Origin: the human T2T-CHM13v2.0 reference genome, Homo sapiens
Direction: 5' to 3' (one strand)
Assembly (NCBI RefSeq): GCF_009914755.1
Contig: NC_060937.1
DNA length: 64,000 nucleotides
Shown here in pieces: positions 1 through 64,000 of this stretch. Below the pieces are notes generated by a model, which was given only the letters and a program-made list of their open reading frames with translations, made no database searches and was not told the DNA's origin. The first letter of the stretch is position 1; the number at the start of each line of letters is the position of its first letter. A program made the translations under genes and the position numbers.

Positions 1-7100
<7,100 letters not shown>

Positions 7101-7529
7101 ATATCCTGCCAGATTGTTAAGTATGTAGACATCAGGTCAGAATTCAGAAGACAGACTTCTTCATCTCCTCTTGAATGGCATCCCCAGTCAATTGAGAGCT
7201 GAGTCAAAAGAAAAACCACAAATGGTAAAGACAAGGTCAAGGAAGTGAATTCATTTGAAGTAGACGAAGACCCAACAATTCATACATAACAGCAGTGTTA
7301 CAATGAAAATAATTTAAGTGTTTTAAACCTTGATGTTCAAATAGCAATATAGCTCACAAAAACTAGATGACATAAAGTGTGAGGATGGTAATTATCTGTC
7401 TTTAATATAAAAGAGTAAATTGATACTTTCTAAAATTGAAATGTTTAGTTAATTATGTAACACTTTGTTGTTTTATTCATAATTATTTTTTAAGCCTCAT
7501 AGAGATTTTTAATTAGAAAAAAGCCCTTT

Positions 7530-7823
7530 GGCCGGGCACGGTGGCTCATGCCTGCAATCCCAGCACTTTGGGAGGCTGAGATGGGTGGATCCCTTGGTCA
7601 GGAGATCGAGACCATCCTGGCTAACACGGTGAAACCCCGTCTCTACTAAAAATACAAACAATTAGCTGGGTGTGGTGGCGGGTGCCTGTAGTCCCAGCTA
7701 CTGGGGAGACTGAGGCAGGAGAATGGCCCGAATGCAGGAGGCGGAGCTTGCAGTAAGCCAAGATCACGCCACTGCACTCCAGCCTGGGCGACTGAGCAAC
7801 ACACAGTCTCCAAAAAAAAAAAA
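7530..7823 (+). mobile_element. Alu (AluY/Sc-like)
   Basis: ggccgggcacggtggctca...atcgagaccatcctggctaacacgg; A tail; TSD aaaagccctt. Confidence 0.95.
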
Positions 7824-8179
7824 AGCCCTTCATGTGGTAAAGAAAGTCATCTGAAGTTTTAAAAATTTTTTTATTGTTTCATGCCCTTTTCTTTATTTTC
7901 TGTTAAATGTGAGTAAAATTACATTTGATGCTTTTTATTTAAAATAAAATTTAGTATGAGTTTCTTCTATCCTTCTTTATTCCCTCTTTCTTCCCTTCTC
8001 CTTTATTACCTTCTCTTACTCTCCATAAAAAGATATCTAATGTTTATTGTTATTTATTGTGTTACTTTTGGGTAGTAGAATTTTAAGTCTTGTACTTTCT
8101 GTTTCCCTACAGTTTATGAATTTCTATGTTGTATATGATTTAACACAACCAATTAAATAATTATGAAAAATGAGTTAAA

Positions 8180-9199
<1,020 letters not shown>

Positions 9200-9399
9200 T
9201 AAATTACCTTATATAGAACAATTTCCATTGTATTCCTCTCATCCTGTCATTTATATCTGTGTGTCATATATGGATTTATATGCATAGTAATTAATCTGTA
9301 TATAAAATGATATTTATAATGATTATGTCTGGGTTGAAGAATTATGGGGTTTCTTTTCTTTCTTTATTGTTTTCTTTACTGTTTTCATATATACTCTGA

Positions 9400-9723
<324 letters not shown>

Positions 9724-10395
9724 TAAGAAGTATCTTTGGCCATCCCACAAAAAGATTGTTTTGTGAAGAAAGAAATTTAAATACATTTCAGTGGAATGTA
9801 TAGTAAGCTAATACATCTATAATGTGCATGATTACAAGATTCTGTAAAAAAAAATAGATTACACTGTCGATCCATGTGGGCAGAAATCCTGTCAAACTCA
9901 AGATATAAAGCAAATCAGCACTAAAAACTGAGGTCTCTAGATCTTAAAGGTAATTATGATGTTAGTTTTTCCAGTAAATGTCCCACTGAAGCCTTTCCTG
10001 AACTAAACCCACAGAGCTAGGTCTTTCATTAGAAGTCCTATAAGGAACAAAATCATGTGATGTACAGGGCCAGTGCACCATTTCCTGCCTAAGATGATGG
10101 ATGGCGTTTTTTTTTTTTGTTTTTTTTTTTTTTTATCTCTTGACTGCTGTGCAACAAAATGTACTGGTAAGTATTGTTTTAAAGAAAACTACAGGAGGAA
10201 GTTGACTCATCTCTACTGTGGTGTATGCACAGCATCTTCAAGTTTCCCCCGAACCTAGAATTAAGCATCTGTATAAACGTTTGCATTGGAGGAGATAATC
10301 AAGAGGGCATGGATTTCTTCGGTAGCTGAAGTAGTAGTGGCACAGTTAAGAGAATATTCTAAATTTCAGATAGCCTACTTAATTAATTAGTTCAC

Positions 10396-10674
10396 TTTTT
10401 TGAGACCAGGTCTCACTCTGTTGCTCAGGCTAGAGTGCAGTGGCACAAGCTCACTGCAGCCTTGATCTCCAGGAATCAAGTCATTCTCCCCTTCTTGAGT
10501 AACTGGGGACTATAGGAGCCTGCCACTATGCCCAGCTAATTTTTTTTTTTTTTTAAGTAGAGATGAAGTCTTGCTGTGTTGCCCAGGCTTATCTCAAACT
10601 CATGAGTTCAAATGAGCCTCCTGCCTTGGCCTCCCAAACTGCTGGGATTACAGGCATGAGGCACTGAGCTGGCC
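10396..10674 (-). mobile_element. Alu (AluJ-like)
   Basis: Diverged antisense Alu. Confidence 0.9.
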
Positions 10675-11119
10675 TTTAGATAGACTAATTTAGACATATG
10701 TTTACCAGCTCCTTGTAGCAGAGATCTATTTCAAGGCCAATGCTTTGTCATTTGTTCTTTCCTGATTGGGAGCAAAGGAACACTTAAGGCCTCCTTTTCT
10801 TGGGCGAGGCTTGAGTTGGAAGAGATTTAAACCTTCCCTTCCATAGTCCCATAATACTCATTAGCCCTGTATTTTTTTTAAATAGCCATTTGACCTTTTT
10901 CAGTCATATTTAAGTGTTTTGCAAACACAGCTGCAGAACAGATGCCCTAGCTTCCTTTTGAGTTTAGGTCATTTTGCTTTTTCCTTCCCTGGACTGAGGC
11001 AGATAGGGTGAGGGTATCAACAATCCTGTGTCTTTTGTTATGGAGTGTGGCTCTTGGAGGCTAATGTTAGAAGAGACCTTTTGCAGATGAATGGTACGGA
11101 CATAAATGGTTCATTTGAT

Positions 11120-11540
11120 TTCTGTATTAATTATGGTAACAGTAGCTGCCATAACTGATAAATAATGAAATTCTAGTCACTTACCAGGCTAGTAGTTTAT
11201 TTCATGTTCACTTAAAATCCAAATAGGTTTTCCCAAGCAGTTGATTATCTTACAGTGATTTAGAGACCCAGGCAGCTTCTCCCACCTTGTAGCTCCATTG
11301 TCTTCCTTCTGTGGATTCTGTGTTGCTGGCTTGGGGAAAGAGCATGGAAAATGTGCATGAGTGCTTTTCCTGTGGGTCAGGACTAAAAATAATCTACAAC
11401 TTTTCTCTTCACATTTTATTGGCTAGAACTCAGTTAAATAGTCACACTTAGCTATAAGAGAGGCTGGAAATGTAATACAGATGTGGACCAAGGAAGAAAG
11501 GAACCAGAGTTTAGTGATTACTTTGTCAGGCTGTGTCACA
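11120..11540. mobile_element. MaLR MLT1-like LTR fragment
   Basis: cacattttattggctagaactcagt...gaggctggaaatgta motif. Confidence 0.6.
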
Positions 11541-11571
11541 GTTGCCAATCCAGAGAACAATAGAAAATTGA

Positions 11572-11927
<356 letters not shown>

Positions 11928-12630
11928 AGATCTTGAATTCTAAGGAAGTGACACAAATGAGAGGCCTGTAGTAATTCTTGAGCTAGAGCTAAGAGTTCCA
12001 GGAGGCCTTTAATGGAACCTTCTATCCTGAGTATGGGTGTGGGAGGGACACAATTAAATCAGGCAACATTAAGTAGAAAGATATTTTTTAAATCCATTGG
12101 TAGACCACAAATACAAGCAATGATGAACTCTCTTTAATTATGCAGAATTATTTTGTTTTATGACACCAAAATTAAGCTAGAGTATTTATTTTTAACCATA
12201 GTTTTAGTTCTTGATATTAAGGTTTGTTACAGCCTATGTTATAAACTTTGAATTTGTACAGGCATGATTTAAAAATTATGTGGTCTGTATGTTAGGGGAT
12301 ACCAATAATTTTAACCCAATAAAATAACTTCAAAATAGTTATTTGAAATTTGAAAATAATAACAATGACATGTATGTAATATTCCATAATTTGTACATTT
12401 CACATTTTAGTTCACACAGATATTTTATTTGAAAAGTTTTTAACTAATAGTCTTGGAACTTTAGGATACAGTTGTGTTACAAACTGTTGTTTCTATAGAT
12501 GGAAGTTCATGAAAATAATTACTTGTATTATTCTGTATCTGCTTATAAATTGTTCTCTCTTATCTAAAAGTCATGTGATCGGAGAATCCAATGTGTTTCA
12601 TGGTGTTTTATTTTTCCTCCTTCTCTCCAG

Positions 12631-12739
12631 GAGAAAAGTTGAAATTATGCACACCCATAGTCTTTTCACTCTTCTTGGAGAAAGGCTGATGTTGCATACA
12701 AACACTGTGACTGTCACCACATACAACACACTTTATGAG
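12631..12739 (+). CDS. NBEA: NBEA coding exon, 109 nt (RKVEIMHTHSLFTLLGERLMLHTNTVTVTTYNTLYE)
   Basis: Polypyrimidine tract ttcctccttctctccAG; donor GAG|gtaaaa; peptide recognised as neurobeachin; ends in phase 0, matching the next exon. Confidence 0.95.
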
Positions 12740-14105
12740 GTAAAAATAAAAAATGTGTGATGAAAGTTTTAAGTGTATACAGTGGAAACCCTCTTAATCT
12801 ATGCAATTGAGATGAGTAGTTGGTCTGTTAATCTAAAAGCTAATTAAACCAGAAAATGGTTTAATGGTAAAAAATGAATATATACCTTATATTTTTATTT
12901 TATTTTAAAACATATCCATGTACAATTTTTGCCAATTTCTTTATGTCGATCCAAGAGCTTTTCTTCTTGTATGGGTTGGCTGACTGGCTTCACACAAAGT
13001 CTTTCTCACATAAACTACATCCGTTATGTAGTATTAGTTCTGCTTCCCCATCCCCACCCCTCTGTTTTTATCCTCTCGTTCCTACTCTCTCTCTTTCTGC
13101 TTCTATTAGCTATCCACTGCCAGTATTAAGCTGGAGTTGCTACTGGGATAAATTTCGGTAAGAATTATTTGTAAAAATGATATCTGGAAGCATCTTTGGA
13201 TCTCATCATTTCAATTTAGAGGTTCCTTTTTTATCACTTCCAACAAATGGGACAGTTTTGGGTTCAGTATTTTCTAGGAAATAGGTATACTACCTCACAG
13301 GGTGGCTACTTTCATTTTTAAATGCTAGTAAAATGTTAGTAATGTCCCCTTACATTAACCTTAACTCTGCTTTCCTATAACTGATCTTCAGTGGTCCCAG
13401 TTCTTTTTCTCTAGCACAAGAGCTAACTGCCAGCATCCATTTTTGTATGGCTCTAAGTTAAGGAAGCTTTTTATATTTCTAAATGGTTGAAAATAATCAA
13501 AAAAAGAATAATATATGAGTTGTAAAATGTATAGGATTTTCAAATTTCAGCGAACACAGTCACACTCATTTGTTTAGCTGTTGCGTGTAGCTGCTTTTGT
13601 GCCACGACCGCAGAGTTAAAGAGTTGTAACAAGAATATTTGTTATGCTCTCCTCACCTTGCACTGTTGCTTGGCAAACTAGAAATTACGGTGATGTAATA
13701 CCTCAACAGTGTTTCATGTACCACTTGTATTGCCAAACCTAAGTTTTCTGCTTTTAAATACCAGTGCATACCCATCATGTCAAAACAAGAAAAGAAAAGT
13801 GGATTTTTAATCTCACACTTTGAAATACAGCAGAGTGTAGATTATTTTGTTATAGATTTAGATGGCAAGGCCTTGCGTCTGTTATACAAGGGCATTATAG
13901 TCATGCTAAGAGAAGACTTACAGGTACTACTAAATATCCATAATATTATTCCTAACTCAGAAGAGCAGTGGTCAGAAAACATTAAACAGAATATCTCATC
14001 ATTGTAGATTTCTTTATAAAAATGTTTTAAAAATAAAAATGAGAGACATTGAGAAAGGGAGATGCTAAGCTTCTGAATGGAATTGTACTATAATTTTGAA
14101 TTAAC

Positions 14106-14285
14106 CTGTAATCTCAGCTACTTGCGGGGCTGAGGCAGGAGGACTGCTTGATCCCAGGAGGTCTGCTAGATCCCAGGAGGTCAAGGCTGCACTGAGCTGA
14201 GATCGCGCCACTGCACTCCAGCCTGAGTGACAAAGTGAGACCCTGTCCCCTTCAAAAAAAAAAACAAAAAAAAAAACAAAAACAA
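14106..14285 (+). mobile_element. Truncated Alu (right monomer) with A tail
   Basis: cctgtaatctcagctact...gcactccagcctgagtgacaaagtgagaccc followed by an A-rich tail. Confidence 0.9.
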
Positions 14286-14489
14286 ATTTACACTTCTCTA
14301 ATACTGTTTCTTTTCATGTAAGCCATGGAACAGATCAAGTCAATTGCAGATTTTGCACAGTCCTCAAACAGGATAGGTTTTACATTTTTAAATGATGGGG
14401 GAAAAAGTGTATTTTGGGATGTGTTCAATTATATGAAATTCAAATTTCGGTCTCTGCAAATAAAAGTTTTTGTTTCTTTGGGTTCTTTT

Positions 14490-14975
14490 AAGGAAAAGTA
14501 CAGAGAGTTATTGCAAAGAGAAAAGTACACACTCAGGAAAGGGGAGTGTGGGTATACTTAAGAGAGAGTTGCATGCAAGGGTTTTTGGGGCTGCTACCTT
14601 TATGAATTTCTTCTAACCAAGGGATGGATGGAATATTCATAAAGATTACAGTAAAAGGGTAGATATTTCCCAGAACTGTGATGCTATCTAGTTTTACTCC
14701 AAATATGGGTGTTCCTGGAACCATTATGGTGCTGGTGAGTGTGTGATTTAGTATGTCAGTGAGTGTATAATGAGGTCCTAGGTGAACCTCCATCAAATCC
14801 AGTGCCATACTGGGTGCAGTTAGCCTTAGCTATCTTGGCTCTCATCCTGGCTTTTCAGGGTCTTGTCAACCCCTAGTTTCTGAAGCTATTTCAACAGTTT
14901 CCTTTTGCTAGTCATGCGAAACTGCTGCCTGGAGTTTTTTGTTCTCCTGCAACCACCCTTATTATTCCTGTTTCA
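14490..14975 (-). repeat. 3' LTR portion (U3-R) of the ERV1 element
   Basis: - strand starts TGAAA at 14975 directly after the polypurine tract; ends about 20 nt after an AATAA(c) poly(A)-like signal. Confidence 0.82.
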
Positions 14976-14990
14976 TTTCCCCTTCCCCTT
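14976..14990 (-). other. Retroviral polypurine tract
   Basis: - strand AAGGGGAAGGGGAAA abutting the TG start of the LTR. Confidence 0.85.
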
Positions 14991-15149
14991 CAGAGATGTC
15001 CATCTCTTATTCTTATGGGCTGATGAGGGAGAAGGTCGGTCTTCTTTATCTACTTCCTGCTGATTAGAGATGTTGGCCCTGCCTGGCAAGGGTATGGAAA
15101 TCTTTGGCTGCCTGGCCTGAGGGTTCTAAGGGTGAGTCATCAGGAGACT

Positions 15150-15501
15150 CTGAATCCAAAGCAGGGATTGGAATCATTGCATGACCATCATTTTGACATG
15201 GAACTGTTGTAATGTAAAAGACACAAAATTTACAAGGAGGTTAAACAAGTAAGGACAAAGATTCATAGTAATAAGAGAGCTATTAAAGGTCGAAGGAAGG
15301 AGGAACCATGTCACAGTTGGTAGGTATCCTTTGATGGAGTCCCAGATGGTTTGAGCAGTGGGATTATATTGAAATTATGTAGCCAGGTAGCCTGTTAGTA
15401 AATCTTTTGAACTTTCAGTTCAACTAATCCTGAATTGTTAATATAAGAACAACAGGTGTGGTTTATTACTGTGCAAACCCCTCTTTGTTCAGCCAGAACA
15501 T
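15150..15501 (-). pseudogene. ERV env transmembrane-subunit remnant
   Basis: - strand reads VLAEQRGVCTVINHTCCSYINNSGLV: end of the immunosuppressive domain plus the CX6CC motif. Confidence 0.88.
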
Positions 15502-16843
15502 AAAGCCTCTTGTTGTTTCCTTGACCATTCAAGTAGTTCATGCTTTGGCACGGTTAGAGCTTCATACAGTAGCTTAGCAATGAGCCTAAATCATGGGATC
15601 AAAATCTTGCAAATTCCTGTCATACCCAGGAAAGTTTTGAGTTGCTTCTTCGGTTGTAGAGGCCTGACCTTTAAGATAGCTTCCTTTTGTTCGATGGACA
15701 TGGTGTAGTTTCTTGGGCTTAGGATGTACCCCAGATATTTTACTTCCAGTTTAGAAGTCTGGGCCCTGGGTGGAGAGACTGGATACCCTTTCTCCCAGGA
15801 AGTTTAGAACTTGAATAACATTCTTATCTGAGGCCTCTTTAGTGGGTCTGCATACAAGGATGTCATCCACATATTGGCGTGTGGCTTCCCTTTCTGGCTC
15901 TAGTTCCCTTAATTCTCTTGCCAAGGCATTTCTGAACAAGTGATGGCTATCCCTAAAGCCCGGAGGCAGTACAGCCCAGGTATACTGCCAGGAAATACTA
16001 TTTTCAGGATTAGTTCGCTCAAAAGCAAACAAATAGTGACAGTCAAGGCATAAAGGGATACAAAAGAAAGCATCTTTAAGATCTAATATCATTAACCAAT
16101 TGGTGTCTTCTGATATTTGGGTAAATGTGGTAGAAGGATTTGGCACTTTAGGATGTAAGGGAATTACAGCCTCATTAATGGTTCATAAGCCTTGAACTAG
16201 ACAATATTCTTCATTTTGTTTTTGGACAGGGAGGACAGGACTATTACAAAGAGACTGACATGGAACTGGGAGGCCATGTTTTAAAAACTTCTTAATTACA
16301 GGTTAGAGTCCTCACCTGGCTTCTTGTTTGAGGAGATATTGATGCTTATGTGGGAAATTATTTTTGTCTTTTAAAGAGATGATCACTAGCTGACCATGTA
16401 TTACTTTCCCAGGAGTTTCTTGGTCTCATACTTGTGGTTCCATTTCCAGATCTTACTTTGGAAGGAATCTTCTGTTTGTCTGATACTGGTATCGAAAAAA
16501 CAAGCATTGCCAATACTTGAAAGAAATGTTTCCCAGGGCCTGATAAACATAAAGTGACTCCAACTGTGGCCAGGAAATCCCATTCCAATAAAGAAATGGG
16601 ACATAGAGTTTTGTAGCCTGCAGCTCAGGGGTAAGGTAAAGCGTTTTGATTTTGGAGTGTCATCAACATCCATGACAATGCAGTTATTGGAAGATAAGGT
16701 CCAAGAGTGGCCTTTAGGACAGAGTAACTTGCCCCTGTATCAATTAAGGAATTAATATTATTTCCTGCCATGTCGAGTTACCCAAAGCTCCTTAGTTGTG
16801 AGGACCATGCTTTTGTGGGAGCCGCCAGGAACGTTGGGTCCCT
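15502..16843 (-). pseudogene. ERV pro-pol remnant (protease + RT; RNase H and integrase missing)
   Basis: LIDTGASYSVL protease active site (~16733-16741); RT motifs LDLKDAFF, LPPGFRDS, QYVDD in ORF 15751..16146; KQLKTFLGMTG thumb region; stops and frameshifts. Confidence 0.92.
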
Positions 16844-18326
16844 TCAGTCCTCAGTTATAACCATTATGGCCTCAAGTTTCCTTCTCTCCCTTTGGAGCTG
16901 AGGGCATTCCCTTTTCCAGTGGCCCTCCTGCTTGTAGTGAGGACAGGGTCTGGTTGGGCTCCCTTGGCTGGGACAGGTATTGCGCCTGTGTCACAGCTCC
17001 CCACACTTGAAGCAGCAACCATTACCTTTAAGTTTTCTGGTAGGTCTGCTTGGTCCATGGGTGAAGCATCCCTCTGGGTGACTCTGAGGTTGCAGGATGC
17101 TGCTTATAGTGACTGCTATCATTTGGGCCTGCTGCTGTCTCATTGTTTGCCATGCTAGGTCCTTTCAGCATATTCAGCCCTATCTCTATTATTGAATACC
17201 ACAAAAGCCACATCAAGCATTTGATTAATAGGCATTTGGGATCCCAAAGCCAATTTCTGTGGTTTTCTTCTGATGTCAGGTGCTGACTGGCTGATAAAGT
17301 GTGTCCCGAGTAAAGTTTGGCAAGCATCAGTATGGGGGTCAATGTTAGTATATTTTCTTAGGGCCTCCACAAGGCATCTCTGGAACAAAGCTGGGTTTTC
17401 ATCCTTTCTTTATTTCCCTTATTTTATCATAGTCCACAGGCTTGGTGTTACATTTTTTCATTCCCTTCACTAAACAAGTCACCATATGATTTCTTTTTCT
17501 TAGATCAACTTGGCCCTGTTGATAGTTCCAGTTAGGGTCATTGTTAGGCACAGATGTGGCCCTCATACCATATTCTTCAGAGTCCCCAGATGACAGATTG
17601 TTAGCATAAGCCTGGGCCTCTGCCCAAATATGCTGCTTTTCTTCAGGGGTGCAACACATGGACAAGATGTTATGAATATCTCCCCAAGTTAACTCAAATG
17701 AGAGTGAGAAAGCCCAGAATTCCTTCATGAATTTAGTTGAAAATCAAAGGTACATGCACCTGATGAATGATCCCAGCATCCCCATTGGCTACCTCCCTAA
17801 GTGGACATAACTTAGAATGGTCCCTTAGGAGGGTAGGAAACACCACTGCAGGTGACCCCAGCAGGGCTCAGTTCCCTTGGTAGGGAAGGTTATATAGGAT
17901 GTTAAGGAGGCGGACTAGTAGGAGTCTGGGTGCTGGAGACAGTGGAACTAGGAGAAGACTGAGGACTTAAAGGTGGAGCTGGGTAAGAGGGAGAAGCTGT
18001 GGGTGCCAGACTGTGTCTGGGTCAGGAGGTGAGGGAAGGCTCTGGATTAGTTATTTGATATTTCCTAATTCCAACTAATTAGTTGTTTGATATTTTCCAA
18101 AAGGGGATCATTTAGGATATCTGGTTCCCCATTTGGTTCCCTTAAAGGAAAGGGTGTGAGTATAACAGAGGCAGGAATTCCTACAAAGCTCAGGGTTTTG
18201 ATAAAGAGCTATGAAGGCCTGTACATACAATATTTGAGTCCATTTCTTCTGATGTTCACAAAAAACGATCTAATTACAAGATGGTATTAAAATTTAGGGT
18301 CCTGTTCTTTGGCTGTTGCACCCCAT
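16844..18326 (-). pseudogene. ERV gag remnant with two zinc knuckles
   Basis: MA-like KWTQILYVQAF; CA/MHR YDKIREIKK..ENPALF..LVEALRKYT..FISQSAPDIRRK; NC CFKCGEL*HRRNTC and CPHYKQEGHWKREC; GAC-TGA gag stop at 16844-16846. Confidence 0.9.
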
Positions 18327-18408
18327 TTTCTGAAAGAGAGTTACCCTTGGCTTTGACTTGTTCTTGGGACAACCAACTGCCAGTGATTCTAAAATGAGGC
18401 TGATGATG

Positions 18409-18426
18409 CTCCAGGCTGGCTCATCA
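18409..18426 (-). other. Primer binding site, tRNA-Arg type
   Basis: - strand TGATGAGCCAGCCTGGAG matches 15/18 of TGGCGAGCCAGCCAGGAG (complement of the tRNA-Arg(ACG) 3' end), located just after U5. Confidence 0.75.
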
Positions 18427-18431
18427 TAAAG

Positions 18432-18651
18432 ATAATACTGGTGGGCTGGGCGAGGTTTCCAAACACTGGTGGGACCTTGACCCCAGCTGGTGTTCGGGCT
18501 CTTGATAATAGGAGTTCAAGGATGAGTCACAAAATAGTGATAGCATGGAGATTTCTTGCAAAGAGAAAAGTACAAACTCAAGAAAGGGGAGTGTGGGTGT
18601 ACTCAAGAGAAAGAGTTGCATGCAAGGGGGTTTAAGGCTGCTTCCTTTATG
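18432..18651 (-). repeat. 5' LTR portion (R-U5 only)
   Basis: 18548-18651 aligns with 14503-14604; no U3 homology beyond 18651. Confidence 0.82.
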
Positions 18652-19099
18652 CACAAATAAAGTTTTATAGAACATAACTCATTAAGTAAAGTCCATTGGT
18701 CACTTGACACTACAGAGTTGAGTAGTTGTAATGGAGATTATATGATCCACAAATCTTAAAATACTATCTGATCTTATCTATAAAAAGTTTGTTGACCACT
18801 GCTCTACAGCAGCACAGAGAAATTTAACTCCCCTCTGTTGTTCTTTTTATTACAAGCTGTATTATAGTCTTCTGTCAGAATTAATATTCATCATTGCAAA
18901 AACTTGGAAAATGTAGAAAAGCACCAAAATAAAATTTAGCAAATACTGATTAATACTTAAGAATATATATATATATTTCTCAACTCATACACATATGCAC
19001 ACAGAACTTTTATAAAATGTTATCCTAAATATAGTTTTCTTGTCCAGCTTTTTGCACTTATAATTACAAATATATTTATCACAAAATATTTATCTATAG

Positions 19100-19312
19100 C
19101 TGGGAAGGCAAACTTTTCTGGTAAAGGGACAGATAGTAATATTTCAGGCTTTGTGGGCTATACAGTATCTGTCACAACTACTCAAATCTGTTGTAGCTCA
19201 GAAGCAGCCATAGACAGTATGAACCAGACAGGCTGTGTACCAGTAAAACTGTATTACAGAAACAGGTGGCAGGCTAGATTTAGCCCACAGGCCATAGTTT
19301 TCTGACCCCTGC
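19100..19312. mobile_element. MER58A DNA transposon
   Basis: ggcaaacttttct..aaagggacagatagt...gccatagttttctgacccctg. Confidence 0.8.
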
Positions 19313-21155
19313 TCTATAATATTACTTTTAACTACTTAATTTTTTCTCTATTTTATCAGTAAATTTAAGAGTGGCTGCTCTTTAGATTAGTGAGGAAATC
19401 TACTGACTGCTCTGAATTGTTTGTTTGTTTGTTTCTGAGCTTAATATTCCGACTTTGTGTCAATCATTCCACAAATCACAAGATTAGTAGACTATGCCTT
19501 TCTGAACAATGCCTTTTTGAATTATAGTAGTGTTTTAATATTGTTTCAATATTTGGCATGCAGAACTGAATAAGTACTAACACAATGGCTTTTCCCTATG
19601 CAGAGTATAATGAGGTCATTTTCTTTCTTTATTCTGATATTGTATTTCCCTCATCATAGTAACTGTTTTTTATTGGGCACTTCTTATGACAAACATGGTA
19701 AATTCTTTATGTACATTGTTTCAGATCTTATAACTACCCTATGATAATGGTATTTTTTTTGCTTGTGAAAACAGACAAACTAAGACTCACAGGTTAAATA
19801 ATTTGCTGTATGTCATGCCACTAATAAATAATCATAAAATAGGTAGGTTCCATGATATATATACATAATGCAAAAATGTCAGAATCTCTCCTCAGTTGAC
19901 AGCATTAAAATCCTCCTCTGAATCAAAACCTGCTACAATATCAGATTAGGCTTCTGAAGGCTAGTGCCTAATATTCATGAACACGTGTTTATGTTTTGAT
20001 TTTTTGGACCTACTAACTGGTTTGGTCAATGATGCCTATGTAAGTTTTTAATCATTGTTTTACCTATGTGAATTTTTGAGCATCTGCTTATTTTGACCTC
20101 TTATCCATAATAGAGAGTCTGAGTAGTCAGTGCAACTTTATATTGAGTGTAGCATAATAACATAATATGTTGAATTTGAAAAACCATTGTGTAGTACTAA
20201 CCTTTAAATAAGAAAATTTCATATACATGTATACACACATATATGTATTTCTATTAGTCTTCCTGAAAAGTGACTCAACACAAGTACAGCAGCGTTTTTA
20301 CCCACCACCTATACTCCTGTGTATACCTAGTATCCAGATTTTGGTCTCTGGTGATATTCTACACAAAACAAAGCCAACTAATTGCTGGTCCTGTGTCTTA
20401 GATGAGGAAAACTCAAGATAAGTTTGAATTCTCTGATACTGGATGTGGGATGAGGCAGAGCTCCTGAAATGATGAAGGAACCAACTTACAGACCTCTGAC
20501 CAATTTTAGTAATAATACTTGTTTTTAAAATAGAATAATGTTTATGGTTACTTTAAATAATTTTTTCAAGGACTTTGAGTTTATAATGAATGCATATTCT
20601 AAAAAGAAAAGTTAATGTAAGTGTACAAAATGCCAAAAGAGAGAGATGATAAATGATTGGTTATCATTGTTAATCCTACAAAATAGCAGAAAGAGTCTTC
20701 AACATAAGCTTTAATACTATGGCCAAACCAAATTTTATTATCAGAATGACAGGGCAGTGGATTACTGTTTCTGGATCACCAGAGTTTAAACATCACATCT
20801 TTTGCTGTGTCGCATCTAGTTGCAAAAAGATTAACTTGTGTGATGGGTATCAATTTAATTTTTGTTAACATAGTAAAGGAAATTTAACTGAAAAAGGAAA
20901 TCGCTTCCAGACTCTCTGCTTAGGTTTAATTCATCTTGTTAGCATCAACCAGGTTGTGTACTCTTAGCAAGAATTAGTTGTTTGATAATCCAGAGTTTGA
21001 AATGTTTTTTTAATCTTCATTTTCTTTTTTCTGTTTGGGGAAATCACCTTAATCTCAGCAATGCATCAGAATAAATATTACTACAACTCTACGAATGTGT
21101 AAGATTAAGTGCAGAAATAATAAAGAACCAACTTATGGTGTTGATAATGATATTT

Positions 21156-21193
21156 TAGAGTAGAGTAGAGTAGAGTAGAGTAGAGTAGAGTAG
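21156..21193 (+). repeat. (TAGAG)n pentanucleotide microsatellite, ~7.6 units
   Basis: Read directly. Confidence 0.95.
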
Positions 21194-21196
21194 GAG

Positions 21197-21511
<315 letters not shown>

Positions 21512-21575
21512 TTAATAATTTTTTTGAAGTCTTATTAGGATAAAGACTATGTTATAGTGACCTTTGAAACTTTTA

Positions 21576-21995
<420 letters not shown>

Positions 21996-23099
21996 CTATC
22001 TTGATTATTTTGAAAACCAAAAAAAATTAATAAATTATTTATGTCTATAGTTTTCTGAGGTGAATTTATTCTGTAGGATATATACTAAGAAGTGAGTTAA
22101 CTTTAATGGACCTCTTTTTGAAATTACTCAAAACTATTTTATATACATATTATTTAGGAATTGTAATATTTATGAAACTTATCTTTTAAATTCTATTTGT
22201 ATCTTTAGTTTTGCTTTGTTACTCCATCTCTAAATTATGAGTAATTATGTTTTCCTTTTGTTAATGATTTGTAGTACTCTCTAATACACTTAAGAATTGT
22301 TTGATTGTAGAATATGTTTTCTGCAGGCAAAACAAGTAGATTTTTATGTTTAATACACTTGTAAATCTCAGCAATAATATCTGTTTCATTACTTCATTGT
22401 GATATTATTTTTGCTTTATGGGTTCTCTTTGCATACTCTTCCCTTAATTTAGTTAAACATGTAGTGGTGACACAAGGAGCCAAATGTAAGATCTTATAAC
22501 CTAAATGAGAGCTTTGTTCCTTATAGTAATAACTAACCAATTTAAAGGAAAACATATATTTTTTAAATTAACTGTTTCTATAAGGATATAACAATTTATG
22601 AGTGCAATCATTTTACGAGTTAGTCAACTTTAAGCACTTAATAATCAAAGTTTTTCTCAAAATTATAGAATTTCAGAGGTGGACAGTATGTTAGATACCA
22701 TCTTATTCAAACTTTCTATTCACAGAAAAAGAAAGTCACAAAGTTAGGTAGCTTGTCCAAACCTGTAAAGATTCTCTGACCCAAATACAGTGGCAGTTAG
22801 ATGCAACAGCAGGGTTAATAGTTTGCCTTTTTTTTAACCACCCCATCTCAAAAAGTTGAGCCTACTAATACTACAAAATTTATGCATGATGAAGCTGGGG
22901 AGCAGGTGCATCAGAAAGATAGCTTCAGTAGCCCCTGCTTCAGCCTAAAGTTCTGTAACACATGAATTGCAAAATAATTCCATTTATAAAATGAAATTTC
23001 AATGTGTAATGCTGGGCTCAGGTGTATCTCTGTAAATAGCATGTAAAGTTACCTCCATGCTTATGATTCATTGTTGTTTCCCTCCCTGTCGATTACCTG

Positions 23100-23195
23100 T
23101 ATTATAGCCACTGGGGACATGTGGCTGTTGAACACTTAAAATGTGGCTGGTATGAATTGAGATGTGCTCTAAGTGTTAAATACACATTGGTTTTC
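23100..23195. mobile_element. MER3-like DNA transposon fragment
   Basis: tagccact..acatgtggct..aaatgtggct..gaattgagatgtgct..aagtgttaaatacaca. Confidence 0.65.
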
Positions 23196-23399
23196 ATGTC
23201 CATATCCAGCTCTGAACCTCTGTACAATTTTGTTTTAGTGGGGGTTTGGGGTTACTATGCATATCTCTTACCAATCCAGTCAAACCTTTGGGGCCCATCT
23301 TGAGTCCTGCTCTTTCATTAGAATGTTTGGGTCTACATTCATCTCTTTTTATTTATATTTCATTATTCCCTTTCTCCCTTTTTAAACTTACATAGGTTC

Positions 23400-23695
23400 T
23401 TTTTTTTTTTTTTTTTTTGAGACAGAGTCTCACTCTGTCGCCCAGGCTGCAGTGGCGTGATCTCGGCTCACTGCAAGCTCCACCTCCCAAGTTCACGCCA
23501 TTCTCCTGCCTCAGCCTCCTGAGTAGCTGGGACTACAGGTGCCTGCCACCACACCCGGGTAATTTTTTGTATTTTTTAGTAGAGACAGGGTTTCACCGTG
23601 TTAGCCAGGATGGTCTCGATCTCCTGACCTTGTGATCCACCCACCTCGGCCTCCCAAAGTGCTGGGATTACAGGTGTGAGCCACCATGCCTGGCC
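23400..23695 (-). mobile_element. Alu (AluY-like)
   Basis: gcaagctcc..ttcacgccattctcc..ccgtgttagccaggatgg; TSD acataggttctt. Confidence 0.95.
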
Positions 23696-25206
23696 ACATA
23701 GGTTCTTAATGATAGTCTATCATGTTTTGTTACTTTATTGGGGCATGCATTTATGCCTGCCTCCAGAACAATAATTAAATAAATTGCTACTAGAAATGAA
23801 GTTGCACCTAGCAATGTATTTTCAGTCTGCAAACATTTAGCAGAGGGAGGGCACATAACTGGTTATTAATAAATACATGTTGAATTGAGTTTCTGAGTAT
23901 ATGTTTGTCATTTTAAAAACCTTTATATTTGAATATGTTATAGTTTTCAAAGCACTTTCACATATGGAGCTTTATTTAATCTTCCTAGCAGTTTTATTAG
24001 ATAGGCAAGGCAGTTATTCTTTTCATTGTTAGATGATAAAGTAGGGACTTAAAAAGACAATATAAAAACTGGTGACACTTTTGTTTCCTGTGCAATGTGA
24101 TTTCTTCTCTTTTGGTTGAAAACACTTTAACTATCACGGGAGAGTAGGTCCTGATTTCCTTTAAGCTCGTCTGAAGTTATTTTGAATCCTTTATTTATAA
24201 CCACAATTTTCTTGGATCTCATCCACTGGGCTATAGGTACACACCAGGGTCTTCGGGGCAAGTTGTTGTGAAAACTACTTATACGTATATACCAAGCAAT
24301 AAGTGATTGTTCTTTAGTATATGGTTTTCAAATAAATTTTATCTCGTGTCAACTCCGTTTGATTAGGAGTGCATGTTTGGGGTCCTTTGTTTAGAAAGTT
24401 GTGAAATGCTGTTTAGTTTTAACAAGTAAGTGTTTAGTTTCATCAGAGGTATGAGAATGAGGGGAACGGGGGTAATTAAATGCTATATTCTTTAATAAAG
24501 TAGGTCAGTTTTTATTTCAGGTCAATATCTTTTTTATGAACATTCCTAATATACTTATGTAAATGTCCTGTCTTAGTCTGAGCAGAAGGGGAAGGAAAAT
24601 GAAACTTCTGGATGTCGTGGTCCTTTTCTAATCAGAAGAGACCATCCCTCTCTCTCAATTTGCTTTTTCCATCTTCAGCTTCTACAATATAGCTATGTTC
24701 AATTGTCCTTTCAACTAACGTTGGTGGTTTTGCAGCAGTTTTTGTACTTGACTTAGGTTTAACTGTTTATTCAGAATTTGCCATGTTAAAGCTAAACAGG
24801 AAATTAAATCACAGATATAAAATGATGTCTGTATTAAATATAACCTCATAGGGTTTATGTAAGAGATAAACACAAACTCAAGCCTAAAATACAGTGAGCA
24901 GTTGTACATACATTATTGATATATAATTAGGTTAATTATTCTTTAATTTAACAAATATTTACTGAATGCTGTTGTGTGTCAGGCATTAGTGCTGATTACT
25001 AGGAATATAACAGTGAAGATGATGTTCAAAATCCTGCTCCCACATTTTAGTGGGAAAGTTAGTAAATGTTTTAGAATTTTCTCTTTCCTTTATTTGGTCA
25101 ACTGTTTTTTTGTATTTGAAAGGAATAATTTAAAAAACTCATTAGTAAATGACAATGAGCCACATTGTTAGGAAGAACTTTCCCTTGTCACACTTACTGA
25201 AGTAGG

Positions 25207-25520
25207 GGCCAGATGTGGTGGCTCATGCGTTTAATCCCAGCACTTTGAGAAGCTGAAGCAGGAGGATCTCAGGAGCCCAGGAGTTCAAGATGAGCCTGGG
25301 CGATAAAGTGGACCCCATCTTTACCAAAAAATGAGAAAAATAATTAGCTGTGTGTGTTGGCATGAACCTGTAGCCCCAGCTACTTGGGAGACTTAGGCAG
25401 GAGGATCACTTGAGTCCAGGAGTTGGAGGCTGCAATGAGCCATGATTGTGCCGCTGCAGTCCAGCCTGGGGGTACCATAGTGAGATTCTGTCTCTAAAAA
25501 AAAAAAAAAAAAAAAAAAAA
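25207..25520 (+). mobile_element. Alu (AluJ-like)
   Basis: Sense Alu with long A tail. Confidence 0.92.
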
Positions 25521-25703
25521 GTAGTTCATAAATAATTTTAGGAACACTGAAAAGGCATTTCAAACAATAAATTCATTAATTTCCTAATCTTTCCTTCTAT
25601 AGATACTGGTTCTGGTTTTGTATGTATAAATAATAAATAAAATTTGGTGAATACAGAGTTAAAGAGTTTAGAAGTATGTGGAATTCATTAAAAAGTCTCT
25701 TTA

Positions 25704-26001
<298 letters not shown>

Positions 26002-26136
26002 AAGTCCCTTTAGAAGAGATGTTTCTTTTGGTTTGGACTGCATTGACATTTCTTTTGCAGGTTCATTGTATATCTATATTTTGCAATTATTATTTAAATT
26101 GTTTTCTAAATGAAGTTCAAATTCTTCATTTTTCAG

Positions 26137-26218
26137 ATCTTGACAGAACAAGTATGTACTCAGGTCGTACACAAACCACATCCAGAGCCAGATTCTACAG
26201 TGAAAATTCAGAATCCAA
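26137..26218 (+). CDS. NBEA: NBEA coding exon, 82 nt (ILTEQVCTQVVHKPHPEPDSTVKIQNP)
   Basis: Acceptor ttcatttttcAG, donor A|gtgagc; phase 0 to 1, frame-consistent. Confidence 0.95.
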
Positions 26219-26445
26219 GTGAGCAAATGGCAGTTCTTTACTGTATTGTGGTAGGCGCATGGCAACATATGAGACTAAATCAAAACTTTTCCTAACCCCT
26301 TAAATCATTATGGTGTTTACCTAGTTCATGACAGTTTTAACTCACCTTTTATAGTGTTAAGTATTTATTTGAAAGTTGGTAATACTTTTTGAGTTGAACA
26401 TAGGATATGGTTACAAATCTACAAGTTTTTTTTCTTTGTTTACAG

Positions 26446-26569
26446 TGATTCTTAAAGTGGTGGCAACTTTGTTAAAAAACTCTACACCAAGTGCAGAGCT
26501 GATGGAAGTTCGTCGTTTATTTTTATCTGATATGATAAAACTTTTCAGTAACAGCCGTGAAAATAGAAG
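26446..26569 (+). CDS. NBEA: NBEA coding exon, 124 nt (MILKVVATLLKNSTPSAELMEVRRLFLSDMIKLFSNSRENR)
   Basis: Acceptor tttgtttacAG, donor AG|gtaagc; phase 1 to 2. Confidence 0.95.
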
Positions 26570-27440
26570 GTAAGCAGTTTGGATACTGTAACAACACTTT
26601 ATTCCATAATTAATATTTTCTCTCTTTTAGATTTTCAATTCATTTCAAATCTTTTCCATATTGCTAAATACTTTTAATCATCAGAAAAGGCATTTTATGT
26701 TTCTTTGACATAATCTGTATTCGGTATTCTTCTATTTATTTTTATATTATTTTTATTTTGTTACGTGGATATTATATTTTAATTGTATATATGAATATAC
26801 ATATAAACAAACTCTTATTTAGAATGTAATATCCCTTTTAGTGGTACCTATCTATCACCAATGGAACTTTCAGTTGTAATTGTGTTGGATTTCCCCATTT
26901 TCATCTATGCTTTCCACCCCATATTTCTTATGGCCGAATGTTGTGCATTTTTAAGCTAGTTAGCTTGAACATGGGGTAAAGTCTGAGGCCATGAACTCTG
27001 GGGTAGTCATTGCCTGAGTCTATAATTTAACAAATATTGATTGAGTGCCTACTGTGTTCAGTGTAAGACTTTGTGCTACACAAGATAGTCTTAGTACACA
27101 GTCTCAGTACATTCCAGTGGGAAACCATAAAGCAATGATTAATGTATAATGTGTTAAGTACATTGTGAGTGCTAAAGGTGGTGAGAAAGTAGAGAAGCAA
27201 TAAGTAAATCTGACTGTGAAAGTTAGGAAAATGATTTTGAATGATAATTAGGATTTTTCCTGGTAGAGAAATAAGAGAAAGTCATTCCAAGTATAGAATA
27301 TATAACGTGCAGCATGACTGTACACCTTGCTTTACTGAGGTCAGATCATATTTTCACTATTTTATTTATCAAAGTTTCAAAATAGTAAATTCTAACTTAA
27401 TTTGGATATTTTTAATGAGATCAAATTTTTTTCTCCCTAG

Positions 27441-27633
27441 ATGCTTATTGCAGTGTTCAGTGTGGCAGGATTGGATGTTTTCTCTTGGCTATATCAATCC
27501 TAAAAATTCTGAGGAACAGAAGATTACCGAAATGGTCTACAATATCTTCCGGATTCTTTTGTATCATGCAATAAAATATGAATGGGGAGGCTGGAGAGTC
27601 TGGGTGGATACCCTCTCAATAGCCCATTCCAAG
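27441..27633 (+). CDS. NBEA: NBEA coding exon, 193 nt ([20 protein letters not shown]...[19 protein letters not shown])
   Basis: Acceptor ttctccctAG, donor AAG|gtaaca; [11 protein letters not shown] motif is typical of NBEA/LRBA; phase 2 to 0. Confidence 0.96.
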
Positions 27634-28319
27634 GTAACACGGGATTTAACATTTTAACATCATCAGAGTTATTGCAGTGGATTAAATGGCTACAAACATG
27701 CATCTGGTGCCATCTTGTGGGCATCTTAGATTTTGACAGATTCCTGTATCTCAGTTTTGTATTTTTCCCTCATTGTTCATAGACTGTTAGAACTTGAAAG
27801 TGGCTTATAGATGAATTAATTCAAACCCCAAATTTATAAATCAGGAGTTTTATACCCAAAGCTGACATACATCTGTTTTATAGCAAATCTGGGAACTTTA
27901 ATCTGAGCCACTTGCTCTTTCAACTGGTTCTTGGAAGAATATTTTATGAAATAGTCTCTGAAATATACTTTTTAAGACTTTTTTTTAAGAAGTCAGATTT
28001 TTTTATTTCCAAGTGAATCATAAATACAGTGTTTAAGTTTAGTGGTATTTTAATTGCTTTATCTTTTCTTTATTTTTAATCTTAAAAATCTGTATGTCTA
28101 TTTTAAGTATTATTTGATCTTTGGTAAAATGAAATAGTGAATTAAACTGTACAAGTATATACACATTAGATTCTGGAAATTCAGAGTTACGGGTTTCTCA
28201 TCATGAAGTGTTATAGAAGAAGCATGGGTGTCAGAAGTATGGCTTTTAATTTAGTCTGTGCCATAATTGAGTTTTGTGATTTTAGGAGACTCATTAAGTC
28301 TTCTTGAACACGAGTTAGA

Positions 28320-28525
28320 AAAAAATGTTTAAAAGGATAGATAGTAAATATTATAGGCTGTGTGGGCTCTATAGCCTCTGATGCAGCTACTCAACTCTGC
28401 CGTTCAGTGTGAAAGACAATACATAATGTAAATGAATGATCATGGCTTTGTTTGAATAAACCTTTATTCACCCAAAGAGGTGATAAGCAGTTTTGTCCCA
28501 TGGGCCTTATGTTACCAACCCCCAC
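28320..28525. mobile_element. MER58A-like element inside a MIR-like region
   Basis: atagtaaatattataggctgtgtgggc..ctactcaactctgcc..aataaacctttatt. Confidence 0.65.
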
Positions 28526-29378
28526 TTTTGGGACTTGCTTTCTTCTTCTGTAAAATTAAGGGGATTTTTGTATTATGAGATATTCTTTAAAGGATGGTCC
28601 CCCCAATCTAAAATTCTGTTAACTTATTTAAATATACATTAATAGAACCCATGTCTGTAAGAGAAAGTCTGTGAACTTTAAAAAATATTAGAAAAGCTTT
28701 TGTTTCAATTATAAATTTACATTTTGTGAAGTATTGACACCTCAGATTTATCATTGCTTTAACAAATTTGAAAATAGCAAAGAAAAAGACATTGCAGGTC
28801 TTTGTGCAAAAAAAAAGTATTCTGATTATTAATAAAGAAGCCTAAGTAAAGTAACAAAGCCAAAACAGCTTATATAAGGATAAAACTGTGATATTTTAAT
28901 AGCTTGTAAATTTATATATTTAATGATATGTGTGAATTTTTTAACATCAGTTGTTGGGAAGGGTGCACATATGAGCAATAGATGGTGAAAACCAACATAG
29001 TAATAGTACTTTGGTTATTGTATATTATTAGCTGCTTATTCTCTGTTTAAGCTTACATAAATGTGTGGAAGTTAACTGGCATATTTGGTTTGGGTAACAT
29101 TGAAATACTTAGCCTAAAAGAAAATAGCTTTTAATATTGCTGAGTTATCTGTGTGATTTTGGCAATCCTTATAATAAATCATATATAGCTGTATTTGTTG
29201 ATTATTTCCAGTTACTTAATGAAACTAAGCACTTGCTTTAGGACTAACAAATGCCAGCTTTGAAGTCTTAAACTTTCTGGCATTATTTTTTCTATTTCCA
29301 CAATTTAATTTGTATTATTTAGTTTTTTCTTTTTGATATGTACAAAATGCCTTAATGTTTTCTTTACTTATTCCTAAG

Positions 29379-30395
29379 GTCACTTATGAAGCTCATAAGG
29401 AATACCTAGCCAAAATGTATGAGGAATATCAAAGACAAGAGGAGGAAAACATTAAAAAGGGAAAGAAAGGGAATGTGAGCACCATCTCTGGTCTTTCATC
29501 ACAGACAACAGGAGCAAAAGGTGGAATGGAAATTCGAGAGATAGAAGATCTTTCACAAAGCCAGAGCCCAGAAAGTGAGACCGATTACCCTGTCAGCACA
29601 GATACTCGAGACTTACTCATGTCAACAAAAGTGTCAGATGATATTCTTGGAAATTCAGATAGACCAGGAAGTGGTGTACATGTGGAAGTACATGATCTTT
29701 TAGTAGATATAAAAGCAGAGAAAGTGGAAGCAACAGAAGTAAAGCTCGATGATATGGATTTATCACCGGAGACTTTAGTAGGTGGAGAGAATGGTGCCCT
29801 TGTGGAGGTTGAATCTCTGTTGGATAATGTATATAGTGCTGCTGTTGAGAAACTCCAGAACAATGTACATGGAAGTGTTGGTATCATTAAAAAAAATGAA
29901 GAAAAGGATAATGGTCCATTGATAACATTAGCAGATGAGAAAGAAGACCTTCCCAATAGTAGTACATCATTTCTCTTTGATAAAATACCCAAACAGGAGG
30001 AAAAACTACTTCCTGAACTTTCTAGCAATCACATTATTCCAAATATTCAGGACACACAAGTACATCTTGGTGTTAGTGATGATCTTGGATTGCTTGCTCA
30101 CATGACCGGTAGCGTAGACTTAACTTGTACATCCAGTATAATAGAAGAAAAAGAATTCAAAATCCATACAACTTCAGATGGAATGAGCAGTATTTCTGAA
30201 AGAGACTTAGCGTCATCAACTAAGGGGCTGGAGTATGCTGAAATGACTGCTACAACTCTGGAAACTGAGTCTTCTAGTAGCAAAATTGTACCAAATATTG
30301 ATGCAGGAAGTATAATTTCAGATACTGAAAGGTCTGACGATGGCAAAGAATCAGGAAAAGAAATCCGAAAAATCCAAACAACTACTACGACACAA
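29379..30395 (+). CDS. NBEA: NBEA large coding exon, 1017 nt (339 codons), acidic/Ser-rich region containing the PKA RII-binding segment
   Basis: Lies in ORF 29355..30413; acceptor ttattcctaAG|GTC, donor CAA|gtaagc; phase 0 to 0. Confidence 0.96.
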
Positions 30396-32112
30396 GTAAG
30401 CTACCTTATATGAGTTCTAGAAATAAATAAAAATGCATTGAAGAGTTGTTAGCACCAAAACAGAGTAATTTCTTATCAGTTACTTCATGTTTATATTGAA
30501 TTATAGTATAATAGTAATTTATGGAACTAAATAGTGCGGTATAATTTCATGTATGTAAGAAACTAAAAATATCTCAATTATATTTCCAACTCTGCCACAT
30601 TCTTCTGTGTAACTTTGCTCAACCTCTCTGGGCCTAAGTTTCCTTATCTAGTACAAGAGGTTGTACTAAAGGATGACCTTTAAGGTCTCTGCCAGTTCTA
30701 ACATTTTATAACTCTGTGACTACATTTACACATTTTGTACTCAAGATCTTCATTCTGAATACTTGATTAATTTTAACCTTTTAAGCTTCAGGCCCAACCC
30801 TGTTCTGTGGATTATAGAAAAGAGGACTTGGAGCCCAGATTGAACTGATAAATGAAGGGGAAGGGAAAAGGGAACTGTTATTTATCCAGTGCCTACTATG
30901 TTCCGGGCACTGTGCTATATGTTTTCAGATTTAATCCTCACAACAACCCTGTGAGGTAGGTAATATGGCTGAGAAAAATTAGAATTGTTAGCAGTGAGAA
31001 TTTTCTGTTCAACCACATGAATAGAAATTTGTTATAAGACAATTAAAGACTCTTAGGTCTGGTTGTTAGGAAATGTTAGTGCTTCAGTTTTGACCTCACT
31101 GGAATAAAGCTAAAAACAGATGATGTTTTCTGATATGGATTTTAATTGTTGAGCTCTGAGTTATGACTGTTTCTTTATTTTCTAGGATAAATAATACCTT
31201 ATGGTTAAGAGTTGAAGAAATAAGAATACATTTACCGTTAATGACTTGGGTTTTGTTATCCTCTGGGTGCCCCACTTGCCTTTTAATGTCATTGAAAATA
31301 CATTGAATGTGTTTCCATTAGGTTTATACTATGAAGAGTAAACCATGCCTGTCTTGTGTCTTTGTACTCCAGTAAGAATCCTTCATAATATATCGTGTGT
31401 GGGGAAAGTATTTTTATTTTTTCTCTAACTGCCAATTTCCATTTTTGTGGCAGTTGCATTGTAGTGATAATTGGCAGGAGATGAGCATATTGAATTAGAT
31501 ACAGATGTAAAATAAAGGAAAACATCGTGCGTTGTTTATTGAACAATAGGCTTGCCTGTTGAACACTAGGCTTGCCTGTTTTTCATTTGGAGTTTATAGA
31601 CATTTTTCTGGTTTGTTTTCTAACTTATCAAATGCATTTGTGTTTTTGAATTGAAGTACTGTAAGTGAAACAGACTTCAAAGTTAACTTGAAACTGTCAA
31701 GTAATATTTTTTCTAATCTTGTGCTTTAGTTACAATTAGTTGATGACATATATCCAGTATACTTCACTGTGTATATGCTCACTTCATTAAGGAAGTAATG
31801 TGGTCTAATTTAAAGACTCTTAATGGGGTAAAGGGGTCTGGTTTTCAGTGTGAACTTTGGTGTTAACTTTAGGTATTTGATTATCTTGCCTAGTTTCTGC
31901 AATAGTAAAATAAAAGCAATAATGGAGACTTCAGCCCAAAAAGTTTCCTGTGCAAGGAATTACCAGGTGAATAATATATGTGAAATATATTAAACTGCTA
32001 AAGTCATATGCTAAAGCATTAAAGCATTATTCACTTTACTATACTCACAGTTTCATTTTAAAATGAGGCATTTCTTTTGTATTCCACAAAAGTTCATCTT
32101 TTCCTTCTTTAG

Positions 32113-32330
32113 GCTGTGCAGGGTCGGTCTATCACCCAACAAGACCGAGATCTCCGAGTTGATTTAGGATTTCGAGGAATGCCAATGACTGAGGAACAGC
32201 GACGCCAGTTTAGCCCAGGTCCACGGACTACAATGTTTCGTATTCCTGAGTTTAAATGGTCTCCAATGCACCAGCGGCTTCTCACTGATTTACTATTTGC
32301 ATTAGAAACTGATGTACATGTTTGGAGGAG
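32113..32330 (+). CDS. NBEA: NBEA coding exon, 218 nt ([13 protein letters not shown]...[31 protein letters not shown])
   Basis: Acceptor ttccttctttAG, donor AG|gtagaa; phase 0 to 2. Confidence 0.95.
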
Positions 32331-32809
32331 GTAGAAATATTTCTTTTTTATAAATTAAAAGCAAATATTTAAAATATGCCATTGCCTATTCTATTTGGTT
32401 TTGACAAAACCAAAAATCTGCCTTGATTAAAGGAATTTCCACATTTTTCTTGTATCTTGTTTAAATTAATACCATGTACTAAATTTATTAGTGATAATAA
32501 TATATACTGTTTAAGTTTAAAATCACCCTGTGACATGTGTATTCAGAGCCTGTAGTATTTAAGCAGTTAGTGGATATCAGTTCAAAGATGATAACTTAGA
32601 CAACAAATCTACATAAAGTAAACCATGGCCTTTCTAAATTTTCAATTTAATTTTTTAATAGTAAATGTGAAACAAATTAATTAAGAGAGCACATCATTTA
32701 CATAGGCATGAATACAATTAGGAAGTCGATGGATATAAGTAGCAAGGGCAACTTAAATGATCTAGCACAACATTCTTAGAAATGTTGGCTTCCATGCTTC
32801 TCCTCATTT

Positions 32810-33100
32810 TCCTTTTAGGATTCAAGGTGGCTGCTTCAGCTCCCAACCTCAATTCATAAGAAACCTGCCCAAATTAAAAGGCAGAGATGACTCTTCTTCC
32901 TTCCTCTTCTTCCTGTTTTTCCTCTGCCTCCTCTTCTTCTCTCTCCTCTTTCACTTTCTCTTTTTCTTCTCCTCTTTTCTTCTTTTTTTTAAAGGAAGCC
33001 CGTCAAGAAATTTCCCCCTTATATCTCGTGAGCCAGCAGGATCACATCCTCTTTCAAAATCAATCATCAGAAAAAGAAAATGGGATTATAATGACTGGCT
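32810..33100. mobile_element. MaLR MLT1-like fragment containing a CT-rich tract (32892-32990)
   Basis: caaggtggctgc..agctcc and cccttatatctc..gccag..gatcacat motifs. Confidence 0.5.
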
Positions 33101-33735
33101 TTTAGAGACTAATACTGGTTAATTAACTAGTAACTAGGGTTAGGCTAGTCTTTCCTATACCCAGTCAAGCTCAATAATAAAACAAAATATAAAATGTGTG
33201 TTAGCAGGGAAAAAGTTATGACTGTTGTGGAAGAAGTCAATAAAGTCTGCCATAGAAAGATTTTACTTTTGATTTTATTTGATCAATTTGTTCTTAGACT
33301 ACTCATATACTTTCATTGCTAATTGTTATATGATAAATTACCTAGAGATGGTAACTAAGGAAACCTAAATACCATGAAATACATTGCTATTAACATGAAG
33401 ACCAATGTATGGAGATAAATTATGTAATTTGATAATTATAATATCAGTAGCCTCCAAGTGAGTGATACTCAGCTTTTTTTCCAACCACCTACTCTGTGTT
33501 TTTGTTTTCTTTAATGGGCTCTCATGAAATTACCCAGGTAGAATTTAATGTAATTTAAATTTTTTAAAGGTAACACTTTATTTTTAGGACAGAGAGAAAC
33601 ATCTTGAAATTTAAGATACACAGTGATAGATAATAATTCACAACTCTAAAAGGGTGAGAATTATTGACTCAATTTTGACCATGAAGTAATTTCTTTTTTT
33701 TAATCTTATTTTTTTCCCATTAAAAAACAGTTCAG

Positions 33736-33996
33736 GCTAGGTGTGGTGGCTCACACCTATAATCCCAGCACTTTGGGAGGCCAAGGCGGGAGGATAGCTG
33801 GAGCTCAGGAGTTCGAGACCAGGGCAAGACCCTGTTTTTACAAACATTAACTAGGCGTGGTGGTGTCCACCTGTAGTCCCAGCTACTCGGGAATCTCCTG
33901 GGCCCAGGGAGGTTGAGGATGCACTAAGCCATGATCCCACCACTACACTCTAGCCTGGGTGACAGCAGAGATCCTTTCTCAAAAAAAAAAAAAAAA
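33736..33996 (+). mobile_element. Alu (AluJ-like, with internal deletions)
   Basis: Sense Alu with A tail. Confidence 0.92.
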
Positions 33997-34718
33997 TTAT
34001 ATTCTTGACTGACACCAAACGAAAGCAGGGTATTTTTTTGACATCTACATTGTATGTTTTGTATGAGAACACTGTACTACCAACTTACTTTGAGATTTTT
34101 TCCTTTTCTTATTAAATAAGTTCTTGAATTTGTACTGATTTATTTATACTCCCCTATCATGTCACTTCTTTAGCAGTATACATTTCAATGTGACTAGTCA
34201 AAGGTGGGGCTGAAGTCATTGGGGATGTGACAAATTGAAACTGCCTACAAAATAGAACTTTCAGTTAAATTTTTAGGTTTTCGGTTTCAAATTTTATTTA
34301 TGGTTATGAAAATTTTGAATTGGTTATATTTTGAGTTTCCATATTATTTTTAACATTAGACATACTTTTTATATTTAAAAGGTTTTGCCTTTCAACAAAA
34401 AACAATCAGATTTGGCAAAATAAATATTTTTAGCCAAATTTGTTGAGTCAGTCATATGTCTTAGAATCTAGTACTGTATTTTTCAAGCAAAGTAATAATA
34501 TAATGAGTTAATATACTTGGATACAACAAAATCCTGTGGAGATGAATGCTTAGTTTTTGGTAATATGATATCTCAATTATAAATTGCTTTATTTTATAAT
34601 TTAATTTTAAATATAGCTAGCTCCTACAGTTCTATAATTTTTCACTTGTTATTCTAATTGTCTAAGCTTTTCATTTAAGTAAGCCAAAACATACTCATTT
34701 CTGTTTTCTGTATTTTAG

Positions 34719-34872
34719 CCATTCTACAAAGTCTGTAATGGATTTTGTCAATAGCAATGAAAATATTATTTTTGTACATAACACAATTCACCTCATTTCC
34801 CAAATGGTAGACAACATCATCATTGCTTGTGGAGGAATTTTACCTTTGCTCTCTGCTGCTACATCACCAACT
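34719..34872 (+). CDS. NBEA: NBEA coding exon, 154 nt ([51 protein letters not shown])
   Basis: Acceptor ctgtattttAG, donor ACT|gtaagt; phase 2 to 0; not in the ORF track, read manually. Confidence 0.95.
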
Positions 34873-36029
34873 GTAAGTACTTTGCCTCCATCTAGTGGTT
34901 ATATTTTATAAATACATGACTTTAGCATTTCAGTGGTGGTCTAGGCTATAAACACATTTTAACCAGACCTGTACTTTTTAGGCAAATTTTTAACCATTTA
35001 AATTTCTATTTCCACCACTTTTGTTTATCAGTGTTGGGTTCCAGCTGTGTGTGCTTATGAAAATGTTTCTCTGGTAATTCTGATGAATACTTCATCAGAA
35101 GAGTATTGCATTCTTCATCAAAGATATTGTATATCTCTTCAAATCTGTAGTATAAATAAACTCTTAAAATCCTTGTTATTTAACATTTTCATTTATTTAC
35201 TGATTCAACATTTATTTTACAAAATCTAGCCTTGTCTTGATTTGTTTCTATATAAAACATTGAAATGTGTTAATATAATACATTTTAAAGGCATTTAATG
35301 TTAATTGTGTATGTCATTTAAAATAAAATAGGTCAATGTTAACTTTGTATTTTAGTTGTCATTAAAAACAAATTCTTTGATTCAGACCAAGGCAGACTCC
35401 ATAGCTACTTGCTCAGATGGGAAAGAATATAGAATTTTGCTTCCCATATTACCCACGTTCTTGTTGCCGTATTAGAAACTCATCCTTAAGCTCAGAAAGC
35501 ATACCTTTGCCAGAGGGAAATATTTCATTTTACTAAGATGTGCTTTAGTTGGTGAGACACTGTTTCCAAGTTGATCTCTAAGTGTATTTCATCATTAACA
35601 AGCTTTTTCTACATGACTCTTTTTCTTACTGTTCTTTTGTTAATGCCACCACCATCACCAGAGCAGCCTTGAAACTTCAACATTAGCAGCCATAGGCTAT
35701 ATCCTCACACACTTTCCCCAGGCCTTACTCTTCTGTTTTATTCATGAATTTGCTCAAGAAGTCCACAAAGGGAAGCATTCCAGTTCAGAAGGAGGAATGC
35801 AACAGAGCAAGTCACCAGTAGGGCCTTAATCAAATTAGCAGCTGAACCAAGGAAATGGAGCTAAGAAGAACAGTATAAATTGTTGATGGTGTGTGAAGAG
35901 TGCAAGTATACATACACCACTCCTTTTCTTTAATCTCTCTTTTCCTCTGGTGATTTATACCAAATTCTGGTAAATTGAGAGTTGTGTATGATTTTTAAAA
36001 TGCTTTCTAATAGTGAGACATAGAGGGCA

Positions 36030-36347
36030 TTTTTTTCTTCTCTTTTCTTTTCTTTTTTTTTTTTTTTGACAGAGTATCATTCTGTGACCCAGGCTGGAGC
36101 AGAGTAGGGCGATCTCAGCTCACTGCAACCTCCGCCTCCTGGGTTCAAGCAATTCCTCTGCCTCAGCCTCCCAAGTAGCTGGGATTATAGGTGTGCACCA
36201 CCACACCCAGCTAATTTTTGTATTTTTAGTAGTTATGGGGTTTCACTATGTTGGCCAGGCTGGTTTCAAACTCCTGACCTCAAATGATCTGCCTGTCTCA
36301 ACCTCCCAAAGTGCAGGGATTACAGGCATGAGCCACTGCTCCCGGCC
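36030..36347 (-). mobile_element. Alu (AluS)
   Basis: T-rich tail followed by antisense Alu. Confidence 0.95.
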
Positions 36348-37472
36348 AACGTGTTTTTTGTTTTATATATTGAAGACTGAATAAATCAATATTTTCTTTG
36401 TGACATTTTTCTTGATCATATAAATTGCATTTTGTTTTATAAATTATCATTTGTTATGAAGAAATTTTTAAAAGGTTGTATTGAAATTCACTTTGAAATG
36501 TAATATTGAATGTTTTTAAATTTTGCATGGAACATAAAATGCTTCTTATGTAAAAAAAACAGTTTAGCAATAAGTTATTTCAATTTGTATAGGTTTAAAA
36601 TATTCACATTACTAAATAGTTTTCCAAATTTTAAAGGCAAAAGATCTTTAACTATTAAGATAGAATATTAAAGTAATGAAGTAAACTATAACATACATAC
36701 TATTGCACCAGTCAAATTTGCTTATTTGTTTTATGATGATTGTACAGTAAAGATACTGACGCTTTGAGGTTGGCTTCCAAAATTATTACGATTCAATTTT
36801 GACCACTGTAGTTTGGAATTTAAAATTATTTATTACCTAGACTATCTCAACAGACTTGGGAATTCATTCAATTATAGAAACCTTTGTTTATTTTCTCAAT
36901 TTCTATATTTCTGTTATTTTGGCCCATTAACTGTTTGGACCTATGCCTGGTTGTACAACATAGCTGATTTTATGTTTTTAGAATGAATTGCTTCCTTAAG
37001 AGAAATAGCCGAACCTTTCTCCCATTTTGTATCTGGTAGAACTATGATTGGTGCTGACTGCTGAATGTTGTTTTTCTATTATGAATGTTGTTTTTGTATT
37101 ACTGGGTTGTATAATATTCTTGCTAGAAGTTGTAACATAGCAGAGGGAAAAAGTTGGGAAAGAGGAGGTTGAATAATGAGGGAAATTAAACCGAATATTT
37201 GGGCTTTTTATATTTAAATTTAAAGTGTAAAAAGCCAAAAGAGAATTTTGGAAGGGATAAGTGAAAAAAGGAAACATTGGCAACGTGAAGATTACTGAAA
37301 GGAAACATTGTCTTGTAGGTGCTTTTAGAATTTTAATCCTAGATATATGAAGAGAGATGGAAACATTTGAAACTAAGGTTTGAGTGAGCTGGTAATTTTG
37401 TTTATATATATATAGTTTTTCAGAATATTCTTGTGTGCATTTTATGAAGAAATAGGAATAATAATGGTTTAT

Positions 37473-37610
37473 GGCAGTAGTTCACAAACTTTTGTGTATG
37501 GGGCCAGATGGGAAATAGTTTAGGTTTCATTGGCAGTATTGTTATCTGTCACAGCTAGTCAACTCTGCTGTGATAGTACAAAAGCAGCAATAGACAATAC
37601 ATAAACAAAT
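37473..37610. mobile_element. MER58A partial copy
   Basis: caaactttt..ggccagatgggaaat..caactctgctgtgatagtacaaaagcagcaatagacaatac. Confidence 0.65.
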
Positions 37611-39349
37611 ATTTTTTGTCTGCTGTTTCTGTGAGATTGACATAGAAGTGGTCTCTTTTCTGCCCTGGAAATTTAGATGAGTACAGTAATTTATACTAGA
37701 GATAACATTTTTGTATTGCTGTTATAGTATCATCATCATGGAAGAAAATTTTTGAACTGTTTAATCTTAGTTGGAAGGTACATATCTTAATGGAAACTTA
37801 AGAAAAAAAGAACATATATATATTGTTTATAATGATAGTTTGAGCACCTTGAACTTAGTACTCTTGAAGAAGCAGCACTTTATGGGAGTTTCAGTTTTGC
37901 CCAGATTACTTAAATTCATATGTAGCATAGAAAATAAATTACAAAAATAGTTTCAGATCTCCGAGTTAGACCAATAGTTTTAACTGTACTCAGGGAAAAA
38001 AAATAGACCTCTTAGTATGTAGTTTGGCCAATCTTTGCTTTGGGAAAGCAGCATTATTTTTGTTGTTGTTGATTTTTTTAGTTGATGTTTCTGTGACTAG
38101 TTAATTGAATCCTCTCATTTATTCTCTAATATATTGTTTAACTTGGTCATAAATGAAAGTGAAAAATTGGAGAAGAAAAAGAAAAGCAAAGAACATGGAT
38201 CAACCACAAATTGCACACTTTGTGATTTTAAGTTGACCACTTTAGTCAGCCATCCAGAACACTGAATATTATGGAGCTTAATTCAGGGCTTAATTTTCTC
38301 TGTCCCAGAAAAATAGTAGAGACTGACATTTCTAGCTCTCCTAATAGTTTCATAATTATAAGAAAGAAGAGCTGCTTTTTCTATTCTGTCCAAAAATAAC
38401 AAAGTCTTAATTTTAGTTTATTTTTATTATCAGAATGTATCATAAATAGATTTGGAAAAATTATGAATAATGTTGTTGGTTTTGCTGTTCTTTTGTTTAT
38501 GTCATAGGACTGATCATACTTTACTATTCTCAGGATGCTTTTATATGTTTTCCTATACAATGTACCATGAAAATAGCATATTTTAAGATTTATACTCACA
38601 TGTACTTGTCAAAAATTAGAAAGAATAGTTGATGATTTTTATTGTGAAAACTAATTCTATCTGATATTTGAATATAATGAATATAATTATTAATGTAATA
38701 AGAATCTTAAACTTAGTATAATACCTATTTAATTACCTTTATTCATATTCAGGCCTCATTTAGTATATCAAGTTATTTTCTAGCATGGAAAAGTGGTTTA
38801 TAAGTTATAATCTCTCAAATATTTTGTTATTTTATTAACTTCTCAGAATTTTCAACTATAGGAAGCTTTCTGTATATTTGAGAATACAAATTACATTATT
38901 TCCTTATAGAAAATTCTAGAGGTTGGTATAAATAGTTCATTTCCCTGAGTCATTTCTGCCTAAACCAGAATTGAGGTAGGGATTTTGCAGAGGCATTATG
39001 TTAGCTTATTTATTAAAATGTTCCATTAATTATAGGAAAAGATACTTGTTTTGTAAAATAGAGTATGCATTATTTCTAATATATGAACTATACTTATATA
39101 TATTATTTGGGCAGAGTTACTACAATAAAAATAAGTTGAAGTCTAAATATTTGATATTTAACCTTGATCATGTATAATTTATAAAATGAAAATCTCTTCT
39201 GAGAATTTTGCTTTTAATAAAATAATCAAATATAATTTTTAAATATATTATTTTGTGTTTCAATTTTACATTGTATTTTCATTTAATTTAATAATTTCCT
39301 TTTCTTGTACTTTTTGGTCTGTTGTCTGTTTTGTCTAATGCATGTCCAG

Positions 39350-39358
39350 GGTTCTAAG
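39350..39358 (+). CDS. NBEA: NBEA 9-nt microexon GGTTCTAAG (GSK)
   Basis: Long T-rich tract, ctaaTGCATGtccAG acceptor, AAG|gttagt donor; phase 0 to 0; gives ...[15 protein letters not shown]..., as I recall the neurobeachin protein. Confidence 0.85.
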
Positions 39359-41634
39359 GTTAGTATTACTTTTGTAGTAATTTTCAGCTTTCAGTTTCAA
39401 GTTTTATTTTTACTTATTTATGAAATTTTTGACTTGGTTATATTTTGAGTTTTCATATCATCTTTAACATGAGACATATCTTTTGTATATTTAAAAGAGT
39501 CATTGAAAGGATTATTTTCCCAATGCATTGATGTATTACTATTTTATTATGCACAATAATCCCTAGATTAAACTATCATATTGAACACAATGGTGTTACA
39601 GTCATATGTACAATCAGATTTTAATTGGTTCTAAGGAAAGTAAATTGGATGAAATATATTATTTTAAGATTTAATAATTGTATGAGAGTGATCTTTATTT
39701 TTTAGCCCTATCTTTTGATGCTTACATACTTCATTTTTTAAATTACTTTTATATAAAATGGAATACAAATTCTCTTTTAGACTGTTGTGTTGAAAGTGCC
39801 TTCTACTCTAAAATTTAATTTTTTCAGTCAAAAAAACACTTTGATGGATTATATGGACACCTTAATAATTCTATTTATAATTCACTCATTTTAAAATGAA
39901 AGCATAGTTTGACAGGTCAAAACACTCAAAACCATTAAATAATGAATATAGAGAGATAGCTATCTGCAATTTCAGTGATTCAAAATGATGAAGAATTTGT
40001 GAACACAGATCTAGATATTCTAAATTCTAACATTTGAAAAATTATTTATAGTATTTGATAGACCTAAGAAATGGCCAAGTTCTTCATTCCTTTATAGAAC
40101 ATTTTAAATTGAAAACAGATTTAAAATGAATTTTTTGCTCTTTCTTATGAGCTATGATGTCATGGTCATAGATTTTTAATTGATATTATGAAGTGATGCT
40201 GTATATTCATGAAGTGCTAAGAAGTAAAGAATCTGCATTTTAAAATCCAAGTAATGAATTAATCATTTCTTTATGCCATGTGTACTGAATTGGCATAATG
40301 TTGTAACAACTGAAAACACATTTCTGTCTCTTTCCAGGCTCATTTTAGAGATAATGGTTTTAACCCTATTTTGCTGTTAAATGGAAGGAGGAATGGTTGT
40401 TACATTTTATACATCATTTAAAACTGAGCTTAGTTATATAATGCTTGTAGTAGCCACCTATCCTTTTTATTACCCACTTTGTGCACAAGAAATGTTTTGA
40501 GTATTTTGAGTTCTTTTTTCAGTGTTTTCTGCTCACGTTTCCATGTTAATGCTCCTGCTTCTTCCAAGCAGGAAGAAGTTTAGGTATAATGATGGCTATA
40601 AACAGTGTCAAAATGGAACATTAAATAGGAATAGATACCTATTACATATGCTAACCTTGTAGTTGAATTTATCATTTGGTTAAGAGTTAATATTGATTGG
40701 AATGGCTAGTGTGTCCATTTTCAGAAAATTTAAATAATTTTTTTTTACTTATGAAGTATTCCCTTCCTTGGTTCCTTGAGGCACTGATAAAATGAGGCCT
40801 AGTCCTAAGGAACAAAAATAATTAAAATGCTGTATAGTCCATGGTGCAAAACAAAATAAGAAATGTTGACATTGTTTAAAAAACCATAAAGTTGTGCATT
40901 TTAAGAAACACAATGCTTTGTAATATTCCCTCTGAAATCAGAAATGTAGTGAAAGTACAGTTTTCCAATCTAGAATGCTATGATTCTTTTTATTACTAGT
41001 GTTTTATAAGTCACGAATTAAATATCTATAGATGAGTTAGCGATCTTGATTATTTTTACCCTAGAGTTTTATCGTACATGTAAAGTACCTAGTAGTTTCA
41101 GTTTATTCTAAAATGGATAAGAAATTGTTATGCATTCTAATTTGACAGCCATCTCATTTTGATACTAAGTTAAATTACCATGTATTTTCCCTATTATTCA
41201 TCATACATCTATAGGAAAGAAAAATCAAAGCATATATTTTTATTAATGGGAATGAAGATTTTAGAAAAGAAATATCAATTTAAAATCTTTATAAATTACA
41301 AAACAAAACTAGTATAAGTACATATATGTGGTTCTGTCTAAATATCTTTGTGAAATGATCTTAAGTTTAGGATGTCATTTTTATAACTAAAGACATTTAA
41401 AACTAATGTTGATTTTAAAATGGGCTTTTCCTTTATTCAAGGATAATTGATAGGTAAAGTAACCGAATTTGGTAACCAGCTCTGGTGATATATGGAATTA
41501 GTTGAACATTTATTTTATTTATAAAATATGGTAAATATACTAAATTTATGTTCACTTGTAGTATGTATGTATATGTATTATATTTCCAAATTTCCAAATT
41601 TTAAACAAGACTTAAATCTTCTACTTTTTTAAAG

Positions 41635-41815
41635 ACGGAATTGGAAAATATTGAAGTGACACAAGGCATGTCAGCTGAGACAGCAGTAACTTTCCTCAGC
41701 CGGCTGATGGCTATGGTTGATGTACTTGTGTTTGCAAGCTCTCTAAATTTTAGTGAGATTGAAGCTGAGAAAAACATGTCTTCTGGAGGTTTAATGCGAC
41801 AGTGCCTAAGATTAG
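41635..41815 (+). CDS. NBEA: NBEA coding exon, 181 nt ([60 protein letters not shown])
   Basis: Acceptor ttttttaaAG, donor TTAG|gtaagt; phase 0 to 1. Confidence 0.94.
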
Positions 41816-42989
41816 GTAAGTCTGTTAAAACAATAGTGCATGTCAAATAATTATCTACAGAGCAGCTTTATAAAGCACTATGGTACATAAAATATTAATG
41901 ATATAAGTTGATGATTATATAATATGGAGATTATCTTGAGATACAGAGATTATTTTTATAATTAATCAGAATTACTAAATTTTAAAAAATTATGCCTTCA
42001 CATTGGAGATTTCACAGAACTGATCATCTTTAATGGTTCATAGTTTGAAATCAAGAGTGAAATATACTTGGAATTCTTTCAAAATCAGTAAGACTAACAT
42101 TTGTCATTGAAGTGATTTTTAATGCAAATCCATTTATGAATCCAATTTTGGTAAACCAATACTGAGGGTAGTGTCCTGGCCTCACAAACATGTCAGATAC
42201 ACATAATGCTAGAAGGTTAAAATAAACTATCCCAATCTTACTGTTTCTTGGGGTGAACAAATGTCCCTAATAAATATTGTTATACCCATGCTGTTCACCT
42301 TTTATCTGTGTGGCAGTGAAACTTTAGCACTGAAACCTCTTAGTAAATCTGAATGAATTCTTTAGATAAGAACCATTTCTACCTCTCTTAAAAGGAACAT
42401 TTATTTACACTATTTAGACTTTCAAAACCAGAAAACTGCTGTTTTTGTACTTGCCTTAGATCATGAGCAGGACATAAGAACTGCAAGGCATGAAATAGGA
42501 AGGACGTTCCTGATATGTACTGTTTTCACCCATAACTTTTAAAGATTATGTCAAAAATTCCTTTCTGATTCAAGAAAGGAACAAAGACTTGGTTTAAGAA
42601 TGGTGGGATGAAACCTTTTTTTGTTTGTTTGTTTCGTATTATTTATTTAAAGACAGGCAAGCTGAGAGGAATCATTTTGTATTCATTATAAGAGAAAGAT
42701 TGACCACATTAAGATCTTTCTGGCAACCAAGAGGTGTGGGTTAACTGACGGTGGGCCATTAAAGACATTTCCATTGACATATAACAAGAGCTGTCAAATG
42801 AACTGTGTGAGAAAGAGATATATATATATATTTTTAAAATGGCTCAATATCTTGAAACCTGCATTTATTTGGTTATTCTGTACTTTTATTTTTAAATATA
42901 GTCCAAGACTTTACTCCCTATTTCATTTTTATCCTAATACTACTAGCACATTTAGTTGTTTAATCAACCACAGGAAACTTTTATAAGTG

Positions 42990-43250
42990 AATAATAATAA
43001 AACACTTATATTACCTCCTATGCTATTTACTGTTCTAAGCACTTTCTATATATTAATTCAGTTAATCCTCACAACAGCCCTCTAAGGCAGTTACTTTGTT
43101 CATCCTCATTTTACATATGCTAAAACTGAGGCACAGATAGTTTAAGCAGCTAGCCTAAAACCACACAGCTCCAAACTGGAAAATACAGGATTCAAACTCA
43201 GGTCACGGTCTGATTTCAAACTCTGTACTACTTGTTACAGTATTCTACTG
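42990..43250 (-). mobile_element. MIR SINE
   Basis: aatcctcacaacagccct..aaactgaggcacaga..ggattcaaactcagg core. Confidence 0.75.
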
Positions 43251-43827
43251 CTTCTTAAAATAAATGAATAAATAAAAACATGTACATATTGAATGCTTAT
43301 TGACAAAGCCCAGAGACTTTCCCACCATGAAGGAAGGTGAATTTGGGGACCTGTGAGACTTGAGTATACTGATGTACTCTATTATTGCCCGAAATGGGAA
43401 GTTGTGCTCAGTAGAGTCGACAAGATAGTCAAATTAAGGGCAGAAGCTTTATTAAATTTTTAAATCAAATATGAATTTTATGTTTAAAAATATTTTATTG
43501 ATCCATAAATTCAGAACTGTGAAACTCAGAGGGTAACAGAATAAGGAAGGATACATTGGGGGTTTCAGAGCCTCTGGTAATGTTTTATTTCTTCAGCTGG
43601 CTGGTGGTATATGGGTATTTTGTTTTATTTTTAACTATATGTATATTTTGTAGGTACTTTCACTACTGTATTTCATAATTTTGAAAATTATTGATCTAGT
43701 TGATTTTAAGATTAATAGTTTATGAAGCAAGGGGAAAGAAAGGGAAGAAGAAATAAACTTGCAACTTTTTCCAGGATATCAAAGTCAACAATTTATATTA
43801 ACAATATGTTTTTGAATTTTTAAATAG

Positions 43828-43958
43828 TTTGTTGTGTTGCTGTGAGAAACTGTTTAGAATGTCGGCAAAGACAGAGAGACAGGGGAAATAAATCTTCCCA
43901 TGGAAGCAGTAAACCTCAGGAAGTTCCTCAAAGTGTGACTGCTACAGCAGCTTCGAAG
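43828..43958 (+). CDS. NBEA: NBEA coding exon, 131 nt (VCCVAVRNCLECRQRQRDRGNKSSHGSSKPQEVPQSVTATAASK)
   Basis: Acceptor tttttaaatAG, donor AAG|gtaagt; phase 1 to 0. Confidence 0.94.
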
Positions 43959-45160
43959 GTAAGTAAACTTTTTTTCTTGGCCAAATATAATTTACCTGAA
44001 AAAAATCTTTTTTAAGTTGATGAGAACAAAGTGCCATGGTATTGCTCAGTGATAGAGAGCAAGGACATTGTCATTAGGCAGCTCTAGGCTGCTTAACAAT
44101 TTTGTTACCAAGATTACTTAACTTCTCTGAGATTTGTGTGTTTTGGTTATTAAATGAAGTTACTAACAATTTCTACTTAATAAAGTTCTTACAAATATTA
44201 TAATTAGCACTAAAAACTGTTATTTCTATTTTTAATAGTCATATATTTTCACAGAATTTAATGTATGAATAATTCTCCTTTTAAATGGGTAGGCATAATA
44301 GTCAACAAAAACTCACTGAATGCCCATTCAATGAATGGAGTATTTTGAAATATACTATTAGTTTTCTTTCTAAATTAGCTTTCTTTATCATATGCTTAAC
44401 TGGCCCTTGGCGTCACATCCAGTTTCATTAACATGCTTTTTGAGGTTCTGTGCCTGGTCCTTGCTTACTTCTCCAGCAGCAGCTCTCAGCCCTTTACCCT
44501 TGCTTGTGCTGTTTTAGTCATACCATAGACTTCATTCTGTTCATCAAAAGAAGCTATTTCCCCTAACTTCTCAGACTTTTATATGATTTCCTTTCCATAA
44601 AGTATTCATCCTTATTTTTTATCCAGCTAAAATCTATGTAACTACTAGGTTACCTTAAATGCTACATTTTCTCAGGAAAATGTTTTTTGACACCCTCGCT
44701 ACCACCCCAGTCAGTCTAGGGTTGTTCCTTCTGTTTGTTGTTTTCATAAAATTACATAGGTCTGTTATCACTCATTACACTTGTAATTACATGTTTAATA
44801 TTGATACAGTAACTTTTTGCTCAATAAGTGAAGGTATGAAATAGAAGTTTAATTCATCTTAAAAGTTCTATTGCTTTAAACTTCTGCAGATGGCAAGCAG
44901 ACTGACCACATATTTATCCTATTCGTTGGTTATTTGCAGTGTTGTAACTTTTTTCTTTTTCACTACTGTCAGAGAACATTTTTAATTTGACTATATATTA
45001 TTTACTGCTCACAGGACTCCATAGTGCTCTTATTTGGTTTGGGAAATTAAATACAAATGGATCATCAGTAATGCCTGATATCATTTGTGTAGGCATAGTA
45101 GACAGATAGGTACTTGAGGGCAGTGTCTATGTGTTATAGATCTTTGTAACTTCAGAGTAA

Positions 45161-45453
<293 letters not shown>

Positions 45454-45489
45454 ACTTCAGAGTATTTATAGCACTATGAGTACTTTGTA

Positions 45490-45720
45490 AAAAGAGGACA
45501 ACTCTAGAATCAGACAGTTCTGAGTTTGTGTTCTGGCTTTACCACTTAACTGGTTTTGCGACCTGAGAGAAATCTCTTAAATTTCTGTGCCTCCGTTTTC
45601 TAATCTTTAAAATGGATACAAATCTTAATTTACAGAGTGTTTGTATTAATTAGACAAAAAGTGATAATAGACTGACATGCTTTGATTTCTGGCATGCAGT
45701 GAACATTCAGTTATTACTGA
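45490..45720 (+). mobile_element. MIR SINE
   Basis: gaatcagac..ctggctttaccactta..tctgtgcctccgttttctaatctttaaaatgg. Confidence 0.65.
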
Positions 45721-47359
45721 TTTGTTCCCCTGTCTAGCAGTTTGACACTTAATATATTGTCGTGAAACGAATAAATAGTATTTTGAAGGTGACACCTTTG
45801 AGATGTAAGCACTTCAAAATAGTAATGTATTTAGTAATTTGTAGATATACTAAATAAAGTAGATAATAGAAAGTCCTTAAAGATTTTTATAACTAGTATT
45901 TCACTGATTGTAGAATATGGACAGAAAAGCCCAGTGGGAAGGAAATTGGTAGTAACTTACTTGAGCTAATCAGTATTTATCTGGCAAGAACTTTGGCAGT
46001 GAAAAATGGGTAAGTAGCGATGAATGTAAAAATACTAGGGGAAGATTTGACATTTCACAACAATGAATGGATCTGAGTGGTGTTTCTTTTTTTTTCCTTC
46101 CTGTGTTATGTGTTTCTTATGTGACATTTTAGGAAGTAAATCGAGTAATTTTTGAATGCAGTGGGAAAGTTTCTTGCAAGTTTCTTGCATGAATCCCATA
46201 CCTTCATGTGACCTCATTTTTATACTGTGTGAAAAGGAACAATTACACAAGCTTCTCCTATCATGTTGTCTTTATAAGGATCAAATTAGATTAGGGGTAG
46301 AGAAATATAGAAAAGAAAATATTTCTAATCTTAAAATCTATGTTATAAATTCATTTATGCTGTAAATTATGTATTATTTTCTTTAACCATCCTGTAGTAA
46401 ATATTATTAGTCTGTTATTCAGATGATGTAGCTGAAGTTCAGAGAGGTTAACTTCTCACCGATGGTCATATAGCCAGAAGTTTTGGAATTGTAATGGAAA
46501 CCAAATACTATCAACCTTTAAATACTATGCTCTTTTTACTATGGCGTGCTGCCAAGGAATCAAACATTTTAATTTTGGGCTAGAATATCATGATTGACAT
46601 TCATTGAGAAATAGAAGGTACCCTGTTTATTTTTCATTGTTAGAGTAACAACAAGTGCATACCTATTATGGGCTGGAATTGTATTTTGCATTATACATAT
46701 TATCTAATTTAATCCATACAATTTTTAACACACTGTATAAGTGAGAAAGTACTTGATTGAGTTTCAGGGACCCTAGTTCACTTAGTAGTCTACTATGTGA
46801 CTACATTACCTGAAATATGTAGATGTTTTTCCTCCAACTATAAAATGTTTTGTTGGTAACAATCTTTAATGTCTTTCAGCTTTAATGGGCTGTGACTGAT
46901 TCTTTTTAATCTTACCGTTTCTAACCTTGGATAGACCATGAAATGGTTACACATACAAAATCTCATATACTAGTGTAGTATAATAATCTCATATATTATA
47001 AAAGCATGATGGATAAATGAACCCAGAGGCTCAAAGAGATTTGTTAACTAGAGGTAGAGAAATGAGGCTCAGGAAATCTTCTGAAGTCCAAGACGAATCT
47101 TTATTCTGCTATAACTTTACCTGCCTTTATGAGTCTATAGTGGTAGCTGTGCCAATAAAGAACAAGAATGCTAGTATGGAAACCATGACATGAGTAGAGA
47201 GCAGAAAATATGCATTGTAATAGAGGATTATGATCAATAAATGTTAACTCAGAGAGGTGGAGATACATGATGTGACCAGTTTAGCCTGAATTAAGAAGTG
47301 ATACTTCTATATATTATCTGTAATATATTATCTATTCACAATTCTTTTTATTTTCAAAG

Positions 47360-47467
47360 ACTCCATTGGAAAATGTTCCAGGTAACCTTTCTCCTATTAA
47401 GGATCCGGATAGACTTCTTCAGGATGTTGATATCAATCGCCTTCGTGCTGTTGTCTTTCGGGATGTG
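47360..47467 (+). CDS. NBEA: NBEA coding exon, 108 nt ([36 protein letters not shown])
   Basis: Acceptor ttttcaaAG, donor GTG|gtaagt; phase 0 to 0; [18 protein letters not shown] is a conserved NBEA/LRBA motif. Confidence 0.95.
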
Positions 47468-50400
47468 GTAAGTTATACCTGATTGGTTTCCCTGAAATAA
47501 ACCTTCTACTGTCATTCGTATGAAATACGTTTTATAAGAAAGCTGCTTATGAAAACGACATTCCCTAGTATCTGGGATTGTTGGTTTATTGCATACTTCT
47601 CATTATAAAATGGTTGAACCTTAGCTTTCTCTGAAAGCTTATTGATAATGTTACTTTTAAAAAATGGTCTGAAATTTTGATGTAAGTTGCTTGCATACTA
47701 AGAATAGGACTAGCTCTGAAAAATTATAATTAACTTTATCTTGTATCAACTACTCCTCTCTTAGTATTCCTTGCTCCATTTGCAGGTACTAAAAATTTGT
47801 TATTATTAATGTTCCTTACATTATGGATGAAAGGGATTAATTCATTAGGTGTTACTGACAATTACTTTTGGAGGAGGGGCAATTAAAGAATAATCTGCAT
47901 TTTAAAAAATACAGGTATCTATGGGAATTTGAGTTAGAAAGATAGCTTAATAAAGCTAAAGGGAAAAGATGAAGAGGTTTCATGGAACCCTCCAATCTTA
48001 TGATCAGTTACTCCAGGCAAATAAAAATAAGATTGGCCTTTTCAAAAATTGCATAGAAACATATATGGTGTTTCACATCAGATTCAATGCTGACAGCATC
48101 TCTTAACATGGTTATTATAAACCAGCCACTTTGAATTCTGTTTTTCTTGTTTTAGTTGATGATTCTTATCTAGTTGTTGATTGTATATGAAATGTAGAAG
48201 AAAGTTTATATTTTAAATTTATATTTAACAGTAAATTGAATGGCATGCTTTGTACTTTAGAACATGATTAAAATATATTTAGGTTATATAACATAATGCT
48301 ATATGTTAGGAATGTACAATAGAAAAATCATCACTCTGTTTAATATATATTAGTTATAAAATGCTAGGAAAATTCCAAACATACCAACAGAAAAATAGGC
48401 AATGGACACAAGGCAACAAACATGATAAAAATTCAGTATCCCTAGTAGTCAACAGAATGCAGATTAACACAGGAGTGAGAGATTTTTCACTATTAAATAA
48501 ACTAAAAATTTTAAAATGATAATACCTAGCATTGTCTGGGTGCAGTGAAAGCTGCTCTGTCAAATATCACTGGTGTTTGAGCTTTCGAATAGCTCTTTGC
48601 CAATATGGTTAAAACTCTTACAAATCTTGATGTCCCAATGAACCACTAGAACCCAGTCGTTCTAGTCAGAATTTGTTTAACTTAATGTTTTCATCAGAGA
48701 TATCTACAGGAAATTTGGCAGCATTATAAATATCCAGTAATAGAATTTTGGCCTAAAAATTCTTGGCGTAGTCATTCAGCAGTGACCTATTCAGCCTTTA
48801 AGCATATATTTTTGAAGGAAATTTAATGACAACGGAAAATGATCATGATATATTTTAAGAGAAAGCAACAGCATGTAGAAGTACTTACATTAACAAGTAT
48901 TACATATGTATACTGATTGTATGTACATACATACGTGCATCTTTATTTTTAAAAAAAGACTGAAAAAATATACCAGTATTCCACCAATGATTATGTCTAG
49001 GTAAACAGATTTTATTTATCCTTTTATGCTTTTTTGTAGTTTTAAATTTTTTATAATAAACCTATATTGTTTTTATAATTAATAAATAATGAAGGTTTTT
49101 TTAAAAAGGGAGACTACATTAAAGTATAAAAACCACAATGTAAGAACTCACTGTAATCTAAACTCTAACCTAGACTTGGAAAGAAGATACCATTCTTACT
49201 GACAGTTTAACCATTTAGAAATGGGAATAGTCATCCTGAAAAAATGTGTTGTGAAAAGGATTTTTTTTAATGAATGAATGATTAAAAACATGGAGCTCAT
49301 CTTCATCTCCAAAGGCACAGTCAGACGTAATATATAACATACCGGAGGAGTTTCTATTAAGGGTGACATAGTGTTTAAATTGTTAGTAAATTTTGAATTA
49401 GGTTATATGGTAAATGATGATCATTTCCCTTAAATTCATGGATATTTTATAAATATGTTGGATAACCCAGCAGTGGTTGTATCTGTGAAATATGGTGATG
49501 AAAAGAGAATGCTTTGGAAAGATCTGGGTTTGAATTCTGACTCTACCTTATACCAGTTGTGTGGTCTCAGTGTTTCTGAGTCTTAACTTTTTCTTAACCC
49601 TTAACTGGAAACTTAGGATAATATGTATTTAGTGCTTGATACATAATATAAACCCAATTAACACAAGTTATATTACCTTGATGTTGTTCGGAAGGTACAC
49701 CATGGCAACACTTAAAGCAGACCGGAGAAACATTATATAGCTCATGTCTTCTCAGTAATAAAATACCTGAGCAAGTCAATTAATTTGTATAAAAATTTAG
49801 TCATTCCCCAGATGTTTAGCCTCTATGTATACTGAGCTTCATTTCCAAAGACAGAACTGGGAATAAGAAGCACAACTGACTAGGAGATCTGGGTTAAAAA
49901 AAAATAAAAAATAAAAAATAAAAAAAAAAGCTAACTCTTTTCATGCCATATATAAAGGAGGTTTTCGTGTAGCTATGACAGCAGTTTAGTGTCTGTTATT
50001 TACAGCGCTGCCACTGTGTAGTTGGCATTCATTCATTCATTCCACACATATTTGTTGAATGCCTTCTGATTGCCTGGTACTGAGTTTCTAGTGTTAGAAA
50101 TAGAAGTATTATGGGATATTATGGTCTGTCACAGCTTGAGCAATGTGTGAATCTGTTCTTGGTTGGTATCTTTTCTTAATCTGATTGTGCTTCATTTTCC
50201 TTTGTAATAACTGCTTAGGCATTTGATTTCTTCACTTCTCTCTGTGTTTATTGTATCATCATTGTAGTGCAAGGAATATGCATTTTAAACAGTTTGTAAG
50301 ACAAAGTATCTCTAGAAAAGCTATAACCCACAATGTATGAAATAGTAAATTAGGAATAATTCAGAACAGATTTTGTGTATTTTGGTCATTTTCCCCATTA

Positions 50401-51029
50401 GCCAGACTGTTTTACAATATTAAATCATCAGTAAATATGTCTTATTTGCTTTTTGCCTGCAAATGCACATAAATTATGAATCTTGTTTGCATTGTGCTTA
50501 GATGAAGTAATAAATATAAAGTGCCTGTTAATCGAGTTACTAGAATTTATTACTTGCTTGTTTTCCTTATTTCTTATTCTGCCTCTTATCTGTGGGCCAC
50601 AGTAACTGCTTTCAGTTTGGTTTGAAAGTATCAGTTTTACCTAGCTTATAAAAGAAGTTTAATAAAGATTTACATTTTATTCCTTAGATATACTCTAGTA
50701 TATTAGAGGTCATATAATTTAGACTTGATACTTATTGTTTCCCTGAAATAAGTTTATCTAGGCTTTTTGAATAGAGCTCTCAAGGTTACATGCAGCTTGT
50801 TATATTTTTGGAAAGCATACTTATTTTAAAGTTATCTCTCTACCATACCACAGCCGTTGTTTTAACTATCATTGCTTTCTGCCTTGGCCAGTTTTTTTCA
50901 AACCTTTTACCATTTGCTGTTCTCCTCTGGAAGAACTCCATTTTATCTTTGAGTTTGGAAATGAGGAGCGTGAAATATTGGCAGTGTTTTAGAGGTCATT
51001 TTTCCTGTGCAGAATAATGGACTATTATT

Positions 51030-52131
51030 TCTTTTAAAAAATGTTCTATTTCCATAGGTTTTTGGGAAATAGTAGTATTTGAATACACGAGTAAGTTCTT
51101 TAGTGGCGATTTGTGAGACTTTGATGCACCCATCACCTGATCAATATACACTGACCCCAATTTGTAGTCTTTTATCTGTCACCCACTTCCCACACTTTTC
51201 CCTTCTAGTCCCCAAAGTCCATTGTATCATTCTTATGCCTTTGCATCATAGCTTAGCTTCCACTTATGAGTGAGAACATATGATGGTTTTCCATTCCTGA
51301 GTTACTTACTTCACTTAGAATAATAGTCTCCAGTCCCATCCAGGTTGCTGCGAATGCCATTATTCCATTACTTTTTGTGGCTGAGTAGCATGACATAGTG
51401 TATATATATACCACAGTTTCTTTATCCACTCATTGATTGATGGGCATTTGTGCTGGTTCCACATTTTTGCAATTGAAAATTGTGCTGCTATAAACATGCA
51501 TGTGCAAGTATCTTTTTCATATACTGACTTCTTTTCCTCTGGGTAAATACCCAGTAGTGGGATTCCGGGATCAAATGATAATTCTTTTAGTTCTTTAAGG
51601 AATCTGCACACTGTTTTCCACGGTGGTTGTACTAGTTTTCATTCCCACCAGCAGTGTAGAAGTGTTTCCTTTTCACCCCATCTGTGCTAATAACTATTAT
51701 TTTTTTATTATGGCCATTCTTGTGAGAGTAAGGTGGTATCACATTGTGGTTTTGATTTGCATTTCCCTGATAATTACTGATGTTGAGCATTTTTCATATA
51801 TTTGTTGTTGGCTATTTGTATATATTCTTTTGAGAATTGTCTGTTTATGTCTTTAGTCCACTTTTGGATGAGTTTTTTTTTTTTGCTAATTTGTTTGAGT
51901 TCCTTGTAGATTGTGGCTATTAGTTCTTTGTCGGATGAATAGATTGTGAAGAATTTCTCCCACTCTGTGAGTTGTCTGTTTATTCTGCTAACTGATCTTT
52001 TTGCTATGCAGAAGCTCTTTAGTTTAATTAAGTCCTGCCTATTTATCTTTGTTTTTGTTGCATTTGCTTTTGGGTTCTTGGTCATGAAATCTTTGCCTAA
52101 GCCAATGTCTAGAAGGGTTTGTCAAATGTTA
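51030..52131 (-). mobile_element. 5'-truncated L1 (L1PB-like 3' end with ORF2 C-terminus)
   Basis: ORFs 51360..51611 and 51774..52085 are L1 ORF2 C-terminal ([12 protein letters not shown]; [24 protein letters not shown]). Confidence 0.9.
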
Positions 52132-52723
52132 CCTGTTTATACGATCAAAGATTGAATTAGCTTTTTCTTATGCTGCCATAATCATACTTCTGGCTCATAT
52201 TGAGCTTATGTAAATTCATGTTTTCTGCTCCCCCATTGTTTATTTCTCCTCTATTTTGTATTCATATAGTCTCTTGTTCCAGTTACACTAGGATTTTATA
52301 TGTATTTCAGTTGGAGTTTTATCCTACTAATTTTATTCAGTTATAGTATATAAAACCCTTGATTTTTTTAAAATCCAGGACATTATTCTTTTCAACTTTG
52401 TGCCATCTACATATTTTATAAGCACACATACTATGTTGTTATGTAAGTAGTAGATAATAATGGACAAAAATGGACAAAGAATAAAATTTTAATATTCTAG
52501 TTTTTGGAAATTACATTCCAACCTGTAGATGATATATTTTAGGAGTTTTATATTTATAGTTAAATAATACTTATTAAATAAATATATATATTTAGCAGGT
52601 TTTCATAAAAGTTACATATCATATTTTGCCTCCATAAAGATAATAAAATAGCAGTTTCTAGTGCTTTAAGAACTTATACTTCAAAAAGTTTGAGTGTTAA
52701 AACTGTCTTTTCATTTTTCATAG

Positions 52724-52892
52724 GATGATAGCAAACAAGCACAGTTCTTAGCTCTGGCTGTTGTTTACTTCATTTCGGTTCTGATGGTTTCCAAGTATCG
52801 TGACATATTAGAACCCCAGAGAGAGACTACAAGAACTGGAAGCCAACCAGGTAGAAACATCAGGCAAGAAATAAATTCACCAACAAGTACAG
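52724..52892 (+). CDS. NBEA: NBEA coding exon, 169 nt ([31 protein letters not shown]...INSPTST)
   Basis: Acceptor tcatttttcatAG, donor ACAG|gtactt; phase 0 to 1. Confidence 0.95.
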
Positions 52893-54339
52893 GTACTTAA
52901 CATTGTATAATTATTTGAATTTTCACCATGATGTATCTCCTTTTTTTCACCTTTACATCTAGATTTAAACTGGACCTCTTCATAATCACCTCAAATATTT
53001 ATGAATGGTTGGTATAGAAATGCTAATTTAGTATTCCTTAATTCAACAAAAATGTATGAATGGTATTTTTATATAGTTGCTACATTCTCATTTTATCAGT
53101 ATAGCTTTGGTTTCAGTGTTTCTCATTTATTAATACAAATCATTAATTTATACCACTATTTAATATGCAAGTAACTCATATATTGTTAAATATATTACTT
53201 TTTTAACATTTATAAACATGAAAGTAGAAAGTCATTATAGAGTTGTTCAATGCCAAGGGTAAGCCAAAATACAAATCTTTGTAGCCAAGCTCAAAAGTTG
53301 GATTTTTTTCTTTTTTAGCTGTATACAGTTAATTCAGTATCTAAATATTCTATCAGTGATTTATAATCAAACATGTGTTCTAAACTTTATACCAAAGTGG
53401 CCTCAACTAAAATCAAAGACTTGTGGAAAGTTAACATGGACAACAATGAACCACCTTGGGTCATGCTGCCTTTTTTCATTTGCAAAAAATGCTCATGTTG
53501 CAGCAGTTCTTGCATTACTAGCTTTGCCCACTCTACTTGAACAGCATAAACACAGTTTCTGGCAACTAACATTTTAATATTGGACACCTTCTATCATTAT
53601 CATTTCCTTCCAGGTGTTTATATCAAGGTTGTTTCTCTATTGTTTGCAGTGAAACCTTGATAACCTAATGGTTATTTCATGTACCACTGGATTAATTTGT
53701 AGTTGAAATTTTCTTTCCTAAATAAATGCATATGATTTATAAATAAAATGGATATTTCAAAAAGTGAGTAGAAATTAGTGGTCAAATCTCTGCATCTTGT
53801 TTTTCATAAGCATATCCTATTTCATATACCTTTTATTGATGTCATGGAGATATGGATTATGTTTTAGCTACAGTATTTTGCTGTTGCATGATACATGTAC
53901 TTTTAACACACAAACATGAGAATATTTCATTATAATATACTTTTGCTTTTAATTTTATTATTCAAATTAAACATCATCCTACCATTCCAGTTCATGTTTT
54001 TTCACCATTTAAAACACTAAGACTTATCATTTTCTTTTTCTTCATTTTTAATGCTTTTATATCCATTATATGTACAAAAAGTAATAGTATAGTGAACCTT
54101 CTAGTTCTGAGTTTCTTGTGTATTTGTATGTCTCTGTGTATGTTGCTAGAATTACTCTACTTAACAAATGTATTATTTTCTTTCTCTTAATACATAAACT
54201 CTTTTCTTCAGAGATGCATTCGTTATTGCTAGTATTGTTTGCATGTTGCAGTAATACAGAATTGTCATGGATCTTCAGTGGACCATGTGGCAGGTTGTTA
54301 CATGCTGGCTCAAATTTGATTCCATGATTTTCTCCACAG

Positions 54340-54435
54340 TTGTGGTCATACCATCTATCCCTCATCCAAGTTTGAACCATGGATTCCTTGCCAAGTTAAT
54401 TCCTGAGCAGAGCTTTGGCCACTCATTTTACAAAG
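54340..54435 (+). CDS. NBEA: NBEA coding exon, 96 nt, phase-symmetric (VVVIPSIPHPSLNHGFLAKLIPEQSFGHSFYK)
   Basis: Acceptor ttttctccacAG, donor AAAG|gtaata; phase 1 to 1, in frame with the previous exon. Confidence 0.88.
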
Positions 54436-54689
54436 GTAATACTGACCTCATCTCCTGACCTGTTTGGGTATTCTTATTTCATGAATTGTTTTAAAATAAA
54501 TATTCATGATATACTTGTTTATAAATAAGTATATACCTCAGGTTTCATGGAGATATGATATGTTGTATTTATACCTAGCTATTGAGAGCGAAGTATAGCT
54601 TTTATATTTGTATTTTATTACATTTCTTTAAGTATCATCTATAAATTAAGGATACCTAATTATATGTATATTAATATGCATAGTGGTAG

Positions 54690-55222
54690 CACTCAGGAGA
54701 GATCTCAGGAGAGTCACAGTTTAGTAGTGGGACTAAATGAGCCTAATATAAAGGCTACTCTAGAATAAACCTTAAAAACATGCCTTGAAAGCATCAAACT
54801 GATCTATACGTTATTTAACTTCCAGTTAGAACAAAGCCCCAACACTGTAAAGGAATGCGAAAAGTCCATATGAAAAACCATAAAATTAAATATTAGACAT
54901 CCAACAAAAATTATTAAACATGCAAAGAAGGAGAAAAATGTGATGCATAAGCAAAAGAAAAAAAATCAGTGAATAGAAACAGATTTTGAGACAACAGAAA
55001 TGGCAGAACTATCAGATACGGACATTATAGAAGCCATTACATGTATATTCAAGATGTTTTTCAATGTAATGGAAAAAGTTAACATATTGAAGAGAGAAAT
55101 GGAAGATATAAAGAAAAAAATGACAATTTTAGAGATGAAAAATACAATAGCCAAAATGATAATATCTCTGTGTAGGAGTAACATGAGATTACTGACTTCA
55201 GAACAAAGGATTTATAAGAGGT
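54690..55222 (+). mobile_element. Old L1M 5'/ORF1 fragment
   Basis: ORF 55000..55224 resembles the ORF1p coiled coil (EMEDIKKKMTILEMKNTI). Confidence 0.6.
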
Positions 55223-55228
55223 AGAATT

Positions 55229-55670
55229 CTGTGATAGCTCCAAGATTTTCCTGTGTACGCACTCTGCAAAATTCCTGGGATGATAAATATGATGGTGTTT
55301 ACTCCTGTGATTAGGTTATGCTGTATGGCACATTGGCCTTTAAGAAATGGTGATTATCCAGGTGGGCTTGACCTAATCGCATGAGCTCTGTAAAAGAAGA
55401 GAGTTTCCTCCTCTGGTCACAGAACAGGAAGTCCGAGAGACTTGAAATGTGAGAGAAATTTGACATGAAGGAGGATCTTTATTGCTTAGATGGAGGTGAC
55501 CATCTTATTGCTTAGATGGAGGAGCAAGGACCTGAGAAAACCACATAGCTAATAGCACTCACCAGCTGACAGCCAGCAAGAAAGTGGGGACTTTAGTCCT
55601 ACAGCAGGAAGGAACTGAATTCTGCCAATAATTGAATGAGTTTTGAAGAGGACCCTGTGCTCCAGGTGAT
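55229..55670 (+). mobile_element. MaLR MLT1 LTR
   Basis: gattatccaggtgggcttgacctaatc..cagctgacagccagcaagaaagtggggact..gaactgaattctgccaa. Confidence 0.8.
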
Positions 55671-55679
55671 ACAATACTT

Positions 55680-57555
<1,876 letters not shown>

Positions 57556-57559
57556 TTTC

Positions 57560-58500
57560 TGGACTACTCTTCAGCTCCTTCACACCCCACTCCCTTCTTT
57601 CAGCTCCTTTTTGAGACTTTAAGAAAACTCTGAATTAGCTCTCTGGTCTCTCTCTTTAAATTTTGATGTAATCCCTTAGTTCAGACTCAAATCCCTTCTT
57701 GAAGTATTGCCATAGTTTCTTCATTGGACTCTTAGTTTCTAGGCTTTCTCTCGGTTTATTACTGACAATTTTGGAAATAACACTAATATATAATACAACA
57801 TAGTAACAGTAAGTATAATTTATGTACCATTTTAATATAATAAATATTTTATAATATATAATAACTATAATAAAGTAATTTTTCTTCCTAAAATTCTCAA
57901 AAGGCTCCCTGTAATTTTTGGGACAAAGTTAAAATGCCTTAACATGGCAAAACTATTCTAATTCTGACTTGACTCAATTACAATAATCATCTCCAAAGTG
58001 GGTTCCTTACTTCTCTTACTGATCGTTATTCTTTTATTTTTACAGTTTTGCTGCCTATTTCATGGTTTTAAAAGATAAAGCAGATTATGTCCTTTCTTGA
58101 CATAAAATTTCTAGTAGTATTTAGAGTAACATTTCACAAGGGCCCTAGATAAGATGACTATTGACTACGTTTCCAACTTTATCTCATGCTATTCTTTCTT
58201 TTGCTCACTATGAAACCATCAGACTACCTTCTAGTTTTTTAATCATGCCAAGCATTTTCATGCCTCAGGATGTTTGTATTTTGTTCCTGGCTTTTGGCTC
58301 TTTTCCCTGTTTTCTGTGTGACTGGTACCTACTCATTCTTCAGGTCACCTCCTCCGAGAGGCCTTCCCTTACTCCTGTAACTGAGTAGCTTCCTTTCCAT
58401 TATTATTCTTTCTCATATCATCTTGTTTTATTTCCTTTCTTCTATTCAGTGCTTTGTTTAATCGTTTATTAGAATGTATGCTTCAAGAGGGTAATCATAA
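57560..58500 (-). mobile_element. L2 fragments
   Basis: aaggctccc..aaatgccttaacatggc; caggtcacctcctccgagaggccttccct. Confidence 0.55.
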
Positions 58501-58504
58501 CTAA

Positions 58505-59815
58505 CTTTTTTTTAGTTTATGTATTTATGGTGTACAATGTGATATACTGATATTTGTATGCATTAGGGAATGATTAAGTCAAGCTAATTAATGTCTTCAT
58601 CACCTCACGTATCATTTTTTTTTTTTTTGTGGTAAGAATGTTTAAAGTTTATTCTCAGCAGTTTTCAAGTACTGATACATTATTAACTATAGTCACCATG
58701 CTGGAAAATAGATCACCAGCATTGATTCCGTCTCTGTAACTGAAACATTGGTCCTTTTGGTGAACATCTTCCCAGTCCCTAGTAACCACTATTCTACTCT
58801 TTACTTCTGTGAGTTCAACTTTTTAAGATTCCCTATATAAGTAAAATTATACCTATATTTGTCTTTTTATGTCTGACTTAATTTAATGCAGTATTCTCCA
58901 GATTCATCCATGTTGTCATAAATGACAGGAGTTTCTTTTTTTATGGGTGAATAGTGTTCCATTGTGTATATACATTTTATTTATTCATTCATCTCTTCGT
59001 CAATAGACACTTGATTCCATATTTTGACTATTGTGAATAATGCTGCAATGAACATTGGGGTGCACATACCTCTTTCAAATACTGATTTCATATCACTTGG
59101 ATATATACCCTGAAGTGGAATTATTGAATCGTATGGTAGTTCTGTTTTTAATTGTTTGAAGAATCTCAATACCATTTTCCATAATAGCTGTCCTAATTTT
59201 CATTCCTATCAACAGTGTGCAAGGGTTCCCTTTTCTTCACATCTTCTCCAACACCTATATTTTACTTTTTGTTTTTTTTTTTTTTTTTGGTTGTTTTTTT
59301 TTGAGATGGAGTCTCACTTTGTCACCCTGGCTTGAGTGCAGTGGTGCGATCCTGGCTCACTGCAACCTCCACCTCCCGGGTTCAAGTGATTGTACCGCTC
59401 AGCTTCCTGAGTAGCTTGGATTACAGGCACGCCCCACCATGCTGGGCTAATTTTTGTATTTTTAGTAGAGACGAGGTTTCACCATCTTGGCCAGGCTGGG
59501 CTTGAACTCCCCACCCCAAGTGATCCACCTGCCTGTGCCTCCCAAAGTGCTGTGATTACAGATGTGAGCCACTGCACCTGGCCACATTTTCAATAATAGC
59601 CATCCTGTGTGAGGTGATATTTCTTTGCAGTTTTAATTTGTATTCCTCTAATAATTAGCGAAGTTGAGCATTTTTTATATACCTGTTAGCTGTTTGTCTT
59701 CTTTTGAGAAATGTCTATTCAAGTTATTTGCCTATGCTTTAATTGGGTTATTTGTTTTGTTGCTGTTGAGCTGAGTTCCTTATATATTTTGGATATTAAA
59801 CCTTTATCAGATATA
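58505..59815 (-). mobile_element. L1MA-like 3' end, interrupted by an Alu
   Basis: ORF 58981..59175 ([27 protein letters not shown]) is L1 ORF2 C-terminus; L1MA-type 3' UTR. Confidence 0.85.
59262..59583 (-). mobile_element. Alu (AluS)
   Basis: T-rich tail followed by antisense Alu. Confidence 0.95.
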
Positions 59816-60049
59816 TAATTATATATGTTGGCATTTTATTATTAGTATTATTGGTTGCCTCTATTCCATTATAAAAGTGCATGATACATTTTAATAGGAT
59901 TTATGAGAAGAAAAGGAAAAAGAGTAAAAACAAGCTAGGGCAAGAGAAAAGCAAAATACATATATATGAATATATTGTAAGCTCTAGTCGATAATTTATT
60001 TAAAATATAAAAATTATAACTACATTAAAATTTGAGTTCTAAACATTAC

Positions 60050-61725
60050 TTGTAAGTGGAACTTCGGGAAGAGCAAAGTAAGAACCTCCAAAATACTGCT
60101 TTTCTAAAAGTAGTATTTTCAAAATACTACTTTTTTTATGTTATTTAAAATAAGAACACTGGCAAAAACTGTCAAAATCAACTTTTTCAGTTCTTTGGAA
60201 AGCAATCAGAGGTTTACAACAACCCAGAGGCTGTTAATTCAAGAAAAACTCTAGACCTTTATAAGAACAGCAAGATTTAGAGTGATTTAACTCACCCTGT
60301 TGCCATCTACCTTTCCTCAGCTCTGTGGTAGCTTTGAAAACCAGAGGCCAGACACCAGTGGTAGTTTTGAAAACCAGTAGTCTAGCAGCCACTGAGGATA
60401 GGAGTGGGAGTAGGTTAGGTTTAGAATTTCTTAGAAAGTCTCGACCTTAGAGCATTATAACTATTTGAACTGTATGGAATCTTCCTGGAAAACTCCATTC
60501 ACAGGGCTTATTATTATTTGACCTAATCTAGAGCTTGTTTAGTGAGAAAAGCCTGTCTCCAAGGTATTTGTTGAAAATAATCAGCTTTTTTCTTTAATGT
60601 TGCAACTGCTCGAAGTGACAGTGCCAGTTGGGGCAAACAAGAACCTTGCCTAAAAGCTTAAACAGATGTGAGAATGAGATATCCATATTCCCAGGGCTGT
60701 CCTCAGGCCCAGGGAAGACCTGAGAAGGCCTCAGTCTCTCACCTTTGGCTGACCTTGAGGCCCAGCACAAGAAGGAAGCGCAGGCTAAGAGAGAGTTTTA
60801 AACCATGAGAACATTGCAAGCATACCCAAACACACACACACAGAGCCTGTGGCAAAGGGTGGAACATTTATTGGTTCAAGACATTTAAGACAATGTCTGT
60901 GCAATCATTAGCTGACCACTAGGTTAACTGAGCAGAGACTTAAGTGGCTGCAGATGATGGAAAACAGATTTTACAGAATTAGTTCAGGAAAATGAATAAA
61001 CAGAACAAGAACAAACTGTAGGTGGGGTCAGATTTTCATGATTGCCACATTATGTTATTTAAAATATCCAGTTTACAACAAAAAGAATTATGAGACAAGC
61101 AAAGAAATAGGAAAGTATGGTCAATACACAGGGGGAACAAAGCAGTTGATATAAAATGCCCCTGAGGAAGCCCAGATACAGAACTTACTAGACGGACACT
61201 TTAAACCAGCTATTTTACATATGCTCAAGTAATTACAGGAAGCATTTTCTAAAGAACTAAAGGTATAAGAGCGATATCTCACCAAAAGGAGGATACCAAT
61301 AAAGATATATGTAATAAAGAACCAAATAGAAATTCTGGAGTTGAAAATTGTAATAACTGAAATGAAAAATTCACTTAGAGGGGTTCAGCAGAAGATCTGA
61401 GCTGGCAGGAAAAGAATCAGCAACATGAAGATAGTTCAATTGTGTTTATCCTACGCTGGGGAACAGAACAAAGAAAGAATGAAGAAAAGTGAACAGAGCC
61501 TCACAGACCTTTGTGACACTATTAAGTTGAACCAACATATGTATACTGGGAGTCCCAGAGGAAAGAAGAGAAAAAGAAAGGAGCAGAAAGAAAATTTGAA
61601 GAAATATTGGCCTGAAAACTCCCTACAGTTGATGAAAATCATTAATATATATGTCTAAAAAGCTCAATGCACTCCAAGTAGGATAAACTCAAGAGAGACC
61701 CACATGTTGACACAGCGTAGTCAAA
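60050..61725 (+). mobile_element. Old L1M 5' UTR/ORF1 fragment
   Basis: ORF1-like text (aaagaaccaaatagaaattctggagttgaaa; SEQSLTDLCDTIK; aagctcaatgcactccaagtaggataaac). Confidence 0.75.
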
Positions 61726-64000
61726 ACATCAATTAGAAGATTTTCTTGGCTCTTAATTTTCATTTTGTCTCTTATGGGCGTATAAGTTAGTAATAATATT
61801 TAATTCCTGAAGTTGTATTCTTTTCATACACTTAGTGTAGCAAGCAAACAAAATAAATCATATATAAATAATCGCAAATAATTCATTGCAGTATTTTTGT
61901 TTAAAATGAACTTTAATGAGGATTTAAAATCTTTTTGTGTATTTTTTTCCTCTTTGGAGTTAAGATATTTAATTAATTTTGCATTTATGGATTTAATATA
62001 AACAAAATGTGTAAGTTAGTTACATATAGCTTTTTTATGTTTCATTTTAAATTACAGTGATTTAGTTTGCTTATATTATTATTTGAAGTGCCAAAGCTTA
62101 ATATAATTTTTAGTGCTATACTAACAAGGTGCTGTATGTTTCTTTCATGATATTCCTTATTTAGAGAGTTTGGAAAATGGCAATTTCAGTAATTTAATAT
62201 GTAAGACATATTGAAATTCTTCATAAATCATGGTAAAACAGGATTTTTGGAGGAAGGAATGTGATATGTGAAGTCACCGTGTAAATATCATGTCATTTGC
62301 TGAAGTTGTCCTCATATTTTTCTCAAAATGTATTAGATGAACTCATTATAGTCAATGAAAAACAGTAAGAAAAAGAGACATCTGGCATCCAAATGCCTGT
62401 TTCTGACAAGGTTAAGATCACTCTGGCTAGTAATGTTTCTGCTCTGTGTACTGACATTGCCTGTTGCTACAGAAACTGATAAGAGCTATTGAAAACTTAC
62501 ATGCCTGTGATTAATATAACCTACACAGATGCAATCATTTATAGTTTTTCTGCAGTTCATGCCTAACTTCCTATTTGAATCATGGATTAAATCCTCAAAG
62601 TACTTTAGTGTCACAAAGAGGTATTCTGGAAACACGAGTTATCTAAGTTGAAGTTTATGGTATCAACTGAGAGCATGTTCTGTTAAAGATGTAAATGCAT
62701 ACTGAGAAATATGTAGGTTTTTTGACTACTGATCTGTTTTTTTATTGCTATTATAAAATATCCTATTGGCATTTAGTTTTATTTCTATGTAATATCACAG
62801 CGTGTATGCTTTACAAAACATATTTATTTGAATAAAAGTCATTGAAATATCAAAATTACTACTTCCTTTTTGAAATCATTCTTTTATCAGCCTCAATAAA
62901 AATAAAATTGAGATGTTTTTAGTACTATGTAAATATTTTGATGAGCTATTTGAAAATATTCTAATATTTGATTTCTAGAAACTTCTAATTGTGTTTTGTA
63001 ATCTAGAGATCAACATTTATATTGAAGTTTCAACTATCTAGTTAGAAAGTTAAACATTTTAATATCCATTGTAAGTCAAATAGTTGAGCAGAAAAGCAAA
63101 ATATTATGTAGTTGGTGGCAAAAGTCTTTTGATGTGGTAGCTTGTGAACACCAAATCAGATTTTATTTCCTTAGGTATTTTGTTTGCTAGTGAAATGCTT
63201 ATATTCCAGTCTAATATAGCTTGAGAAGTTTAAACTTTTTGTATAGCTGTTAATGTAACATGTCATATATAACGATACTTAGACATTATATTAATGGAAA
63301 GTCAAAACACTAGACCATATCTGTAAATTAGCTAAATTCACACTAAGTGTTAGATATGATTGTATGACTTCTGATAATTAAACTCTATAAAAATTAGCCC
63401 ATGCTAGTAACCATGACACTGTTTTGTTTTTGTTGTTGTTAAAGTTTTTGTTTCTGCATTTACATTTTCTGTCCTCTTGTCGCTATAACTATTTAAACTA
63501 TTTAATTCTCTCCTGATACTTTGCTGCAATTGTTTTCTCTCAAAAAATGTACAATCCATAGATACAAATGTATGTTAAAATATATTCAGTGGTATCTCTA
63601 ATAGTGAAAATAACTGCCTCAGTCATCTTATCTTCTCATTCTAGATTTGTAGGTTATTTTATCAACTTCCAAAATTTTGGCTATTGCCTCAGTTTGAATG
63701 ATCCCAAAATGTACGGCTATTCTTCTTTTGACCTACAGATATAAATATCTTAGAGATTCTGTAGACTAAAAGTGATTCAAAATTTAGTTAATTATTTTCC
63801 TGAAGAAATCTCATTTTCTTCCTTTCTCAGTTAGTGACGTATTACCACTCTTTTTCTTAACCTAGATATTTCAGAAATACCCTTAGTCTTCTCCTCCTTC
63901 TCATTTATAGGGTTACTATTCTAATTTAAGTCTTAGTCTTCTCTGACAAGATTTTATTAAAAATGCCAAACTATTGTCTTTACTTCTTACCTGTTTCCTT

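What the first reader, a model, noticed from the sequence alone, without database searches (positions are those of the whole stretch)
14456..18666. ERV1 copy shaped like its RNA genome, with poly(A) tail and long TSD: probable L1-retroposed endogenous retrovirus transcript
Seen: the 5' LTR copy (18432-18651) has only R-U5 and the 3' copy (14490-14975) has only U3-R. They overlap in ~95-100 nt, differing by about 9 substitutions and one 2-nt indel by eye. On the - strand the 3' copy stops ~20 nt after AATAAc and runs into an A-rich stretch (aaaagaacccaaagaaacaaaaa, 14467-14489). The element is flanked by caaataaaagtttt (14457-14470) and caaataaagtttt (18654-18666), a ~14-bp duplication that reads at|AAAAC on the - strand. 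Known: retroviral integrase leaves two full LTRs and a 4-6 bp TSD, whereas L1 target-primed reverse transcription leaves a poly(A) tail and a 7-20 bp TSD at TT/AAAA-like sites. Such processed ERV copies are common for HERV-W and rarely described for other families. Inference: this is a processed pseudogene of an Arg-PBS ERV1 RNA, and it records that family's transcription start region and poly(A) site.
Basis: partly seen in the sequence, partly recalled or inferred. Interest (0 to 1): 0.8.

Follow-up and report, generated by a model that had tools for sequence, protein, structure and literature searches.

The report
L1-made retrocopy of spliced ERV-MER41E RNA
This 4.2-kb relic in an NBEA intron is a copy of a spliced, polyadenylated endogenous-retrovirus RNA that the LINE-1 machinery pasted into the genome, and several other copies of the same old retrovirus family were made the same way, something usually said to be special to HERV-W.

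Summary
On the minus strand the element reads TSD, R-U5, Arg PBS, gag-pro-RT, env remnant, PPT, U3-R, A-rich tail, TSD.

- **Borders.** Full-length LTRs of the family elsewhere in the genome carry both the missing U3 and the missing U5.
- **Poly(A) site.** The 3' copy stops at the same nucleotide where seven other copies run into A-runs. That point lies about 17-20 nt after AATAAA. LTRs with U5 continue there as TTTTCTGAC.
- **TSD.** The 13/14-nt duplication at AT|AAAA is rare by chance. It corresponds to a single motif in an uninterrupted paralogue of the host repeat. Solo LTRs of the family have 4-bp duplications instead.
- **New here.** The window copy lacks a leader segment of about 0.9 kb bounded by G|GTAAGT and polypyrimidine-CAG|G, so its template was spliced.
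- **5' end.** It lies 34 nt upstream of the start shared by three other retrocopies, so it is probably a minor start.
- **Family.** This is ERV-MER41E (Frith 2025), a non-autonomous gammaretrovirus-like family of about 15 interior-bearing human copies.

I found no paper describing processed copies of this family. Reviews call HERV-W the only HERV group mobilised by L1. Verdict: a new member of a known kind, of moderate to high interest.

The parts
18654..18666 (-). 5' target-site duplication AAAACTTTATTTG, preceded by AT (AT|AAAA). Two unassigned bases TG (18653-18652) follow it.
   Evidence: The single homologous motif in the uninterrupted paralogue L071 is shown.
18535..18651 (-). R of the 5' LTR piece (117 nt). 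It starts at CATAAAGG. The equivalent of the family's main start (GACTCT) is at 18617. The mutated hexamer AAGAAA is followed by CACTA at 18539-18535.
18433..18534 (-). U5 (102 nt). It is absent from the 3' LTR piece.
   Evidence: The LTR end GTATCA (here GTATTA) is placed by comparison with solo LTRs.
18409..18426 (-). Primer-binding site TGATGAGCCAGCCTGGAG, of tRNA-Arg(ACG) type and decayed at 2 positions.
   Evidence: The related strings tggtgagccagccaggag and tggtgaaccagccaggag are typed R/ACG in the Vargiu 2016 supplement.
18373..18374 (-). Exon-exon junction cagttg|gttgtccc. A leader intron of about 0.9 kb (G|GTAAGT ... polypyrimidine-CAG|G) that other copies keep is missing here.
17155..17743 (-). 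gag capsid remnant (Gag_p30), in two frames and with stops.
   Evidence: E 7.8e-5 and 4.9e-9.
16901..17015 (-). Two nucleocapsid zinc knuckles (CFKCGEL*HRRNTC and CPHYKQEGHWKREC).
   Evidence: The same strings appear in Vargiu 2016 supplement row rvnr 3942.
16625..16777 (-). Protease remnant (LIDTGASYSVL).
   Evidence: RVP, E 0.0058, below Pfam's cut-off.
15751..16182 (-). Reverse transcriptase remnant (YVDD). RNase H, integrase and env SU are absent downstream, which is the family-wide pol-env deletion.
   Evidence: RVT_1, E 1.5e-12. The same junction is contiguous in other copies. Frith 2025 describes the deletion.
15395..15553 (-). env transmembrane remnant with a CX6CC-type motif (VCTVINHTCCSYINNSG).
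   Evidence: TLV_coat positions 469-498 of 560, E 8.6e-4, below Pfam's cut-off.
14976..14991 (-). Polypurine tract GAAGGGGAAGGGGAAA.
14605..14975 (-). U3 of the 3' LTR piece. It starts TGAAACAGG and is absent from the 5' LTR piece.
14490..14604 (-). R of the 3' LTR piece (115 nt), with the hexamer AATAAC at 14512-14507. It ends 17 nt later at the family's poly(A) site.
14471..14489 (-). Decayed poly(A) tail AAAAGAACCCAAAGAAACA (13 A in 19 nt).
14457..14470 (-). 3' target-site duplication AAAACTTTTATTTG.

Best explanation
The element is a LINE-1-made retrocopy (processed pseudogene) of an ERV-MER41E transcript.

1. A source provirus of this non-autonomous, gammaretrovirus-like family was transcribed in the germ line of an early simian. 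The family has an Arg PBS and lacks RNase H, integrase and env SU.
2. The RNA began in the LTR at a site 34 nt upstream of the family's usual start.
3. Its leader intron of about 0.9 kb was spliced out.
4. It was cleaved and polyadenylated about 17 nt after the R-region AATAAA signal.
5. L1 endonuclease nicked an AT|AAAA site inside an older repeat in what is now an NBEA intron.
6. The T-rich end primed reverse transcription on the poly(A) tail, and second-strand resolution left a 13-14-nt duplication.

Shown here: the R-U5...U3-R anatomy, the shared poly(A) site, the tail, the TSD, the single-copy target in a paralogue, the intron-sized gap with GT-AG borders in other copies, and recurrence in other copies. 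Inferred: that L1 was the enzyme (from the TSD length, target motif and tail), germ-line timing, and the age. The age is roughly 40-70 My, from terminal branches of 0.11-0.16 substitutions per site and a recalled neutral rate of about 2.2e-9 per site per year.
For: - **Anatomy.** Searches show R-U5 at the 5' end and U3-R at the 3' end. Full LTRs of about 570-590 nt exist at other loci.
- **Poly(A) site.** Searches show the same end point followed by A-runs in eight copies. These are the window, chr1:215.72M, chr7:131.91M, chr8:23.87M, chr4:161.60M, chrX:63.90M (4 nt earlier), chr17:67.15M, and an R-only copy at chr3:16.275M. LTRs with U5 continue as TTTTCTGAC at that point.
- **Genome-wide junction counts.** The R|U5 22-mer with up to 2 mismatches has 90 hits against 10 for the control.
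- **TSDs at TT|AAAA-like sites.** The window's 13/14-nt TSD is reached by 17 of 5000 random places. The chr8 TSD AAAATTTGCCAG is reached by 1 of 2000 shuffles. The chr1:215.72M TSD AAAAA(T)GG(G)CAAAGGA sits exactly at both junctions, but 210 of 2000 shuffles reach its score.
- **Paralogous empty site.** The window's two flanks overlap by 11 nt (AAGACTTTATT) on the uninterrupted host-repeat copy L071.
- **Contrast with integrase.** Solo LTRs have 4-bp TSDs, perfect in 5 of 10 examined and 3 of 4 bases matching in 2 more. Frith 2025 Table 1 lists a TSD of 4 for the family.
- **Splicing.** The window and chr1:215.72M lack exactly the segment that is bounded in chr7, chr2:116.59M and chr1:12.20M by cagttg|GTAAGT and a polypyrimidine tract plus CAG|G. 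The AG is mutated in chr1:12.20M. All 4 proviral-type copies that hold this region keep the segment.
- **Age.** The tree of U3-R pieces is star-like and the processed copies are as old as the integrated ones.
Against: - The orthologous empty site in other primates was not inspected, because no such genomes were at hand.
- The tail is short and decayed (13 A in 19 nt), and the hexamer here reads AATAAC.
- The 5' end is not at the start used by three other retrocopies. It therefore does not mark the main U3/R border, and it includes a conserved TATA-like CATAAAGG.
- TSDs could not be resolved for chr7, chr4, chr17, chrX and chr3:16.275M.
- Intron loss is shared with chr1:215.72M. It could have been inherited from an intron-less source provirus and not from splicing of this copy's own template RNA.
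- The R|poly(A) 22-mer search gave 11 hits against 18 for its control, so by itself it does not show enrichment.
Confidence: 0.93

Rival explanations
1. It is an ordinary integrase-made provirus that later lost the U3 of its 5' LTR and the U5 of its 3' LTR through two independent deletions. On this view the flanking similarity and the A-rich stretch are chance.
For: Old ERVs are often truncated. The tail is impure. Copies such as chr1:56.14M and chr3:158.64M end irregularly in or just after R.
Against: - The 3' end coincides to the nucleotide with the ends of seven other copies, each followed by an A-run.
- The flanks carry a 13/14-nt duplication, not the 4-bp one seen in solo LTRs.
- The paralogue shows a single target motif.
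- The intron is cleanly missing.
Confidence: 0.02
2. It is an L1 retrocopy, but its template was an unspliced transcript of a source provirus that already lacked the leader segment. Such a provirus could itself have formed earlier from a spliced RNA or by deletion. On this view splicing is not part of this copy's own history.
For: The window and chr1:215.72M share the identical junction. This fits one intron-less source as well as it fits recurrent splicing. The intron start and the second exon both begin with GT, so a 2-nt microhomology deletion cannot be excluded.
Against: - No proviral-type copy lacking the segment was seen. All 4 of the 4 that hold the region keep it.
- The borders are a strong donor (G|GTAAGT) and a polypyrimidine-CAG acceptor.
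- The U3-R pieces of the window and chr1:215.72M copies do not group together in the tree, though the tree is poorly resolved.
Confidence: 0.25
3. The 5' end at 18651 is not a transcription start. The template was a longer read-through RNA covering U3 or upstream DNA, and L1 reverse transcription stopped short by chance just upstream of R.
For: L1 retrocopies are often 5'-truncated. Within this family, chr8 is truncated in pro and chr4 in the env tail. The end lies on a conserved TATA-like box, an odd place for a start.
Against: - A random stop would seldom fall within 35 nt of the start region used by chr1:215.72M, chr17, chr3:16.275M and chr7.
- A second conserved TATA-like motif (ATGAATATT or ATAAATATT) lies 31 nt upstream of 18651's equivalent in U3.
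Confidence: 0.3
4. The copy arose by segmental duplication of another processed copy and not by its own retroposition.
For: chr1:215.72M has the same intron-less, full-length layout.
Against: - The flanks, TSDs and 5' ends differ between the two.
- Identity over the element is only about 74-77%.
- The window's flanks belong to one host repeat that is split by the insertion.
Confidence: 0.01

Closest known systems
HERV-W (HERV17/LTR17) processed pseudogenes made by LINE-1. Source: Pavlicek et al. 2002, as summarised in Grandi et al. 2016 (PMC5016936, passages read).
   Same: - 5' LTR reduced to R-U5 and 3' LTR reduced to U3-R.
- A poly(A) tail and an L1-type TSD.
- Frequent 5' truncation.
- Processed copies coexist with integrase-made proviruses and solo LTRs.
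- A minority of processed copies lack a putative leader ('pre-gag') intron (Grandi 2020, PMC6995185, passages read).
   Different: - The family differs: MER41E LTR of about 570-590 nt against 780 nt for LTR17.
- The body differs, and the source here is non-autonomous, with a pol-env deletion.
- It is older: all simians (Frith 2025) against about 43-20 Mya in catarrhines for ERV-W (Grandi 2018, PMC5775608).
- Numbers are far smaller: 8 found here against 135 HERV-W pseudogenes.
- The 5' ends are less uniform.
ERV-MER41E (Frith 2025, Mob DNA 16:11, PMC11905727; abstract, Table 1 and the ERV-MER41E section read).
   Same: MER41E LTRs, tRNA-Arg primer, gag-pol-env matches with a large pol-env deletion, about 15 human copies, and 4-bp TSDs for integrated copies. 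All of these match what I found.
   Different: The paper does not mention processed, L1-made or spliced copies. Neither 'processed' nor a poly(A) tail occurs in the main text or in the supplement text held. The window's interior is about 3.45 kb against the 4389-nt interior listed, a gap that the missing 0.9-kb intron accounts for. I could not compare with the Dfam model itself.
Ordinary mRNA processed pseudogenes (L1 target-primed reverse transcription).
   Same: Intron loss, a poly(A) tail after an AATAAA signal, a 7-20-bp TSD at TT|AAAA-like sites, and 5' truncation.
   Different: The template is a retroviral genomic-type RNA with its own R repeats, PBS and PPT, so the copy mimics a provirus with clipped LTRs.

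Membership tests
L1-made processed pseudogene of an ERV (criteria quoted for HERV-W in Grandi 2016, PMC5016936) | 5' LTR starts in R (R-U5 only) and 3' LTR ends in R (U3-R only), measured against the full LTR. | tested here: met
   Full LTRs at 18 of the 19 other LTR loci examined hold both missing parts.
L1-made processed pseudogene of an ERV | A poly(A) tail directly after R, downstream of a polyadenylation signal. | tested here: met
   The tail is 14489-14471 (13 A in 19 nt), 17 nt after AATAAC. Most other copies read AATAAA at that position, and seven other copies have A-runs at the same site.
L1-made processed pseudogene of an ERV | A long TSD (7-20 bp) at a TT|AAAA-like target. | tested here: met
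   A 13/14-nt TSD at AT|AAAA, reached by 17 of 5000 random places and 2 of 5000 shuffles.
L1-made processed pseudogene of an ERV | An empty pre-insertion site with one copy of the TSD sequence. | tested here: inconclusive
   Only a paralogue of the host repeat could be used. L071 shows one AAGACTTTATT spanning both flanks. Orthologous sites in other primates were not available.
L1-made processed pseudogene (general) | Loss of introns relative to the source gene. | tested here: met
   The leader segment bounded by GTAAGT and CAG is missing at 18374|18373. Six other copies keep it: chr7, chr17, chr2:116.59M, chr1:12.20M, chr9:106.98M and chr1:75.53M.
ERV-MER41E (Frith 2025) | MER41E long terminal repeats. 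| not testable with these tools
   No Dfam or RepeatMasker here. The label comes from print: Vargiu 2016 supplement row rvnr 3942 gives the RepeatMasker picture 'MER41E' for this locus.
ERV-MER41E (Frith 2025) | tRNA-Arg primer-binding site. | tested here: met
   The PBS strings of the copies match strings typed R/ACG in the Vargiu 2016 supplement. The window's PBS differs from one of them at 2 of 18 positions.
ERV-MER41E (Frith 2025) | An interior with gag, pol and env matches and a large pol-env deletion. | tested here: met
   Pfam finds Gag_p30, zf-CCHC, RVP and RVT_1, then TLV_coat positions 469-498 of 560, with no RNase H, integrase or SU. The junction is shared by other copies.
ERV-MER41E (Frith 2025) | A 4-bp TSD on integrase-made copies. 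| tested here: met
   Solo LTRs: perfect 4-bp TSDs in 5 of 10 examined and 3 of 4 bases matching in 2 more. The window copy itself does not have one, as expected for an L1 insertion.
HERV-W (HERV17/LTR17) | LTR17 and HERV17 sequence. | not tested
   No HERV17 sequence was compared here. Vargiu 2016 classes the locus as non-canonical 'MER41' and not as HERVW. The LTR length here is about 570-590 nt against 780 nt for LTR17.
Integrase-made provirus | Two complete LTRs and a 4-6-bp TSD. | tested here: not met

The most novel reading that the evidence does not exclude
L1 mobilisation of retroviral RNA was not peculiar to HERV-W.

- **A second family.** An older, non-autonomous simian ERV family (ERV-MER41E) was retroposed by L1 repeatedly. 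I found at least 8 such events, about half of its interior-bearing copies.
- **More than one RNA species.** The templates included unspliced RNA, leader-spliced RNA, and even an 80-nt R-only transcript.
- **Transcript ends.** These fossils map the transcription start (GACTCT, about 33 nt after a CATAAAGG box, plus a minor upstream start) and the exact poly(A) site of MER41E LTRs.
Probability: 0.6. Interest if true: 0.7.

Novelty: new member of a known kind. Interest (0 to 1): 0.6.

Why it matters
[quoted passage not shown] Grandi 2018 (PMC5775608, Discussion passage) asks what determinants 'limited the L1-retroposition to (H)ERV-W transcripts'. A second family with the same hallmarks weakens the premise of that question and offers a comparison set.
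- **It affects annotation and dating.** Such copies have no promoter (no U3 at the 5' end). They should not be dated by LTR-LTR divergence, and they should not be counted as proviral integrations.
- **It gives transcript ends.** The retrocopies supply fossil evidence for the start, the poly(A) site and a leader intron of MER41E-type elements. The wider MER41 LTR group is studied as interferon-responsive regulatory DNA.
- **No effect on NBEA is claimed.** The copy lies antisense in an intron.

Tried and rejected
- **Pavlicek 2002.** The paper is not held, by DOI or by PMC id. Whether it screened other families is unknown to me. I recall only its abstract.
- **Literature on this family.** I searched for processed copies of MER41, PRIMA41 or other non-W families. 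No such report turned up. One search had 0 hits.
- **R|poly(A) 22-mer scan.** It gave 11 hits against 18 for the control, so it is not informative as a count.
  - Five hits are family copies: chr4, chr1:215.72M, chr8, chr17 and chr3:16.275M.
  - Three were fetched and rejected for lack of homology: chr2:32.68M, chr18:77.59M and chrX:17.04M.
  - Three identical hits (chr1:42.86M, chrX:91.53M, chrY:5.88M) were not checked.
- **Unresolved TSDs.** Those of chr7:131.91M, chr4:161.60M and chr3:16.275M were not resolved. The chr17 TSD is lost next to a truncated antisense Alu.
- **Single source?** The tree is star-like and the processed label needs 4 changes, so a single source is neither shown nor excluded.
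- **Unclassifiable fragments.** chr3:115.37M and chr7:145.43M are gag pieces only. chr1:56.14M is cut within R. chr3:158.64M has unrelated sequence following R.

Full report
**1. What is in the sequence**

Read on the minus strand, the element runs from 18666 to 14457. Its order is:

- TSD AAAACTTTATTTG (18666-18654), then two unassigned bases;
- an LTR piece from 18651 to 18433;
- the PBS TGATGAGCCAGCCTGGAG (18426-18409) and a short leader;
- decayed gag, with Gag_p30 and two zinc knuckles;
- protease, then reverse transcriptase (RVT_1, E 1.5e-12);
- a direct jump to the last part of env TM, with no RNase H, integrase or SU;
- the polypurine tract, then an LTR piece from 14975 to 14490;
- the A-rich stretch 14489-14471 (13 A in 19 nt);
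- TSD AAAACTTTTATTTG (14470-14457).

The two LTR pieces share only 117 and 115 nt. Across that overlap there are 18 substitutions and one 2-nt indel, giving 84.3% identity.

**2. Are the pieces really clipped LTRs?**

The window's genome could be searched. The 3' piece finds many LTRs at 77-80% identity: 265 candidates, of which 40 were scored. I examined 19 of these loci.

- The 5' piece's match starts at window 18651 in 11 of them, and within 2-3 nt of it in two more. That is about 354 nt inside the full LTR.
- The 3' piece's match ends at about 14495 in most.
- 18 of the 19 then continue with about 100 nt homologous to the window's U5.

So a complete LTR is about 570-590 nt. This element has R-U5 at one end and U3-R at the other.

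**3. The 3' border is a poly(A) site used repeatedly**

Aligned copies read GCAATAAATCTCTGTACTTTCACTA. After that they follow one of two courses.

- **LTRs with U5** continue TTTTCTGACTCATCC.
- **Processed-type copies** run into A-runs: the window, chr1:215.72M, chr7:131.91M, chr8:23.87M and chr4:161.60M. chrX:63.90M does the same 4 nt earlier. chr17:67.15M and an R-only copy at chr3:16.275M do likewise.

The A-rich stretch is therefore not LTR sequence. The end lies 17-20 nt after a hexamer that reads AATAAA in most copies, AATAAC in the window's 3' piece and AAGAAA in its 5' piece.

A genome-wide scan for the R|U5 junction 22-mer, allowing 2 mismatches, gave 90 hits against 10 for the control. 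The R|poly(A) 22-mer gave 11 against 18. That count is uninformative in itself, but 5 of the hits proved to be family copies.

**4. The insertion signature**

- **Chance.** The window's 13/14-nt duplication is matched in score by 17 of 5000 random places of the same geometry and by 2 of 5000 shuffles. Unlike those, it abuts both junctions.
- **Target motif.** The target reads AT|AAAA.
- **Other copies.** chr8:23.87M is 5'-truncated in protease and has AAAATTTGCCAG at TT|AAAA (1 of 2000 shuffles). chr1:215.72M has AAAAA(T)GG(G)CAAAGGA at TT|AAAAA, placed exactly at both junctions but weak statistically (210 of 2000 shuffles).
- **Unresolved.** No TSD could be resolved for the chr7, chr4 and chr3:16.275M copies. 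None was sought for chrX, whose 5' end is unresolved, and the chr17 one is lost.
- **Integrase contrast.** Solo LTRs of the family (TGAGACAGG...GTATCA) carry 4-bp duplications. These are perfect in 5 of 10 examined, with 3 of 4 bases matching in 2 more.
- **Host repeat.** The insertion sits in an old interspersed repeat. In an uninterrupted paralogue (L071), the window's 5' flank aligns up to AAGACTTTATT and the 3' flank aligns from the same AAGACTTTATT onward. The 11-nt overlap is what a target-site duplication predicts. This is a paralogue, not the orthologous empty site, which I could not reach.

**5. The template was spliced**

Several copies hold about 0.9 kb more sequence just after the PBS than the window does. 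These are chr7:131.91M and chr17:67.15M (both processed) and chr2:116.59M, chr1:12.20M, chr9:106.98M and chr1:75.53M (all with U5-bearing 3' LTRs).

- **Donor.** The extra segment begins cagttg|GTAAGT in chr7 and chr2:116.59M, and caattg|GTAAGT in chr1:12.20M. It is mutated in chr17.
- **Acceptor.** It ends in a polypyrimidine tract plus CAG|GT in chr7 and chr2. The AG is mutated to AA in chr1:12.20M.
- **Intron-less copies.** The window reads cagttg|gttgtccc (18374|18373) and chr1:215.72M reads catttg|gtcatgcc, which is the precise exon-exon join.

Two of the 4 full-length processed copies lack the segment, against 0 of the 4 proviral-type copies that hold the region. This parallels the 'pre-gag' intron missing only from some HERV-W pseudogenes (PMC6995185, passages read). 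An intron-less source provirus is the alternative. I give it about one chance in four.

**6. The 5' border**

- chr1:215.72M, chr17:67.15M and the R-only chr3:16.275M copy all start at G(A/T)CTCT.
- chr7 starts about 5 nt upstream of that point.
- This start lies about 33 nt after a conserved CATAAAGG box, as expected for a TATA-directed start.
- The window copy starts at that box itself, 34 nt further upstream (18651 against the equivalent 18617). A second conserved AT-rich motif (ATGAATATT or ATAAATATT) lies 31 nt upstream of it.

I read the window's end as a minor upstream start. A chance stop of reverse transcription on a longer RNA is the rival, at about 0.3. The element therefore records the poly(A) site exactly, and the start region only approximately.

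**7. Which family, and what is in print**

- **Vargiu et al. 2016** (PMC4724089, supplement file 1, row rvnr 3942) lists this locus on hg19 chr13 with the same two zinc-knuckle strings. RetroTector found no LTR or PBS there. The RepeatMasker picture is 'MER41E', and the class is non-canonical 'MER41'. [quoted passage not shown]
- **Frith 2025** (PMC11905727; abstract, Table 1 and section read) describes 'ERV-MER41E'. Its interior is 4389 nt, with a TSD of 4, tRNA-Arg, host range Simiiformes, and about 15 human copies. A large pol-env deletion implies it was non-autonomous. My searches with internal pieces found a similar number of loci. The PBS strings agree with Arg/ACG. Neither the paper's text nor its held supplement text mentions processed copies.
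- **Reviews.** Reviews call HERV-W the sole HERV group mobilised by L1 (PMC5537654, abstract). They ask what limited L1 retroposition to ERV-W transcripts (PMC5775608, Discussion passage).
- **Searches.** Seven searches found no report of processed copies for this or other non-W families. Pavlicek 2002 could not be read.

**8. Census and age**

| Class | Loci |
|---|---|
| Processed-type, 8 | window; chr1:215.72M; chr7:131.91M; chr17:67.15M; chr8:23.87M; chr4:161.60M; chrX:63.90M; chr3:16.275M (R only, 80 nt plus A16) |
| U5-bearing 3' LTR, 5 | chr2:116.59M; chr1:75.53M; chr2:219.27M; chr1:12.20M; chr9:106.98M |
| Unclassifiable, 4 | chr3:158.64M; chr1:56.14M; chr3:115.37M; chr7:145.43M |

The tree of 29 U3-R pieces is star-like. 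Its median terminal branch is 0.11, and the window's is 0.16. The processed copies do not form one clade, but the tree is poorly resolved. With a recalled neutral rate of about 2.2e-9 per site per year, this suggests roughly 40-70 My. That agrees with Frith's placement in the simian ancestor.

**9. Verdict**

The element is an L1-made retrocopy of a spliced, polyadenylated ERV-MER41E RNA. The mechanism is known from HERV-W. The family is a new case of it, and apparently not a rare one within that family.

Noticed in passing
L064 (chr3:16,274,950-16,275,500), positions 358-437 plus the A-run: An 80-nt copy consisting only of the LTR's R region (GTCTCTC...CACTA) followed by A16. It looks like a retrocopy of a transcript that started and was polyadenylated within one LTR. 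No TSD was found.
   Followed up: partly
window 18652-18830 and 14250-14470; L066-L071: The retrocopy sits inside an old interspersed repeat with many genomic copies at 73-79% identity. I could not name the repeat with the tools at hand.
   Followed up: partly
L024 1295-1425 against L024 397-530 (chr7:131.91M): The leader intron of the chr7 copy contains a stretch 87% identical to the same element's U5. The same stretch matches U5 of many LTRs. Its origin is unexplained; it may be a partial LTR captured in the leader.
   Followed up: no
L060, L061, L072 (chr17:67.146-67.153M): The chr17 processed copy is rearranged. It has an Alu in the intron, an Alu in RT followed by about 250 nt of unrelated sequence, only the last 80 nt or so of U3, and a tail abutting an antisense Alu that lacks its own tail end.
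   Followed up: partly
U3 of family LTRs, about 45 nt upstream of CATAAAGG; window 14640-14660: Most copies read TTTTTCCAGGAATCTTCATGAATATTCC, which contains a TTCnnnGAA motif of the kind reported as a STAT1 site in MER41 LTRs (only the search listing of PMC2897888 was seen). The window's copy is mutated there (TTTTACTGTAATC) but keeps TTCCAGGAA further upstream, near 14720.
   Followed up: no
G000 chr1:42,862,476; chrX:91,534,175; chrY:5,877,918: Three identical 22-mers (TCTCTGAAGTTTCACTAAAAAA) were hit by the R|poly(A) pattern. They probably belong to another repeat.
   Followed up: no
window 14456-18666: None of the 20 longest stretches masked as repeats in NCBI's file overlaps the element, according to the hub's table. 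The element lies antisense to NBEA in the intron between the exons at 12631-12739 and 26137-26218.
   Followed up: no
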